Of a DNA stretch of 64,000 bases, positions 1 through 64,000 are shown piece after piece. The stretch is taken from assembly GCA_000004985.1 (NCBI GenBank), contig GG738863.1; one strand, written 5' to 3'. The position numbers and the translations under genes were made by a program. This stretch comes from Naegleria gruberi. Lineage: Eukaryota. Position 1 is the first letter of the stretch. Every line of letters starts with the position of its first letter. The notes under the pieces are model-generated. The model was not told the origin of the DNA, searched no databases, and saw nothing but the letters and a program-made list of their open reading frames with translations.

Positions 1-7
1 TTCTTCA

Positions 8-2494
8 TTGAGAACAATCGAGACAACAACAGACTATATTCAAACAACAGACTGTAGTTCCTCTAATTTGGGAAATTATAGAAGTTCAATATCAGTTCCT
101 ACCATATCAGGTGGTATTTGGAAGTTTGGATTTTTTATTGATCCTATTGTCATGTTAAATAGTGTCAGCTTTTCAATTAGCCAGTATTCATCCGTGAGAT
201 CTATTTCGTCCAATGCCCTTACAAATGTTGAAGCTTTGAGAGTCCCTGAATTTGTCTATTCTTTCTCGTTTGATTGTTCTTCTTGTAAACAAACTTGGGG
301 AAAGACAAACATGCTCTCATTCACAATGCTTGCTGATACTCTCCAACTTGAAAACAGATATTATGAAATATTCTTAAAAATAGGAGATATTCCAACACCA
401 ACCAGTCATGACATCAAATCAGGCTACATTTCAACCAAAATGGCAAGCGACACTATCCAAATATTTAAACCAAGATACATTTTCTCATTGGCAGGAACAG
501 CTGTGGTTAACAATAATGGTGAAACAAGTTTTATATCCTCTAATAGATTAGACGATATTGGTACCAATGTCCATGTACTTATTAAGGAAGTTCCAGGTAC
601 TCTGTTTTCAACCGAAACCTCTTGCCTAGCTAAAAATCAATCATCTTCATTCTCATATCAATATGAAACAGCAACAACTGTTAACAGTGAGTCTAGTACA
701 ACAGTATTGAACGACTACTCTTTTTTTTCAATTGATGCTACAAAGATGATATTCAACGATACAAATATTGGAAAGAACTTGACAGTTGAAATTAGTACAA
801 GCTCTTTTATTGGTTTGAATCCAGTGCTAATCCATCCAGTAACAGGAAAGAGAGTCACTATGAAAAGAACTCTGTTAAAATATCGTTTTTCAGGAAATTC
901 TTACCAATTTCAAAAATATGCAGGATCCTTCTCAATCACTAGAGATGTTGTGAATCAAGTTAAAGGAGCTGCACTTACAATGGTATTGCTTCCTGATAGA
1001 TCTGATAAGACATATTACTCTTCTATTTCGTCCCTTTCTGTTACAACATTTGTTCAACAAGACTTTGATTCAGTCTCATACTTTAATCCACTCATTGTAT
1101 GTGTTGGTGTTATGGGAGGTTTATTCGTTATTGGAATATGTTACCTTATGATTTGTTACGCTTTCACTTTATTTGTTGATTTCCACATTTCTCTCAAAGG
1201 GAAATTAAGCGGAAGCTTTACATACAAAAGTTGGACAACCTACTTTTTTATGCCATACATTATTTCTGTATTTTCTCCACTCATATTTTATGAAGGGTTT
1301 CTTAAAAAACAATACAACATGAGAATTACCCCAAAAAGAGTTCTGTTCATTGGAGCTTTAATCATGTTGTCATTATCAATAATATTTATTATTTGTCTAA
1401 TTACACCAATGGGTCTCTATGTTAATGGTTTTATTAACAATTCAAATGAGAATATCAAGTTGCAAGAAACTAAAACTCTTGGAAATGACACACATTTAGC
1501 ATGTTGCAGATATGCCACTTCCTCACGTGCTCTTAAGCCATATATTTATCTACAGGATGATAGATATCTTAGCTGCGTGCAAGTAATACAGAATGGATAT
1601 TCGAATCTTACCCTTAATGATGTACCATATCTTGCCAGCTCAAAAACATATGAATATATTTCAAGCAGTGCTATAATTTTAGCAAAAATCAACTGTCCAA
1701 AATCAGAGATTATCATTGTCAATGACCATGTAAAAGATGCCAATGATATTGGAGTGGTTGGAATTTGTTTAGGTTTGATCTTGTTATATATGGGCTTGGC
1801 TCAAATAACAGCCCCTTTCTGTAAGAGGCTTGTGAAGAGGATAAGAAATTCTTCCTCACCTAAGAATAGTAGAAAAAACAATTACAAAGCCTCCACAACT
1901 GCTACAACCAATGCCACTATTGCTGTACCAAAGACAAGCAATACAACATCCAATAACAATTCAACAAGTTCAAGACCAGTAATTAGTTCAACAAATACTA
2001 CAAGTTCAACAGTAGCAACAACAACAGCAAATACTACATCAACAAATCAATCCAATGCTCAAACAGAGTTCCAGAGAAGAGAGGAAGAATTAGTAAGAAA
2101 TCTTCCAGTGCAACTTGAACCTCAAGCTCAACCTTACATCAATGAAATTGAATTGCCAAATATTCCAATACCAAACTTTAAGCAGCCATCTGTACCTAGT
2201 CAACCAATTGGTGATTACAGACCTTATAATCCAAATGATATGATTTTAGAAAATATTACTCCTCAAATTCAACCACCAAACTATGATTCTCCATCCACAA
2301 ATTCACAAGTATTTATTTATGACAGCAGTATTGCTCCAGCTGCTCAATCAAACTTTACAAGTTACAATCCAACAGCCAATGCCGATGACTATGTTGCCTT
2401 TTATCAGAGATCTGATAATCTACCTGCCAATAATAACAATAACAATAATAATGGAAACATTGGTATCAATTTTGACAATCCAAACAATGTGTAA
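8..2494 (+). CDS. Hypothetical membrane glycoprotein, about 828 aa. Has several hydrophobic segments and a Ser/Thr/Asn-rich C-terminal half. May be 5'-partial at the window edge.
   Basis: Long uninterrupted ORF with eukaryotic codon bias. TM-like stretches such as VMGGLFVIGICYLMICYAF and IGALIMLSLSIIFIICLI. No family recognised. Confidence 0.4.
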   Translation: MRTIETTTDYIQTTDCSSSNLGNYRSSISVPTISGGIWKFGFFIDPIVMLNSVSFSISQYSSVRSISSNALTNVEALRVPEFVYSFSFDCSSCKQTWGKTNMLSFTMLADTLQLENRYYEIFLKIGDIPTPTSHDIKSGYISTKMASDTIQIFKPRYIFSLAGTAVVNNNGETSFISSNRLDDIGTNVHVLIKEVPGTLFSTETSCLAKNQSSSFSYQYETATTVNSESSTTVLNDYSFFSIDATKMIFNDTNIGKNLTVEISTSSFIGLNPVLIHPVTGKRVTMKRTLLKYRFSGNSYQFQKYAGSFSITRDVVNQVKGAALTMVLLPDRSDKTYYSSISSLSVTTFVQQDFDSVSYFNPLIVCVGVMGGLFVIGICYLMICYAFTLFVDFHISLKGKLSGSFTYKSWTTYFFMPYIISVFSPLIFYEGFLKKQYNMRITPKRVLFIGALIMLSLSIIFIICLITPMGLYVNGFINNSNENIKLQETKTLGNDTHLACCRYATSSRALKPYIYLQDDRYLSCVQVIQNGYSNLTLNDVPYLASSKTYEYISSSAIILAKINCPKSEIIIVNDHVKDANDIGVVGICLGLILLYMGLAQITAPFCKRLVKRIRNSSSPKNSRKNNYKASTTATTNATIAVPKTSNTTSNNNSTSSRPVISSTNTTSSTVATTTANTTSTNQSNAQTEFQRREEELVRNLPVQLEPQAQPYINEIELPNIPIPNFKQPSVPSQPIGDYRPYNPNDMILENITPQIQPPNYDSPSTNSQVFIYDSSIAPAAQSNFTSYNPTANADDYVAFYQRSDNLPANNNNNNNNGNIGINFDNPNNV

Positions 2495-2611
2495 ATAATA
2501 AATAAAGTTTATAGGTACATGATGTGCTATTGATTGTTAATAACACATATTAAAATCATACATGATCAAAATTAAAACTCTTTACAAGCTAAAGATGTTG
2601 ATTTGGGTGAT

Positions 2612-2971
2612 TTAGATAGTCTTACGTTCAGACAAAACTCTAACAATACTACCCATTCCCGATTTTTCGAGAACCTTTTCGTGCCACTTGAAGAGAGGCT
2701 TGGAGTCATTATCTCCTGTTTCCAAACAACGATAAATATACTTCATCAAAATATCCAATTCATCAGCATCAAGAGAATCAACAATCTTTGGAATGTCAGC
2801 TTCCTTGGTATTTACCAAAACTTTAGCAACAACGTCGGCACTCTTCTTCTTTGTTTCCTTGTTCTTGGCAGCAAGAGGTGGGTTTTCCAATGACTTTTTC
2901 AAGGCATCACCATACTTTTGACTATTTGTAATTGTTGTGAGAACGATTTGTGAATTTAGATTGTTGTCCAT
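2612..2971 (-). CDS. ARPC5: Arp2/3 complex subunit 5 (p16/ARPC5), main exon.
   Basis: Translation KKSLENPPLAAKNKE...DILMKYIYRCLETGDNDSKPLFKWHEKVLEKSGMGSIVRVLSERKTI closely matches the ARPC5 C-terminal consensus (LKNPP...LLMKYIYKGFE...WHEKAL..GGVGSIVRVLTARKTV). The true first exon is probably upstream, see next feature. Confidence 0.8.
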   Translation of the reverse strand: MDNNLNSQIVLTTITNSQKYGDALKKSLENPPLAAKNKETKKKSADVVAKVLVNTKEADIPKIVDSLDADELDILMKYIYRCLETGDNDSKPLFKWHEKVLEKSGMGSIVRVLSERKTI

Positions 2972-3159
2972 ATTGTGTAAGTTAATGGTGGTAGTGTAGA
3001 TATTATTATTATAGGAAGAAGAGTCATCATCAACACCAGTATTAATATGACGATCATTACGATGCGATGATCATTAAAAAAATAAAAACAAAACCATCAT
3101 CATTGTAAATTATTTGACCACACAATTAGAAAAGCAAAATATCTTCTACATACGAACTG

Positions 3160-3224
3160 ACCAATGAAATAACAGCCTTTTCTCTTTCATCAATTTGCTT
3201 TAAAAATTCAGAATCTTCAGACAT
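3160..3224 (-). CDS. Candidate first exon of the ARPC5 gene (MSEDSEFLKQIDEREKAVISL...). Tentative.
   Basis: An ATG lies at about 3224 on the minus strand, followed by a short ORF with weak similarity to the ARPC5 N-terminus (F.K.D.DE). There is no AG between 3160 and 2972 on the minus strand, so the acceptor would lie inside the annotated ORF (AAATAG|TCAAAAGTATGG giving SQKYGDALKK). Junctions not resolved. Confidence 0.25.
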
Positions 3225-3400
3225 TTTTTTATAAAATTTTTTAACATCAAATCTTGAAAAATGATTGGTGAAAAACAAGAATGACCTGTCAAACTGTTTG
3301 CTTAATACATCATGGCCATCCTACTTGAAGAAAATTTTATTCATTGAATTCATAGAATGAATAAGAATAACCTAAGAAAAAGTTACTGATTGATCAATTT

Positions 3401-6199
3401 TTATTTCTTCTTTTTGAAAAAGTTGACAAGTGTAATCTTGAAATTCTTCTTATTCTTCTTGTCGTCGTTAAATTCTGGGAAACAATTCTTTTCGAATACT
3501 ATGGCATTTCTTTGTTCTGGTTCGTGCTCGTTGTAGAATCCTTCCAGATCCAATTCATCAACTGCAGCTCCTCCATCCGTTCCACCACCATTATGGTGTT
3601 GCTGATGCTGTTGTTGATACATATTGTTGTTGTTAATATTATTATTATCATTGAAACCTGTATCAAACAGTTCATTGAATTGATCGAGAGAAGCTGGCGT
3701 GTTGGTACTGTTTCTACGACCAGTTCCTCCTCCAATACTTCTTCTGACCTTTCTCTGTTTTTCAATACTTCTTCTCTTATCTGAACTGTTGGATCTTCTG
3801 CTTGTTGCACTTCCATCTGAGCCACCACTACGGTCACTGAGGGCTGCTGGGGAGGTTGGTCTAAATTCATTATTGAAAGAATCAAAGTCATCTTCATTGT
3901 TTCTATCAATTGACTTCTTTCTTCTGTTAGTTGGCCCAGCAGAGTTGCTTCTCTTTGTTCTTCTTTGAATTGAGGCAGAGTTTTGTGAACTTGGAGAATT
4001 TGGTAAACTATTGAGAGAAACATTAGGACTTTGAACACTGGTTGGAGTGGTCACTGTTGGATTTGGAGGAGTTGATACTGAAGAACCATTAGGAGTATCT
4101 CCCGAATAACTCTTATAATTATTATCATTGGAAATTTCACTTCTGAAATTGTTAAAGAAATTGGTCCATGTGTTTCTCTTGGACTTGACATGAGATTGCA
4201 TCATTGGTGAACCTCCTTTAGCTTGATTCTTTTGTGCTGCATAATTCTCATAAATAAATGTAGTATTATTTGATCCAGCATTTGGTGGCATGCCATGGTT
4301 TGCATTGTTATTAACAGAATTATTCTTATTTGGAGAAGTAATTTGATTATTGCCTGACATGGATCTGTTACTGCCTTGTTGTTGATATTGTGAAATATTA
4401 CTCGATGATTGGAGTGATAAGGCCTGAATTTGTTGAGAAATTTCATTAACATTTACAATATTATTTTGAGCCATTGTGCTCTCAACAGTTGGATTAACAA
4501 TAACAGTTCTCATTTGTTGAGATTGATTACTCATCATATTTTGAGGTTGAATAATGATATTTTGAGGTTGATTATTGAATCCTCTGTTATTGGAATTTTG
4601 ATTCATCATTTGATTATTATTGTTATTCATTACTAAACCTCCACCGACCATGTTACCGTTATTATTATTGGAATTGTTGGAATTATTCATGCCTGACTCT
4701 AGGACTGGCAAGACAACAGAGAAGAGTTTTCTCTTCTGTTCATCTGACATGGATTGAACAAGAATCTTGGCCATTTGTTGCACTTCAGATTGGTTGACTT
4801 GTTGTTGTGGATTGAATTTTTCCAACCAAGTAGAGATCAAATTCTGGTGATCAGAACTCGAGGCCAAATAACTTCCTAAAACTTGAAACAGGGTATTATC
4901 AATTTGAGAACTGGCAAATGGAGTAGTGTCAACTTGAGCATTATTGGAGAAGATATTGTTATTTCCTGCCAGAGTTTGGAAGATGATACTTCCAAGTTGT
5001 TGTTGCTGTTGTTGTTGCACTTGTTGCATGCCATTATCTGCTGGTGCCAAAACTATGAAATTAGGTTGTTGTTGTTGTGGTTGTGATTGAGAATTGGAAT
5101 TGAAGATTTGTTGAGTATTGTTATTATTGACATTTGTAGCAACACCACCAAATGATGATGTTGATGATTGTGGTTGAGAATTGAGCAATGAGAGCAATTG
5201 ATAGAGATCATTATTTTGTGTTTGTGGTTGTTGTTGTTGAATGATGGTTTGTTGATTGCCAACTGGGAAGATAATGGTAGGTGCATTGTTATTATTGGAT
5301 ACAGTATTGAATTGATTATTGTTATCATTCATAAAGTTGGAAGTTTGACCATTGGTGGCAACAATATATGGTTGACCATTGATGATGACATTATTATTCA
5401 TCATGTTATTATTCATTGAATTATTGTTGGTATTAGTACCAAGAAAATCAAAATCTTCCATGTTGGAATTGTTATTCATTTGGAGGTTGAAGGCTAAACA
5501 TGCAATAATGATTCATGTAGTAGTTTAGGATAAACACATATTAGAATAAATTACTATAAATTACTTACCATCCAAAAGTGAGGTATCAATCGTATTAAAA
5601 CTATTATTACCAGCATTAATAGTTGTTGTATTATTATTAGTATTATTACCACCAAGTAACAACATTAAACTCTCATTAGTATTATTATTTCCATCGAAAA
5701 GGGAAAAATCGTTGGAATTATTCAAATTTGAAGGATTGATAATAAAAGTTGGTTGATTTTGATTTTGATTATTATTTGGAGAGGCAGCCAATTGAATTGA
5801 ATTATTAAATTGTTGTTGCTGATTATTATTGGCAGTCGAACCATTAATAATCATAATTGGTTGTACATTATTATTATTAGATGGTAATTGATAGATAATT
5901 GGTTGTTGTTGCTGTTGTTGTTGTCTGGGACTCAATTGATTTGGATCAATTGCAATGAAATTTCCATTTCCATTGTTGTTATTGTTTGTATTCGGTGTTA
6001 GGAACATAAAGTTATTATTATTATTGCCATTATTATTCATCATGTTATTGTTAGGAACAATGGTAGCACCCATACTATTGTTATTATTCGAATTATTCGA
6101 AGTATTATTATTATTGTTTATCAACATCATTGTAAACGGTTGAGTATTTGAATTGTTATTATTATTCATACTCGTAGAATTATTTTGCTGAAACATCAT
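3401..6199 (-). CDS. Gln/Asn-rich low-complexity protein of about 880 aa with a C-terminal Arg/Ser-rich region (prion-like). Two exons: 5569-6199 and 3401-5493.
   Basis: The ORFs 5561..6199 and 3401..5479 join in-frame across an intron at 5494-5568 (GTAAGTAATTTATAG...TGTTTAG on the minus strand). The junction reads ...SLLDG|AFNLQMNNNSNMEDFDFLG. Long poly-N and poly-Q runs. RS-like stretch SRRSNSSDKRRSIEKQRKVRRS. Confidence 0.6.
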
Positions 6200-6466
6200 C
6201 TTTGCCTTTTTTATATATTTGAAAAGTGCGTTGTTGTCTTCTTTTAAAAAGATATGAGAGAGAGGAGTTGTTTGTTATTCGGATGATGACAAGAGAGGAA
6301 TACAAATATTGTGTGTGATGTAATTGAGAGGGAATATTCGTCGTCGTAGTCGTATTATTCGTTGCTATAATATAAATGAATATATCTTCAAAAAGGACAA
6401 AAGGGACTTGTGTTGTTGTTGATTGGAGTAAAAAGTACTATTGATAATTTAAAAGATAGAGTTGTG

Positions 6467-6497
6467 TGGTTGTTGTGGTTGTTGTTGTTGTTGATGG
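6467..6497. repeat. (GTT)n/(TGG)-type microsatellite in an intergenic region.
   Basis: Sequence ggttgttgtggttgttgttgttgttg is directly visible. Confidence 0.7.
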
Positions 6498-7091
6498 TCA
6501 AATATCGAACCGGAATGAAGTTTATCGCGGAAGAGAGAGATCGACGTTTGGAATAATAATGATAATAATCAACACAAGTCAGTTTAAAAAACACAAACCT
6601 TTCAAAATGTCAACACCTGTGTGTGATTATTGTCAATGTGGCAGACAGTTGGCCAATCAATGAGAGATGATGAATTGCAAATGGGATAACGTGTGAGGAA
6701 GTAAAGTTACTCCAGAACAGGCTATTGGGTGGTGGTAGAATTTTTTTTAGTGAAAATGAATGACACTGGTGCGATTGGTTTCCTTCTTGGATATGTGAAA
6801 GAAAACGAAACCTGTCTTGCCTCTACCAATGCAAAAATTTTACAAAATGTTATTCAGTGATAGAGTTAGAGTTTAATTGAGCCAGTATTTCAATAGCCTC
6901 TTCAATATTCCATTGCTTTTTGTAAACATTGTTAATATTTTCTGATGAATAAACCCATTTTGGGTGAAAAAGGACCATATGCGGCAATAAGATAAGGTTG
7001 ATTCATTGTATTGAAAATTGCCATTACTGACTTTGACAACAAGTTTCGAATAAAAAGAAGCATCATTAATACAATTTATTCTACTACAACA

Positions 7092-7907
7092 CTACTTGGA
7101 AAGAGATTCAGTAAACATTTTCATCATTTGTTGCATTGCCTTTCCATGACTTGCAGTTGCACACATAATTCCATAATACTTCTTACAGTTAGGATAGAGT
7201 TTCTCATCCAATAAACCACAAGTATCACAACCCTTCAAACCAAACCCTAAACAAATATCAGCAATATCCACTTGATTATCAAACAAGTATTGAGAATTTG
7301 GATCTCTTTCAGAAAGTAACTTTTCAACATGTGGCAAATAACTTTCCCTAATAATAGCTGAAGCCTTATCAAATTCTTCCTTTTCTTCAGGTTCAAAAGT
7401 AAGAAGATGCTTATTCATAATATTGAGACCTTTCTTTTGTAAAAGTGTTTTAAAAATCTTCATGGCAGGTGAAATATCTTGTTCCAATGATGAGCTGACC
7501 CACATCATTATTTGATATCTGAGTCCAGTTCTATAAACACTTGTGGATGGTGAAAGTTTCTTCTCAGTATCAAAATTCTCCAACAAGAACATTAGAATAG
7601 CATTCGATTCAAACAAGACATGTTTAGTCTCTTCTCCCTTCAATTGATATTCAAGACATGGAACCTTATGGAATGGATGAGGATTCTTGAGAGGATTCAT
7701 ATGTTCTCCAGTTTCCAATCTGACAAATCTCACCTGAATGGCACTGTCTTGTTCAACATTGAGTGATGAGTAATCAGTCTCCTTGCTTATATCCCTAATC
7801 GGAAGATTTAATTCATTCAATAGCCACATAACCTTGATGGAACGAGTTGGGAAGGACATGATTAATCTTGCCCATTTGAATGCACTAGTTTCAATTAAAT
7901 TGCTCAT
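7092..7907 (-). CDS. Glutathione S-transferase-like protein (thioredoxin-fold N-domain plus helical C-domain).
   Basis: The N-terminal domain contains a GST-like G-site region PFHKVPCLEY..GEETKHVLFESNAILMFLLENF (compare consensus P.GKVP.L...ES.AI..YL). Size is 271 aa. Confidence 0.55.
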   Translation of the reverse strand: MSNLIETSAFKWARLIMSFPTRSIKVMWLLNELNLPIRDISKETDYSSLNVEQDSAIQVRFVRLETGEHMNPLKNPHPFHKVPCLEYQLKGEETKHVLFESNAILMFLLENFDTEKKLSPSTSVYRTGLRYQIMMWVSSSLEQDISPAMKIFKTLLQKKGLNIMNKHLLTFEPEEKEEFDKASAIIRESYLPHVEKLLSERDPNSQYLFDNQVDIADICLGFGLKGCDTCGLLDEKLYPNCKKYYGIMCATASHGKAMQQMMKMFTESLSK

Positions 7908-8213
7908 TGTTATTTTGGTTGAATGGTTGTTGTTGTATTTTTTTTAGTTGTTGATTTGATATGGTTAGTAGTACCAGCAAGGTGAAATTATCTTTTACCG
8001 CAGTATTTCGCTGACTGAGGACAAAAAAATGTGGTTGCGGACTTCTTCCAAAAACTCGAAGTGAATGCTCAATGTTAATCATGAAGAGTAAATTTCAATT
8101 AATACTCCAACAGAATCATCAGAAATATGATAATTTACATTTATTCTACAATTAAAGTTCAGAATTTTTGTTTTATTATTTACATTTAAGGAATATCTAA
8201 TTGGAAGATTAAT

Positions 8214-8798
8214 TTACATAATGGTACACTTCTTTTGTTTCTTTTGCTTATTTTTCAGTGGTTTCTTATCCAGTGATTTCTTCATTAAAAATTGATTAGT
8301 TTCTCTAATGATGGACTGAAAACTCTCCTTAATGTTGAATCCTGTTTTGGCTGAAGTTTCGAAAAAGTGTGAGATACCCAACATTTCAGCCAGATTCTTT
8401 CCCTGTGTTGTTGAGATTTGTCTCTCAGATTCTAGATCGCTCTTATTTCCAATCAAAACCATTGGAATGTTATCAGTGTCTTTGGCTCTTCTTACTAATT
8501 CTACAAATTTGGTTACTTCTTCAATTGACTTTCTATCGGTTACACTGTAAACGAGAATGAAACCATCTCTTTGTCTCATATAAACGTCTCTCAGTGAATG
8601 GAACTCTTCTTGCCCTGATGTATCGAGAATATCAACAAAGAATGTTTCACCATCTACGTTTTCTTCCTTCAAGTAAGAGTCCTCAATAGTTGGATCATAG
8701 AAATTTTCATTATTGAAAATGTTTTCAATATGTCTGATGGTAATACTTGATTTACCAACACAACCACCTCCTACGAGAGCAATCTTAATTTCCGACAT
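8214..8798 (-). CDS. Ras-family small GTPase with a C-terminal CaaX box (CTIM).
   Basis: G1 motif GGGCVGKSS, switch region YDPTIEDSY, G3 DTSGQEEF, G4 NKSDL, G5 ETSAK. Polybasic tail KKQKKCTIM. Confidence 0.85.
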   Translation of the reverse strand: MSEIKIALVGGGCVGKSSITIRHIENIFNNENFYDPTIEDSYLKEENVDGETFFVDILDTSGQEEFHSLRDVYMRQRDGFILVYSVTDRKSIEEVTKFVELVRRAKDTDNIPMVLIGNKSDLESERQISTTQGKNLAEMLGISHFFETSAKTGFNIKESFQSIIRETNQFLMKKSLDKKPLKNKQKKQKKCTIM

Positions 8799-9104
8799 GA
8801 TGTTTCTTTTTGTGTGTATGGATGAAATATATAATAATATTATCTTAATATTATTAAGAGTTGTTTGTTCTTTTTCTTTGTTATGATTTTCATTGCATTA
8901 AGGAGTTTGTCTGATTATTTATAACCTTACCAAAGTGTGTGGTGAAATATGTTCTTGGTATGTTCTTGGTGTGTTCATCCTTAATATGATATTTTATTTA
9001 CTGCTGTTCTGAGTTGTTCTTGGTGTAAAAGGAACTTTAAATTTTCATTTTAAGGTTAACAGAATAAAGATGAGAAGAATTATTACATTTGACGAGTTAA
9101 TAAT

Positions 9105-10817
9105 TTATGGTTGAACAGCAATTTCAGGTAGCTGGAGAATAAAAGTGTTGTGATAACCGGAGAATACTCTTAACCGAGAGGGATTCGTTGTCTTGTCTTG
9201 CTTAAATAGAGATGGCACCTTGACTGGCACTTTAGAGGAAGGCTGCTTGCCAAGACACCCAAGTTGACCTTCTGAATTATCTCCGCAAACAAATATTGAT
9301 CCATAATTGGAGAGGAATGTTGACATGGTAGCTCCACAAACTGCAGATACTATCTTTTCTCCAACTTCCATTAGATTGCTCATGTTATCATTGAGTGAAA
9401 TCTTGTTTATACTTTCTTTTTCTCCCATTCCACATTCTCCATCACAATTACTTCCATAACAATAAACTTGATTCTCCTTCGTGACAAAAATACTGTGACC
9501 TAAACCAAATTCCATCACTGAAGTTTGGTGCTCATCTAAAAAGTATTCAATTTGAGAAAAGTGGGAAGGTTTCTGAGTAATAGTCTCTGGTTCTAACAAT
9601 GAAAACCCATACACCTTCTTATCTACCGTAACAAATACAATATCGTCCGATCCACAAAATATCTTACTGACAGGTATCCCAGAATCAAAGAACCGTATCT
9701 TGGTTGGTTCTCTCAAAATATTAGAATCATCAAAACCTATTTGACCACAAATATAAATTCTCCTCAATTTGGTTACAAATATTGTAAAGAAAGCTCCACA
9801 GAAAACAGATTCCAATACATCCCCCTTCAATTCAAGGAAGAAGAACCCCAAAGAGTTCAAATTATTTGGAGGTTTCTTTAATTCAATTTCCTTAACTTCA
9901 AATGTTTTCCCTTGAAAATAATTCTCACCGTCCTCTTCTTCAGAATCTGAAGACTCTTCAACATCATCCTCTTCCTCATCTATATAGCTACTTTTTTTTT
10001 CAAAATTGTCTCCCAATTGGCCATAATTGTTATTTCCTCCCACTAGTATTTCTTTTTGTTCTGTCAATATGACAAGATGAAAGTGTCCACAAGCCATTTC
10101 TTTCATTTTGTTATTTCCTTGACATCCCTCCCATGTTACTTCCCTGGGTATTATTAATATCTTTTCGAAACCAATCTCCAAAAAGTTATTTCCAATCATG
10201 AAAACTCTCTTCTTTTTAGTGATAAAGAATGTAGATGCATAACACAATTTGATATCCTCAATATAGTCACCCTGATCGATTAATTTAACTGAAATGTATT
10301 CAGCAGCATCACATAATCTAAATTCATGAATTAACTTTCCAGCTGGTGCATTCTTATCAGCTTCTTGATCCTCATTATCCGAATCGAGACTCAAGTCTTC
10401 ATCATCTGAATCGAGATAGACTTCCTGATCCAATTCATCTTCCGATGAAGAATCAGAATAACTATCTGAAGATGATTGTATCAAATTCTTTTTCTTTTCA
10501 AGAGTGGCCTTAGTTGATTTTGTAGTAGGTTCTCCTTGACTCTTTTTCAATAAATAGGTATTTACTTTTACTCCCAACATTTGATCAATATTTGAACCAG
10601 TGGCATAAACAGTCGAATGATGATGGTGATGATGGTGTGAGGATGATTTTGTATGTGGGGTTGGTGTTGTAGGAGTACTCCTCTCACTCAATGATAGTTG
10701 CATTGCAGCTAAACGGTTCATTTGTGCCTCAATAGCCGATGCACTCGTTGTATTACTACTGGATGCAGTGGACAATGATGACAAAAAGTTACTATTATAT
10801 CGAGACATTTTTTTCAA
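9105..10817 (-). CDS. RCC1-repeat (beta-propeller) protein with acidic/Ser-rich linkers and a His7 tract.
   Basis: Repeated motifs CGxxH...GxNxxGQLG (YGQLGDN, GECGMG, GQLGCLG) typical of RCC1 blades. 570 aa ORF. Confidence 0.55.
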   Translation of the reverse strand: MKKMSRYNSNFLSSLSTASSSNTTSASAIEAQMNRLAAMQLSLSERSTPTTPTPHTKSSSHHHHHHHSTVYATGSNIDQMLGVKVNTYLLKKSQGEPTTKSTKATLEKKKNLIQSSSDSYSDSSSEDELDQEVYLDSDDEDLSLDSDNEDQEADKNAPAGKLIHEFRLCDAAEYISVKLIDQGDYIEDIKLCYASTFFITKKKRVFMIGNNFLEIGFEKILIIPREVTWEGCQGNNKMKEMACGHFHLVILTEQKEILVGGNNNYGQLGDNFEKKSSYIDEEEDDVEESSDSEEEDGENYFQGKTFEVKEIELKKPPNNLNSLGFFFLELKGDVLESVFCGAFFTIFVTKLRRIYICGQIGFDDSNILREPTKIRFFDSGIPVSKIFCGSDDIVFVTVDKKVYGFSLLEPETITQKPSHFSQIEYFLDEHQTSVMEFGLGHSIFVTKENQVYCYGSNCDGECGMGEKESINKISLNDNMSNLMEVGEKIVSAVCGATMSTFLSNYGSIFVCGDNSEGQLGCLGKQPSSKVPVKVPSLFKQDKTTNPSRLRVFSGYHNTFILQLPEIAVQP

Positions 10818-11129
10818 TGATTTTGACCACTGGATGTTGTACGGTTGAATAAACTTGTACTCGCCTCAATAAAATTAAGGTGTTCAGTAGTTAGTTTGGA
10901 AATTTTTACGTTAATAATTGAAAATCATCAAGATAATAGATTTTATTATGAGAATCCAAAAAAATGTTCAAACCATCAATCAAGAATATTTAATAAAGTC
11001 AAGATCCGTTTTCATTAAGGAAGATGAGAAAGAATTAATTTTCAATTTATAATTTAAAAATACATAACAAAATGGGTTTTTATCATCAAAATTTCTCTAA
11101 TTCTCATAGAACTATTACTAGAAAATAAC

Positions 11130-12566
11130 TTAGTGTTTGGCTGATTCTGGTGACATGAATCTGACAGCAAAGTTGAAAACGAGCAACAAGACACCACCAC
11201 CTGGACCAAGTCTCAAAACCTTTGGAACGAATCCCTTATACAAGGCCTTAACACCTTCTTCACTGTAAATCTTGGCAAGAGCTGGCAAAGTCCAATTATA
11301 CTTGTGGACAGTTCCTGGCAATTGATTTTGAATACGAGTCTTGGCAACATCGAATGGAGTATTCAACATTGTACCAAAAGTACCAGAGAGGAAACCAGCA
11401 ACGAAATCTTGGAACATACGTTGACCTTCAGAGTTTGGCTTTGGCATGGCACTCTTAACAGCGTGAATCAAACCAAAGTAACCACCATTCCAAGTGGCAT
11501 TTCTCCACATTGTTGATTCCAAACCAGTGTACAAAGTCATGATACCTTCTTGTTTGATAATCTTGGTCAAGGCATCTGATGTATTCTTGTAGAGTCCGAG
11601 ATTTTCCTTAGCTTGCAAACGAATCTTGACAAGTTCGAACTATATATTCCGATATTAATTATTGATATTGTGTTAAATAGTGTTTTCACACATCATCAGA
11701 ATTGTTTTCAATTAGTAGTAGAGTGATTGTCGGAAGGAGAAATTGTATCATTGAAATAATCGACAAGAGAAATTATGGAAATTCACCATTAACAAGTGAT
11801 AAATAACAATTAATAATTATGTGATGATATAAAACAATACATACAGGAACGACAACGAAAGCTTCAGTAATACCAGCACAAGAACCACTCAAAACAGCAC
11901 CAGTTTGTGAGAGAACACCATCAGAACCAGTAAAGTGCTTCTTAAAGAATGCATTAGCAGTGAATTTAACAGCACGCTTTGGAGCTATATGAAATGTAAG
12001 GAGGAGAAATTAATTGAATAGACCATTCTATTAATTGATCATATAATAATATCAAATACATACCTTCCATAAGAATTGGAGGGAGGATACCACGATAAAG
12101 TCCCTTGACACCATTGGCCTTGACAATTTCAGAGACAGTACCAACAATACCTGGATTATTGGTCTTACCAGCATAAAGTTGGGCTCTAGTCTTGACGACA
12201 TCCACTATTTTAATTGTTCATTATCAATTATTATTGTATTGATAGAGATAAAAGTGTTAACAAATAATAACATTAAAATTTTAAATGATCATGGTGATCT
12301 GACAAATTTTCATTAGAGTACTTACATGGATACATGATCAAAATTTCGGTAACACCAGCAATACCACCTATTATCAATCATTATTGTTTAGAATATAAAT
12401 CGTCATCATCATTATGGAATTCAATCAATTTGATCGTCATGGTGATAGGAGCAAGAAGAAGATATACAAGGACGTATACAACAAACAACACTAAACAAAT
12501 CAGCAACAATCAACAACACTTACCGGCTGCCACGTTGACAGACATACTAACGTTGTGATGGGACAT
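11130..12566 (-). CDS. Mitochondrial carrier family (SLC25) protein, possibly 2-oxodicarboxylate-carrier-like. Five exons: about 12522-12566, 12336-12377, 12063-12205, 11857-11990, 11130-11640.
   Basis: Three carrier signatures are present: LDVVKTRAQ, FELVKIRLQ and PFDVAKTRIQ. Exon 1 reads MSHHNVSMSVNVAAG|GTAAGT. Further GTAAGT/GTATGT donors and AG acceptors were read manually on the minus strand. Confidence 0.75.
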
Positions 12567-13640
12567 TTTATTCGTATTGGTTAAGGATTCAAGTTTGCGA
12601 GCCAAATCTTCTTCAACACTCCTCGTTTGAAAATGTAAATGGCGAAAAAATCGGGCGAACGAATTTCTCAGCTTTTTGGTTTGAAGCAAAATTGAGCGAT
12701 TGTAAAATGTGTTTAGCTGAGTTGAAGTTTGGAAAATCCAAGCATTGCATTTGCTGGGTTGGAAGATATTATTTCAGGAGATGAGTTTGTGAGGAATTAA
12801 TGTTGCTGCCCAGGATAATTTTGAGGTGTTTTGAAATAATGTGATAATATCTATTGCAACTTGTTTGGATAAAAAAGCGTAATGGACTTGGAGTTTACAA
12901 AAGAAATACGCGAGAATTATTCGCTTCATGAAGATTCTCATGAATTGTAGTAATTAGGAAAGAAGTTTCACATGTTGAAGGTTTGAATGTTGATGGCATT
13001 TCATTGGTTCAATAAGATTGGTTTTCATTCAATATTTTAATTAGATGCTAAATATTCCAGCTAGATAATGTCAATCAATTAAGGAGCTGATTAACATCAT
13101 TTTTTTTAATTTTGGATAGGTTTAAAATGAAAACAACCAATTATATTGAAATTTATGGTTGTTAAAAACCATCTGGATGACCTCAAAAGATGACAATCCG
13201 ATTCATACGCTCAAACAAACCAAATAAATAAGAAGAAATTTAATAAAACCACAAGAAAAAATGAGGAGGTCAAATAAAAAATATTTTCCATGCGGTTACT
13301 ACCATGTTCATTGAATTATTTTATGATTCCGAATGATGACCAAAATGCAAAACTTTCTAACTTTCGTCCCACTGAAAGCAAACATGTAGATAAGAAAGGG
13401 CTGACTAAATATTATTCTATTATGAATAGAATTTAAATTTTTAATGCTATGGAATAGTATCCTGCTGTTTAAGGTTTTAAATCTTATCGGAATTTGAGAA
13501 ATAAGAATAATAAACAATGAATGATTACAAGAATTAATGGAGTTATCACTTTTATTAATGATAACAACAGGTTATTAAATGGAAAGTGTTACATGATGTT
13601 ATACATATAGTTATGATATGATGACAGTGTTCATCTCAAT

Positions 13641-15331
13641 TTACTTATTGAGAGATTTGACCCACAAACTGGCAATGAAACTGAGGATCATTCTTGGCTT
13701 GACTTCTAAGATATCTTCGAACAACAAGAAGACAGTAGCACCAATCTTTCTGGCAACAGAGATGGCATACTTGGCATTTTGTTCAGCATCTTCATCAGAT
13801 TCACCAGGAGTGATAAAGTCCAAATTGACAGCTGATGGTCTAACAGCAGCACACAACTTGCACAAGAAGACACCAGTACGGAGTGACTTGTCATTCAAAT
13901 CATCGATTGGCTTTTCATCAGTAACCTTAGAGTTGGCCCAAGCAACAACATCCTTTTCGTCGACTTCCTTACCACCACCCAATGCCTTCAAAGTATCCAA
14001 CAAGGATCTTCTCATCAATTGCCAAATCAAACCCAAGATAATCTTCTTGTTACCATCAGCAATATCAGTACCACCAACATTGACAGTATTGAACTTGAAT
14101 TGTTTTGCCAAATCAACACAATAGTTGGTATTTTCAATAGCTTGATAACGATTCTTTGGTGGATTGGAAACTCTCTTCCATTCAACACAACCTGGCTTGA
14201 CTTTATCGAAGACCTTCAACAAGACAACACCATCTCTCAAATCTTCTGGAATGGCATTACAATCAATATCCAATGATTGAATCCAGAACTTGAAGGCACG
14301 TTCTTCACGAGTACCTTCCATATCAAAGTTCAACAAGTCAGCATAGTCATTCAAGTTGATTGGTTCCAAAGCTGGGTAGTTATTGAACAAGTTGGCAACG
14401 AAAGCCAAGTTAAGTTTTTGATTACCATTGATGACTTCCTTTGGTCTGACGAATTTACGACAACCAATCTTGTCAGCATTTTGCAACATCTTTTCAGCTC
14501 TCTTTTCCAAATCATTTTCATTCAATGGATCCTTGGAGCATTCACCATTTGGAGCAATTTGAGTTAACAAGAGAGTATATGCAACTGAATCTTTGATATC
14601 ACCTTCCAAATTCTTAATTCTTCTATCAGAACCAGCATTCTTCAAATGATAATTGACCCAACGAACCAACAAGGCAGCAGGATCCAACTTGAGTAAATCA
14701 GCCAATGATTCACCATCTTGCAAAAGTCTGACCAATTCAGGGTGATTCTTCAAGTTAATATCAGACAATAAACCAATCTTGATAATTTGCCAAACCAAAC
14801 CCAAAACAATGTGTGGTCTACCTTCATCAATGAAACCAGCTTGAATATTGACAACTCTACAACCAATAGCTTTAGCAGAGTTAATGGCCAATTCGTGGTT
14901 TTCATTACGTTCCCATGGATTCATCTTTGGCTTCTTGTTAATGACTCTTTCGTCGACAGTACCTGGAACGGCAGTGTTAATAAGCTTGTTGATCAAAACA
15001 CCATCCTTGACAGCTTCAAACAAACCATCCTTGGCAATTGGGAGTTTATCTTTCAAATCTTGATCATCCATGAGTGTGGAATTGATATAGTCGCTGTTAT
15101 ATTGAATGGATTAATTCATTCACACATTCAATTAATAAACAACAATGCATAGAACATTAATTGAAAAGGATTCGAGAATCAAAACAATAATAACAATTAA
15201 TAAATTGATTCATCAGCATATAATACTTACGTAAAAGCTTCAGTTTCTTCTTCAGTATAACCGTGGTGACCAGTACCACCAGAAACACCAACAGAAACAA
15301 CGTTAGCAGATGAATTCAACTTGTCGCTCAT
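13641..15331 (-). CDS. Fimbrin/plastin (four calponin-homology domains). Two exons: 15231-15331 and 13641-15094.
   Basis: CH-domain matches such as VINKKPKMNPWERNENHELAINSAKAIGCRVVNI..GRPHIVLGLVWQIIKIGLL, with the repeated LGLIWQLMR. Exon 1 is MSDKLNSSAN...TEAFT|GTAAGT, joined to exon 2 (...DYINSTLMDDQDLK) via acceptor aacag at about 15095. Confidence 0.85.
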
Positions 15332-15679
15332 TTTGTGTGTGGAGGATGTGAAGAGTTTGTGTGAATTTTTTTTGATTAAAATTTTTAAGATCAAAGTCAA
15401 GTGGTTTTTACATCAATCTCTGGTTAATTTTCTGATTGACGTGTGAAATGTAATGGTACCTCGTCAATCAGAAAACAGCAAACTGTAATGACTTTACAAT
15501 TTTTTGCATTTCCGAAGAGAGGAAGTATCAATAAAAAACACTTTGACATTTTACTCTGGAAATGAAACTCTAATATTGGAAGTAAATTACAATAAAGTTT
15601 GAATGATAATGACGTGTTAATGTGCTTGTTGGGAAACATTGTTTCTCATGATATCTTTAAAAAATTCTAAATTGCATTT

Positions 15680-16909
15680 CTAATAAGTTTGTTTAATTTT
15701 TTTTTCAATCTTTTTTTTACGAATCTTTTCTCGTTCTTCTTCCTTTTTCTTTTTGGAAAATACCACTTCTCCCTTTTTAGTCAAGTTTTTCTTTTCCTCT
15801 TCATTTGCTTGTTTTTCAGATTGTGATGAAATATTGTATTGATTCATGTACATTGGCGTCTTGACAGTCACCAAGAAACAAGGTAAAATAAACTTTTCTT
15901 CCTTAATAACCAGGACATTTCCATGATTCTTCGTATTGACTGTATCAGATAAAAGAACTGCACATGCAAATAATTGATTTCCTCCTCCACAATATCCAAC
16001 ACTAATTCTAGGATCCATTACAGTAACATAAATTCCAACTCCCAATGCACTTCCATTAATAACTGATAGATTATTATTCTTTCCTGGAACGAGGAGTCCA
16101 TTTTCTATAATGCTCTCGATATTGTGTGGGGAAGTTCCATGAAAACAGAGAAAGATACGATCAGTGACTGATTTCCCTATACGTTGCTCTTCTGAAATAA
16201 TTGCTTTTGTGAAACGATTCAATAAATCATTCTTGATAATACATTTGATATCTGAAACTGGATAACTACTCTTGAATCTGTTAGTGATAATCTCATTATA
16301 ATTGGCCCAAAATGAGATTGGATGATGAAATACTTTAGAAATTGGAACTGGCTTTCTACTAACTGATGGATCTTCTTTGAGTTTCTTTTCCTTCTTGAGA
16401 CGATTCTTCTTTGATAAACCAGCTGAAATACTAATTGTTTGATTAGAAGCAGATGGAATTGGAAACTCCCTCAGATTTGGATTCAAATGTTCATCCCAAC
16501 TCCAATTCATCATATTTTCCAAATAAATTTCATTCAGGAATGGCAAATCCTCAACTCTAACCTGAACTTCTTCCTCGACATCCAAATTTTCAAGTGCAGA
16601 ATCGTCAATTTCAATTTCAATTTCCTCATCAGAGGCAAACTCATCATATTCTACATTTTCATCATCCTCATCATTATTTTCATCATTATTTTCATCATGA
16701 ACCACAACACACTGATCATTGTCATGATTATTATCGGACAATGTAACATTCATCATTTCTATTAATTCCTCTCGGGTTGTTCCCATCTCTAGTAAATCCT
16801 CTTCACTGAGACACATAATCTCCTCGAGAGTTAAATTCACATTGCCTTCCTCTTCTTCTTGATTTAAAGACAATTCTGCAACAGATTCAGCTAGCTCCTC
16901 ATCAAGCAT
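15680..16909 (-). CDS. PARP-like ADP-ribosyltransferase with a C-terminal PARP catalytic fold, an acidic N-terminal region and a K/E-rich tail.
   Basis: LCFHGTSPHNIESIIENGLLVPG (the H-G-S/T NAD-binding element) followed by GSALGVGIYVTVM...VGYC (the G.G.Y element of PARP catalytic domains). Acidic stretch DENNDENNDEDDENVEYDE. Confidence 0.6.
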   Translation of the reverse strand: MLDEELAESVAELSLNQEEEEGNVNLTLEEIMCLSEEDLLEMGTTREELIEMMNVTLSDNNHDNDQCVVVHDENNDENNDEDDENVEYDEFASDEEIEIEIDDSALENLDVEEEVQVRVEDLPFLNEIYLENMMNWSWDEHLNPNLREFPIPSASNQTISISAGLSKKNRLKKEKKLKEDPSVSRKPVPISKVFHHPISFWANYNEIITNRFKSSYPVSDIKCIIKNDLLNRFTKAIISEEQRIGKSVTDRIFLCFHGTSPHNIESIIENGLLVPGKNNNLSVINGSALGVGIYVTVMDPRISVGYCGGGNQLFACAVLLSDTVNTKNHGNVLVIKEEKFILPCFLVTVKTPMYMNQYNISSQSEKQANEEEKKNLTKKGEVVFSKKKKEEEREKIRKKKIEKKIKQTY

Positions 16910-17116
16910 TTTTTTAAAATACTTTTTTTATTGTAAATCAATTTGAAAGTTGCATTTTCAAGTGAAATCAAAGAATTGATTGTTATTTTTAGGTTTTATT
17001 GTACAATATTACGAAGAGATTAATATTCAATTACAACAGTTTCATAAACAACCCATAAACCTTTTGATACTTGTTGTCAACCTCGATTGTTGACAAACTA
17101 ATCCAGTACAAAAAAA

Positions 17117-19805
17117 ATGACAACATCAATAACCAATGCTAACTCATTTGACAATAACCCGATCAATAGATTGCAACACTCTCTCAACAAATTATTTAAT
17201 AATTCAACAAAAATTGATGAAAAATGGTTACGGAAAATTTTGGAACTTCACGATGAAGAGGTTAGTTATATTCTCTACTCACATATAATTGAGTAATGGG
17301 GATTTGTGTTTGATGATTGGATATTTGTGATTGCTAAATAATTATTAGAAAAGTGAAGGATTAGCGAGCTCATTAACACAAGAGGAAATTAGAAAGGAAA
17401 TTGAATTAATTATTGGTCCAGAGAATGAATGGAGATTTGATTCTGAACAAGCTCAACAATTCCGTGAAAAATGTATAAAATTGAGAGAAAAATCAGTGGA
17501 AGAAATGGATATAATAGATGTCATCTCTAATCAAAAAACTATTTCTTATGATTTCAAATATGAAAGGGATCAAACTCAATATGTTCATCCCGTAGAAAAT
17601 GATACTAATATGACACAATATTTGAATTTATGGGATTTAGTTCAACCTACAAGAGTTGAAATTATTGGAATTGAAAATCTTAATATTCAACCTGAAAAAT
17701 CTCAAAGTGGAAATTCCTATTTATATATCTGTTGTGAATTATTTCATGGTGGAACTCCACTTACTAAAGGAAGATTTACCAGAATGATTCCTCTTCACAC
17801 CTCTCCTCAGTGGAATCAATTTGTTATTTTCAATGATGTTTTACTTTGTGATCTTCCAAGAGAAACAAAAATTTGCTTTACAATATTTTCAAGACAAATG
17901 AATGAAACAGACCAGTCATTGGATTCACCTAATTGTATTAGCGGTAAAGACACTCCTCTTGGGTATGTCATTATCCCAATGTTTGACTTTAAGGGGTTAT
18001 TGAAACAGGGTGAATTTCATTCTATAATGAAACCAAATGGGAGAGCAATGCCATATAGTATACCAATTGAGAATATTGGAAATGAAACATCAATTTTTAT
18101 TAATTATCGACTAGATAGCCATTCGGATTCTGTGGTCTTTCCCCAAGGAAAACCTCCAAAGAGGATGGAAGAATGCCTTGATTCATTTGAACAAAATATT
18201 AAGGAATTTTTCAAAGATTTACCACAGGAAGAACAATTGAATCAAATCATTAATCAGATAATTACTCGAGACTCTCTTCAAAATCTAACACAGGAGGAAA
18301 GATGGTTGCTATGGTCAAATAGAGAAGTACTTATTGAAATACCTAAAGCTTTACCCAAGTTTATTTTGAGCGTACCATGGAAGATGCCACACGCTGTTCA
18401 TATTGCTCATTCATTGCTTTCTATATGGAAACCAATTTCCCCACTGGATGCATTAGAATTATTGAGCTACAAATTTGCAGATTCTAAGGTCAGACAATAT
18501 GCCATTGAAAGACTTGACGAACTTGATGATGCTCAATTGAGTGATTTTTTACTTCAATTAGTTCAATCTCTAAAATATGAACCATATCATGATAGCAGTC
18601 TTTCCAGATTTTTGCTAGAGAGAAGTTTGAGATCTCCACATACTATTGGCCACTTTGTCTTTTGGCATTTGAAAGCCGATATGCATGTCCCCTCATTCAA
18701 AGAGAGATTCTGTCTGATATTGGAAGAATACTTATCGAATTCGGGCAATCACAGAAGAGAATTATTGAAACAGGTCTTTGTTTTGGATCAATTACTGGAA
18801 ATTTCCATTAAAATCAAGCAAGAAAAGTTGGAGGATTGTAAATCAACATTTGAAAAATTAATTAACAATGTCAAACTACCTAAAAAATTCAAGCTACCAA
18901 TATCACCACATATGGAAGTCACAGAAATCATTCCACACAAATGTAAATTCATGGATACTAAACACAGAGGTTTGTGGCTCTGTTTCAAGAATGCAGACAA
19001 AAGAGGAGATAATATCCATATAATCTTTAAGGCAGGTGATGACCTACGTTCGGATCAATTGATTGTGCAACTTTTACGAGTTATGGATAAATTGTGGAAG
19101 AAGGAAGGTCTAGATCTCCATTTGAAACCCTATGCTAGTATTTGTACAGGTGAATTGATTGGAATGATTGAAATTGTTAAGAATAGTGAAACAGTTGCAC
19201 ATATAGTAAAGGGCTCTGGACATGGCATAGCACGGGTTTTCAATTCAGATATAATTCATGACTGGCTCAAGATGCACAACCACAGAGAAGATGAATGGAA
19301 TGGAATTGTTGATAATTTTGTTAGGTCATGTGCAGCTTATTGTCCAGCTACCTATGTTTTGGGTGTTGGTGACAGACACAATGATAACATTATGGTGACA
19401 AGGAAGGGAGATTTGTTTCACATTGATTTCACTTACTTTTTAGGCTGCTTTAGGTATCATTTTGTGCGAGAATCTACTCCTTTCATATTCAATCCAATGC
19501 ATTCTCATGTCATGGGAGGTGAAAATAGTGAAATGTTTGAGAAATTCTGTGAATTGAGTTGTCAGTCATATGCTTGTTTATGTAAATATGGTCAAGTGAT
19601 AATAACTTTATTTATATTAATGTTGGGTGCTGATATTCCACATTTGAAAAGTATTGAAAATGTTATGTGGTTGAAGAAGAGCTTAATGTTGAATGGATCA
19701 AAGGAATATACAGACAAACATTTCCGTTCCCAGATTAAGGAAAGTATGCGGCAGTCTCGTGCACGAATTGGTGATGCAATACATATTTTTCCAATCAAAA
19801 GATGA
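17117..19805 (+). CDS. Phosphatidylinositol 3-kinase catalytic subunit, Vps34-like (class III): C2, helical and kinase domains. Two exons: 17117-17260 and 17349-19805.
   Basis: Kinase motifs GDDLRSDQLIVQLLRVMDKLW, GVGDRHNDNIMVTRKGDLFHIDFTYFLG and MGGENSEMFEKF...LFILMLGADIPHL. Exon 1 is MTTSITNAN...LHDEE|GTTAGT and the acceptor is attattag|AAAAGTGAAGG, read in-frame. Total is about 870 aa with a C2 domain at the N-terminus and no Ras-binding domain. Confidence 0.75.
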
Positions 19806-20032
19806 CTATTTTAAATCCTCACAATGATCTAGATATGATGGGGGACAATCTGGCTTTCAGCTACCACAAGGGAGTTATATGGAAGTTTTGATGAAATAAA
19901 TATTGAAAAAACAGCTGCCTCTCAACAAAAACCAATACCAAACCTTGATCCTCGCATTCAGATCTATAAGTCTAACAGTTGTTTGGTCATGGTTGAATGA
20001 CAATATCATCTAACGATGCTCTTAAGAGTAGC

Positions 20033-21145
20033 TCATTTGACTATGTTAGAAGTTAATTTGTTCAATGATTCCTGAAGTAATTTGATTCCTTTCTGGGTTA
20101 GGACATTACAACTAATATCTAGCTGAGTTAAATTTGACATTTCACTAATATATTTAGCTCCTTCATCACCAATAGAGTTTGATCTGACAGACAGACAGGT
20201 TAAATTTTTCATTTCACTAATTGATTTAACTCCCTTATCACGAATATCATTCTCACTAATATTAAGGGATATTAATTGTTTCATTCCACTAATGTATTTG
20301 ACTCCTTCCTTTCCAATATCATTAAAATCTAGTAGAAGAGTTTTTAAATTTGTCATTTGACTTATTGATTTTGCTCCCTCCGGTCCAATGTCATTGACAC
20401 CAGCATCCAATTCAGTCAATTTGGTCATTTGACTAATTTCTAAGGCTAATGAATCACTAATATGATTCTTTCTGATACCAAGTTTCGTCATGTCTTTTAA
20501 TTTACAAACAGATGCCACTCCTTTTTTACCAAGTCCACACCCATTAATACTTAATGTTCTCAATTGTTGCATTGCACCAATTTTTTTGGCTCCTTTCTCT
20601 CCAATACAACAGTTATCAATATGTAGTTCAGTTAATTTGTCCAATTCTCTAATAACATTTACTCCCCTGTTTCCAATATTAATACAATCACTTATATTAA
20701 GACTATTCAATTGTTTCAATTCACCAATATACGATCTTAAATCTTCACCGAAAATAAACTTGGAGCGAATTTTCAATGACTTCAATTGATTCAGTTTTTT
20801 CATAAAGTTGCTAGACAGTTCCATTTCCATTTCTTTGTTCCAAAAACAAATTGTAAGTTTCTCAACACATTCCAAAAATTGGCACTCCATCATCTTGTAA
20901 ATTGTGGTGGCACTTAAAATATCAATTTCTAGAGAAAATCTCCAACGTTCCCTCACGACGTTAAACCATTGTTTTGAAATCAGACACAAATTATTCAAAA
21001 TAAATGATGTATTATCACCAACAAATGAAATAATTTCATAGCAAATATCATCAATGAATATTTCTTTTTCAACAATGTTATGCTCTTTAATTATTACATT
21101 AATACTCACCATGTAAAATCTTTTTGGAGGCTTGTTGATTATCAT
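20033..21145 (-). CDS. Leucine-rich-repeat protein (ribonuclease-inhibitor-type LRRs) with an F-box-like N-terminal region.
   Basis: Tandem repeats of about 28 aa of the form L..L.I..N.IG.EGAK.I..M..L..L. Confidence 0.55.
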   Translation of the reverse strand: MIINKPPKRFYMVSINVIIKEHNIVEKEIFIDDICYEIISFVGDNTSFILNNLCLISKQWFNVVRERWRFSLEIDILSATTIYKMMECQFLECVEKLTICFWNKEMEMELSSNFMKKLNQLKSLKIRSKFIFGEDLRSYIGELKQLNSLNISDCINIGNRGVNVIRELDKLTELHIDNCCIGEKGAKKIGAMQQLRTLSINGCGLGKKGVASVCKLKDMTKLGIRKNHISDSLALEISQMTKLTELDAGVNDIGPEGAKSISQMTNLKTLLLDFNDIGKEGVKYISGMKQLISLNISENDIRDKGVKSISEMKNLTCLSVRSNSIGDEGAKYISEMSNLTQLDISCNVLTQKGIKLLQESLNKLTSNIVK

Positions 21146-21299
21146 CTTCCGACCATTTGATGAATTCTGTTCTTGATCGTTTTCTCATTTTTTTGTTTTA
21201 AAAATTCAATTTAATTCCGTCAAAGGCCAAATCTTTGTTCTAACAATACTTTGTAATGTTCCAAAAGAAACATTCTTAATTTTTGAAAAATCCAATTAT

Positions 21300-22585
21300 T
21301 TATTCCAAATTCTTCAATTCAACGGTACATCCAATTTTATCCTTCAAATGAATGATCATATCCTTAGTCATCTTATCCAAATTGTATTCTTCTTGCCAAT
21401 TCCACTTAGCTCTAGCATTGGAATCGTCGAATGCCTTTGGCCAAGAGTCAGCAATTGCTTGTCTGAAATCTGGCTTGTAGGTCACTTGGAATGATGGAAT
21501 ATATTTGAGAATAGCTTGATGGAGCATTGCTGGAGTCAATGAGAAACTAGTAATGTTAAATGTTCTTTGACCAGCTCTCTTCAAATCTTCATTAGTCAGA
21601 TCGAAAATGTACTTGACAGTGGCACGAATGCAATCACTCATGTACATCATTGGAAGAGGAGTATTTTCACTAACGAAACATTCATAAGTTTTACCATGGA
21701 GAGCATAGTAGAACATGAAAACAGCCCAATCAGTAGTACCACCACCCTATTTTTTACAATAAATTTTAAATAATTTCAATAATAATTAACATTACAATAT
21801 TATGTCAATATAATGATAAATATTTCAAAAATCAAATTCTACTTACAGGTTCAGACAAATAACTGATAATACCAGGATAACGCAAAGATCTAAAATCAAG
21901 ACCATGCTTATAGGCATAATATTCACCCATATGTTCAGCATAAACCTTACCAATACCATAAATAGTTGTTGGTCTTTGAATGGTGACATCAGGTGTCAAA
22001 TCGAGTGGAGTTGTTGGACCAAAAGCAGCAATTGAAGATGGAATAAATACAGAACAATTGTTTTCTTTGGAAACTTCCAAAACATTGTGAAGACCAACAG
22101 TGTTTAATTCCAAAGCTGGAATTGGATTTCTTTCAGCTGCAGCAGACAAAAATGCAGCATTGTGAATAATGTGAGTAATTTCTTCCTTTTTAACAATTTG
22201 TGAAAGTCTAGCCTTATTGTTTGCATCCACTGTAATTATTCACACAAAAATTCCATAAATGGTTCTTTTTAACACCAAGTTGACTAGAAAACTTACAAAA
22301 TACAAAAGGTTCTCCATTTTGGAGTGATTCCATTGATGGAAGAGTAACATCACTAGTTACAACAGATTCCTTTCCGAAACGATTTCTCAAAGCAGTCGAC
22401 AATTCAACACCTTTTTCACATTACAATTATTACAACAAATTCACACACATTAAAAACTCACCAATTTGTCCATTTGATCCAATCAACAATACTCTTTGAC
22501 CAAGAACATTAGTAGTCGAATAATTTCTAGCAGAAAAAGTATTAACACTCTTCAAAAGTGGTGAAATATTCTTTGAAATTCTCAT
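21300..22585 (-). CDS. L-threonine 3-dehydrogenase, mitochondrial (NAD-dependent epimerase/dehydratase family). Four exons: about 22460-22585, 22299-22420, 21846-22235, 21300-21753.
   Basis: Near-colinear match to animal TDH: RVLLIGSNGQIGVELSTALRNRFGKE, HNVLEVSKENNCSVFIPSSIAAFGPTTP, TIYGIGKVYAEHMGEYYAYKHGLDFRSLRYPGIIS, LPMMYMSDCIRAT, AIADSWP..DDSNARAKWNWQ. The N-terminus MRISKNISPLLKSVNTFSARNYS looks like a mitochondrial presequence. GTGAGT/GTAAGT donors were read manually. Confidence 0.8.
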
Positions 22586-22734
22586 TCCTATTTAAATCAT
22601 TGTGTTATCATTATGTTATTATCATCATTATATAATAATATTCGGAGGATGAACATTTAACCATTCCATCATCATCACAATATTTAATATTTTCACACAC
22701 AAATCAGTCAGCATCATCAATTCACACACACAAT

Positions 22735-22760
22735 ATTATTATTATTATTATTATTAATAT
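22735..22760. repeat. (ATT)n microsatellite next to a (CA)n run in the 5' region of the TDH gene.
   Basis: cacacacaatattattattattattattattaat is visible. Confidence 0.6.
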
Positions 22761-23058
22761 CATAAACAATCGACAACAAATAATCCGCAATCAATGATGA
22801 TCGAACTAGAACCAATCAATATCATCACACCAACCTACCTTCTCAGTAGTACCAATTGAAAAATTAGAGAGAGCTGTTAAAATGTTTTTTTTGTGTAAAA
22901 AGCAAATTTGAAGCTTCCTTTGGTGATGAATAGGCAATATTGTGTTGTGGTTGTGATGACTCTTTGTGGCGGAGAGAGAATGAGTCCAATTAAAAACGTT
23001 TATTGTAAACTCAAGTTCTTAAGATGTTGAACTGTAGTTGAGTAATGGTTAATTACTG

Positions 23059-24315
23059 TTAAGCAATGAAAATTGACAATGTTGAGAACAATAGTAAATA
23101 AAAGATTATTGTCGGGGAAAGATGTTGTGAGCTAGAGCCACTAATGGTCTTGCTACTCGATTTGTAAACGTATGGTGTTGAAGAAGTTGGACCCACATTC
23201 TGATAGACAGGAGTGGAATATCCTCCAGTTGCAAGTAAAATCAACTCACCTGCTGTTCCACAATGAAATGGATATGCAAGATTTGATGCATTGGCAGCTG
23301 ACCAAATTGAACTGACAGCATCTGAAACATCCAATCCACATGAAATGAGAGCGTATCCACAAGGAGTCATTTCATAATTAACATTCATTAATGTTGGTAA
23401 GTAATCTTTAGCATTGGGATATTTCCAATTCGGGTGATATTTCAGAAATGTGGAGCAGAGAGCATTTGTGGATTTGTTTAATGGAAAGTTGAAAGCAGCT
23501 GGCCACAATTGAGAAGCTGCATCTGGATATAATATAGTCCAATTTGATGGAGTAACAACATCTGAATCGCCTAAACCATAATTATAATTAAAATTGGATG
23601 TGCTCCACATGTATTGATTGACCAACTCAATCATTCCACTTGCAGCAGAGGAACAAGTATTGGCAAGTGATGTATCATTGATTACTTTAGCAAGATATTC
23701 ACAACTTTTGAATCCCGCATAGACCTCAGATTGATCCATTAAATACTTGATGTGATAATTTGGTTTAGCCCAAGTCAACCCATTTTGCATGGTTGACTGC
23801 ATGGCCTTTACACTATTTCTTACTCCTGGCATGATTTGATTGGTTGTATAGTTTTTATCGACAGCATAAACTGAAGCCACAGCCATAATAAATAATGCAG
23901 CATATGAATCAGTACTATCCATATCATTGGTAGAACTCCAAGCAAATGCTGAACTAGCTCTTGTGTAATCTGTGATATAACCAGTTGAGTTGCTCTGATG
24001 TGAAACAAACCATCGAAACCAATTCCAAGCATAGACAGATGCAGTGGTAGTTCCAGTTGTGGACATGGCTCTAGCCAAGCCAAGAATTGCAAAATTCGAA
24101 TGATATGTATTCACATCTACTTTATCTTTCCACACGGAAAGTGAACCATCAGGAGAGGTGCAGTCAATGATGAATTGTTGCAATTGTTGAATCATTTTCA
24201 TATCCAATGATGAAGAGGAGCTTGTTGTCAGGTCAATGTTGGATAAAAAACAAAGGACAAAAGCAACAAGGAAAAGAATAGAGAGACGAGATCTGGAGTG
24301 GGATGATTTTCGCAT
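23059..24315 (-). CDS. Secreted or GPI-anchored protein of unknown function, 418 aa.
   Basis: N-terminal signal peptide (RLSILFLVAFVLCFLSNIDL), Ser-rich regions and a hydrophobic C-terminal tail (IIFYLLLFSTLSIFIA) preceded by small residues. No family recognised. Confidence 0.4.
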   Translation of the reverse strand: MRKSSHSRSRLSILFLVAFVLCFLSNIDLTTSSSSSLDMKMIQQLQQFIIDCTSPDGSLSVWKDKVDVNTYHSNFAILGLARAMSTTGTTTASVYAWNWFRWFVSHQSNSTGYITDYTRASSAFAWSSTNDMDSTDSYAALFIMAVASVYAVDKNYTTNQIMPGVRNSVKAMQSTMQNGLTWAKPNYHIKYLMDQSEVYAGFKSCEYLAKVINDTSLANTCSSAASGMIELVNQYMWSTSNFNYNYGLGDSDVVTPSNWTILYPDAASQLWPAAFNFPLNKSTNALCSTFLKYHPNWKYPNAKDYLPTLMNVNYEMTPCGYALISCGLDVSDAVSSIWSAANASNLAYPFHCGTAGELILLATGGYSTPVYQNVGPTSSTPYVYKSSSKTISGSSSQHLSPTIIFYLLLFSTLSIFIA

Positions 24316-24505
24316 TTTTTTCTATTTTGCGAAAGGTGACAGCAAAAAATCATTAAGGAATTAGATTAAGTCCTTTGTGTAACTCTTACCAATTGGTAAG
24401 AACAACCGAATATTACAACACAATTGATTAAATGTGTATTTGAAATTTTGTTCATTCTCTTAAACTATTTATCTATGTTAGCTCAGTGTTTGCAGTGTTT
24501 GATTA

Positions 24506-25692
24506 TTATTGAGATAAAGTTCCATCATTGTTGTTGGTATTAGTAGAATCAGAGTTTGAAACAACAGGTTGGTTGTGATGATTTGGAGGAAGTACAAAGA
24601 CAGTAATTGTAATATTTGTTCCTTCAAAACATGATTCAATAACTTGTTTCATCTCAGCCCAATCCAACTTGTTACCTCCACATCCAATTCTTGGCATTGA
24701 AATTCTTTCAATTCCATTTCTTTGAAGGAGTTTTCTGGCATGATTGAGAACTTGCTTGTAATTGTTATAGTTGGCCTTGTCAGTTTTCTTTTGTTTTGTT
24801 AAGAGGAATCTGGTTGTCAAAGAAATAGCCATGAATATTATTGTGAATTGTATAATACTTACAGAATTTCCTTTCCATGTTTGGAATCATAACATAAAAT
24901 ACATGGTTGATTGGTCAATTGGTTAAGTGTACCAATGTGTGGGAAATAATCCATACATTGCTTGGCAATACCATAATTAGTGCTCAAATCAGCACTTATT
25001 CCAATACAGATTGGATCAGTATTACTGCTATCAAACAAATCACCTTCCTTTTCAATTAATTTAAATCCAAAACCCTTGTCTTTGAGTTCTTTCACCTCAG
25101 TTTCATATCTAATCTTATCTTGTTCATATAATTGCTCATAAACCATCAATTCATCAGTTGATAGAGCATTAAATCTATTACTCAATTCGTGTTGAATCTT
25201 TTTAAAATTATCAGAAATATCTTGTTTTGTTTTACCTTGAGATAGTTGACCATTTTGAGATAATTCACTTCTCACAATAGCATAATTTCTCTTTACAAAT
25301 TGAACACGTGGAGTGAGTGGTTTCTTTGGAGTTTTAATAATATTAGCCTCTCTCACCTCTTGATCTAATAATCTTCTCTTCAATTCCTTGATTTTAGTTT
25401 GTGAATTATTTTGCAAAGTTTCCAATTTGGCCTTCATCAATTCTTCAAGTTGTTGTTTCTTTCTTTCGTATAAATTATTTTGAGTGGCTTGATATTTCTC
25501 CAATCGAGTAATATTGGATGGCTTGGCAAGTTGAGGAATAATCACTTGTGGATCCGAAGTAGTAGACGAAACAGCTGCATTAGAATTTGTGTGGGTATTA
25601 TTCGAAATTAATTGACGATGAAATGAACGAGAAATTGATGAGGATTTTTGCAAGAAATCTCTAGAAAGGAAACGAGAGGTCTTGTTGAGCAT
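24506..25692 (-). CDS. TARG1/OARD1-like macrodomain protein (terminal ADP-ribose glycohydrolase family) with an N-terminal extension of about 230 aa. Two exons: 24863-25692 and 24506-24809.
   Basis: [41 protein letters not shown] matches human OARD1 [39 protein letters not shown]. Upstream, EGDLFDSSNTDPICIGISADLSTNYGIAKQ matches [30 protein letters not shown]. A 53-nt intron (GTAAGTATTATAC...CAACCAG) joins ...HGKEIL|FLLTKQKK. Confidence 0.7.
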
Positions 25693-25965
25693 TTTTTTTG
25701 GAAATGAAATTATTGATGGATGTCTTTTTGATTGATTTCCAATTTTGTAAACTTTTCATTGTAAAACATTTACAGTTAATTTAAAAAAAAATAGTCATGG
25801 TATTTAAAATGGTTTAAAATTTTATATTAAACAAATAAATTTCCTTTTCTATTCTTAAAATCTAATGCAATATTCCTTATTTGATATTCTTACTTTTTTA
25901 GATAGTGCTCTAAATTCAATTTGATCCATCATTCACTCTCCAATTAAAGAAAATCTTCTTTTTTA

Positions 25966-26550
25966 TTGAAAAACACAGTTCATTATTCAAATATAATAAA
26001 AATGCACAATATAAACACCGCAAACATGATGAAATCCTCAATTTCGAATAGAGAAAAGGAAGCAGCAACAGTGGAAACTATTCTCAGTAGTGGCAATAGA
26101 TGTGATACTTTAGGTCATGAATTAGGTAAAGAAAATTCAGAATTTGAAAGGAAACCTCCCTCTCCAAGGATTAATTATAAGAAATACGTCCTACCTTTCT
26201 ATCCGAATATGAATTTAGGTGGTCCCAGCAATCCTTCGACAGTTTCTAATGAATTATTTCGACAATATTCGACAGATGTTCTTAATAATCAGGATGAAAC
26301 AATTGAGGAAGCTGAGGATAAATTAGATTCGTATGAACCTGCCTCAAACTCTTCACTCTTTACAATAGTTGGAATGGAAATGCTTGAGAATGGTTTTACA
26401 TCACTGTGGCAAGATTTAAGCATTCTGGCCACACAAGTTAGAGCTGGTCATTTAACCATTGATTCGTATAGAGCTATCCTAAAGCTTTCGTTGGTTTTAA
26501 TTATTTTTCTCCTATTGTTTGTATTCATTTCGAGTGCCTTTGTTGAATAG
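25966..26550 (+). CDS. Hypothetical protein with a C-terminal hydrophobic (tail-anchor-like) segment. It ends at a single in-frame TAG immediately followed by the next long ORF.
   Basis: ORF of 194 aa. C-terminus LKLSLVLIIFLLLFVFISSAFVE*. Same reading frame as 26551..30591. Confidence 0.3.
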   Translation: MKNTVHYSNIIKMHNINTANMMKSSISNREKEAATVETILSSGNRCDTLGHELGKENSEFERKPPSPRINYKKYVLPFYPNMNLGGPSNPSTVSNELFRQYSTDVLNNQDETIEEAEDKLDSYEPASNSSLFTIVGMEMLENGFTSLWQDLSILATQVRAGHLTIDSYRAILKLSLVLIIFLLLFVFISSAFVE

Positions 26551-26631
26551 TTGCACGACTCCAATAAACAACTTTCCCGCCAAAAAATACTACAATCTCA
26601 AACTCTAACTTTGAAAAAAATATCTCGACTA

Positions 26632-29600
26632 ATGAGTTGGAAATACTACGGAGTGGTTTTTCTCATGTTGATCGCGTTTTTATTCTTGATTGGTGTTTTG
26701 GGAAGTGGAAATTTGTTGTTTGTGGAAGGAAATGAAAGGATAAAGAAATTTGAAAGGATTATTTGTCCTGAATCGAAGAGTTTGGTCTATTCATTTAAAT
26801 CAATTACCTTGGTTGGTAATAAGATTCAATCAAAAAGTGTTTCTGGAAGTGGCCAATTGGAAAATGTTTTCAGTGGAAAAGTTGTCTTATCATGTCAACA
26901 GGAAATGAATCATGATTGGAGGAATATTATCGTTGTCAGCTTCTCAGAGTCGATATTTGAACAATTTCATGGAAGAGGTTTAAATAAGAGATATAGGAAA
27001 ATGATTTCTAGAGCTGATCTTACGAAAGAGTTGAATGAATTTCCAATGATAATCATTCAATCTTTTTCAGGGCATATTTTCAAATTGATATTTAATAAGA
27101 GGGAGACAGCTTACATCAAAACAATGAAAAAAGGAATATTAAGATTGTTGACAACTGACACCAAAAAAGATGCCAGGCATCAAACAGATGGATTTGGAGG
27201 GAAATATTTCCAAGAGTACAAGAAGAGTTTAATATCCAAAAAGCCAGAGTTTTTGACAGTTTATCAAGAATTTTCCAGCAAGGACTTTTACAAAATTCCT
27301 ATTTCAAAACGAAGAATCAATTACCAAGCTAAACATTTAGTTACTGTTGATATTCAACACCACTGGATACATCACGCTTCAATGTTGATCAGCCTAAGCC
27401 ATCAACAAACGAAAAACTCTAATATTTTCAAAGAATTTGAGAATATTTCAAAGAGGGAGTCTGTTCAATCCTCACTTAAATCGTCAGATAATGTTGAATC
27501 TGGACTATACTCCACAATCAAGCTTAACAAGATTGTCAACATATCGATTGCTTCATCTATAGAAAACTTTAACGATCTTATTAGATCAATGTTGAACAAT
27601 ACAAGGTCTCAGAATGACTGGATGTTCGAAAATACATTTTCATCAAAGAAATTGGACAAAAGATATTTCTCCCTGTTAAACAGGAGGAAATTTTCAACGA
27701 TTCACTTTCAAAAACTTCTTTCATTGCTCAAAGGAGATCCTTCACTCCAGCACAACACAACAAGATTGGTAGGAATTGTTTCAAACTATAAAAAGTTGGA
27801 CACTATTCAATCAGCAAGGATATTATTGAATCATCTCGTTGAAGGCTTGCACAAGCTCAACAAGCTAACCGGAGCCGAATATCTCTCAACCAAAACCTAT
27901 TTGGAAATCATTCAACAATTAGTTGCAACGACAAGAAACGAAAATATCCAAAATGATCTTATAGCTATATCATCAATAGAGCCAGTTCTTGCAAACAATT
28001 ACATCTACTCATCCATTAATATTCAAAGACCTAGCTCAAATGTTTATTCATTTATTAAACATTTAAAAAACCATGGATTGAAGTTTATATCACATAACAT
28101 TACATCTGAATCAAATTCAAATGTAAAAAGAAACGCTTACCTAGCATTTGCAGACCTTGCACATAGACTGCAAGATAAGACTCTTAAAGATACTATTGTA
28201 AGAGAAATTTTGGACAGTATAGAAAATGCAGAATCGAAAGAAGACATCGAGACCCACTTTCATGCTCTAAACAATGCCGGTGAAGCAGTAGATCCCTATC
28301 TGTTATACGCAATATGGGCTTCTGACAAGATTCCAGAATATTTCAAAATTCTATTAACAAAGAATATAAGAAAGAGGATAAAAGATGACCCAACCTTAGA
28401 TAGAATTATTCTTAAGATTTTGAGGAGTGAGGATGAAAATTTCTCTCCAAATTTAAAATCAAACTTGATTGAATCCCAGGGAGAAAGAGAGTATATATTG
28501 AATACATGGTCGTTGGTGAAACCATTAGCAAGAATTTACAAAGTTGTGAGAGATGAGGGCATCAAGAGTACAATACGAAAGTACATGTACAATGCAGGAA
28601 CTGATAATTCAGCAAAATATCTTTCAAAGATGCTAAACAAGAAACAGAGGCATAATAGGAAAATCAAAGGCAATGATTATAGAAAGTTTGGGCTCTCCAA
28701 TGAAGATTTGGATATTTTGAATCAAGTTGAAACAAGGAATGCCTTATTTATTGGCGGATTCATGAGAAGGATTCAAGACACCCTCTCGAAAGGAAAGGAA
28801 AAGATGACCCTCTTTGTAAACAAATCCCTCAAGGAAGGGATTCAAAAAGCATCTAATTGGGTTGAAACCAAAGCTGCAGGAGCTCTCTCCAAAATTACAA
28901 AACTTGTTGGAGATTTGAAATCCAAATTTGCTTCCCCAGCAACAATACGAGATGAGAAGGCTTGCATTCAAGTGAGTGAAAATATCAATGACACTGTTTG
29001 CTTCTACAATACTGACATGATTTCTTTCTTTCAAAAACAAGGAAATTTATCCAATATGAAATTCTCCAAACATTTTGAATTTGAAAAGATTGCTGGCCCA
29101 AAGGCTGTCAATCTCTATTGTGGAATGGCCATTTATAGTGGAGCCTCATTTGACTGCAATGCAGATAAGAGTTATTTTGATTTTGTTCTCATTGCAAGAG
29201 CAGCCTTTGAAGCAAGTGCTCTACAACGAAAGTTTTCACTATTAGAATTGAGTGCAGAGCTCACCAAAAGACCACATAAACCAGTTAGGGACAATATTTA
29301 TCTAAGAATTGCTCAGACAACATTTGTCAATACAGGTTTTGTTCCAGAGCAAGTGAAAAAGTTTATTTCCCTTTGTTTGAGTGAAACTAAACCAATATTT
29401 GAAAAGACGTTTCCAGTCATTGCAACGCATGAACAAATGGTAAATATAGGACCAGTACCATTGACTTTTCATATTTCACTCTCAATGCGTGTTGCAGTAG
29501 AGTTGGTTTATGGTCTGTGTGTTGAACGATTGGAAGCAGCCACGTCTTTGGAGCCATATGTATCAGTTTCATTGACTGGTGGAGCAGCTATTGGAATACC

Positions 29601-30591
29601 AGTAGCAAGAGCAGGGATGTATATTCGATCTACTCTCACATATCGACTTGTACCAAGATTGGCTTTTGAGAAGTGTAATATCTGTGCCAGCTTACAACAC
29701 AAGGTTGATAGCTTGGAATTTCAAATAGGGTTGAGTGCAAAAGTTTTAACTTTTGACAAGTATTGGAAATTCTATGGTAAAACAACAAGACCCTATATCA
29801 AAACAATCTTTGAAAAATGTATACCTCTATTTGGTTCACCTACTGTTTCCATTAAGAGCAAGGATACCACCTTTGATTTGAAGTCCAATGAGGAAACTGG
29901 AAGTAACTCTCAATCACTTTCAAATGAAGAATACTCAACTCAACAAGTTGATGTGAAAACCATCAACACAGAGGATGAAACCAATACCAAATCAAAAGAA
30001 TCAATCTCTTCATACAAACCCCTATTTGGGTCAAATCCAATGAAACTTCCAGAAATGAAGTTACCAACAGAGAGTAAGGAAAGTCTCAAACCTCCCCCAA
30101 CAGAACAGCCAGAATTGGAATGGAAATTAGAATTTCTATCTCAACAAGTGCCTCATAAAATCATACAAAGATTTGGATTGGAAAACTTGAGAAGACTTCC
30201 CTCAAATTATTTCCAATTGACTGAAGAAGAAAGAGAAAATATTCCCTATGAAGTTTACTACCTCCCAAAGAGTGACTTTTCCAATTTCATATCTAAATTC
30301 AGTCCCACAAGCATGTTAAGGAACTCGGCAATATCACCTCTCTCGTTTGAAAGATTATGGAGAAGAGAAGTATTGGAAGGGAGATTCCCAATTCAAGTGT
30401 TGAAACAAATTCCCTTAAAAGATTTGAGAAGTCTCCCAGAACCAATCATTCGTTTAAGAAAAAGGATTTTGCAAGAAATTCCTCTCCAGCTCTTCAAAGA
30501 AGGATATCAACAAATTAAAAGTTGGATATGCTCAAAGTACTACCACTTATGTAATGAGCTTGACACCTTGATAGTGATGAGAAGTGAATAA
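26632..30591 (+). CDS. Large secreted or type-II membrane protein of about 1320 aa. Weak resemblance to the helical domain of large lipid transfer proteins (vitellogenin/apoB/MTP).
   Basis: ATG at about 26632 gives MSWKYYGVVFLMLIAFLFLIGVLGSG (signal or anchor). An internal ALNNAG motif (HFHALNNAGEAVDPYLLYAIW) is reminiscent of the conserved ALGNAG of LLTP helical domains. Otherwise unrecognised. Confidence 0.4.
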   Translation: MSWKYYGVVFLMLIAFLFLIGVLGSGNLLFVEGNERIKKFERIICPESKSLVYSFKSITLVGNKIQSKSVSGSGQLENVFSGKVVLSCQQEMNHDWRNIIVVSFSESIFEQFHGRGLNKRYRKMISRADLTKELNEFPMIIIQSFSGHIFKLIFNKRETAYIKTMKKGILRLLTTDTKKDARHQTDGFGGKYFQEYKKSLISKKPEFLTVYQEFSSKDFYKIPISKRRINYQAKHLVTVDIQHHWIHHASMLISLSHQQTKNSNIFKEFENISKRESVQSSLKSSDNVESGLYSTIKLNKIVNISIASSIENFNDLIRSMLNNTRSQNDWMFENTFSSKKLDKRYFSLLNRRKFSTIHFQKLLSLLKGDPSLQHNTTRLVGIVSNYKKLDTIQSARILLNHLVEGLHKLNKLTGAEYLSTKTYLEIIQQLVATTRNENIQNDLIAISSIEPVLANNYIYSSINIQRPSSNVYSFIKHLKNHGLKFISHNITSESNSNVKRNAYLAFADLAHRLQDKTLKDTIVREILDSIENAESKEDIETHFHALNNAGEAVDPYLLYAIWASDKIPEYFKILLTKNIRKRIKDDPTLDRIILKILRSEDENFSPNLKSNLIESQGEREYILNTWSLVKPLARIYKVVRDEGIKSTIRKYMYNAGTDNSAKYLSKMLNKKQRHNRKIKGNDYRKFGLSNEDLDILNQVETRNALFIGGFMRRIQDTLSKGKEKMTLFVNKSLKEGIQKASNWVETKAAGALSKITKLVGDLKSKFASPATIRDEKACIQVSENINDTVCFYNTDMISFFQKQGNLSNMKFSKHFEFEKIAGPKAVNLYCGMAIYSGASFDCNADKSYFDFVLIARAAFEASALQRKFSLLELSAELTKRPHKPVRDNIYLRIAQTTFVNTGFVPEQVKKFISLCLSETKPIFEKTFPVIATHEQMVNIGPVPLTFHISLSMRVAVELVYGLCVERLEAATSLEPYVSVSLTGGAAIGIPVARAGMYIRSTLTYRLVPRLAFEKCNICASLQHKVDSLEFQIGLSAKVLTFDKYWKFYGKTTRPYIKTIFEKCIPLFGSPTVSIKSKDTTFDLKSNEETGSNSQSLSNEEYSTQQVDVKTINTEDETNTKSKESISSYKPLFGSNPMKLPEMKLPTESKESLKPPPTEQPELEWKLEFLSQQVPHKIIQRFGLENLRRLPSNYFQLTEEERENIPYEVYYLPKSDFSNFISKFSPTSMLRNSAISPLSFERLWRREVLEGRFPIQVLKQIPLKDLRSLPEPIIRLRKRILQEIPLQLFKEGYQQIKSWICSKYYHLCNELDTLIVMRSE

Positions 30592-30731
30592 AATAACCTA
30601 TTATCTTTTTGATTACAAATACCAAGAAAAGAAATAGTTATTTTAATTAAGCTCGCGACTAAATGTTTATAATTTGTACAAAAGAACTTGTGAAAGCTTA
30701 GAGCAATCTATATTTTACTACATGTCTCAAT

Positions 30732-31982
30732 TTAGAGCTTTCTCTTTTCCTTCAAAGCTTGGAGTTTCTTTTCATCTTCCAATCTCTTTTGTTCCAATTG
30801 CTTCTTTCTTGGACCTAAGAACTTGTTCTTTTCGGTAGTGGTTTGGAATTTACCCTTACCAACCTTGGAGGTAGTATCGATAAACTTCAAGACAATTTCT
30901 TCCTTCATGTCTCTGCCCCACTTGTGTTCTGGAACCAAAGTCTTTCTCAAAGTGACAACTCTTCTTGGTGGACCTTGAACGTTACCCTTGACCATAACCC
31001 AGTCGTTTTCAACAACACCATAGTTAACAAAACCACCCATTGGGTTGACATCCTTTTCAGTCAAATCGAAATCAGTCATTGCGGACTTCTTTCCTTCTTC
31101 AGTCTTGTTGGACTTTCCGATTCTGTAGATCTTCTTATTTTGGTGGACTCTGTGGAAGAAACCCTTTTGACCAGCTCTGGCAACAGAGAAGGAAACTCTA
31201 GCTGGATGCCAAGCGCCAATACAGGCAACCTTTCTCAAACCTCTGTGGGTCTTTCTTGGCAATCTTCTAACACCCCATCTGGAAACGACACCCTTAGTAC
31301 CCTTACCCTTGGAGACGGCAATAACGTCGATTGGTTCATCCTTAGCGAAGACAGAGTCAACAGAGACGAGCTTTTCGAGGTTAGCAACAGCGAACTTGAT
31401 CTTTTCATCAACAGTACCACCGTTAACTTGGATTTCAGCAACGTGAGCCTTCTTGTTGTTAGTGGCAGTAACCTTGCTTGGTTGAGTGTGAGCAACAATT
31501 CTGATAACATCAGCGTTCTTCTTGAATGATTCCAAAGCTTGAGTTCTCTTTTCTTGAGCAGCTTGTTCCAAGTAAGTCTTGGTGAGCTTAGTGAAAGCTC
31601 TCTTCTTGGATCTACACCAATCCTTATAGTAAACTCTTCTGAATTCATTGCTGATATTCTTAGCCCAGACAGTACCGATGGCCTTCAAACCAGTTGGGGT
31701 TTGCTTATAACCAACAACACCGACAACAACCATTGGTGGAGCTTCAATGATGGTGACAGCATCGAGACCTTCCTTCTTGTGCATCTTAGAACCTGGCTTG
31801 TTAACTTCACGGACAATGTGGGTCATACCAGCCTTGTAACCAAGGAAAGCAGTCAAATGAGTAGCCTTCTTTTGGTCATCCTTTGGGAAAGCCTTAACTC
31901 TACCTCTTTCTCTTCTAGCCTTCTTTCTTGGCAAGAAACCAAGAGAACCGTGTCTTGGTGCTTCAAACTTTCTGTGAGACAT
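30732..31982 (-). CDS. RPL3: 60S ribosomal protein L3 (uL3).
   Basis: [22 protein letters not shown]...[35 protein letters not shown]...; 416 aa, intronless. Classical uL3 sequence including the W255/H256-region motif. Confidence 0.95.
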
Positions 31983-32504
31983 GTTGTTCTATTTTTTTTT
32001 CAACGATTTTTATTGTTGGAGCAAAAACTGGGTTGATTTTATTTCTTACAATGAATATTTTTCATGTCATCACCAGGTGCTTCAGCAATTTTTATGAAGG
32101 CCATTCTATTTTTATTAGACAATTTTCCCACCAAAGCAAACTTCAAGAGTGAACACGAGGTTTCACACAACAAGTATTTACAATCCAAGTTTTTCAACAC
32201 CTTATTAACAGGATTTCATTCTGAAGTATTCAATTCATTGGCAATATCATCATACCCGTGTACCTAACTCATTCTTGTAATGTGTGGAGTATTGAAAGAT
32301 ATTTATTGATCATCGATACAACCATCAGAAGAGAGGCCTTTATTATCCATAGAATTTGATTTGGTAATTTCAAAAAACGATAATAATGATCACAATCTCT
32401 GACAAATCACCAGAATATCCAAACTCTCATTTCAATCAGCATAATAACGTAAGAAACCTCACCCAGCACTTTCAAATTCTCTCCCAACACACACATGAAA
32501 AAAT

Positions 32505-35135
32505 ATGCCACAATCAAATTCGGAGGGAGAATCATCAGATGACAATAACAGCAGTTCCTTCATCACCATGATGGAAGACAATGATAGAACTATTAGTAGT
32601 AGTGCAGATGATGCAGTACAACCTTCTTCTTTCTCAACAATTTCATCCTCACCACCACCAATAATAAATCAACAGCAAGGAACGATGAATCCAATCTTAT
32701 TGGATAGCAGCAACAACAACAATAATTTGTTGTCATCTTTATCAAATAATAATAATAATAATAATAATACAATTCTTCAAACCAATCATTCTGATTCTGA
32801 AGAAGATTCCGATTCCGATAATGGAATAATACCTATTACAAGACTAGTCAATAATAATAATATCATTAATAATATTCCTCCTCACCAACCAGTAAATAAT
32901 AATGGCATGAATATTCAGACAAATTCTGCAAATATACCACTCCCAACAGTCACTCAAAGACTTGGCAATTTATTGAATAATAGAAATGATCAAGATGTGA
33001 GACGACAGGCACAATCTATAGCATTGGAAATTATTAGATTATTATTCACAAGCTCAATCAAGGTTACCATCTTTTTGGAATATTATCTGCTGGCTATTGG
33101 ATGTCTTTCTTTCATATTACTTGTTGCTTTACATACCCTATTTTGCATACCACCAAATAATTATCTAAATGCTCAACAAAGAATTGACTATACAAGGAAT
33201 GTAATTATGAATAGTACAGAATCAAATGCTTTACAATTTAGCAAAATGATGAAAATATTTGCATCGGAAAAGGCACAAAATACTACAAAACACTTTACTG
33301 CCATGTTCAGATTGGGACTATTTGGTCAGGATTATCATGGAGTCATTAATACGACCATCACTCAAAATGAGACACTACCAATTCAAAATGCAACATTAAT
33401 AATGGCAGAAGCAGATCCAAATAATCCTGTTGTTAGTGGCAATTTATTGAGTAGTATAGAAAATTCTACTGTTGCAACAAGTTTAAATCAGAATGATACA
33501 ATCATGACTGAAACAACAAGTTCATATCAAAACACATCCACACTATTGGAAAGTACTAGTAGTAATTCAACAAGTGAAAATGTTACACAAAATAATGGTG
33601 CTCTGGAAAATTCTTCTGAGGAGAAATCAAACGAAGAACAACAAGAGGATGACGACATTATCGATAATCTCTTCCAATACTATGAACAATCAACATTTTA
33701 CAAGAGCATTATCAAACCACTTAATCAATTTTTCGATAAGAGATTCTATTCCAAGCCTAGAATTAATTGCCTACAAAATACTATTTTACAAAAGTACAGA
33801 GATGAAATCATTAATAGATATTACGATTCAAATGATACAATCTCACCATTGGCAGCACATTCCTACCTCTTGAGAACCTATATTGAAGGTCCAATAGATA
33901 AGAAAATGAAATCTTGGAGAAGGGAATTGGAAGCAAAGAATGAATCAATTCCATTGAGAGAATCTTATGAAAGCTTTGATACTATAGAATCTATCAAATA
34001 TTGGATTGTGACAATGTATGAAACTTCAGGTGTTACAGAAGTTTTCAATGATACTAGATTATTTGTCTATACAACAGAGAGGGGATTATTTTACATTGCC
34101 AGAGAATCAAAGCAAACATTACAAGTACCAGTTTACACTATCAATTTAGATTGGAATGAACCATGCTTTGATGCTTTTGGAGGCATTCTACCATATATTC
34201 TTTCCTATTTTATTGGATATGACACTTTAATGTTCAATGCTTTTATTCAGTACAATCATGATTTTAATCATGCATATACTATCAATAGTGGCATGATCTA
34301 CACCAAACAATTCGATGAAGTGTACTACCTGAAACATTTTGAATATGATGATGATTTTGTTACTAGGTTCTTTGTAAAGATTTCTCCATTGATTCTCTAT
34401 GTGGTCAGCTTTGTGTTGATTTACTATCTAGTTAGAACAACCCAGATGAATATTCTACATCTCATTATTGAGTTGCAAGCACATTTGAATTCTGTGAATC
34501 AAATTTTGAGATCATTCTTAACTCACCTCTTCCAAAACATCATGTTTGTTCCAGTTTTATTGGGTGTAATTGGATTTATTGATAACTTCTTTGGTGGTGA
34601 TCAAAAAATCAGTTTAATGGTTTTCTGTTTAATTTGGCTTGCTCAAATATTCTTGAACAATATTTGTAGCAGTAGATTCTCGAGAAGCGTTTTCCCTTGG
34701 ATTCTTCATTTCCATTGTGGAGTTTATTTGACCTATTACTTTAGATATCCAACAGGTTATTCATATTTTGGATTCTTTGTTTGTTTGGTTCTAGTTTCTG
34801 AAATGATGTTACACTTTTGGAATAATTATGAATATCACCATATTATGAATTATCATCCTATTTTGAGAGATTTTCTTGGAAACAATAGAGCTAATGCTGA
34901 CCCAATGTTATTCGATAGATTATTACAACAAAATGGAATTCCAGTTCTTGGGCAACCACAGACAAGAGTACAAAACGTTCAACAATTTGTTTTCAATTTA
35001 TCTGACATGCAAAATCAGAGAACAACCATTGAGCAACAAATAGGACGATTCAACATTTCAATTTCTTTGGCTCAAGATCCAAACAACCAAGCTAATGCGC
35101 CAGGTACAAACAATACCACTACTGCATCTCAATAA
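32505..35135 (+). CDS. Hypothetical multi-pass membrane protein (876 aa) with an Asn/Ser-rich N-terminal half.
   Basis: Long ORF with poly-N and poly-S tracts and at least 5 hydrophobic helices in the C-terminal third (LILYVVSFVLIYYLV, IMFVPVLLGVIGFI, LMVFCLIWLAQIFL, GFFVCLVLVSEMML). No family recognised. Confidence 0.45.
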   Translation: MPQSNSEGESSDDNNSSSFITMMEDNDRTISSSADDAVQPSSFSTISSSPPPIINQQQGTMNPILLDSSNNNNNLLSSLSNNNNNNNNTILQTNHSDSEEDSDSDNGIIPITRLVNNNNIINNIPPHQPVNNNGMNIQTNSANIPLPTVTQRLGNLLNNRNDQDVRRQAQSIALEIIRLLFTSSIKVTIFLEYYLLAIGCLSFILLVALHTLFCIPPNNYLNAQQRIDYTRNVIMNSTESNALQFSKMMKIFASEKAQNTTKHFTAMFRLGLFGQDYHGVINTTITQNETLPIQNATLIMAEADPNNPVVSGNLLSSIENSTVATSLNQNDTIMTETTSSYQNTSTLLESTSSNSTSENVTQNNGALENSSEEKSNEEQQEDDDIIDNLFQYYEQSTFYKSIIKPLNQFFDKRFYSKPRINCLQNTILQKYRDEIINRYYDSNDTISPLAAHSYLLRTYIEGPIDKKMKSWRRELEAKNESIPLRESYESFDTIESIKYWIVTMYETSGVTEVFNDTRLFVYTTERGLFYIARESKQTLQVPVYTINLDWNEPCFDAFGGILPYILSYFIGYDTLMFNAFIQYNHDFNHAYTINSGMIYTKQFDEVYYLKHFEYDDDFVTRFFVKISPLILYVVSFVLIYYLVRTTQMNILHLIIELQAHLNSVNQILRSFLTHLFQNIMFVPVLLGVIGFIDNFFGGDQKISLMVFCLIWLAQIFLNNICSSRFSRSVFPWILHFHCGVYLTYYFRYPTGYSYFGFFVCLVLVSEMMLHFWNNYEYHHIMNYHPILRDFLGNNRANADPMLFDRLLQQNGIPVLGQPQTRVQNVQQFVFNLSDMQNQRTTIEQQIGRFNISISLAQDPNNQANAPGTNNTTTASQ
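32745..32778 (+). repeat. (AAT)n trinucleotide repeat encoding poly-Asn within a CDS.
   Basis: aataataataataataataataataat is visible. Confidence 0.7.
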
Positions 35136-35170
35136 TAGTTTATCATTAAAATATAATACAATCAATGAAT

Positions 35171-37752
35171 TTATTTTGTTAAACTTAAAAACATGTGATG
35201 CTCTCCAAAACTAGCAGATTTGATCTTCAATCCCAAATTTGTGTTGTCAAGATTTGGGCATGAGACGTTCAAAATTTCTACTGGAATATCGACTGCGATT
35301 GGAATGTCATGATAAAAGTAAAATCCTTGTTGATAAGGCCAACTGACTAACTCTTGATAACTGTTATCGCCTGAAACAAAGACTCTACCATCAATTCCCA
35401 CAAACAAAGTGTGATCGAATTTGGCATACACACTTTCAATTTCTCTTCTACTTAATGGATGCATATCAAAGTCATTATGTTGTGGTTGGAAATTAATCTT
35501 GAGAGGAATACAACTTGATGGCAGTTCAGTCTTAGTTCCCAATTGGCCCTTACTATTACTTCCTACAGTGTAGACAAAGTTTTGACCATTGACAAACACT
35601 GAATGGTTAGCACCTGCAGCAATAGCAACTATTGGGGTTCTGTTGAACAAATTCAATGGCAATTCTGATGGCACACAAACCTTCTTGATTCTTTCAAAAC
35701 CACACTGACCATTTCTATTATCACCACAAGTAAATACTCTTCCTGATTCGGTCAAAATTATAGTATGATTTTCACCACATTTAATATCTTTGAGTTGCTC
35801 ACCCTTAAATGTGGCAACTTTAGTCATGGATGGAATGAACTCTCTATGGTCATCAATACCAAGTTGTTTGTGATTGTTTGAACCACAAGCATACAAATCA
35901 TTATTGGCTAAAACAACTGTATGATTCTTGCCTGCTGCTATATTGGAGACAAACACTTCTTCATCCCAAACAACTTCACAAAGAGTATTTACATCCATAT
36001 TGTGACCTTGACCTAATTGACCAAACTGATTTGAGCCATATACAAACAATTTTCCATCATTTCTCTTCATAATGTAATGACATGATTGCTCATTTCCATT
36101 GCAATCAATATCTTCAATATTATCCAAATCAAATTCAATCAATGATGAATCCTTTGGACCTCCTAGAATATATACACGACCTGTTTCACTCAAAAGCATG
36201 GTGCTAGAAGCAGCACAACACACTTTCTTAATATTTGGTATGTCTTCAAATACTGAATTTTCCTCGTCCAAAAACCCAAGAGTTGGGTGAAGAATGCAAT
36301 TTTGCATACCAGTTTGGTTGTTCATATTGGATCCTGAGACTACCAATGTACAATCATTTGGATCCTTTAAACCTTGGGCAAATGTTGTAAATGTGTTGTA
36401 CTTTGGAACTAAATCTCTGTACTCCTCAAAGTATGGATGTTGAAGTATTTGTTCAGTGGTCAATCTCTCTTCTTGATTAATGTTCAACATTCCTCTCAAC
36501 AAGTCAAGTTCCTCATCTGTACAGGATCCAAAAACAAAGTTTGCAGAGCCATCTTCAGTCATTCCCCATCCCTTTTCTGTTACCAATGTTGTGACATGGT
36601 TTTTGACATTAAATTGTTGGTCACACCAGTCATTTTCAGTTGGTTTTCCAAACAGTTTTACAATACATTCCCAGATTTCTGTTGATGTAGATCCCTTAAA
36701 TATTGGGATTCCTCTGAGAAGGAAGGCAAAAATGGTTCCCAGGGTCCAAACGTTGTTGACTCTTCTGTTATTATCGCCACCGGTGACATCTCTGAAAATT
36801 CGTTCATTCTTTGTCGCAAACAAATAATCTCTAGAGTAATTCTTGCTTGGGCTTGCAAAGGATGATCTTCTTGGAGTTCTTGGGGATTTTGGTGAGGAAA
36901 TGATTGAGCTTCTTGGCGATTCAAGTATAGAATTTCTTCTTGGTGTCATAGATCCACCAGGAAATTCAATGGATCTTCGTGGTGTTGCAGTATAACTGTA
37001 AATATCATTGTTTGAATCATCTTCAATGGACACACTGGTGAGATCAAATAAACCAACTTTACAACCATCACCAATAACAATTAAATGAGGATCGACGGCA
37101 AATCTATGAAGACACTGATGAACCATTCCAGCCTTATGGATTTCATTAATTGCGGAAACGATTTGGAAAAATACAAATTTTCTCTGCTCATTATTAAGCA
37201 AACCATCCAAAATGGCATCAACCAATGAAAGTTCTAAGGAAATCGTGTCAATACAACGAAACAGTAGAATAATTACTTACGCATGTCTCCGTTTGGATAC
37301 AAAAAATAGGTCAGACCATCATCAATTGGTATCACCTTTTCTGGATGAATTATATTATCATGACGGAATGATTGGAGAAGTTTAATATATTTCATACATT
37401 TTTCTCCATCATCAACTGGATCCTTTTCATAAGGAAAGGTAAATTGGTCGACTAGCTTGTGAGTTAATTTCAGAACGAGTACATCTTTTTCTAATCCCTT
37501 TTCCTTAGCTGTAAATAACTCAACTTGAGGTACCCGATGAATATTATCACCAATCACTGCTTGCTCACTTTCCAATATTCTTTGAAAATGCTCCAATCTT
37601 CCAGTGATAACCTTTCCTAATGTTGATAACATAAACTTGTAACTACCAGCAGAAATTGGACTTCCCTTATTGGCCAATGTGTTTTGTTGGTTCTGGAGGA
37701 GAATATCTGCATTGATGTAGTTTGCAATTTCCGTGAGAGTGGCTCTCTGCAT
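35171..37752 (-). CDS. Protein-kinase-like (probably catalytically dead) domain fused to a C-terminal RCC1-repeat beta-propeller. Two exons: 37281-37752 and 35171-37233.
   Basis: The kinase fold is recognisable (..KYIKLLQSFRHDNIIH.., ..VFFQIVSAINEIHKAGMVHQCLH..KVGLFDLTS..). HRD is replaced by HQC, DFG by GLFD, and there is no GxGxxG loop. Downstream RCC1 blades carry GQLGQG, NHKQLG, GQCG, KGQLG. The 50-nt intron GTAAGTAATTATTC...CCTTAG was checked in-frame (..PNGDM|QLSLVDAILDG..). Confidence 0.65.
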
Positions 37753-38338
37753 TTTTTTATATTTGTATTATCTACGTAGTTTGATGCTGAGTGTCGTTGT
37801 TGGTGATGAATATGCTACTACTGTGAGGGGTGGTTCCTAATGTGATGGGTAATGAAAAAATTTAAGGCTCTCTCAGCAGGTGGAGATAGATTTAATAACA
37901 AACTATCAAACAATAACAGCGGTCAAATCACTGAAAACCATAAATAAAGATTTTGACAAATAAAGATTATTAATGAATTAACGCTCTGAGTGATGCCATC
38001 ATTGATTCTTTTCATAAGGAAAGGTAACTTGATCGTGGTGGATTAGTGCAATTGTAAAGATGAAAATATTTAATTGTACCTTAGGAAAGGATTGGACCCT
38101 CTCTGAATAAGTACTTGCTAATACGTATGTTAACGTTCTAATTAGTGTATTTACATTTCCTTTTTCATATTTAATAAGATTAAGCAGAGAGAAAATGACT
38201 CATAGTAATTGCATATTTGGTATTTCATAAGCCATCAACACATCAAACATAAATACATCATAAAAATATTGATTGACTGCTCGTAAACAACATTCAAGCA
38301 TTGTCATGGTAAAGAACGGAAAATACTAAGAAGGATAT

Positions 38339-39775
38339 TTACTTCTTTCTTTGTAATTCTTGTCTGAGATAGTCTATAAAGTAGGCTTTTGAGTTGATGG
38401 CTCTGTATTCGTGATAGGTACTCATGATATAATAAAGCTCACTAATGGTTATCTTTGAAGAAATAATAGATTCTAATACTTCTGTCAAATCCTTAATACA
38501 TTGTTCATCCTTAAATGTTGAGTAGTAAACAGATTTTCCAGTAACTTTGGCAGCACATAATTGTTGGACAAATTTCAAAACAAAGTCTCCACCGAATTGC
38601 CCACATCCCCATCTTCCTGAGGTAATTTCTTTCTCAGGTACATTTTTGAATCCCAAGTAGGCCTTGTTGAGGTCACGTTTGATCATTTCAGGTTGGAAGT
38701 GCTTTCTAGATATGGCATCCATAATAATAATATCAACAGTATGTCCAAGAGGTTCGTATAAACCTGTAAATTCAAAAGTATTGAGATAGCCCTTATATTC
38801 GCTATATCTGACCATACCTCTCATGGTCATAATTTCTGTATCACTCAAAGATTCACAAATGAGGAGAGTGAGGAAAGATTCTGGGCAACAACTGAAAAGG
38901 ATTTCTTCTTGAGTGAGTGATGGAATAATTGAACCAATGTGAATGAAACGATTGGCAAAATCAACAAATCCACGACACAAAATATCCTCCATTCTTCCAT
39001 CATGAAGCTTGATAATAGACTTGGCTTCTTCTGCATTAGAAAAATCGATGTCCTTCATTTCAGCCCAATTTGGTTCCTCCTCTACTGTCAAGTTGTGACG
39101 AGTAAAAACAATATCCTCTCTATCTATGCACAATTGTTGTTCATGATTAGCTTGTTGATAAAAGTAACTTAATTGACAAATAATTCTTTCAATAGATTCC
39201 TCCAAACGACATACATAAAGTCTATTGAAATCCAAAACTCCAAAATCTCTCTCCCTATCTTTTTGCATAAAATTGTGTATTTCCGAAGAAATGTTCAAGA
39301 AGAAGGCATTTGCTAAAATGCAACGAACATCCTTTGGTTTGACAGTGAATGAACCTTGTTGATGCATCTCAATGAGTGGTAATCTTTCGATCAATTCGCT
39401 CTCTGTTGCTTCGAGAGCATATTGAGCAATCTTTGGAAGCAAGTGTTGGTAAAAATCAAATTCCTTATGTTCTTCGCCTCTTCCACGAATATATTCTTCA
39501 AAACTTTCAATGGCAACTTCAAGACCTGGGAACCCGAATCTTCTCTTTGAAGCATCGGTCTGGAATAAGTGAAGAATATCTTGAAGCTCTTCATATTCTT
39601 CAATTTCTTCTATTCCTTCCAGGATGGCTCTCGTAATCTCGGTTCCCTTTATAAAGAAACGATGACGAGTAGGCTCATGAACATGAATTTGAAACAACTT
39701 TTCAGCAGAGGCAGTCTTGTGAAGAATTGGTGAAAGAGGAACCTGATCAATGATATTATTATTGTTTGGAATCAT
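38339..39775 (-). CDS. PARG: Poly(ADP-ribose) glycohydrolase (PARG).
   Basis: Canonical catalytic signature IGSIIPSLTQEEILFSCCPE (PARG GGG-X-QEE loop region), RYSEYKGY, RDLNKAYLGF and SGRWGCGQFGGDFVLKFVQQLCAA, closely matching vertebrate PARG ([38 protein letters not shown]). Confidence 0.9.
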   Translation of the reverse strand: MIPNNNNIIDQVPLSPILHKTASAEKLFQIHVHEPTRHRFFIKGTEITRAILEGIEEIEEYEELQDILHLFQTDASKRRFGFPGLEVAIESFEEYIRGRGEEHKEFDFYQHLLPKIAQYALEATESELIERLPLIEMHQQGSFTVKPKDVRCILANAFFLNISSEIHNFMQKDRERDFGVLDFNRLYVCRLEESIERIICQLSYFYQQANHEQQLCIDREDIVFTRHNLTVEEEPNWAEMKDIDFSNAEEAKSIIKLHDGRMEDILCRGFVDFANRFIHIGSIIPSLTQEEILFSCCPESFLTLLICESLSDTEIMTMRGMVRYSEYKGYLNTFEFTGLYEPLGHTVDIIIMDAISRKHFQPEMIKRDLNKAYLGFKNVPEKEITSGRWGCGQFGGDFVLKFVQQLCAAKVTGKSVYYSTFKDEQCIKDLTEVLESIISSKITISELYYIMSTYHEYRAINSKAYFIDYLRQELQRKK

Positions 39776-40394
39776 TTCCTTTTGTCCGCAAATGTGTTGT
39801 TGGTGATGAGATTATATATTTTAAAGACACAAACTTTACCCGCTAACGCAACAAGGCTTTGGTTTGTTTTTTTTAATTAATTGACTTTTTCAACCATCAA
39901 TAATAATTGATTTTCAGTTTCATCTCACACAAGTCGGAGGTAAATTCCAAAGTCCACCCAAAACGCCGAATGTTGTACAACACAAAACTAAAGTCTGTGT
40001 GTTTCGAGTAAAGTGTTGTGTTTTCTTAATTGGCTAGATACTTTCGTATTGGCCATTATATGCCAATGTGTTTTTATGGATTTTCTTTACAATACATTCA
40101 ATTTACAGTTTGTTACAACACTATAAGTCAGTTCAGGCTAATTTCTCAATTTGCAGTTCTTTTCAAGTTCTATATCATTTTTGTAACCTCTTTCCAGTTT
40201 ACAGTAACTGAATTGAATATTTCATCTCATTCAAATTTTCTCCTATTGGCTCAACATGAATCATTTTGATAGAATCACAAAACATTGAAATGTTTAAAGT
40301 TTTGATAGAATTTACTCGACAACCTCAACAATTTTCTTGTTGGTTTTTTTCATTTCAATCAAAAAGGATTTTTCAAATATTTATTATTAAATAA

Positions 40395-42253
40395 TTGAAA
40401 AAAATGTTCAACAACAAACTTGCAAATAATTGTAGTGGTGGTGGTTTACTCATTAAACGAGTACTGCTTTTAAATTCTTTTAAAAGTCAAACTAGTTGGC
40501 TATTCGGAAGAGGAGGAGGGATTAAAGTAACAACAAGGAAAAAGTCAATTCCGATGATGATACCTCTTCTTAATAATCTTCATCAACATTCCTATCACTC
40601 CTGTATGAAACACAATAATGAACATCAGAGCAAGTCACAAAATTATTCTAGCTTGTTGCTTTCCAAATTATTTCAAGTTAGTTCTGAGGATGATAGAAAC
40701 CAAACCATTGAACAGATAAAAAAGGATTTGTTTTTGAAAGAATTGGATTTTGGTGGAACACAAAACATTATTAAACAATTAGATTGCTTAGAAAGGGATG
40801 ATTTTATGAAAATACTAGATGAATTCCTTGAAAGAAAGAGTATATTATCATCGATGAAACATGGGCCAAGTTACAAAATTCTGCTCCGACTCTATGATGG
40901 TCTACCTGATTCGGGAAAGGAAATATTGTTGGAACATTGCATTTACAAACAGAATTTATTTGATATTTGTACTGGAAAATACTCTAGTGCAACAGTTAGG
41001 GAGCTTGTTTCTAAAATGAGCGATAGCGAGTGTGACAGACTTATCAAATTAATTGACAGTAATTTGGTTAAGGAATTATCTAAGGATTCTACAGGTGCCT
41101 TTTTGATTTCAAAATTGCTACAAATAGAAAATCACAAGAGGGTAATGAGAATGGTTGAAGAAAATTTAAGTGAGCTCATTGTCCATCCAATTGGCAACTA
41201 CATTGTGCAAGAGTGCTTTAAAAAAATGGAAGATGGTGAACACTTGTTTATAATTGAAAAATTTAAAGATGATTTCAAACATATTGCTCTCTCCCAACAT
41301 GGGTCAATAGTAATTAAGAAGTTCATGAGTGTTGCATCAGATAAGGTTCTGGATATCTTTTTCACTCAAGTGGTTCTTCCTGATTTTAAAATATTTGCAT
41401 CGAGTAAGTCAACTCCTGCTTTAGATATTATATTTGCTAGGATTAATCTGGACAGGAAGATTCAATTTGTTGAAAAATTGGCACATTATATCATGGATGT
41501 GATTAACACTACTCAAGGATCAATCTTTACAAAAAGCTTATTGTAAAGTTTACAGATCCTCTAACGGAAATATTCTTACAAAATGTCAAACTTAAAATCA
41601 AACCAATCATGGAAGGAACATCTAGTAGCTTTGTAGTGCCAGCTCTTTTCGACCACTGTAACAAGCAAGGAAAGAAGGAGCTGATCACAGCATTGAAGCC
41701 ACACATTTTGGAGATGTCATACAATAGAAATTCCTCTCGAGTTTTACAACACATTTTAAATACATGTGATAGAGGTGAATTGGACTCTATGATATTGCTA
41801 CTTTTATCTAACTTTGATAATGTAATTACTCATGAAAGTTCTGCACCAATATTCCAAATGATTGTAGAGAGAGGGTTTGGCGAATCAGTGTTTTTGAGAA
41901 TGAAAGGGAATATGTTAAGTTATGCCTCTCACCCACTTGGGTCCTATGTTGTTTCTCAGTGTATTAAGAATTGCAAGAAGAGTGTAACAGATCAAATATT
42001 GCTGGAATTACTAGTTGATGATGTATCAAATAATCAAGTCTCTGAGAATAAGGTTCTCCAGCTTGTTAAATCTAAAGCTGGATCATTTGTTTTATTGGAC
42101 TGTTTGCAATTGGTATCTGAAAAGTATGCCAATCAAGCTGTTTTCGATTCTCTCCTCGATACTCTGAGCAAAAACATTCTTTCCATTAGAAATAGCGTTC
42201 TCAAAAAAAGGATTATTGAACTTTGTGAAAAAAGAGATAATAAATTGAATTGA
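40395..42253 (+). CDS. Pumilio-family (PUF) RNA-binding protein, Puf-A/Nop9-like with many repeats. The reading frame shifts from frame 0 to frame 2 between about 41507 and 41546.
   Basis: PUF repeat cores are HPIGNYIVQECF, QHGSIVIKKFM and HPLGSYVVSQCI. Two ORFs, 40395..41546 and 41609..42253. The downstream frame is already open from 41507. No intron of plausible length restores the frame. Confidence 0.7.
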
Positions 42254-42294
42254 TCTGTTAAAGAAATTACAAATTTATTCTCATTTCAGAATAT

Positions 42295-43491
42295 TTAAGG
42301 TAGTGAAACATCATAATCGAGAAGCACAAGGAGTGTTCTTTCAATTATTTCTAAAATCAAGTTTTGATTTTCACCGGCTGCCCCAATAAGAATCTCAAAT
42401 GAGAGAATGAATTGAAAAATTCCTCTACCCTTTTCCTTATTAAATTCCTGCATGAAAGTTTGGAAATCTATGAATGACTCAGTTTTGTTAAATAATTCGT
42501 ATCGTTCCTTTAGAATTGAATAGTAATGAGCATGTAAGAATGATTCCTTTTCATGCTTATCTAATTTGAGATATGTTGCTAAATCAGAGGAGCTGTAAAT
42601 GTAATAGGAAAGATCTTGAATACAGGATCCAACATGCATCCATTGAAAGTCAATCATGGCTATATTTGTTTCCTCACAATCTGATTCTTTCATAAATATA
42701 AAGTTATTCATCCAAATATCACCATGAGCAATAATTCTTGATAATATTGAATCGTTGGGTAACCAATTTTCGTCCATGATTTTGTTAATTAAATTGCAAT
42801 AATGATTCAGATCGAACCCAGCACGTTTAAATATAACTGAATTCTCTACAATATTCTTCTTATCCTTAATGAAATTTACCAACTGACAATCAGCTTTTGA
42901 AAATATGATATTCAAAGTTTTTTCAAACATTTCTGCATTCAATAAATGATTCGGATTACTTTGAGATTGATCTATTAAGTTTCTAATAGTTGGATGAAAT
43001 GAACATGAATGAAATCTAGCAAGTGCCTCCAATGAATAGCAAAAGAAATCTCTTCTCAATCCTCGAACAACCAATAAATTACTTTCCATCCCTAGTTCTG
43101 ATCTAGCTCGATTTTTTAAAAGGTTCTCCATCAAAATAAAACCACCTCCAATGGGAAACATTGACTGATTACATTCATGATTATTGCATTCAACATGGGA
43201 GTTTTTAACTGTAGGGAAAATGATATCAGATACCAGCAAATTATGCTCCTTTAACAAGGGAAGCAGAGTTGAGTAAAAGTAACATTCCCTTTCGTGTATC
43301 TTTACTTGTTGTAACATTGAATTGATCAAGGCATCATTTCTAAAGTGATCATTCTCATAGGATGGAACAATTTTCAAAAGTAGGTCATGATTCCTGTCCA
43401 TGAGAATGGTACCAAGGTAGCCTCCCGATAGTTTATCATTGAAGGAGAAAATATCAATGGAGCAATCTTTCAAGCTTTGATTGTTTTGCAT
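42295..43491 (-). CDS. Ecdysteroid-kinase-like / CHK-kinase-like (aminoglycoside-phosphotransferase fold) small-molecule kinase.
   Basis: AHGDIWMNNFIF (the HGDxxxxN catalytic loop) and IAMIDFQWMHVGSCIQDLSYYIY (DFQ metal-binding motif), as in the EcKL/CHK kinase family. Confidence 0.55.
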   Translation of the reverse strand: MQNNQSLKDCSIDIFSFNDKLSGGYLGTILMDRNHDLLLKIVPSYENDHFRNDALINSMLQQVKIHERECYFYSTLLPLLKEHNLLVSDIIFPTVKNSHVECNNHECNQSMFPIGGGFILMENLLKNRARSELGMESNLLVVRGLRRDFFCYSLEALARFHSCSFHPTIRNLIDQSQSNPNHLLNAEMFEKTLNIIFSKADCQLVNFIKDKKNIVENSVIFKRAGFDLNHYCNLINKIMDENWLPNDSILSRIIAHGDIWMNNFIFMKESDCEETNIAMIDFQWMHVGSCIQDLSYYIYSSSDLATYLKLDKHEKESFLHAHYYSILKERYELFNKTESFIDFQTFMQEFNKEKGRGIFQFILSFEILIGAAGENQNLILEIIERTLLVLLDYDVSLP

Positions 43492-43620
43492 TTTTTTTCA
43501 AATTGGAAATTGCTGAAACAAGATATTTCTTGTGAAGTTGGTGAAAATCAAGACCAGTGTTTGGCAATTGACTTGCTTCAATATGTTGATAGAATTTAAA
43601 TAAATACATTCATCAATGAT

Positions 43621-44998
43621 TTATTCCAAGTTTAATTGTTTGTGGAATAACTTGTATGCTTTCAAAGCAATATCACCATTTCTGTCCCATTGTTGAAGAA
43701 TATCAATCCATTCAATTGGAATAGATGATGCACCATAAATAGCACCTGCAATTGAAGCAGTTACTGCAGTGTATGAATCAGAATCGCCTCTCATGTTGGC
43801 TGATTTGAGAACAGCCTCTGTGAATGAATTTGTAGAGTGAACACAGTGAAGTGCCATAGCAACAGCATCCATTGCATATGATCCAACATATCCAGGTTGT
43901 TGTTTAGCTCTCTTTGCACAGAACTTGAAGTTTGGATTCTTCCAATTCCAATCTCTATCTTCAACACTGAGATGTTGATTGGATTCATGTGAGTCTTCAG
44001 CCTTACTTTCAGATAAACACTTGACACTGTACAAATCGGTGGTGAAATCACTCAAATCTTCAATAACATCCTTCTTACCATCTGCATTATTGATGGCCTT
44101 TACAATAATATGAGCTAATAATCTACACAAGTCGGCAGCTTCATCTCCTTGGTGAGTTGTCTTACTTTGTTTGTAGGCAATTTCCATGGCTGTCTTGATA
44201 TCATCATGATAAAAAACTGGTACGGCAGCATGTCTCATGACACTACCATTTCCTGATGTAAATTTATCACCAGATTCAGTAAAAGCAATAGAGCTATCTC
44301 CCAAAAATTCAGTAAAAGATCCAGAAATATTACCACCAAGACCAACTGATGATCTTTGAGATCCATCCTTTGCAAATCCAAAAGCGTTACAATATCCAAG
44401 ATACCACCAATTCTATATTGTCATAAATTATACCACCTATTAGAAAATAATAAATTATTCTAAACCTACCACAAATCTCAATCTTAAATCAATAGGATCA
44501 AACTTTTGACAAACCAACAAACTATCAGCCAAGCACAACCCCTTTTGAAAAATGTCAATTTCAAACTTGAATACTATTAAAACATACCATTGAAAAATCG
44601 TCTGTCCATTGACCAGGCTTGAGATCAAATCTATTATATTGCTCTTTTTGCCAAATTTCAGCATGATCCAAACCTTTCAATTCATCTGATCCATATCTAA
44701 CTGCTGAAAATTCCAAAGGAGCTCCCAAACTATCACCAATAGCATTTCCAATGAATGCTCCGAGTGCTCTATCTTCATGTGCATCCAAAGTCTTATTTCT
44801 CAACTTGTCTTGAACCAATTGTCTTTCGGAGAGAATCTTTTCAGTCTCATCCAAGACTGAAAATTTAGATAAAGAAAAACTTGTATATTCATTCGATTGG
44901 ATCACTGATACACCTCGTTCCGCATTGGTAAAACAAGCAGCAATGGCTTGTGATCTATTTTCAAAGACTTTCTTTCCGGCTGATTGTGCGTTTCCCAT
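43621..44998 (-). CDS. ADP-ribosylglycohydrolase (ARH/ADPRH family) with an N-terminal MGxxxS myristoylation motif. Two exons: 44561-44998 and 43621-44403.
   Basis: GAFIGNAIGDSLGAPLEF (ARH N-terminal metal-binding motif), NGSVMRHAAVPVFY and GDSDSYTAVTASIAGAIYGASSIP (C-terminal ARH motif). Intron GTATGTTTTAAT...ACAATATAG was verified in-frame (..TDDFSM|NWWYLGYCNAFGFAKD..). N-terminus is MGNAQSAGKK. Confidence 0.8.
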
Positions 44999-45342
44999 CT
45001 TGACTTATTTTTTTAAATTAAATTTAAAATAGAATTTGAAGAAGAACTTTGCTTGGTTTACAATTTTTGCTGTTCATACTTCCAGTTTTTATTGGAGAAG
45101 ATTAACTTGAAAAGATTCATTATTATTGCTGGTTCAATATAGTTTCAATGGTTTGCATTGGGATTGGTTGCAATAATTTGAAAATTAGAGACTTTTGTGT
45201 GGTAATATCAAAAGTTGAATCTCGTTCAATGTTTGGATTGTTGTAAATGATGAGTGATTGTAGGTTGGGTAATTGTAAATTGGTCACTTTGAGTTGTAAT
45301 CTGTCATTTGCAAAGAGATTTAGTTGTTTGAGGTGTGAAAGG

Positions 45343-47589
45343 CTAATATTTTGTGCTTTGACATTGGGAAATTCTAATCTTTTGAATATGTGGTAGCATG
45401 GCCAAATTAAGACATTCAATGTTATCATCTGGTAGATTGTTTAGATTGCTAATAATTTCACTAATGCTATTCATATTTTCAGTGAGGAATGAATGGCTGA
45501 AAAGTGAGACCTTTGTCAAATACAGTTTTCTTAGATTCTTCAATGGGTTGAGGTCTATGGAAATGATACCGCCTTTAGCTTGCAAATTTTCCAGCTTTTC
45601 ACATTTTGATAGCATTATAAGTTTCTTCTCTAAATGAATTTCAACCTTTTGTGATCGTGTGAGTTCACTCGTATAAATAGTATTCTCATTCACTAAGGAA
45701 GTGTTTAGAAAGTCTGCAATTTTGTTTGTCTCTGTATTCTCGAATATTGCTGTGGTATAATAAAAAAGATCCTGGTAGTTAGATCTTACAATAACAACTC
45801 TTCCAACTTGTTTAAACTCTTGAATGAGGCTTGTAATTGGTTGGATCATTTCCGTTTCATTTCCTACCCATAAATTAAATTCCAATTCATCTACTGTAGT
45901 ATTTCCAACCTTACCCACAAACGATTTTGCAATAAGAACATCCTCATAAATTACCAATCTTGACACGTGTTTCACATTAAACTGGTTGACTTGTGTGCCC
46001 ACATTAACGTAAATAGTACCACAACTTTCACAATCCAAGTCCAAACTTGGACTTGCCACATCAGAGTAGAGTCCATGTGAGATATGATCAATTCTTTTTT
46101 GATTCATAATCTTTAGACTGGTTGCACCCCTCTCTGTATTTACATATTCCAATGAAGCACAATTATCTATTACAAAAGATGGGCAAGAAGTACTATGGAT
46201 AGCTTTTAACTTGGTCAATCCTGTCAAGGTAATTGGTGAATAAGAGGAAACAGCTAACTTTTCTAGGTTTGGAGTATTTAAGAAATCACTGTTATCAATG
46301 TGGCATGATACATCTCGCAAGCTTAGTAGCTTTTTCTGTCTTTCTGTGATAACAACAGTTGACCTTCTTTGATAACATCCAAGTCTCCATAATTTCGGCA
46401 ACTCTACACCATCAAATGTAGTAAGTCCATCTGAACAAAATATTTCCAAGTGAGGTAGTATAAAATTTGAATCCAACAAAATATTTGCTTGATAGTAGGT
46501 AAGGTACAGTTCTTTCAGATTTGAAAAGTAATGTTTTGAAAAAGCGTACATTAAAGCTTGGTCCTTAACTGATATTGCACTTAGAATAGATACCTTGTCG
46601 TGAACTAGCTCAATTGAGGAATCAAATTTTCTTGTCCAATTTTTAGAATAAGTAGATAGACCACCAAACCTATAAACCCCAACAGATTCTAAATTCTCGA
46701 ATGAATGCATATCACTGAGTGATTCGTATAACATAACTTCTTTTAACTGATTTTTAAATCTCTGAGGCAAAGCTGTTTGAATATCGAGAATGGAACACGT
46801 AAAAATCTCCAAGTGATCCAATTTAAGTTCATCAGAAATTTCAAATTGAGGTACATTTTGATTCTTCGTATTGGTGTGTGATTCCAGCACTGCAAGCTTG
46901 GAAATGTTAGGAAATCTCTCCTCAATAACTTTAAGAACTTCATTCAATTTTTCCAAATTGGAATTGCCAATTGTTAGACTTTGAATTTCAACAGCAACAT
47001 TACTTCCGAATGTATCATGAAACAATTCACAAAATATCTCAATTAAAGCAACCTCAGTTGAATAGAAATATTCCACTCTCTTTTTTACCTTTGAATAAGC
47101 TTGCATATTGGAAAAGTCCTTCCCAACACTCAACTCCATACACGAAATTCCCATCAAGGAATAATCATCAACGCTTGGAACATTAATTCTTTTCGGAGCA
47201 TTTGCCAAAAACTTCATCATATCCAAAGATCGGTCAAAATATCTTCTCCAAAACATTATAAAACTCTCACTCTTTCTAATCAATTCTCTCATGTGTCTAT
47301 TCACACCACATAAAGGTATAATTAAATTTGCTAAATCAAAATAATCAATATCCGATCTGGCTCGTTCCCATCTGTTCCAAGTAGTGTAGCATCCTGACAA
47401 TTCTTTATTTTCAAATTTTGCATTATCGATCGCTTGGAGAGCATGATGATGTTTTTCGAACTTTTCTCCAATGAGAAATTTTAATATTTGCATGAGCAGC
47501 TCATCAGGAAGATCCTCTAATTGTGACATTTTTTTAAACACTTTACAATGATCTATCTTGGAAATGAAATTGATAACCACACCAAACAA
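45343..47589 (-). CDS. F-box domain protein with C-terminal leucine-rich/FNIP-like repeats.
   Basis: N-terminal F-box LEDLPDELLMQILKFL. The remainder is rich in irregular L..L.L repeats. 748 aa. Confidence 0.55.
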   Translation of the reverse strand: MFGVVINFISKIDHCKVFKKMSQLEDLPDELLMQILKFLIGEKFEKHHHALQAIDNAKFENKELSGCYTTWNRWERARSDIDYFDLANLIIPLCGVNRHMRELIRKSESFIMFWRRYFDRSLDMMKFLANAPKRINVPSVDDYSLMGISCMELSVGKDFSNMQAYSKVKKRVEYFYSTEVALIEIFCELFHDTFGSNVAVEIQSLTIGNSNLEKLNEVLKVIEERFPNISKLAVLESHTNTKNQNVPQFEISDELKLDHLEIFTCSILDIQTALPQRFKNQLKEVMLYESLSDMHSFENLESVGVYRFGGLSTYSKNWTRKFDSSIELVHDKVSILSAISVKDQALMYAFSKHYFSNLKELYLTYYQANILLDSNFILPHLEIFCSDGLTTFDGVELPKLWRLGCYQRRSTVVITERQKKLLSLRDVSCHIDNSDFLNTPNLEKLAVSSYSPITLTGLTKLKAIHSTSCPSFVIDNCASLEYVNTERGATSLKIMNQKRIDHISHGLYSDVASPSLDLDCESCGTIYVNVGTQVNQFNVKHVSRLVIYEDVLIAKSFVGKVGNTTVDELEFNLWVGNETEMIQPITSLIQEFKQVGRVVIVRSNYQDLFYYTTAIFENTETNKIADFLNTSLVNENTIYTSELTRSQKVEIHLEKKLIMLSKCEKLENLQAKGGIISIDLNPLKNLRKLYLTKVSLFSHSFLTENMNSISEIISNLNNLPDDNIECLNLAMLPHIQKIRISQCQSTKY

Positions 47590-47683
47590 GTATTGTAATG
47601 TTTATTTCTGTTAAAATTGAATGAGTTGAAATTAATCTAAAAATGGTTGATTTCTATTTTAGGAATTTTTAAAAAACAGTAAA

Positions 47684-49342
47684 ATGAAAAAAATAGCAAG
47701 TCATCTATGCAAACCAAGAGCTGAAATTTTGGTTGGAAGTAAAGCATCAAGAAAATCTTCAAATGGCCTATTCAATGCTTCAAAAGAACAAGTACGAAAC
47801 TTGTTAATGAATGCTCAACACACTGGTAAACAAAACATTTCATTCGAACACAAAATTCTCACAGCAGAAGAAGCCTTGAAGAGTCATATTAAAATGGGAG
47901 ATGTTGTTTTCCTTCATACTGGATGTGCTACTCCAAAGCATTTGATTAAAAACTTTGATTGTCTAATTCCAAAAGTCAAGTGAAACTGCCAAAAGTCATC
48001 ATGAAAAGGTGCAATTGGTTGGGTTGCACATTAGCTATTATCACAACGAACAACCTCCTCATTTGTTGAAAGAGAATTCGGCATATTTTCATACGAATTC
48101 AATGTTTTTTGGTCCTCACGAACGAAAGGCGCTCTACGAATCCGATAGACAAGTAATTGACACTAATTCACCAATTGACTATTTGCCAATCTTCTTGAGT
48201 GAAGCACCATTATTGTTCAAAAGCGGGAAATTCCCAATTGATGTTGCTCTAATTTCAGTTTCTCCACCAGACAGGCATGGATTTTGCTCCCTAGGAGTTT
48301 CAGTTGACATCTCTGCAGCTGCTGTTCAGTGTGCAAAGAGAGTCATTGCCCAAATCAATCCCAACATGCCAAGAACTCACGGAGATGGTTTTATTCATGT
48401 GAATAATGTTGATTGTTTTGTTGAGTTTTCTGAGGAGGTCTGTTTACCTATTGTTTCTCAAATTAAACTCAATAAGGATCAAGAAAATGCTGCAATTTCA
48501 GACAGTTTCAATGTATTGAATCATAGAGGTGGTGTCATTACGCAAACAGATCCTGAAATAGCCCATGTAGATGAAATTCATAGAAGGATTGGAGAATATG
48601 TAGCTGAATTGATTCCAAACAGGGCCTGTATTCAGATGGGAATTGGAGAAATCCCAAATGCAATCTGTTCGTCACTAATTAATCATACAGATTTGGGAAT
48701 TCATACTGAGACAATGTCAGATGGTGTATTGGAATTGTTCAATAGAGGTGTCATTACTAACAAGTACAAGAATGTTCATCCAGGATTATCTGTTTGCTCA
48801 TTCGTGTTGGGTTCTAAGGAAATGTTCGATTTCGTTGATGACAATCCAGAATTTTTATTCAGAACTTCAGACTTTGTGAATGGTAAGTTGAGTGAAAATT
48901 GAACATTTACAAACTTGTGAAAATCAAACTTACAGATGGTGCAGTAATTAAAATGAATAATAACATGATAGCCATCAATAGTGCAATTGAAATTGACTTG
49001 ACAGGTCAAGTATGTGCAGACTCTATTGGTACAAAAATTTATAGTGGAGTAGGAGGTCAATTAGATTTCATGTCTTCATCTGCAAAATCAGAAGGTGGTA
49101 AACCAATCATTGCCATTCCAAGTTGTACTCGTAAGGGAGATTCCAAAATTGTTGGAATGCTTCAAAATGGTGCTGGAGTGGTCACCACAAGAAGTCACAT
49201 TCACTACGTCTGTACAGAGTATGGTATTGCTGAGCTTTATGGAAAGAATATGAGACAACGTGCAAGAGAATTGATAAGAGTTGCTCATCCCAAACATAGG
49301 GATAGACTTATTTCAGAAGCTAAACAATTCTATGGATTATAA
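47684..49342 (+). CDS. Acetyl-CoA hydrolase / CoA-transferase (Ach1/4-hydroxybutyrate-CoA-transferase family). At least three exons: about 47684-47960, about 48011-48882, 48936-49342.
   Basis: Family motifs include VALISVSPPDRHGFCSLGVSVD, IQMGIGEIPNAI and SGVGGQLDFMSSS..GGKPIIAIPS. Intron 2 (48883-48935, GTAAGTTGAG...CTTACAG) was verified in-frame (..FVN|DGAVIKMNNN..). The first donor was not resolved. Confidence 0.75.
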
Positions 49343-49774
49343 TAAAATGAATTATAAAAATAAATAAATATATTGAGCAATTCATGCAAAGTAGTTCTAA
49401 AGCTCTTGATTTTAAATAAATGCTAAATAAACCCTTCAATTTTGTTGGAAACTATCAAATTCCGAATTCAAAAACTTCCGAATTATCAATTTTGAACCTT
49501 TTCACACCATAATCTCACTTTAAATGATCTAAGAATAAACAAATCTTAAATATTTCATGTAGTATCGGGACTTTCCAATTCCGAACCAAAAATAGTTTTC
49601 CGAAACCCAAAAATAAAAATTACCAAATCAAATAAAAAGCACAAATCCATTAAGCACCAAAAAAATTCCCAACAAGAAAAAAACAAGACAATAACAACTT
49701 AGCTACTCTGCTAATAATTATTTGCGCTATATAGTCCGAGTGTACATACAAATCTAAACAATAACAATAACAAA

Positions 49775-52459
49775 ATGAATCCAGATAAATTTACTGATAA
49801 GACAAATCAAACCATTTCCGATGCTTACATGATGGCAAAGGATAGAAAACATATTTTCATATCACCTCTTCATGTTGCTGCTGTGATTTTTAATCCCGAT
49901 GATAAACAATCTTTGGGTTTTTTAGTTTGTAAGAAGGTTTCATCATCACAAAAAACAATTGATTGTAATAAGATTGCAGATGAATTGAAGAATGCTATGA
50001 ATACAAAGATTTCAGTGCAAGATCCACCTGTGGAAGATTTGGCACCAAATAGAAGATTAGTTTCAGTTTTACAAGCTGCTGAAAAGATTAAGGATCAATT
50101 GGATGATCATTTACTTGCAGTGGATCATGTATTACTTGCCTTGATGGATGACAGTGATGTTTCAAACGCAATTCTCAAAGCTACTAATAATCAATTGACT
50201 AAACAAGTGTTGAAAGATACTCTTGCTTTGATTAGAGGTGGTAAAAAGGTTGATTCTAAACAAGCAGAAACTGGCTATGATGCTCTCAATAGATATGGTG
50301 TTAACATGGTAGATATGGCCAGACAAGGAAAATACGATCCATTAATTGGAAGAGACAAAGAACTTGCTCGTATGATTAGAGTTCTTTCAAGAAGAACCAA
50401 GAATAACTGTTGCTTACTTGCTGAGCCTGGTGTTGGTAAATCTGCCTTGGTAGAAGGTTTGGCAATGAGAATTGCAACAGGAGATGTTCCAAAGAATCTC
50501 CAAACTCAATTATATTCACTTGACTTGGGTAGTATGGTTGCTGGTAGTAAATTCAGAGGTGAATTTGAAGAAAGATTGAAGAGTATCCTTAAGGAAGTTG
50601 AAGAATCTGGTGATGTTATTCTCTTCATTGATGAAATTCACACCTTGTCAGGAGCTGGTTCTACTGGTGATAACTCTTTGGATGCTTCCAATATGATTAA
50701 GCCACTCCTTGCAAGAGGTGTATTGAGATTAATTGGTGCAACTACTCCAACTGAATATCGTAAATATATTGAGAAAGACGCCGCCTTGGAAAGAAGATTC
50801 CAACCAGTCTACTTGGCAGAACCTAATGTTCAAGAAACAATTAGTATCTTGAGAGGTCTTAAATCTAGATATGAAGCTCACCACGGTGTAAGAATTCTTG
50901 ATAGTGCAATCGTTGAAGCTGCTAGATTGAGTGCCAGATATATTCAAGGTCGTTACAATCCAGATAAGAGTATTGATTTGATTGATGAAGCATCCGCTAA
51001 CATTAGAGTTCAATTGAATTCCAGACCTGAAATTATTGACACTTTGGAACGTAAGAAACTCCAATTACAAGTTGAAGCAACTGCGCTCGAAAAGGAAAAG
51101 AATTATAGTGATGAAAAGACCAAGCAAAGATTGGAACAAGTCAAGAATGAGATTTCCAAGGTTGACGAAGAACTCAAACCAATCAAGCTTAAATATGAGG
51201 CTGAAACTTCATTGGTCAATGAATTGAGAGAAAAGAATCAAAAACTTGAAAAATTGAAAGCCAAGATGGTTGATGCTGAAGCTAGGTATGACTTGGCATT
51301 GGCCAGTGATTTGAAATATGGTGCAATTCCAGAAATTGAAGAATCAATCCAATCACTCAAGAAGAAGATTGAACAAAAGGAAGAAGACGATAGAAAGAAT
51401 GGTGTGAATAGTGCAAATATGACCAGTGACGTTGTCACACCAGAACAAATCAACGAAGTTATTGCCAGATGGACAGGTATTCCAGTTCAAAGATTGAATG
51501 AAAGTGAAAAGGATAAGGTATTGAAATTGGAAGAAAGATTGATGAAGAGAGTTGTTGGACAAGAAGATGCCATTAAATCCCTCTCTGAATCAATCATTAG
51601 ATCTAAGGCTGGTTTGAGCAATCCAAACAAACCAATTGGTTCCTTCTTATTCTTGGGTTCCTCTGGTGTTGGTAAGACATATCTTGCCAAGTCAATTGCC
51701 TATGAATTATTCGATGACGAAAAGCACATGGTCAGAATTGATATGTCTGAATTGATGGAACAACACAGTGTTTCTCGTTTGATTGGTAGCCCAGCTGGTT
51801 ATGTTGGTTATTCTGATGATAATCAATTGACTGAACCAGTCAGAAGACAACCTTACACAGTTGTATTATTTGATGAAATTGAAAAGGCCCATCCAAGAGT
51901 TCTTAATGTACTCCTTCAATTATTGGATGATGGTAGATTGACTGATGGTCAAGGTAGAACTGTCGATTTCAAGAATACTGTTATCATTATGACTTCTAAT
52001 ATTGGTTCAAAGCACTTCCTCACTATGAATGATAATAACAAGGAAACTGTGAAGAAGCAAGTCATGAATGAAGTAAGACAACACTTTACTCCTGAATTTT
52101 TGAATAGATTGGATGACATTCTCTTCTTTGAACCTCTCACAAGCAAGCACTTGGTTAATGTTGTTAGATTACAAATGGAATCTCTAACAGAAAGATTGAA
52201 AGAAAGAGACATCTCAATTGATATTAGAGATTCTGCTTGTGAGTTGGTTATTTCTGAAGGATTTGATCCAAATTATGGTGCTCGTCCTCTTGCAAGATTT
52301 ATTCAAAAGCACATTGTTACAGAACTCAGCAAACTCATGCTCAAAGGAGAACTCAGAGATGGTTCACAAATTGTCATTCAAGGTGTTGATGGTAAATTCA
52401 AATTTACTGTCTTGGATAATAATGAAGGAGTAAGTAAGTCGAAAAAAGTTAAACATTAA
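49775..52459 (+). CDS. HSP104: Hsp104/ClpB-type AAA+ disaggregase (Hsp100 family), intronless.
   Basis: Two AAA modules: Walker A LLAEPGVGKSALVEGLA and GSSGVGKTYLAKS, sensor and arginine-finger regions, a coiled-coil middle domain, and NRLDDILFFEPL. 894 aa. Confidence 0.95.
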   Translation: MNPDKFTDKTNQTISDAYMMAKDRKHIFISPLHVAAVIFNPDDKQSLGFLVCKKVSSSQKTIDCNKIADELKNAMNTKISVQDPPVEDLAPNRRLVSVLQAAEKIKDQLDDHLLAVDHVLLALMDDSDVSNAILKATNNQLTKQVLKDTLALIRGGKKVDSKQAETGYDALNRYGVNMVDMARQGKYDPLIGRDKELARMIRVLSRRTKNNCCLLAEPGVGKSALVEGLAMRIATGDVPKNLQTQLYSLDLGSMVAGSKFRGEFEERLKSILKEVEESGDVILFIDEIHTLSGAGSTGDNSLDASNMIKPLLARGVLRLIGATTPTEYRKYIEKDAALERRFQPVYLAEPNVQETISILRGLKSRYEAHHGVRILDSAIVEAARLSARYIQGRYNPDKSIDLIDEASANIRVQLNSRPEIIDTLERKKLQLQVEATALEKEKNYSDEKTKQRLEQVKNEISKVDEELKPIKLKYEAETSLVNELREKNQKLEKLKAKMVDAEARYDLALASDLKYGAIPEIEESIQSLKKKIEQKEEDDRKNGVNSANMTSDVVTPEQINEVIARWTGIPVQRLNESEKDKVLKLEERLMKRVVGQEDAIKSLSESIIRSKAGLSNPNKPIGSFLFLGSSGVGKTYLAKSIAYELFDDEKHMVRIDMSELMEQHSVSRLIGSPAGYVGYSDDNQLTEPVRRQPYTVVLFDEIEKAHPRVLNVLLQLLDDGRLTDGQGRTVDFKNTVIIMTSNIGSKHFLTMNDNNKETVKKQVMNEVRQHFTPEFLNRLDDILFFEPLTSKHLVNVVRLQMESLTERLKERDISIDIRDSACELVISEGFDPNYGARPLARFIQKHIVTELSKLMLKGELRDGSQIVIQGVDGKFKFTVLDNNEGVSKSKKVKH

Positions 52460-52602
52460 ATGACCACAGTTGACTAATTAGAAGCGAGTATCCAAAATGT
52501 AAATAAAATAAACTGAACATTAACTTATTGAAAAAGTTTCAAGTTCAATTTCTTCTTAATAAATACTTTATTCACAATTTTTACAATCTTGCATTCAACA
52601 AC

Positions 52603-53187
52603 CTAGTTTTGTTTCTTTTCAGTATTACCATGAACATGTCTAGTCAAAACACCATATCCCCACATGACAGTCAAAGCAGGGAAGATGATCCAAACAAATG
52701 ATGGAATAAAGTACAAACTAATCCAAGTTGGCCAATCATTGTGTCCAGTAAATTCAAATCCATCACAGATATCAACCAAAAAGTATAAAATTGTCTTGGA
52801 ACAACTCATGATTGAACCTAACAAGATGAGTGAAAATCCACAGAATGACTTTCTGCTCAACAATCCAATAATAATCAATAAAATTTCCAAAAAGTTAACA
52901 AGGGTCTGAGCAATAACAAAGCCATTTTGCAATTCACCATACGATTTGTCTACTTGAATATACAAATCATCTATTCATTAACATCATCAGATCGGAAAGA
53001 TAACAAATATTCAATAATGACAATACTTTTCAAAGTTCTACTTACAAGGAGCGAAAATAGCAAAGAAATCTCCACCCTTCATAGATCTAGGTCTCAACAT
53101 GACAAAGGCAGCATCCCAAGTTTGCAAAGCAATTTGGATCACGAGCCACAATGAAATCCACAATGGATAATCAACTTTGAACGACAT
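52603..53187 (-). CDS. Small four-pass membrane protein, EXPERA-domain-like (EBP/TMEM97 sigma-2-receptor family). Two exons: 53047-53187 and 52603-52970.
   Basis: Exon 1 is MSFKVDYPLWISLWLVIQIALQTWDAAFVMLRPRS...FAIFAP|GTAAGT, joined via AATAG to YDLYIQVDKSYGELQNGFVIAQTLVNFLEILLII.... Hydropathy and size (about 170 aa) fit EXPERA. Sequence similarity is only modest. Confidence 0.4.
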
Positions 53188-53495
53188 TTTTTTTGTTTGT
53201 GTTATATTGCAAAGCAATTCGTTCTGCGAATCTTTGTTTAAGAAAGTGTTGATGGAGTTGCGATCGGCACTGACAATGGATGTCGAAATTGGAGGAATAG
53301 TTTACAACAATAGAATGAAAAGTTTTTGAATGTTTCTATTGGTTGAAAAAATCGTCGTTGGACCCATCTTGGAAAATATGGTCCAAGAGTGGAAAGTGGG
53401 TATTGATTTTGTAAAAATATAAAATATCTAAATATTTTAGCATCTACAGAGATTATTTAAAAAAAATTATTAATATTTAATACGCCTCTCAAAAC

Positions 53496-55814
53496 TTAGT
53501 ATTTCTTTTTTGCGAATCTGAACTTTCTCTTTTCAGATTCTTGAACTAATTCCTCAAATGTCATAAGCTTCTCCTTCTTTGAAATTAGTTGAATAACATC
53601 CCCAGATTGGATATCCTTGTAGTGATCCAATGAAATACCACAATCAGAACCCTTCTTCACTTCTTTAACTTGGTCCTTAAAGTGGAACAATGAATTGATT
53701 GCAGTCTTTTCAAGACTAGTAGCACCATCTCTAATAACTCTGTAAAAATCTCCCTTTTCAACCTTTGCCAAAATTGAACCTTTGGTAACAGCACAACCAG
53801 CAATATTGATAAGACTCTTTTTTCCTGATGAAGATTTGTCTTGGAATGTGAATGGCTCTTTACAGATAGCTTCTCCAATAACTACATCCTCGTACACTGG
53901 TGGAATTAATTTTGTTAATTCCAATTTCAAATAATCAATCAAGTGATAAATAACCTTAAATTGAGCAATATTAATATTGTTAGATTTGGCATCAATTGAA
54001 ATATTTGGAGCAACTTTAGCATTCATAGCAATAATTTGAGTTCCTTCAACAACCTTTGCAAGTTGAATATCAGCTGTCGATACTGGACCAACAGTTTGTT
54101 TGATAATTTGAATTTGAGCAATTTCAGTTGGGAAGGATGAAATAATTTCAGAAAAAGCGTCAATAGTACCAACAACATCAGTCTTCAAAATAATTGGTAA
54201 AATATACTTCTTCTCCTCTTCAACTTTTTCTTCTTGAGCCTTTTCACCTTCAACTCCTTCAGTTAAACTTGCTCTCTTTTCCATTTCAATCATTTTTTCT
54301 TCAAACTTCTTTGCCTTCTTGTCTTCAGCCTCAATAGACATGCACTCGATTCTATATTCAACGATTCTCTTTGCTGTTTCTTCAGAATCAACCTCGATAA
54401 CTTTATCTCCAGCCTTTGGCATACTGTTAAAACCAACAATTTCCACTGGATCGGCTGGATTTGCAACCTTAACTTCCTTCAAATTCGGATCTCTCAAACT
54501 CTTAACTTTACCATAGGCAAGACCAGAAACTACCCATTTACCAACCTTCAGTGCACCTCTACGAACAATACAGGTTGCTGAAATACCAAATCCGTGCAAC
54601 ACCTTACATTCAATAACTGTACCTTGCATTGGAACATTGTCAACCATTGCCTTCAATTCCAACATTTCAGCTTGCAAACCAATTGCTTCAATAAGATCCT
54701 TGAGACCTTTTCCTTTGAGAGCAGAAATTGGAATAAATTGAGTATCTCCTCCCTTTTCTTCAGAAACAATTCCTTCATTCATCAAGTGTCTTTCGACCAT
54801 TTCCACATCAGCATTAGGTTTATCAATCTTGTTAATGGCAACAATCATTGGAACGTTGGCTTCTCTTGCATGTTTAATAACTTCCCTAGTTTGAGGCATT
54901 ACACCATCATCAGCAGCAACTACAAGTACAATGATATCTGTAACTTGAGCTCCACAAGATCTCATTGAAGTAAAAGCCTCATGGCCAGGTGTATCGATAA
55001 ATGTGATTGGTTTGGCAACTGATTCTAACTTGACTTGGAAGGCACCAATATGTTGTGTAATACCTCCGAATTCCTTATCAACAAGATTAGTATTTCTCAA
55101 TTTATCGAGAAGTGTTGTTTTACCATGATCGACGTGACCCATAATTGTGACAACAGGTGCCTTTGGTTTAAAAAGCTTGGCATATTCCTTCTCAGACTTT
55201 TTCATTTCACTTGCTGATGGTGGTGAATTATCTTCAAGTTTTGCCAATAATTTCAAATCTGATTCTGATAGAATTTTAGGTTTTGTTCGGATAGGTATTG
55301 ATTTTAAATGTTCCAAACACATATTTTCAATTGTATCAATAGATATCACATCTTCCATAGTATATCCTTTAGGTAAATGTTTAATAATTTCATGGGGAGA
55401 TATATCTAATTTTTGTGCCAACTCTCTTGCACTCATAGGAGCTTTTAACTCGAATTCAATATAGGTTTTTCTTGTACGGAAGAATACTTCTTCATCATCC
55501 TCGGATCCCTTTCTTTTTTTATATGATTTCTTCTTTTCTTCGTTATTTTGAATTGAACAAGTATGATAATTCATCACCCTTTGTTGCATTAATTTGCTTT
55601 TTAATAGTTCTTGTTGAATAAATAATTTTAAAGCCCTTTGGGACATTCCGTTACCCAAAACAACGTGATGATGACGATAATTATTCCCACCCAAACTAGT
55701 TGTATTGCTACTGTTGATCATTTGATGTTGTTGTTGTTGCTGATTGGTCAACAGCCAATTCCACGTAGAGCGAACAATTTGTTGTTTGTGTTGGCTTCTC
55801 ATTTTTTTATTCAA
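53496..55814 (-). CDS. Translation initiation factor IF-2, bacterial type (mitochondrial), with an N-terminal extension.
   Basis: VTIMGHVDHGKTTLLDKLR...GGITQHIGAF...FIDTPGHEAFTSMRSCGAQVTDIIVLVVAADDGVMPQT...AINKIDKP matches bacterial IF2 nearly residue for residue, rather than eIF5B. The Q-rich N-terminus is consistent with an organellar-targeted nuclear gene. Confidence 0.85.
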   Translation of the reverse strand: MNKKMRSQHKQQIVRSTWNWLLTNQQQQQHQMINSSNTTSLGGNNYRHHHVVLGNGMSQRALKLFIQQELLKSKLMQQRVMNYHTCSIQNNEEKKKSYKKRKGSEDDEEVFFRTRKTYIEFELKAPMSARELAQKLDISPHEIIKHLPKGYTMEDVISIDTIENMCLEHLKSIPIRTKPKILSESDLKLLAKLEDNSPPSASEMKKSEKEYAKLFKPKAPVVTIMGHVDHGKTTLLDKLRNTNLVDKEFGGITQHIGAFQVKLESVAKPITFIDTPGHEAFTSMRSCGAQVTDIIVLVVAADDGVMPQTREVIKHAREANVPMIVAINKIDKPNADVEMVERHLMNEGIVSEEKGGDTQFIPISALKGKGLKDLIEAIGLQAEMLELKAMVDNVPMQGTVIECKVLHGFGISATCIVRRGALKVGKWVVSGLAYGKVKSLRDPNLKEVKVANPADPVEIVGFNSMPKAGDKVIEVDSEETAKRIVEYRIECMSIEAEDKKAKKFEEKMIEMEKRASLTEGVEGEKAQEEKVEEEKKYILPIILKTDVVGTIDAFSEIISSFPTEIAQIQIIKQTVGPVSTADIQLAKVVEGTQIIAMNAKVAPNISIDAKSNNINIAQFKVIYHLIDYLKLELTKLIPPVYEDVVIGEAICKEPFTFQDKSSSGKKSLINIAGCAVTKGSILAKVEKGDFYRVIRDGATSLEKTAINSLFHFKDQVKEVKKGSDCGISLDHYKDIQSGDVIQLISKKEKLMTFEELVQESEKRKFRFAKKKY

Positions 55815-56156
55815 ATTTATTCAATCAACTTTTTATTGAACAGAAAATTAAATAGCAGCTTGATGAAGCTGTTGTTGTGCGATGAAGAGGATAAATACTA
55901 AATGTTTTTAAAGATTCGTTTAAATTGAATAAAAAACTATTAATAACGTAATTGTTTCTGTTTGATTGAATAAGTCCTCAAGCAAAAAAGAAGCTAAATA
56001 TCTAGCCGTTACATTTAATTTAAAAAAAATAAACAAGCAGCTTGATGATATCAACATAGTGTTTTTATTTCTGTATCGATAGATAGTCCTGAAGGTTTTA
56101 GATTTTTAATATCTATTACAATTTTATGATAATTAAACGTTAACTACCTTCAAAAA

Positions 56157-59100
56157 ATGTATCAACATCTTCCTTCATACATTTTCCTTCTATTTTTCTT
56201 CTTGTTATTATTTGTTGTTTCTGACTCCGAATGCCTTCATCATCATCATCATCGGTATAACACAGAGGAACCAACAAACATCTACACAGCCATATATTAT
56301 GTTGATCAACAGCAGCAGGGAAGAGAGTATAGAAATTTAACGTGTCGAGATGAACAACATCCCTGTTCTACTTTGGATCAAGTCATACAGGCAGCTAGGA
56401 AGGAATTATCAATGATGAGTTCTAATGACAATATCAACCATATTGCTAATGGTGAACGTCCTTTGATTATTGACACATTCAAAATGGTGATTATGAGTCC
56501 TTTCAATTTATCAAGATTTTCATCAGAATTACCTTTCGAATTTACCGAATATTGTACAAGATTTGAATTATTTTGGATTGGAAAGTTTATTACAGAATTA
56601 ATATTACCAAGGGAAAGTGTAATTGACTTGTTCTATATGAATGGTGGAATATTTGATAATTTTTCTACCCTGCAATTCAACAAGGGAATTGATAATGTGA
56701 AAATAGAGAATTGTACTGGAGTGATAGATGTCAACACTAATATTAGACAGCTGGAGATTGAATTTTGTAAATTTAATGAAATAATCATTCAAAACAATAT
56801 TAGACACATACAAATCAGCAACTCGAGGCTCAATTTCTTTAATTTACATTCAGAAAATATTCAATCCATGGTCAAGATTGAAAATTCCTTTTTAACTGGC
56901 AGTGTGCATATGCAGCTGTTTGAGCTATTTTCAATCTTTAATAGTACTTGGACCAGCATGAATACAAAATCTGAATTCAAACTTGGAAGGACAGTTCTAT
57001 TATCAAATATCACTACAAACTCTTTGGCACTATTTATGTTGATTGATACATTACAATTGGACAATGTTTTGGTGAATGGCACAAGAAATGATTGTCAATT
57101 TTATCAAATGATTAGTATCAACTCTTTGATAATTCAAAATTGCACATTTACTAATAATTATTTTTCAGAAGCCAATAGATTTATGTCTTTACAGATTGTA
57201 ACTTCCCTAACCATACGAGATACATTATATTCCCAGAATAATGGCGGATTTTTGCTCTTTACTGAGCCACAAAGTGTGGTGTTTACTAAAATTTCCCTTA
57301 CCAATAATATTATTCAAAACAATACCATTAAGAGTGATGCTTTATTGAAATTCATTGACCAAAATCATAGTTACTACAATATTGAAATTGAAAATTGTTA
57401 TTTTATGAATAACATTGGCAATAATTTGGGATCTTGTCTATATGTAGATGGTGGAATAGTTGATATTAGAAACTCGGTATTTTCTTTCAATATAGCACTT
57501 TTTGGTGGTTCCATATATGCTACCATGTCGAGTGTAGTAGTGAATAATTGCTCATATATTCAAAACCGTGCTGATATTGGTGGTGCAGTGTATTGTTTAG
57601 GTTCACACCTTGAAATTGAGAATGTGTATTGTGGAGAGAATCTGGCATTCTATGCAGGAGGCTGCATCTATTCAGATAGCACTGTGGTATCAAACAGATT
57701 GGAAGGAAGAAATAACATAGGTGCTTCTTATGGTAATCTTATTGCCTATCCATTACAAACCTTAGCACTTAGTATGAATGATATAATTATTGAAGATAGT
57801 ATTCAAGCCTATCCTGGACAATTACTCTATTTAAATCTTTATATAATGGATAAGAATAATCAGAGTGCTCTATTTCTATCAGATTCTAATTATTTAACAA
57901 TCCAACCAAAACATCCATCAGATGGCTTGTTATCTCAAAGCACTATTTCTGGAAATGCTCACTTGATAGTAGGATTACAATTAAAACTCAACAAACCATA
58001 TATTAGAAACATACCAATCACTATTACAGTTAATGCAAATATTATTAGAGAAATTCAAATTGAAATCCTTCCCTGTCCTTACAGTTATATTTTGAAAGAG
58101 AGCACTGGTTTTGGATGCGAATATCTTGCTATTGAAATTATAATTCCTTCAGTTGTTTTGGGATTCATTTCACTTTTGATTATTATTGGATCAATTTCTT
58201 ATGGATCTTTGATTTTAATTAAAAAATTATTGAAATTACAAAAACAAGAAAAAGCAGAGAAGGAGATTGAGAAAAAGTTCAATGATAAGCAATTCATTTT
58301 CGAAACAAATGAAGAATCACCACTCCTCTTCAATGATGATAACTATTCCAATTCTATTAACAACAATAGAGAAATGTCTAAAACAAAGAATATTTCTCAA
58401 CAATATATTATTCCAATAGCTGAGATTGAAATTGTAAAACGAATTGGGGAAGGCACATTTGGAAGTGTTTATCATGCGCTATGGCATAAGACTGATGTGG
58501 CAATCAAAAGACTTAAACATGAAACTAGTGATGATGAAGAATTCGAAAGAGAAGCTATTTTAATGTCTTCTTTAAGACATCCATTTATAGTAAGCTGTTT
58601 TGGAGTTTCACTAACAACCAATGCAAAATATATGGTCGTTGAGTATATGAACAATGGAAGTGTTGAGAAGGCAATTTATAATTCCAATCAGGGAAAAAAT
58701 GTTTTGAGGTTTAATGTGAAATTGAAGATTCTCATTAGTGTGGCTAAAGGATTGACCTATCTACATTCAATCAAACCACACAAAATAATTCATAGGTAAG
58801 TACTACTTGAAAAAGGTTAATGGTTTAAAGAAATCTTTCATAGAGACCTAAAATCTGCCAATATTCTGTTAGATTCAAATATGAATGCTAAAGTATGTGA
58901 TTTTGGATTGAGTAAGGTAGTTTCCAATTCGCATACAATGACTTCTAATGTGGGCACATTATTTTACACCAGTAAGTTCTTTATGTTATTCTTGTATTGT
59001 GATCAAATCTACCGAATCATGTTGAATATCAATTTTTGCTTCCCTTAATGTTTGTCACAAATAGGTCCAGGTAAGTATTTCAGTTGGTTTATTATTGTTG

Positions 59101-59615
59101 TATATTTTTCTGTTTTGTTAACATGTCATCCTATAATGCTCTGTTACATTGTGTTAACTCTTTAGTAAGTTTCACAATTATTTTCACTTTACTTTAATAT
59201 TGAAAATAAGGAGTTGTTATCTAACCAAGGCTATAAAGGCCAATCCACCAAATTGGATGTTTATTCCTTTAGTATTGTAATGTGGGAACTTTTATTTGAA
59301 AAGTCTCCATTTTCTGATGAATTGGAACAAGTTGAAAATCCATTCTCAATGCTAATGAATATTATTAATGGACACAGACCTAAATTAATGTTTGGAACTT
59401 CATTCGAAAATGTAACAAATGATTGGATTGAACATAATTTCACCAAGAAACAAATTCAAAATGTTGGTAGTAGGGAAAAGATTATTCAATATTTAGCAAA
59501 GTATGTGAAAATAATGGAAATGTGCTGGGCTCAAGATGCCTCACAAAGACCAGAATTTATTGAAATTGTTGATTATTTGGAGAATTTAAATTCTTCCTTA
59601 TTCAACCATTGAGTT
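56157..59615 (+). CDS. Receptor-like TKL protein kinase. It has a signal peptide, a large Cys/Asn-rich ectodomain, one TM helix and a cytoplasmic kinase domain split by at least 2-3 short introns. Exon 1 is 56157-58797.
   Basis: Signal peptide YIFLLFFFLLLFVVS. TM helix IIIPSVVLGFISLLIIIGSISYGSLILI. Kinase motifs IGEGTFGSVYHALWHKTDVAIKRLK, then after the intron at 58798 HR|DLKSANILLDSNMNAKVCDFGLS...GTLFYT, then ...LLSNQGYKGQSTKLDVYSFSIVMWELL. The exact junctions around 58970-59215 are unresolved. Confidence 0.7.
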
Positions 59616-59628
59616 GTTCTTCCATTCA

Positions 59629-60651
59629 TTACACTACATCAACTTGATTAGTTATAAAAAGTCTATCCTTCTTCCTTTGTCTACGGTGTAAACCAGTGAA
59701 GAGGAGAAGCTTGCTGACAAGTAGATCTTTTGAACTATAGATTAGAATATTTTCATTCAAATTCTCTTCTGCCAATCCTATCTCTACAATACAATAGAGA
59801 AATAATCCTCCAATGAGAGATTTTATCATCAGTATGGCACTAAACATACATAAAAAGATCCCAACACCACCTATTGCAGATGTTAAGCCAATTGGTTCTA
59901 ATGTCCACTCAACTTGTGTTGTGAGGATTCCATTTCTATCATAATAGCAGATAAAGTGTCTGTGTTCGTATTCTAATGGGTTACATGGGCCATCCTCACC
60001 TCCACATTTGTATTGAGTTGGTCGAATGAATTTGTAGCCATCAGAGTGCATGGTTATTTCAGTCCTTACTTCAATAGTCAATTTGAATGAATCTGTTGGG
60101 ATTTTATCGTAGGTACATTTAGATATTTCGATACAACATGGATAGAATGAATTTTTAAAATCACACATGGCCAAACCCTTTTCACATGGAATGCAAGTTG
60201 TGTTTGGAAATGGAATGGTATTATAGATTATTTCTGTAGAGTTGGAAATGGAATATTGATGACAATCAGCTGCTTTCCATACATCTTCAATTAGATACCA
60301 TAGTATTGCCATACCAAAAGCAGCAATATTTAACAGAAAACCAAAAAGTAAGAGAGCAAATCCATTGTAGAATGTTTTAACCCTACAAATATCACCAACA
60401 TGTTCATTCATCCTCTTGTGTTTGACAATTTGTGTACGTTTAGATTTTGGATTGGAATGTTGGAGATTTAATTTGTTATCGAATTCTGTCCAATATCTAT
60501 CGGAAGAAGCAAGGGAGAAGAATCTCTTATTGACCAGAGTGAGAGTATTAAGCACTTTCACATCTAAAACATTTATAAATTGGAAAACTAAATCCAGCTC
60601 GTCATCATTAAGGGAGGATGGTGTGCGAGATTGTTCTTTATATTGAGACAT
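59629..60651 (-). CDS. Hypothetical two-pass membrane protein with a Cys-rich luminal/extracellular loop and an F-box-like N-terminus.
   Basis: 340 aa ORF. Hydrophobic helices LLLFGFLLNIAAFGMAILWYLI and AIGGVGIFLCMFSAILMI flank a region with about 12 Cys. N-terminal LDLVFQFINVLDVKVLNTLTLVNKRF. Confidence 0.35.
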   Translation of the reverse strand: MSQYKEQSRTPSSLNDDELDLVFQFINVLDVKVLNTLTLVNKRFFSLASSDRYWTEFDNKLNLQHSNPKSKRTQIVKHKRMNEHVGDICRVKTFYNGFALLLFGFLLNIAAFGMAILWYLIEDVWKAADCHQYSISNSTEIIYNTIPFPNTTCIPCEKGLAMCDFKNSFYPCCIEISKCTYDKIPTDSFKLTIEVRTEITMHSDGYKFIRPTQYKCGGEDGPCNPLEYEHRHFICYYDRNGILTTQVEWTLEPIGLTSAIGGVGIFLCMFSAILMIKSLIGGLFLYCIVEIGLAEENLNENILIYSSKDLLVSKLLLFTGLHRRQRKKDRLFITNQVDVV

Positions 60652-60869
60652 TTTTTTAAAGAGTTTCGTATTAAGGGAAAGGGGTACGGGATGAACAATT
60701 TAATGTTCAATGTTTCATGCTTTGTGAACTTTACTCTGCATTTATAAAGCAAGTTTAATGTTCAAAATATAGTGCTTTGAATAAATCTTGAATGATTGAA
60801 CTTTAGAATTTTTTAAATAATTTAATATTAATGTTACAGAGACTTGATGAGCCTGTAATAATTGATTTC

Positions 60870-62940
60870 TTAATTGATACGTTGATAGTTCTTTTCCTTC
60901 TTTTCTTCATCAACAACTCGGTAAACAAAAAGAGCAATGCAAATAAAGGTCATGCAATAGAATCCAAAAACAAGAGAACTGAATGGCAAGTAGAATGGAG
61001 CAAACTTGATAGCAAAGATAATGTAAGGAACATTGTAAGCAATAAGGCCATAAATGTCACTGTGTAAGAATACCATCAAGGCAGTGTAAATCACTGAAGT
61101 AACAACGACAATAACAAATCTAATCAAAACTGAAGCACTACTAGCACTTTCAAACCAACCAGAGGTCAAGAATGGGAATTGACAAGTGAGTGGAACCTTA
61201 GAGTGGCAAATAAATGCTGTCATAACACACCAAAGAATGAACAAAACAATAGCAAACAACCAAGTAACAATAGTAATAACCAAACCACCAATAGCTCTAT
61301 CATTAACTCTACTACAAGCATTATTTTGACTATTACCAGTCATTTGATATTCCCAATAGCAGTGGAAAACATCCAAAACAGGAGCAGCAGTTTCAGTATT
61401 GGCCAAAATGACAAAACCTTGCTTGTGTTGTCTGTTGAATGCATAACGAGCATGCCATCCGAGATTGTGTCCAGATTGGAAATTAGTCATGGAACCATCA
61501 GATAAGACTTCAATTTCTGAACCAAGAGACATTGAGGTGGTAAACTTGTCCTTAATATATTCATAATAATTGAAAAGTTGTTCAGTATGTTCAGCATCTA
61601 GAACAGCATTACCTTCAATACCAGCATTCAAACCAGCAATCAAAAGATTGGCCATTTCAATACCACAACTGTACAATCCAAAACCAGATTGAACACTATA
61701 GGAATATTCTGGAATAGCGTAGAAATAACTGCCATAGGAAGAACTGAATGTACGAATATTAGCAACATCATCAGTGTCAAAAGTAGAAAGTGACAAACCC
61801 AAAGGATTGAGAACATTCAAGTTAATCCAATTTGTGAAATTGTGGCCAGTAACATCTTCAATGATGGCTTGCAAAATTGCCATATCAGCACCATTAGAAA
61901 CTCTAGATGTAGAAACACCAGTCTTTGAAGGGTCAATACGAATACTGTTGAAAACATCATTGAAAACAACACGGTTACGGCTAGTGGTTGGTTGACCATA
62001 GAATGATTCATATTGGTTAATATCAACAGCTCCAGAAGTGTGAGTCAAAAGATTCATAATAGTAGTGTCATTACTTTGACCACCCTTCAAATTCAAAAGG
62101 AGTCCTCTCTTAAGATAAAGATTGGCAGATGAACGAACAGATGTAATTTTACCATCTTGAACAAGTTTCATAATACCAAAACCAGTAATAGTTTCAGAAA
62201 TTTCACCAACTATTTACAATTAATTTCAATTGATTGCATCATATGTGAAAATTTGACATTTCCGAATAGTATTTTCGAAACGGTTGTCATCAAATGATGA
62301 TAACACAAATACCAATAATATAATAACAATCATATTGTTAATGAAAATGCAACAATAAAAACTAACCTTGAAAGAGAGTATGATTAGTAACAGAACTGTT
62401 CACTGTTGTGAAATAAATATCTCTCTGACCAAAAGCATAAGGTCTAACTCTGTAATTATCATCATCATCAGAAGCAGTATCAACCAAAACCAATTGAGCA
62501 CCAGCAATACCATACATGCTCAACAACTTTGGAAAATGATCCATAACATTAGTTTCAATAAAACTCTCAGAAATTGGCAAGCTACCATTACCACTGGTAC
62601 TATTTACGAAACGGTGTGGTCCAACCCATTCAAAATCAGGACTATAATTAAAAGGATTCATGTAAACATTTTGGAAAATCAAGATAAACCACAATAATGG
62701 AATTGATATCAAGAATATACTCAATATGAATGGCAAGGAACAAGAATCTGACCAATTACCGAGTGTTCCAGCACGATCAGTTTCATAGTGAGAAATTTCT
62801 TTAGCGGCTTGAGCAGAAAAATCTACATCAATATTTACGCCATCTTCTCTTCCGTTGTTGTCATTGTTGTCTTCTTGTTGTTGTTGGTGTTGCTGTGTTG
62901 ATGATAAGAGTGAGGCTCTCTCGTTGCTTTTATCACTCAT
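60870..62940 (-). CDS. Beta-lactamase/transpeptidase-fold serine-hydrolase-family protein with a C-terminal multi-TM domain. Two exons: 62367-62940 and 60870-62209.
   Basis: LVDTASDDDDNYRVRPYAFG...FQ|VGEISETITGFGIMKLVQDGKI (the position of the SxxK motif reads S-E-T-I) and the conserved LLTHTSG box. The C-terminal 150 aa contain 4-5 hydrophobic helices. The 157-nt intron GTTAGTTTTTATTG...TAAATAG was verified in-frame. Confidence 0.6.
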
Positions 62941-63179
62941 TTTTTTTTAAAATCTTTTTTTCGGAAGTGAAAAAAAGACTCCGTTCCCGTAACTTACGGC
63001 GACTCCGTTTTGTGGTGTGATGTGTTTATTTGGTGGTGCCCTTCTTCGTTGCAGTTGAAAACAAGGAAGTGAATATCCGTACAAGTACTCGTATGAGAAA
63101 ATTGTTAATTAATTTTGTAATTGTTTCATTTTCACAAGAATATGTATTGAAAATTATTGAACCAAAAAACAAATTACAT

Positions 63180-63992
63180 TTAGAATTTAATTCTTTGTGC
63201 ACAGGTAATGTAACCTTTTTGTTGGCTCTTTGTCCAAATCCAGTGAGAACCTGATTGCTTAGTAACTCCATAGTTATCTGAGTGAGGAGCCTTGACACCA
63301 ACAGGCCAACTGAGGAATTCATCTCCTGAAACAGAGAGATCACCAACCTTACAATTCCAAGTTGATGAACCAGTATTGAATTGTTGTCCCTTATCATTAT
63401 AGATATTGACAAGCAAACCACCCAAACCGTCCATATCAAAAGCACGGACAGAAATCAAGTCTCCATTAGTTAAAGTTACCTTGGTCTTTTGCTTACTACC
63501 CCAACTATCGCCAGAGATGACTTTACCACCATTAATATAGAGAGAATAGGAATTGTCACATGCAGCCTCAATGGTGAATTCAGACTTTCTGTTTTGAGCT
63601 GCTAATTCTTGAGCTTTCTTTTCTGCAGCTTCTTTTTCAGCCTTCAACTTGGCAGCAGCTTCTTGTTCGCCTTTTTGCTTGGCTTCAGCTTCCTTTGCCT
63701 TCTTTTCAGCAGCTTGTTTCTCAGCAAGTGCCTTTGCTTCAGCTTCTTGTTTTAATTTCAACTCTTCGGCAACTTGCTTAGCAGCTTTTTCTTCCTTAGT
63801 GGTTGGGGTATTAACAGAATTAATGACCATTCCATTTTGTCTGGAAGAGGTTGGTACTTGCTTGGAGAGGAAATCAACTTCATACTGCAAAACATTTCTC
63901 AACTCTGAGAGTTCAACCAATTGCTCCTTCTTTTGCTTGACATAGGAAGCTTGCAATTCGTGTGCTCCAAACTCTACAGCTCCTTGAATCAA
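63180..63992 (-). CDS. Protein with a K/E/A-rich coiled-coil followed by a C-terminal globular beta-rich domain. Possibly 5'-partial, since the start lies near the window edge.
   Basis: (AEKKAKEAEAKQKGEQEAAAKLKAEKEAAEKKAQELAAQ) heptad-like repeat. The C-terminal about 120 aa (FTIEAACDNSYSLYINGGKV...WIWTKSQ) is unrecognised. Confidence 0.4.
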   Translation of the reverse strand: MIQGAVEFGAHELQASYVKQKKEQLVELSELRNVLQYEVDFLSKQVPTSSRQNGMVINSVNTPTTKEEKAAKQVAEELKLKQEAEAKALAEKQAAEKKAKEAEAKQKGEQEAAAKLKAEKEAAEKKAQELAAQNRKSEFTIEAACDNSYSLYINGGKVISGDSWGSKQKTKVTLTNGDLISVRAFDMDGLGGLLVNIYNDKGQQFNTGSSTWNCKVGDLSVSGDEFLSWPVGVKAPHSDNYGVTKQSGSHWIWTKSQQKGYITCAQRIKF

Positions 63993-64000
63993 ATCCTTAG

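What the first reader, a model, noticed from the sequence alone, without database searches (positions are those of the whole stretch)
24506..25692. TARG1/OARD1-like macrodomain fused to a long N-terminal extension with a presequence-like start
Animal TARG1 is a bare macrodomain of about 150 aa. Here the macrodomain is the C-terminal third of a protein of about 370 aa. Its N-terminal about 230 aa begin MLNKTSRFLSRDFLQKSSSISRSFHRQL, which is basic, hydroxylated and lacks acidic residues like a mitochondrial targeting peptide. A coiled-coil/charged region follows (KKQQLEELMKAKLETLQNNSQTKIKELKRRLLDQEVREA). This suggests an organelle-targeted or scaffold-tethered terminal ADP-ribose or O-acetyl-ADP-ribose hydrolase. 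The catalytic region conserves the MPRIGCG element.
Basis: partly seen in the sequence, partly recalled or inferred. Interest (0 to 1): 0.5.

Follow-up and report, generated by a model that had tools for sequence, protein, structure and literature searches.

The report
DNA-binding HMG box fused to TARG1 macrodomain
This is a real but apparently unannotated Naegleria gruberi gene that joins a DNA-binding HMG box to a TARG1-type ADP-ribose macrodomain keeping the catalytic lysine but not its partner aspartate, so it is probably a DNA-tethered ADP-ribose reader or eraser, not a plain TARG1 with a targeting peptide.

Summary
On the minus strand, two exons (25692-24863 and 24809-24506) are split by a 53-nt GT-AG intron and encode 377 aa. 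Residues about 208-352 form a TARG1/OARD1-type macrodomain (PDB phmmer E 8e-19; Foldseek TM 0.91 to 4J5S). That alignment runs across the splice junction, and two environmental relatives keep the same intron position and phase.

- **HMG box.** Residues about 120-206, next to the macrodomain, form an HMG box. A two-sequence profile hits only HMG boxes (NHP6A E 1e-6), and the AlphaFold fragment has pLDDT 92.
- **Missing Asp.** The "conserved" MPRIGCG loop lacks TARG1's catalytic Asp125. It is Asn here and Tyr in the relatives, against Asp in 52 of 56 homologues. Lys84 is kept. This Lys-only state is reported for bacterial DarG, a DNA-specific hydrolase.

The N-terminus is basic, Ser/Thr-rich and amphipathic, so it looks like a presequence. 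It does contain one Asp, and its conservation in relatives is equivocal. A coiled coil is not shown.

The gene seems to be missing from the GenBank N. gruberi annotation.

My best reading is a DNA- or chromatin-tethered ADP-ribose hydrolase or reader. It is a new variant of a known kind, of moderate interest.

The parts
24863..25692 (-). Exon 1: codons 1-276 plus 2 nt of codon 277, with the ATG at 25690-25692
   Evidence: ORF list and translation. An in-frame stop lies 23 codons upstream and there is no earlier ATG.
24810..24862 (-). Intron of 53 nt, GTAAGT...CCAG, phase 2
   Evidence: Removing it restores the frame. The TARG1 alignment is continuous across the junction. Introns sit at the same position and phase in L001 (43 nt) and L004 (42 nt).
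24506..24809 (-). Exon 2: last nt of codon 277 to codon 377, plus the TAA stop at 24506-24508
25603..25692 (-). Residues 1-30: basic, Ser/Thr-rich, amphipathic N-terminal segment that looks like a presequence. Function unproven.
   Evidence: Net charge +5, 9 Ser/Thr, one Asp (D12), maximum hydrophobic moment 0.75. It is the only one of 28 window ORFs with net charge of at least +5 and at least 8 Ser/Thr. AlphaFold predicts a helix at 5-30 with low confidence.
25342..25512 (-). Residues 61-117: one long charged alpha-helix. It could be a coiled coil or a spacer; this is not resolved.
   Evidence: AlphaFold helix 61-117; per-10-residue block means about 85-97 for 61-110, falling to 70 for 111-120. 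Heptad register is weak, 8 of 16.
25075..25335 (-). Residues about 120-206: HMG box, with three helices at 128-146, 156-175 and 179-205 and a lengthened helix 1-2 loop
   Evidence: A profile of the Naegleria sequence plus L001 alone against PDB gives only HMG boxes in the top 25 hits: NHP6A 1.1e-6, HMGB1 3e-6, TFAM 8e-4. The fragment model has pLDDT 92.4. The top 23 Foldseek hits are all HMG boxes. On its own the sequence is below the Pfam cut-off (14.9 bits against 25.4).
24863..25071 (-). Macrodomain, N-terminal part (residues 208-277): GDLF adenine-binding motif and loop 1
24584..24809 (-). Macrodomain, C-terminal part (residues 277-352): TK motif and the PRIGCGGN loop
24794..24796 (-). Codon for Lys282, equivalent to the catalytic Lys84 of TARG1 and Lys80 of DarG
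   Evidence: Lys in 56 of 56 aligned TARG1-like sequences. Also kept in L001 and L004.
24671..24673 (-). Codon AAC for Asn323, at the position of the catalytic Asp125 of TARG1
   Evidence: Asp in 52 of 56 homologues; Asn here; Tyr in L001 and L004. The same AAC codon is present in the independent contigs L002 and L003.
24509..24583 (-). Residues 353-377: low-complexity, Asn/Ser/Thr-rich, disordered tail
   Evidence: pLDDT 51-68. Two of the four non-synonymous differences to L002 lie here.

Best explanation
This is a two-exon protein-coding gene of Naegleria gruberi that appears to have no model in the GenBank annotation. Its 377-aa product has five parts: a basic amphipathic N-terminal segment, a long charged helix, a single HMG box, a TARG1-type (ALC1-like class) macrodomain, and a short disordered tail.

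**Shown.**
- The gene structure.
- The macro fold, with TARG1 as the nearest solved relative and DarG next.
- The HMG-box fold.
- Retention of the adenine-binding GDLF motif, the diphosphate-binding GIA and PxIGCG loops, and the catalytic Lys (K282).
- Loss of the Asp partner (N323).

**Inferred mechanism.**
- The HMG box docks the protein on DNA or chromatin, probably on bent or distorted DNA.
- This places the macrodomain next to ADP-ribosylated DNA or DNA-bound proteins.
- The macrodomain binds the ADP-ribose. With a Lys-only active site like DarG's, it may remove ADP-ribose from DNA or from nucleoid or chromatin proteins.

**Location.** Whether this happens in the nucleus or the mitochondrion is open.

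**My estimates.** Architecture about 0.95. DNA or chromatin tethering about 0.7. Catalytically active eraser rather than reader about 0.5. Mitochondrial location about 0.3.
For: **Gene and splice.**

**Macrodomain.**
- phmmer to human TARG1, E 7.8e-19 over residues 198-350.
- AlphaFold model with pLDDT 83 overall and mostly 91-97 per 10-residue block in the macrodomain, one block (251-260) at 73.
- Foldseek best hits are TARG1 4J5S (target TM 0.91, rmsd 1.7 A), then DarG 5M31, 5M3E and 5M3I.

**HMG box.**

**Active site.**
- K282 is invariant; the Asp column is N here and Y in relatives.
- DarG keeps only the Lys of the dyad and acts on DNA, not proteins (PMC9411070; PMC7050489; PMC5179494).
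- TARG1 itself removes ADP-ribose from DNA (PMC5725667; abstracts of PMC8501950 and PMC11102865).

**Context from relatives.**
- Among 132 TARG1-like representatives, fused domains are often DNA-repair or DNA-binding modules: LIG3 BRCT in 5, DNA ligase in 2, PNK3P in 2, UDG in 1, TatD in 1, NADAR in 1 and HMG box in 2.
- An independent HMG-box plus TARG1 protein exists in the foraminifer Nonionella stella (P0041: HMG_box E 1.2e-14, Macro E 6e-7).

**Selection.** 5 synonymous and 0 non-synonymous differences in the two domains against strain L002.

**Annotation gap.**
- The exact product and both single-exon ORFs are absent from the 15-billion-protein collection, while the flanking genes are present.
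- Minus-strand EFC numbers run 45445 (23059-24315) then 45446 (30732-31982), leaving no slot in between.
Against: **Catalysis.**
- No activity, binding or localisation data exist.
- Asn or Tyr at the Asp125 position may simply make the domain inactive, since TARG1 D125A is used as an inactive mutant.
- Other distal-ribose contacts drift within the clade. T83 is T, V and L; S35 is S, N and N; H32 and C33 become I/G and I/A. This fits loss of catalysis as well as a change of substrate.

**HMG box.**
- It is below Pfam's gathering score for this sequence alone.
- It has Arg where the canonical first aromatic residue sits.

**Expression.** No transcript evidence was available.

**Breadth.** Only two close relatives were found, both from one metagenome sample, so clade-level conclusions rest on few sequences.
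Confidence: 0.6

Rival explanations
1. Reader, not eraser. The macrodomain has lost catalysis (Asp125 to Asn or Tyr, and a drifting distal-ribose pocket) and only binds mono- or poly-ADP-ribose. It would recruit an HMG-box architectural protein to ADP-ribosylated chromatin, as the non-catalytic ALC1 macrodomain recruits a remodeller.
For: - The Asp column is N, Y and Y in the three clade members, against Asp in 52 of 56 homologues.
- TARG1 D125A is used as an inactive mutant on DNA-end ADP-ribose (PMC5725667).
- T83 and S35 equivalents are not conserved in L001 and L004.
- The adenine and diphosphate contacts (GDLF, GIA, PxIGCG) are intact.
Against: - The catalytic Lys is kept in all three clade members, although neighbouring positions vary.
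- DarG shows that a Lys-only ALC1-like macrodomain can be a fully active hydrolase.
Confidence: 0.3
2. Mitochondrial nucleoid protein. The N-terminal segment is a cleavable presequence, and the HMG box binds mtDNA as in TFAM or Abf2. The macrodomain would then service ADP-ribosylation in the mitochondrial nucleoid. This concerns location and can be combined with either the eraser or the reader reading.
For: - Residues 1-30 have net charge +5, 9 Ser/Thr and a strongly amphipathic predicted helix (muH 0.75, hydrophobic stripe L2-L9-F13-I20-F24-L28). This is unique among 28 window ORFs.
- R22-S-F-H resembles an R-3 MPP cleavage site (my own knowledge of the motif).
- L001 has an in-frame upstream ATG that would give a similarly basic, acid-free peptide containing R-P-F-H.
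- TFAM and Abf2p are among the HMG-box sequence and fold hits.
Against: - No trained predictor could be run.
- D12 lies within the segment.
- In L004, the sister contig of L001, the same upstream ATG is out of frame because of a 4-nt deletion. Both relatives share a conserved Met further downstream, so the peptide may not be coding in them.
- TFAM and Abf2 have two HMG boxes; this protein has one.
- The best HMG matches are nuclear NHP6A and HMGB1, not TFAM.
Confidence: 0.3
3. One reading: a canonical TARG1-like terminal ADP-ribose or O-acetyl-ADP-ribose hydrolase acting on protein Glu/Asp-ADP-ribose, held by a coiled-coil scaffold or sent to an organelle. DNA plays no special role.
For: TARG1 is the nearest solved homologue. 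A long helix and a presequence-like N-terminus are present.
Against: - The published TARG1-like pattern TKx(30,35)Px[IL]GxGxD (PMC6397177) fails at the final Asp.
- The domain next to the macrodomain is an HMG box.
- The heptad periodicity of the helix is weak.
Confidence: 0.12
4. Not one gene. Exon 1 would be an independent HMG-box ORF and exon 2 a macrodomain remnant or pseudogene, or the two would be separate transcripts.
For: Prokaryote-style gene callers split the locus into 277-aa and 108-aa ORFs. No GenBank model exists.
Against: - The macro fold needs both exons. Strands and helices 211-276 lie in exon 1 and 277-349 in exon 2.
- The intron position and phase are conserved in relatives that are about 35% identical.
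- Differences within the domains against strain L002 are synonymous only.
Confidence: 0.03

Closest known systems
Human TARG1/OARD1 (C6orf130), ALC1-like class macrodomain hydrolase (PDB 4J5S, 4J5R, 4J5Q)
   Same: - It is the best sequence match (E 7.8e-19, about 31% identity) and the best fold match (TM 0.91, rmsd 1.7 A).
- The GDLF motif, the T-K motif (T281-K282 for T83-K84) and the P-R-I-G-C-G loop are conserved.
   Different: - TARG1 is a bare domain of 152 aa, and ALC1-like hydrolases are described as minimal, without extensions (PMC7050489). Here 207 aa precede the domain, including an HMG box.
- The catalytic Asp125 is Asn.
- H32, C33, L124 and P91 are also replaced.
Bacterial DarG macrodomain, the antitoxin of DarTG (PDB 5M31, 5M3E, 5M3I)
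   Same: - It is the second-best fold match (TM about 0.80).
- It has a Lys-only active site: Lys kept and no Asp partner.
- It acts on ADP-ribosylated DNA. Here a DNA link is implied by the fused HMG box.
   Different: - Only 17-18% identity.
- DarG is encoded in an operon with the DarT toxin and carries a different C-terminal domain.
- No DarT-like gene was seen next to this gene.
- The substrate here is unknown.
Nonionella stella (foraminifer) protein EP01083_P163458 (P0041), HMG box plus TARG1 macrodomain
   Same: It has the same two-domain order, HMG box then TARG1-type macrodomain. The combination therefore recurs in another eukaryotic supergroup.
   Different: - It has a canonical HMG box (E 1.2e-14) and a canonical GCGLD loop with Asp.
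- It has a linker of about 40 aa in place of direct abutment.
- It lacks the long helix and the presequence-like start.
- It is probably an independent fusion.
HMGB/NHP6A-type and TFAM/Abf2-type HMG-box proteins
   Same: A three-helix HMG-box fold, a PKKPL N-terminal strand motif, and conserved aromatic residues (F132, F174, Y185, Y196).
   Different: - A single box with a helix 1-2 loop about 12-14 residues longer.
- Arg replaces the first canonical aromatic residue.
- It is fused to an enzyme-like domain.
- TFAM and Abf2 have two boxes.

Membership tests
TARG1/OARD1-type (ALC1-like class) macrodomain | Macro fold whose nearest relatives by sequence and structure are TARG1 | tested here: met
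   phmmer E 7.8e-19 to TARG1 chains. Foldseek ranks 1-8 are all TARG1, with target TM 0.80-0.91.
TARG1/OARD1-type (ALC1-like class) macrodomain | Published TARG1-like pattern TKx(30,35)Px[IL]GxGxD, covering catalytic Lys84 and Asp125 (PMC6397177) | tested here: not met
   T281-K282, 33 residues, then P316-R-I-G-C-G-G all fit. The last position is N323 rather than D. L001 and L004 have Y there.
TARG1/OARD1-type (ALC1-like class) macrodomain | Minimal stand-alone domain of about 150 aa without extensions | tested here: not met
   377 aa, with 207 aa N-terminal to the domain. The criterion comes from PMC7050489.
TARG1/OARD1-type (ALC1-like class) macrodomain | Hydrolysis of Glu/Asp-linked mono-ADP-ribose or O-acetyl-ADP-ribose | not testable with these tools
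   This needs a biochemical assay.
DarG-type DNA ADP-ribosylglycohydrolase | Lys-only active site: Lys equivalent to TARG1 K84 kept, Asp partner absent | tested here: met
   K282 is kept and N323 replaces Asp. The DarG property is taken from PMC9411070 and PMC7050489. I did not align a DarG sequence residue by residue.
DarG-type DNA ADP-ribosylglycohydrolase | Encoded next to a DarT ADP-ribosyltransferase toxin | tested here: not met
   The flanking genes are a predicted protein with no Pfam family match (23059-24315) and a large ORF of unknown function (25966-30591). The nearest ART-fold gene is a PARP-domain protein 8 kb away.
HMG box (Pfam PF00505) | Sequence match to the family profile | tested here: inconclusive
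   The single sequence is below the Pfam cut-off (14.9 bits against 25.4, E 0.038), as is the L001 relative (19.2 bits). A profile of only these two sequences finds HMG boxes alone in PDB, down to E 1.1e-6.
HMG box (Pfam PF00505) | Three-helix L-shaped fold | tested here: met
   AlphaFold fragment pLDDT 92.4, with helices at fragment residues 12-30, 40-59 and 63-89. The top 23 Foldseek PDB hits are all HMG boxes, with probability up to 1.00 and target TM up to 0.84; their E-values are weak (0.075 or above) for this short domain.
HMG box (Pfam PF00505) | Binds DNA | not testable with these tools
   The segment has net charge +4 and pI 9.4. EMSA is needed.
Mitochondrial matrix-targeting presequence | Positively charged, hydroxylated, acid-poor N-terminus forming an amphipathic helix | tested here: met
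   Net charge +5, 9 Ser/Thr, one Asp (D12), muH 0.75. Predicted helix at 5-30.
Mitochondrial matrix-targeting presequence | Positive call by a trained predictor (TargetP, MitoFates) and an MPP cleavage site | not testable with these tools
   No such tool was available. R22-S-F-H resembles an R-3 site, which I judged by eye only.
Mitochondrial matrix-targeting presequence | The targeting segment is conserved in orthologues | tested here: inconclusive
   L001 has an in-frame upstream ATG giving MLRSTTSWHQKLPKITQKFLTRPFH.... In L004 the same ATG is out of frame because of a 4-nt deletion.

The most novel reading that the evidence does not exclude
The protein is a eukaryotic functional analogue of DarG: a Lys-only TARG1-like glycohydrolase held on DNA by its own HMG box, possibly in the mitochondrial nucleoid. 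It would remove base- or phosphate-linked ADP-ribose from DNA. This would imply that Naegleria has endogenous, regulated DNA ADP-ribosylation. Its writer might be one of Naegleria's many PARP-like enzymes; one of these lies 8 kb away, and a PARG lies 13 kb away.
Probability: 0.15. Interest if true: 0.75.

Novelty: new variant of a known kind. Interest (0 to 1): 0.42.

Why it matters
TARG1-class macrodomains are described as minimal stand-alone enzymes with a Lys/Asp dyad. Only recently have they been linked to reversal of DNA ADP-ribosylation, through DarG in bacteria and TARG1 at telomeres or against DarT.

A natural protein that wires such a macrodomain directly to an HMG box, and that has the DarG-like Lys-only active site, would be a ready-made test case. 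It could show whether loss of the Asp goes with DNA-directed rather than protein-directed activity, a question the field states is open (PMC7050489).

It would also show that free-living protists carry ADP-ribose erasers or readers committed to DNA or chromatin.

On the practical side, it adds a missing gene to the N. gruberi reference annotation. Surveys based on annotated proteomes would therefore not have included this TARG1-type gene.

Tried and rejected
- **Word-indexed homologue search.** The full protein found only one distant macro protein. It did not even return the 97%-identical P0012, so its silence says little about whether an annotation exists. Repeating it with the two-sequence alignment added only P0176/L004.
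- **Metagenome scan.** The three-sequence alignment gave only two HMG-box-only contigs (L005, L006) and no further orthologues.
- **AlphaFold-database fold search.** The afdb50 library is not installed. I could not look for the same architecture there, or for a UniProt entry for this gene.
- **Presequence conservation.** I first took the L001 upstream ATG as proof that the presequence is conserved. I withdrew this after L004 showed a frameshift there.
- **Coiled coil.** Simple heptad scoring was weak, so I dropped the claim.
- **Synteny.** L001 shares no neighbouring genes with the window.
- **PARP-like neighbour.** It has no PDB relative by phmmer.
- **Literature.** The primary TARG1 mechanism paper (Sharifi 2013, PMC3642678) is not held. 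I relied on later papers and reviews that cite it.
- **Tandem copies.** The window holds no second copy of the gene or its domains.
Full report
**Where we are.** The window is nuclear DNA of Naegleria gruberi strain NEG-M. It is about 33% G+C. Ribosomal protein L3 (30732-31982, minus) and several other ORFs are exact matches to EFC/XP_0026781xx records on a 467,654-bp scaffold.

**Observation.**
- On the minus strand an ORF starts at the ATG at 25690-25692. An in-frame stop lies 23 codons upstream and there is no earlier ATG. The ORF runs 277 codons to a TAA.
- That TAA sits inside a GTAAGT donor.
- Removing 24862-24810 (53 nt, GTAAGT...CCAG) joins the ORF in frame to a second ORF ending at 24506. 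The product is 377 aa.
- Three independent lines support the splice:
  - Human TARG1 aligns without a break across the junction: query 198-350 to chain 8-160, E 7.8e-19.
  - The predicted macro fold uses secondary-structure elements from both exons.
  - Two related environmental contigs (L001 and L004, about 35% protein identity) have 43-nt and 42-nt introns at exactly the same codon and phase.
- A near-identical environmental strain (L002, L003) differs at 10 coding positions. Inside the two folded domains there are 5 synonymous and 0 non-synonymous changes. The four replacements fall in the disordered N-terminal linker, at the domain boundary and in the C-terminal tail.
- The feature is therefore real and under purifying selection.

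**The macrodomain.**
- Pfam's generic Macro model matches only weakly (18 bits). The family-specific evidence is strong.
- All five distinct TARG1/OARD1 PDB sequences match at E about 1e-18.
- The AlphaFold model has mean pLDDT 83 and mostly 91-97 per 10-residue block in the domain, with one block (251-260) at 73.
- With Foldseek it superposes best on TARG1 (4J5S: target TM 0.91, rmsd 1.7 A). Next come the DarG macrodomains of Thermus aquaticus and Mycobacterium tuberculosis (TM about 0.80), then yeast Poa1p and viral macrodomains.
- A whole-library phmmer search found 1336 relatives at E up to 0.001.

**The active site.**
- I aligned the protein with 55 TARG1-like sequences.
- The Lys equivalent to TARG1 Lys84 (K282 here) is present in 56 of 56 sequences.
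- The Asp equivalent to TARG1 Asp125 is present in 52 of 56. The Naegleria protein has Asn (GCGGN against GCGLD).
- L001 and L004 have Tyr at this position.
- The AAC codon is the same in the independent contigs L002 and L003, so it is not a sequencing error.
- The published TARG1-like pattern TKx(30,35)Px[IL]GxGxD (PMC6397177) is matched everywhere except the final Asp.
- The literature bears on this in three ways:
  - Lys84 attacks C1'' and Asp125 resolves the lysyl-ADP-ribose intermediate.
  - Mutating residue 125 gives a covalent intermediate in vitro (PMC7050489), and D125A is used as an inactive control on ADP-ribosylated DNA ends (PMC5725667).
[quoted passage not shown] It is nevertheless an efficient hydrolase of thymidine-linked ADP-ribose on ssDNA and, unlike SCO6735 and TARG1, is not active on proteins (PMC9411070; PMC5179494).
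- The Naegleria protein thus has a TARG1-like sequence with a DarG-like catalytic configuration.
- The adenine-binding GDLF and the diphosphate-binding GIA and PxIGCG loops are intact, so ADP-ribose binding is likely.
- Other distal-ribose contacts drift within the small clade. T83 is T, V and L; S35 is S, N and N. This is equally compatible with loss of catalysis.

- Residues about 120-206 (PKKPLTPRVQF...RFNALSTDELMVYEQLYEQDKIRYETEVKEL) give sub-threshold HMG_box hits as a single sequence: Pfam E 0.038 and HMGB1 E 0.017.
- The L001 relative matches the whole 69-position Pfam model (E 0.0017).
- A profile built only from the Naegleria and L001 segments retrieves nothing but HMG boxes in its top 25 PDB hits: NHP6A 1.1e-6, NHP1 1.3e-6, HMGB1 3e-6, TFAM 8e-4.
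- AlphaFold predicts three helices with pLDDT 92.
- The 23 best Foldseek hits for the isolated fragment are all HMG boxes: HMGB3, HMGB1 box A, TFAM, Abf2p and UBF. Probabilities reach 1.00 and target TM reaches 0.84. E-values are weak, as expected for a short helical domain.
- The helix 1-2 loop is about 12-14 residues longer than canonical. This explains the weak single-sequence scores.
- The segment is basic, with net charge +4 and pI 9.4.

**The rest of the extension.**
- Residues 61-117 are one long charged helix; per-10-residue pLDDT is about 85-97 for 61-110 and falls to 70 for 111-120. The best heptad register places hydrophobic residues at only 8 of 16 a/d positions, so I do not call it a coiled coil.
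They have a very high helical hydrophobic moment (0.75).
- Among 28 long ORFs in the window, no other N-terminus combines net charge of at least +5 with at least 8 Ser/Thr.
- This fits a mitochondrial presequence, but also a basic nuclear or nucleolar signal.
- Conservation does not settle the matter. In L001 an in-frame upstream ATG would add MLRSTTSWHQKLPKITQKFLTRPFH..., with R-P-F-H echoing R-S-F-H here. In the sister contig L004 a 4-nt deletion puts that ATG out of frame, and both relatives share a conserved Met further downstream.
- No trained targeting predictor was available.

**Is the architecture known?**
- ALC1-like hydrolases are described as minimal, without N- or C-terminal extensions (PMC7050489).
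- Full-text searches for TARG1 with HMG, for macrodomain with HMG box, and for Naegleria with TARG1 found no description of such a fusion.
- I ran a Pfam census of 132 representatives among the best 150 TARG1-like hits. This macrodomain type is repeatedly fused to DNA-repair or DNA-binding modules:
  - LIG3 BRCT in 5
  - ATP-dependent DNA ligase in 2
  - PNK3P in 2
  - UDG in 1
  - TatD DNase in 1
  - NADAR in 1
- HMG_box occurs in two. My local search with an HMG HMM found only P0014 and P0041, so the second member is most likely P0014, the L001 relative. The other is P0041, from the foraminifer Nonionella stella. P0041 has a canonical HMG box (E 1.2e-14), a canonical Asp and a different linker.
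- The HMG-TARG1 combination has therefore probably arisen at least twice. The Asp-less version was seen only in the Naegleria-like clade.

**Annotation status.**
- The spliced product, the 277-aa ORF and the 108-aa ORF are all absent from the 15-billion-sequence collection, while the neighbouring N. gruberi proteins are present.
- GenBank EFC numbers run positionally within each strand. On the minus strand they are 45441 (13641), 45442 (15680), 45445 (23059), 45446 (30732), 45448 (38339) and 45449 (42295). This leaves no number for a minus-strand gene between 24315 and 30732.
- The best whole-library hits to this protein are metagenome ORF fragments, not a Naegleria model.
- I conclude that the gene is very probably unannotated. 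The short intron interrupts the macrodomain, which may be why it was missed.

**Mechanism, stated with its limits.**
- Shown: a single polypeptide combining an HMG box with a TARG1-class macrodomain that has intact ADP-ribose-binding loops and the nucleophilic Lys, but no Asp partner.
- Inferred: the HMG box tethers the protein to DNA or chromatin, and the macrodomain recognises ADP-ribose on DNA or DNA-bound proteins.
- By analogy with DarG it may hydrolyse the linkage through K282. Alternatively it may only read the mark, or it may form a long-lived covalent intermediate like TARG1 mutated at residue 125.
- The cellular compartment (nucleus or mitochondrial nucleoid) is open.
- My estimates are: architecture about 0.95; DNA tethering about 0.7; active eraser about 0.5; mitochondrial about 0.3.

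**Verdict.** The finding is real and its core is correctly spotted. The interpretation needs revising to "HMG-box-tethered, Asp-less TARG1-like macrodomain". It is a new variant of a known kind and of moderate interest (0.42). The most novel reading is a eukaryotic, DNA-docked DarG analogue, which would imply endogenous DNA ADP-ribosylation in Naegleria. I give that about 0.15.

Noticed in passing
window 15680-16909 (-), 24506-25692 (-), 38339-39775 (-): Three ADP-ribose-signalling genes lie within about 24 kb on the same strand. They are a PARP-catalytic-domain protein (EFC45442; Pfam PARP E 9e-7), the HMG-TARG1 gene, and a canonical PARG (EFC45448; PARG_cat_C E 2e-42). N. gruberi has many such genes, including up to seven bacterial-type PARGs (PMC4245714), so the linkage may be chance.
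   Followed up: partly
window 15680-16909 (-): The PARP-like protein (409 aa) has a very acidic N-terminal half, a FHGTS...GVGIYVT core and a Lys/Glu-rich tail. It has no PDB relative by phmmer. Its third catalytic residue and its class (mono or poly) were not determined.
   Followed up: partly
window 25966-30591 (+): A 194-aa ORF and a 1346-aa ORF lie in the same frame, separated by a single stop at 26548-26550. This is probably one large gene with a short intron that contains the stop. The 1346-aa part has no Pfam family, and its product read from the first ATG is not in the collection.
   Followed up: no
L001 1-300 and L004 1-350: Two contigs from one ENA metagenome (ERZ27315067) carry about 93%-identical copies of the relative's locus, with the same upstream gene. 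L004 has a 47-nt duplication-like insertion after the upstream stop and a 4-nt deletion before the conserved ATG. They may be alleles, paralogues or two close species.
   Followed up: partly
proteins P0013, P0015, P0016, P0017: Several of the closest TARG1-like relatives carry two tandem TARG1-type macrodomains, in proteins of 311-982 aa. Seven of the 132 representatives have the macrodomain inside retroelement polyproteins containing RT, RNase H and integrase.
   Followed up: no
window 23059-24315 (-): The downstream neighbour (EFC45445, 418 aa) has a hydrophobic N-terminus after a basic start, a Ser-rich stretch and a hydrophobic C-terminus. It looks like a secreted or GPI-anchored surface protein. 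It has no Pfam family.
   Followed up: no

What the first reader, a model, noticed from the sequence alone, without database searches (positions are those of the whole stretch)
25966..30591. ORF of about 4.6 kb interrupted by a single in-frame TAG, with a downstream half weakly LLTP-like
ORFs 25966-26550 and 26551-30591 are in the same frame and separated only by TAG at 26548-26550. The roughly 80 nt between the stop and the first downstream ATG (26632) are not AT-rich like typical dictyostelid intergenic DNA. Possibilities are two genes with an unusually short spacer, a sequencing error or nonsense allele, or stop-codon readthrough. Independently, the downstream protein has a signal or anchor and contains HFHALNNAGEAVDP, which resembles the ALGNAG motif conserved in the helical domain of large lipid transfer proteins (vitellogenin/apoB/MTP). 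That family is described essentially from animals. If this is a genuine LLTP in an amoebozoan it would be phylogenetically interesting.
Basis: inference. Interest (0 to 1): 0.55.

Follow-up and report, generated by a model that had tools for sequence, protein, structure and literature searches.

The report
Naegleria lipid-transfer gene beside small gene
The "interrupted 4.6-kb ORF" is two ordinary neighbouring genes of the amoeboflagellate Naegleria gruberi, but the larger one does encode a divergent relative of the animal lipoprotein-building proteins (MTP, vitellogenin, apoB), showing that this protein family is not confined to animals.

Summary
The sequence facts are correct: ORFs 25966-26550 and 26551-30591 share a frame and are separated only by TAG 26548-26550. 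The window is Naegleria gruberi (Heterolobosea), not a dictyostelid. The junction is a normal gene boundary. The upstream ORF is already a separate 182-aa public protein that ends in a tail-anchor helix. The downstream gene starts at ATG 26632 with its own signal peptide, as do four orthologues. Those orthologues have unrelated upstream neighbours. The 81-nt spacer is non-coding in composition, and such a junction is expected by chance about once in ten close tandem pairs. No readthrough or sequencing error needs to be invoked.

The public N. gruberi model lacks the first 164 residues. UniProt auto-names the orthologues "Vitellogenin domain-containing", and my searches found no paper on them. 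Verdict: a new member of a known kind, of moderate interest.

The parts
26002..26550 (+). Upstream gene: a 182-aa orphan protein, with TAG stop at 26548-26550. It is a separate gene, not the N-terminus of the large protein.
   Evidence: It is 100% identical over 100% of its length to a 182-aa 'predicted protein [Naegleria gruberi]', P0008, and no other homologue was found. The codon-usage score is +0.16 bits/codon in this frame against -0.71 and -0.97 in the other two, the same as known coding sequence here. There is no tblastn match in the orthologous loci.
26485..26544 (+). C-terminal transmembrane helix of the upstream protein (L162-V181), followed by one residue (E182) and the stop. This is a tail-anchor topology.
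   Evidence: It is the only hydrophobic segment of the protein (Kyte-Doolittle maximum 3.08) and lies at the extreme C-terminus.
26551..26631 (+). 81-nt intergenic spacer (3' UTR of the upstream gene and 5' region of the downstream gene), with AATAAA at 26563-26568.
   Evidence: Composition is A 42%, C 27%, T 25%, G 6%, against 18.5% G in coding sequence. The in-frame codon score is -0.29. Five of the seven other tandem spacers in the window are similarly G-poor on the sense strand, at 8-11%. AATAAA lies 13 nt after the stop.
26632..30591 (+). [quoted passage not shown]
   Evidence: Orthologues in N. lovaniensis, N. fowleri, Willaertia magna and one environmental sequence align from residue 1 to the end. 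LLTP homology is shown.
26632..26730 (+). Signal peptide (residues 1-33). The likely cleavage site is after FVEG, which aligns with VES in the orthologues.
   Evidence: It is the only hydrophobic segment of the 1319-aa protein. An equivalent N-terminal segment is present in P0002-P0005, P0009 and P0010. The cleavage site is inferred from the -3/-1 rule and was not computed.
26764..27636 (+). N-terminal beta-barrel (LLTP 'N-sheet'), residues about 45-335, with the conserved C45 and C88.
   Evidence: The AF2 model has strands over residues 49-333, with 10-residue block pLDDT mostly about 50-92 and two low-confidence loops at 258-264 and 273-286. Pfam Vitellogenin_N gives a sub-threshold hit, residues 49-185 to profile positions 5-128, 21.0 bits against a cut-off of 24. 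The family profile aligns this region to human MTP residues 2-361.
27124..27126 (+). Start codon (M165) of the current public N. gruberi gene model, which is truncated.
   Evidence: P0001 (1155 aa) begins MKKGILRLL, which is residue 165 of the ORF. Residues 45-164 contain 17 columns invariant across the orthologues.
27649..28686 (+). Alpha-helical (HEAT-like) superhelical domain, residues about 340-685.
   Evidence: The model has about 18 helices, with 10-residue block pLDDT mostly 76-93, falling to 53-63 over the last 20 residues. Generic ARM/HEAT hits appear only at E about 1e-3, behind the LLTPs.
28255..28296 (+). HFHALNNAGEAVDP, the LLTP helical-domain signature (ALxNAG).
   Evidence: HALNNAG is invariant in 7 of 7 sequences. 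It aligns to lipovitellin 'lALKALGNAGQPNS' and MTP 'LLALKNA'.
28687..28941 (+). Basic, amphipathic helical insert (residues 686-770) between the helical domain and the beta-sheet domain. Its length varies, and it is much expanded in the orthologues.
   Evidence: Net charge is +6. pLDDT is below 50 for residues 701-753. In N. fowleri, N. lovaniensis and Willaertia it is a K/R/A/V-rich repeat region more than 100 aa long.
28954..29826 (+). C-terminal beta-sheet domain (residues about 775-1065, about 290 aa), the counterpart of the LLTP C and A sheets that form the lipid pocket. It carries nine Cys at columns fully or nearly fully conserved across the family, plus one non-conserved Cys (C830).
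   Evidence: The model has strands over residues 777-1065, with 10-residue block pLDDT mostly 68-89. C778, C790, C842, C915, C963, C1015, C1018 and C1063 are invariant in the 7 closest sequences. This is the most widely conserved part of the family (profile positions 865-1120 in more than 80 hits). Foldseek alignments to MTP span 1119 columns for an 862-residue target.
29827..30126 (+). Low-complexity linker rich in S, E, K and T (residues 1066-1165).
   Evidence: Composition is S16, E13, K12, T11 per 100 residues. It is unalignable between orthologues and absent from the short paralogues.
30127..30588 (+). C-terminal module of two tandem repeats of about 70 aa, ending in W-I-C-x6-C. It occurs only in the 'long' orthologues and has no known family.
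   Evidence: The internal repeat gives BLASTP E 5e-6. It is conserved in P0002-P0005 and absent from P0006/P0007. There is no Pfam hit.

Best explanation
Two independent, intronless, same-strand genes of Naegleria gruberi lie 81 nt apart and happen to share a reading frame.

Gene 1 (26002-26550) encodes a lineage-specific 182-aa protein. Its only hydrophobic helix sits at the very C-terminus, so TAG 26548 is its natural terminator.

Gene 2 (26632-30591) encodes a 1319-aa protein that enters the secretory pathway through an N-terminal signal peptide. It carries a complete large-lipid-transfer (LLT) module in the canonical order: N-sheet beta-barrel, helical superhelix, then a beta-sheet lipid-pocket domain of about 290 aa. 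It is a divergent member of the LLTP superfamily (MTP, vitellogenin, apoB, apolipophorin). In size and in best matches it is closest to the MTP large subunit.

Inferred mechanism: the beta-sheet domain, backed by the helical domain, forms a hydrophobic pocket that takes up and releases lipid molecules. This would happen in the ER or post-ER lumen or outside the cell, so the protein would act as a soluble lipid shuttle or carrier, not a bulk yolk protein. The basic amphipathic insert and the repeat-bearing C-terminal tail are lineage-specific additions. They plausibly mediate membrane or partner binding.

Shown: the gene boundaries, the homology, the fold and the topology signals. Inferred: lipid binding, cellular location and the roles of the additions.
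For: Two genes:
- The upstream ORF equals the public 182-aa protein P0008.
- Five orthologues and paralogues start with a signal peptide and then 'CPxxxxLxYxF', at the position of ATG 26632. None carries an N-terminal extension like gene 1.
- The N. fowleri and N. lovaniensis orthologues have different upstream neighbours on the opposite strand (a cofilin; a 647-aa protein).
- tblastn of gene 1 against those loci finds nothing.
- The spacer is non-coding-like (score -0.29, G 6%), as are most other short spacers here.
- Short tandem spacers are common in the window. The chance of such a junction is about 0.1 per pair. TAG is a regular stop here.

LLTP, sequence evidence:
- The 20-sequence profile hits the human MTP large subunit at E 2.4e-9 and lipovitellin at 4e-4, with the ALxNAG motifs aligned.
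- The 37-sequence profile hits MTP at 2e-17 and lipovitellin at 2.4e-15, the latter in one stretch spanning barrel and helical domain.
- Pfam Vitellogenin_N is above the gathering score in P0019 (57.6 bits), P0016, P0020, P0082, P0009, P0078, P0040, P0058, P0013, P0043 and P0049, and it hits P0007 at E 1.1e-8.
- The window protein alone scores 21.0 bits at the correct N-terminal position.

LLTP, fold evidence:
- The model has pLDDT 77.1.
- In Foldseek the top 11 hits are all LLTPs (MTP 2.5e-25, lipovitellin 2.4e-20, bee vitellogenin 7e-19, apoB-100 4e-17). The next hit is at 9e-4.
- The first, poorer model gave the same ranking.

Secretory topology:
- There is a single N-terminal hydrophobic segment.
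- Ten Cys in the luminal domains are invariant in the 7 closest sequences, and most stay at least 90% conserved in the 20-sequence alignment.
Against: - The window protein by itself fails every single-sequence test: Pfam on the full length, phmmer against the PDB, and even the 7-sequence profile against the PDB. Membership therefore rests on transitive profile evidence and on a predicted structure, not a solved one.
- Global TM-scores to LLTP structures are only 0.3-0.4 (pTM 0.49), so the domain packing and the existence of a pocket are not established.
- The C-terminal beta domain has no sequence-level match to animal LLTPs. Only the barrel and the helical domain do.
- No transcript, proteomic or lipid-binding data were available.
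- No ER-retention signal or PDI partner could be assessed.
- Gene 1 has no homologue anywhere, so its reality as a functional gene rests on ORF length and codon usage alone.
Confidence: 0.86

Rival explanations
1. Programmed stop-codon readthrough. Ribosomes sometimes read TAG 26548 as a sense codon and make a fusion protein of about 1540 aa.
For: The two ORFs share a frame, and the 27 codons between TAG and ATG contain no further stop.
Against: - The fusion would place a tail-anchor helix and then a signal peptide in the middle of one chain.
- No orthologue has the upstream part or any N-terminal extension.
- The spacer has non-coding composition and a negative codon score.
- A stop-free 81-nt stretch in a shared frame is expected about once per ten pairs.
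- The bases after the stop (TAG TTG CAC) are not the CAR-YYA type readthrough context (own knowledge of the tobamovirus-type motif; for the sequence).
Confidence: 0.03
2. A sequencing error or strain-specific nonsense allele split one ancestral 4.6-kb gene.
For: There is a single stop between two same-frame ORFs.
Against: - The same evidence from the orthologues applies. The ancestral gene begins at the signal peptide in Naegleria and Willaertia.
- The upstream part has no counterpart in any relative.
- The upstream protein ends exactly one residue after a transmembrane helix, which is a natural C-terminus.
- The public annotation also has two proteins.
Confidence: 0.02
3. The downstream protein is not a true LLTP homologue. 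It only combines a beta-rich region with HEAT-like helices, and the hits are driven by generic repeat similarity.
For: - With the 37-sequence profile, designed alpha-Rep/HEAT proteins also score well (9.3e-17).
- Global TM-scores are low.
- Identity to the LLTPs is about 10%.
Against: - The MTP and lipovitellin sequence hits cover the beta-barrel (profile 8-364 to MTP 2-361; profile 110-573 to lipovitellin 76-531), not only the helices.
- Pfam Vitellogenin_N matches in relatives span profile positions 76-552 of 590.
- The domain order and the size of the C-terminal beta domain match MTP.
Confidence: 0.05
4. The upstream ORF is not a functional protein gene. It could be a spurious or decaying ORF, or part of a long 5' leader of the LLTP gene.
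For: It has no homologue in 5.8 billion proteins apart from the N. gruberi entry itself, and no Pfam family.
Against: - A 182-codon ORF in 34%-GC DNA is unlikely by chance.
- The codon-usage score and the GC pattern by codon position (0.42/0.36/0.29) equal those of the window's known genes.
- The topology is coherent with a tail-anchored protein.
- AATAAA lies 13 nt after its stop.
Confidence: 0.12

Closest known systems
Microsomal triglyceride transfer protein large subunit (human MTTP; PDB 6i7s, 8eoj)
   Same: - It is the best sequence-profile hit (E 2e-17) and the best Foldseek hit (2.5e-25).
- It has the same domain order, starting from a signal peptide: N-sheet barrel, helical domain, then a C-terminal two-sheet domain of about 290 aa.
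- The compact core is similar in size: about 1030 aa in the short paralogues against 894 aa in MTP.
   Different: - Identity is about 10%.
- The Naegleria protein has a basic amphipathic insert before the beta domain, and a 250-aa tail (low-complexity linker plus two repeats) that MTP lacks.
- The C-terminal domain is not detectable by sequence.
- Dimerisation with PDI, ER residence and an apoB-like client are all unknown, and no apoB-like protein was looked for.
Vitellogenin / lipovitellin (lamprey 1lsh; honey bee 9enr, 9ens)
   Same: - The ALxNAG motif is shared.
- Both are secreted through a signal peptide.
   Different: - There is no vWD domain, no DUF1943/open beta-sheet Pfam match, no polyserine/phosvitin region and no CTCK.
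- The beta-sheet domain is much smaller than the large yolk-lipid cavity.
- The organism lays no eggs, so the UniProt label 'Vitellogenin domain-containing' describes a domain, not a function.
Apolipoprotein B-100 N-terminal beta-alpha1 region (9bd1, 9e9r) and insect apolipophorin II/I
   Different: There are no long amphipathic beta/alpha belts that wrap a lipoprotein particle. The protein is about a third of the length.
Auto-annotated protist 'Vitellogenin domain-containing' or 'lipid transport family' proteins
   Same: - The members seen are N. fowleri FDP41_004846, FDP41_013614 and FDP41_013485; N. lovaniensis C9374_013309, C9374_013447 and C9374_003836; Percolomonas cosmopolitus; Anaeramoeba ignava and A. 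flamelloides; and Pelomyxa schiedti KAH3763393.
- FDP41_004846 and C9374_013309 are direct orthologues, at 36-38% identity over 96-97% of the length.
- All share the C-terminal beta domain, and many pass PF01347.
   Different: - The N. gruberi entry itself is an unnamed 'predicted protein', truncated by 164 residues.
- The long orthologues carry the repeat tail, while the class of about 800 aa does not.
- None has been studied experimentally, as far as the literature searches show.

Membership tests
[quoted passage not shown] | Sequence homology of the N-terminal LLT module to established members (Pfam PF01347 Vitellogenin_N; solved MTP and lipovitellin) | tested here: met
   Family profiles containing the window protein hit human MTP (E 2.4e-9, then 2e-17) and lipovitellin (4e-4, then 2.4e-15). 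Eleven relatives exceed the PF01347 gathering score of 24 bits, up to 57.6 bits, and P0007 matches at E 1.1e-8. Caveat: the window protein alone is sub-threshold, at 21.0 bits and E 1.4e-4 for residues 49-185, and gives nothing on the full length.
[quoted passage not shown] | Fold and domain order: N-sheet beta-barrel, then a double-layer alpha-helical superhelix, then C and A beta-sheets | tested here: met
   [not shown]
[quoted passage not shown] | Conserved helical-domain motif AL(x)NAG | tested here: met
   HALNNAG is invariant in the 7 closest sequences and is aligned by HMMER to ALKALGNAG of lipovitellin and LLALKNA of MTP.
[quoted passage not shown] | Entry into the secretory pathway (N-terminal signal peptide) | tested here: met
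   There is a single hydrophobic segment at residues 1-33, conserved in position in P0002-P0005, P0009 and P0010. No dedicated signal-peptide predictor was available.
[quoted passage not shown] | Binds or transfers lipid in a hydrophobic cavity | not testable with these tools
MTP family (sensu stricto) | Obligate heterodimer with protein disulfide isomerase, ER-resident, loads an apoB-type LLTP | not testable with these tools
   There is no C-terminal KDEL/HDEL (the protein ends ...LIVMRSE), but MTP itself relies on the retention signal of PDI. Partner and client are unknown.
Vitellogenin (sensu stricto) | LLT module plus a large open beta-sheet (DUF1943) and a vWD domain; yolk precursor | tested here: not met
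   No DUF1943, VWD or related Pfam hit was found in the window protein or its six closest relatives, even at E up to 1. The beta-sheet domain is only about 290 aa. It is therefore not a vitellogenin, despite the UniProt domain label on the orthologues.
Programmed stop-codon readthrough gene | Coding-type conservation and composition downstream of the leaky stop, with the extension present in orthologues | tested here: not met
   The spacer codon score is -0.29 and G is 6%. The orthologues start at the signal peptide, with unrelated upstream genes.
Tail-anchored membrane protein (upstream gene) | A single transmembrane helix within about 30 residues of the C-terminus and no signal peptide | tested here: met
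   The only hydrophobic segment is L162-V181 of 182 residues, and there is none at the N-terminus. Membrane insertion itself was not tested.

The most novel reading that the evidence does not exclude
The LLT lipid-binding module, which the LLTP literature ties to animals and to the rise of multicellularity (PMC12214520, citing Smolenaars 2007), may be an older eukaryotic invention. An MTP-like family with a shared cysteine-rich C-terminal beta domain exists in Heterolobosea (Naegleria, Willaertia, Percolomonas, Pharyngomonas), Anaeramoeba, the archamoeba Pelomyxa and an unplaced eukaryote. On this reading the N. gruberi protein is a secreted or luminal lipid shuttle that serves the lipid-based nutrition of an amoeba known to prefer lipids as fuel (PMC6205838). 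MTP-type lipid transfer would then predate apoB/vitellogenin-type lipoproteins by a long way.
Probability: 0.45. Interest if true: 0.65.

Novelty: new member of a known kind. Interest (0 to 1): 0.45.

Why it matters
The TAG junction does not matter. It is an ordinary boundary between two tightly packed genes.

The downstream gene matters modestly, for three reasons.

1. It gives fold-level and profile-level proof that a complete LLT module exists in a free-living unicellular excavate. It belongs to a family spread over several protist lineages. This conflicts with the usual statement that LLTPs arose with animal lipid circulation, and it offers an outgroup for rooting the MTP / apoB / vitellogenin tree.

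2. It corrects the public N. gruberi gene model. That model lacks the signal peptide and the first 164 residues, which are exactly the part that carries the only direct Pfam signal. This probably explains why the gene stayed an unnamed 'predicted protein'.

3. Naegleria prefers lipids as fuel, and fatty-acid oxidation is being explored as a drug target in N. fowleri (PMC6205838, PMC7526813). A secreted lipid carrier with an N. fowleri orthologue (FDP41_004846) is therefore a testable candidate for lipid acquisition.

Tried and rejected
- Single-sequence searches of the 1319-aa protein found nothing: Pfam and phmmer against the PDB.
- The 7-sequence profile against the PDB also found nothing relevant. 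Only after the exhaustive HMMER search supplied more distant relatives did the profiles reach MTP and lipovitellin.
- A word-indexed search with the family alignment added no new sequences.
- The first AF2 model, from 7 sequences, was poor (pLDDT 55). I used it only as a preliminary result.
- The Foldseek AFDB50 library was not available, so the taxonomic spread was sampled from cluster names instead.
- An exact look-up of the public N. gruberi model on contigs failed.
- Seven literature searches for LLTPs or vitellogenin-like proteins in Naegleria or other protists found no relevant paper. One search was badly designed and uninformative.
- A search of the supplements of an N. fowleri multi-omics paper for the orthologue tags found nothing.
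- There are no tRNAs in the window and no tandem repeats in the region examined.
- I considered an intron that would remove the TAG and rejected it. The orthologues are intronless and start at the signal peptide.
- I considered recent horizontal transfer from an animal unlikely. Identity to all animal LLTPs is about 10%, and the family occurs in several protist lineages. No phylogeny was made.
- A weak match of the upstream protein to the S/T/E-rich linker of the downstream one (E 0.009) was put down to composition.

Full report
**Observation.**
- The ORF listing gives 25966-26550 (+) and 26551-30591 (+).
- A straight translation of 25966-30591 has one internal stop, TAG at 26548-26550.
- The first in-frame ATG after it is at 26632.
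- HFHALNNAGEAVDP lies at residues 542-555 of the downstream protein.
- The 81-nt spacer has 33.3% GC, the same as the window mean of 33.75%.

**Organism.** The window is not dictyostelid DNA. Both proteins are 100% identical to 'predicted protein [Naegleria gruberi]' entries. The organism is therefore a heterolobosean amoeboflagellate (Discoba). Comparing the spacer with very AT-rich dictyostelid intergenic DNA is not appropriate.

**One interrupted gene or two genes?** All the evidence says two.
- The upstream ORF, read from ATG 26002, is already a separate 182-aa public protein, P0008.
- Its only hydrophobic segment is L162-V181, one residue before the stop. This is a tail-anchor arrangement, and it makes TAG 26548 a natural end.
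- The downstream protein begins at ATG 26632 with the only hydrophobic segment of its 1319 residues, a signal peptide.
- Orthologues in N. lovaniensis (1432 aa), N. fowleri (1551 aa), Willaertia magna (1473 aa) and one environmental sequence (1464 aa) each start with their own methionine and signal peptide. The conserved 'CPxxxxLxYxF' block follows. None has anything resembling the upstream protein.
- In N. fowleri the gene upstream of the orthologue is a cofilin on the opposite strand. In N. lovaniensis it is an unrelated 647-aa protein, also on the opposite strand.
- tblastn of the upstream protein against those loci finds nothing.
- I scored codon usage against 16 long ORFs of the window. 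The upstream ORF scores +0.16 bits/codon and the downstream ORF +0.185 in their own frames. The 27 spacer codons score -0.29.
- The spacer has 6% G against 18.5% in coding sequence. Five of the seven other tandem spacers in the window are similarly G-poor, at 8-11%.
- AATAAA lies 13 nt after the TAG.

Tandem spacers of 62, 81, 129 and 146 nt occur elsewhere in the window. 29% of random 81-nt pieces of this window are stop-free in a given frame. A same-frame junction with a single stop is thus expected in roughly one of ten such pairs. TAG ends 5 of 31 long ORFs here. Readthrough, a nonsense allele and a sequencing error are therefore unnecessary and unsupported. No transcript or read data could be consulted.

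**Gene-model correction.** The public N. gruberi model of the downstream gene (P0001, 1155 aa) starts at M165, window 27124. Residues 45-164 are conserved, with 17 invariant columns, and the signal peptide aligns with those of the orthologues. The real start is therefore 26632. The public model lacks the signal peptide and the first strands of the N-terminal domain.

**Is it an LLTP?** Taken alone, the protein is almost silent. Pfam on the full length gave nothing. phmmer against PDB sequences gave nothing. A 7-sequence profile against the PDB gave nothing relevant. Only one of the seven closest sequences hits Pfam Vitellogenin_N (1.1e-8).

An exhaustive HMMER search of 1.84 billion representatives with the core profile found 184 relatives at E <= 1e-3. 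With these the picture becomes clear.
- At least eleven relatives exceed the Vitellogenin_N gathering score of 24 bits. The best is a Percolomonas cosmopolitus protein at 57.6 bits over profile positions 76-531.
- The first 343 residues of the window protein, scanned alone, give a sub-threshold hit at the right place: residues 49-185 to profile positions 5-128, 21.0 bits, E 1.4e-4.
- A 20-sequence family profile hits the human MTP large subunit (E 2.4e-9; profile 8-364 to MTP 2-361) and lamprey lipovitellin (E 4e-4).
- In that search the family's 'hvhALnNagkavp' aligns to 'lALKALGNAGQPNS' of lipovitellin and 'LLALKNA' of MTP.
- A 37-sequence profile raises these hits to 2e-17 for MTP and 2.4e-15 for lipovitellin. 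The lipovitellin hit is one stretch covering barrel and helical domain.

**Fold.** The AlphaFold2 model of residues 1-1068 built from the 20-sequence alignment has mean pLDDT 77.1 and pTM 0.49. It shows, in order:
- a signal helix;
- beta strands at 49-333;
- about 18 helices at 340-685, with block pLDDT mostly 76-93;
- a low-confidence basic helical insert, with pLDDT below 50 at 701-753;
- beta strands at 777-1065.

Global TM-scores are only 0.3-0.4. The mutual packing of the domains, and hence the pocket itself, is not established. The domain content and order are those of the LLT module.

**Architecture and differences.** The core (residues 34-1065) is MTP-like in size. The C-terminal beta domain is about 290 residues, as in MTP, and far smaller than the yolk-lipid cavity of vitellogenins. 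No vWD, DUF1943 or other vitellogenin or apoB accessory domain is detected. The protein is therefore an LLTP-superfamily member, not a vitellogenin.

The lineage-specific parts are:
- a basic amphipathic insert (residues 686-770), expanded to K/R/A/V-rich repeats of more than 100 aa in the orthologues;
- a low-complexity linker rich in S, E, K and T (residues 1066-1165);
- a C-terminal module of two tandem repeats (BLASTP 5e-6) ending in a conserved W-I-C-x6-C. It is present only in the long orthologues and absent from the paralogues of about 1030 aa, P0006 and P0007.

Ten cysteines are invariant in the seven closest sequences, and most remain at least 90% conserved in the 20-sequence alignment. 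That fits a luminal or extracellular protein.

**Distribution.** Cluster names show relatives in these taxa:
- three Naegleria species, Willaertia magna, Percolomonas cosmopolitus and Pharyngomonas kirbyi, all Heterolobosea;
- Anaeramoeba ignava and A. flamelloides;
- the archamoeba Pelomyxa schiedti, where the protein is named 'lipid transport family protein';
- 'Eukaryota sp. TZLM1-RC';
- many metagenomic contigs.

UniRef already names several of them 'Vitellogenin domain-containing protein', including the N. fowleri and N. lovaniensis orthologues of this gene. A class of about 800 aa shares mainly the C-terminal beta domain, and several of its members also pass PF01347.

**Mechanism (inferred).** By homology with MTP and lipovitellin, the two C-terminal sheets backed by the helical domain should form a hydrophobic pocket that binds lipid. 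The signal peptide and the conserved cysteines place the protein in the ER or post-ER lumen or outside the cell. The small pocket domain suggests a shuttle or carrier of individual lipids, not a bulk lipoprotein.

N. gruberi prefers lipids as growth substrate (PMC6205838), which makes a role in lipid acquisition or distribution plausible. Nothing here tests that. The neighbouring genes give no functional clue. The convergent neighbour at 30732-31982 is ribosomal protein uL3, and the others have no family or are LRR proteins.

**Comparison with the literature.** A recent structural paper states that LLTPs serve circulatory lipid transport in animals and that their emergence is linked to multicellularity (PMC12214520). 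Full-text searches found no relevant paper.
- Searches for LLTP or vitellogenin together with Naegleria found nothing on the subject.
- Searches with unicellular, choanoflagellate or non-metazoan as terms found nothing either.
- Neither did searches with Monosiga, Capsaspora, Dictyostelium or Acanthamoeba, or with LECA.

The library does not cover most subscription journals, so this absence is not proof.

**Verdict.** The interrupted-ORF reading is an ordinary gene boundary. The LLTP reading is correct and is the part worth keeping. The gene is a new, mis-modelled and unnamed member of a known superfamily. It belongs to a protist branch that databases label automatically but that appears undescribed. 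Interest is moderate (0.45). It would rise if a phylogeny showed the family to be ancestral to the animal LLTPs, or if lipid transfer were demonstrated.

Noticed in passing
window 26632-27123 (public start at 27124): The public N. gruberi gene model (P0001, 1155 aa) omits the first 164 codons. These hold the signal peptide and the N-sheet strands that carry the only direct Pfam Vitellogenin_N signal. That probably explains why the entry is an unnamed 'predicted protein' while its orthologues are named.
   Followed up: yes
window 28687-28941; P0003, P0004, P0005 and P0002 at alignment A1 columns about 860-960: A basic amphipathic helical insert lies between the helical and beta domains. In the orthologues it is expanded to K/R/A/V-rich repeats of more than 100 aa, for example RRVGHAFRRVGHAFRKVG in N. 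fowleri. Single members give weak Pfam hits to Apolipoprotein A1/A4/E (0.0061) and the CAP18 LPS-binding domain (0.071). It could be a membrane-binding or lipid-binding element, or even resemble an antimicrobial peptide.
   Followed up: partly
window 30127-30588: A C-terminal module of two tandem repeats of about 70 aa (W-x2-E-x-L-x3-P...L-x2-LR-x-LP...IP), followed by W-I-C-x6-C. It is conserved in the long orthologues only and has no Pfam family.
   Followed up: partly
P0058, P0062-P0065, P0068, P0072, P0078, P0082, P0093, P0107 (hits): A large class of protist proteins of about 800 aa (Percolomonas, Pharyngomonas, Willaertia, Anaeramoeba, Pelomyxa, Eukaryota sp. TZLM1-RC, metagenomes) shares mainly the cysteine-rich C-terminal beta domain. 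Its helical part scores as HEAT repeats, and several members pass Vitellogenin_N. It looks like a compact, MTP-sized protist LLTP family spread over several supergroups.
   Followed up: partly
P0006, P0007 (N. lovaniensis and N. fowleri short paralogues): The paralogues of about 1030 aa lack the C-terminal tail. As annotated, they also lack an N-terminal hydrophobic segment. Either their starts are mis-called or they are not secreted.
   Followed up: no
window 3401-5479 (-) and 5561-6199 (-): This is a second same-strand, same-frame ORF pair with exactly 81 nt between stop and ATG. Here the spacer contains three in-frame stops, counting the terminator. It shows that tight, frame-sharing neighbours are routine in this genome.
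   Followed up: partly
window 30732-31982 (-): The convergent neighbour, 140 nt from the LLTP stop, is ribosomal protein uL3 (Pfam Ribosomal_L3, 523 bits). It accounts for the local GC rise to 0.44-0.48, and for the spurious plus-strand ORFs 30843-31529 and 31539-32036 that overlap it.
   Followed up: yes
window 26227-26382 versus 29902-30063: There is a weak tblastn similarity (30% over 54 aa, E 0.009) between the S/T/E/N-rich middle of the upstream protein and the low-complexity linker of the LLTP. It is most likely compositional.
   Followed up: no
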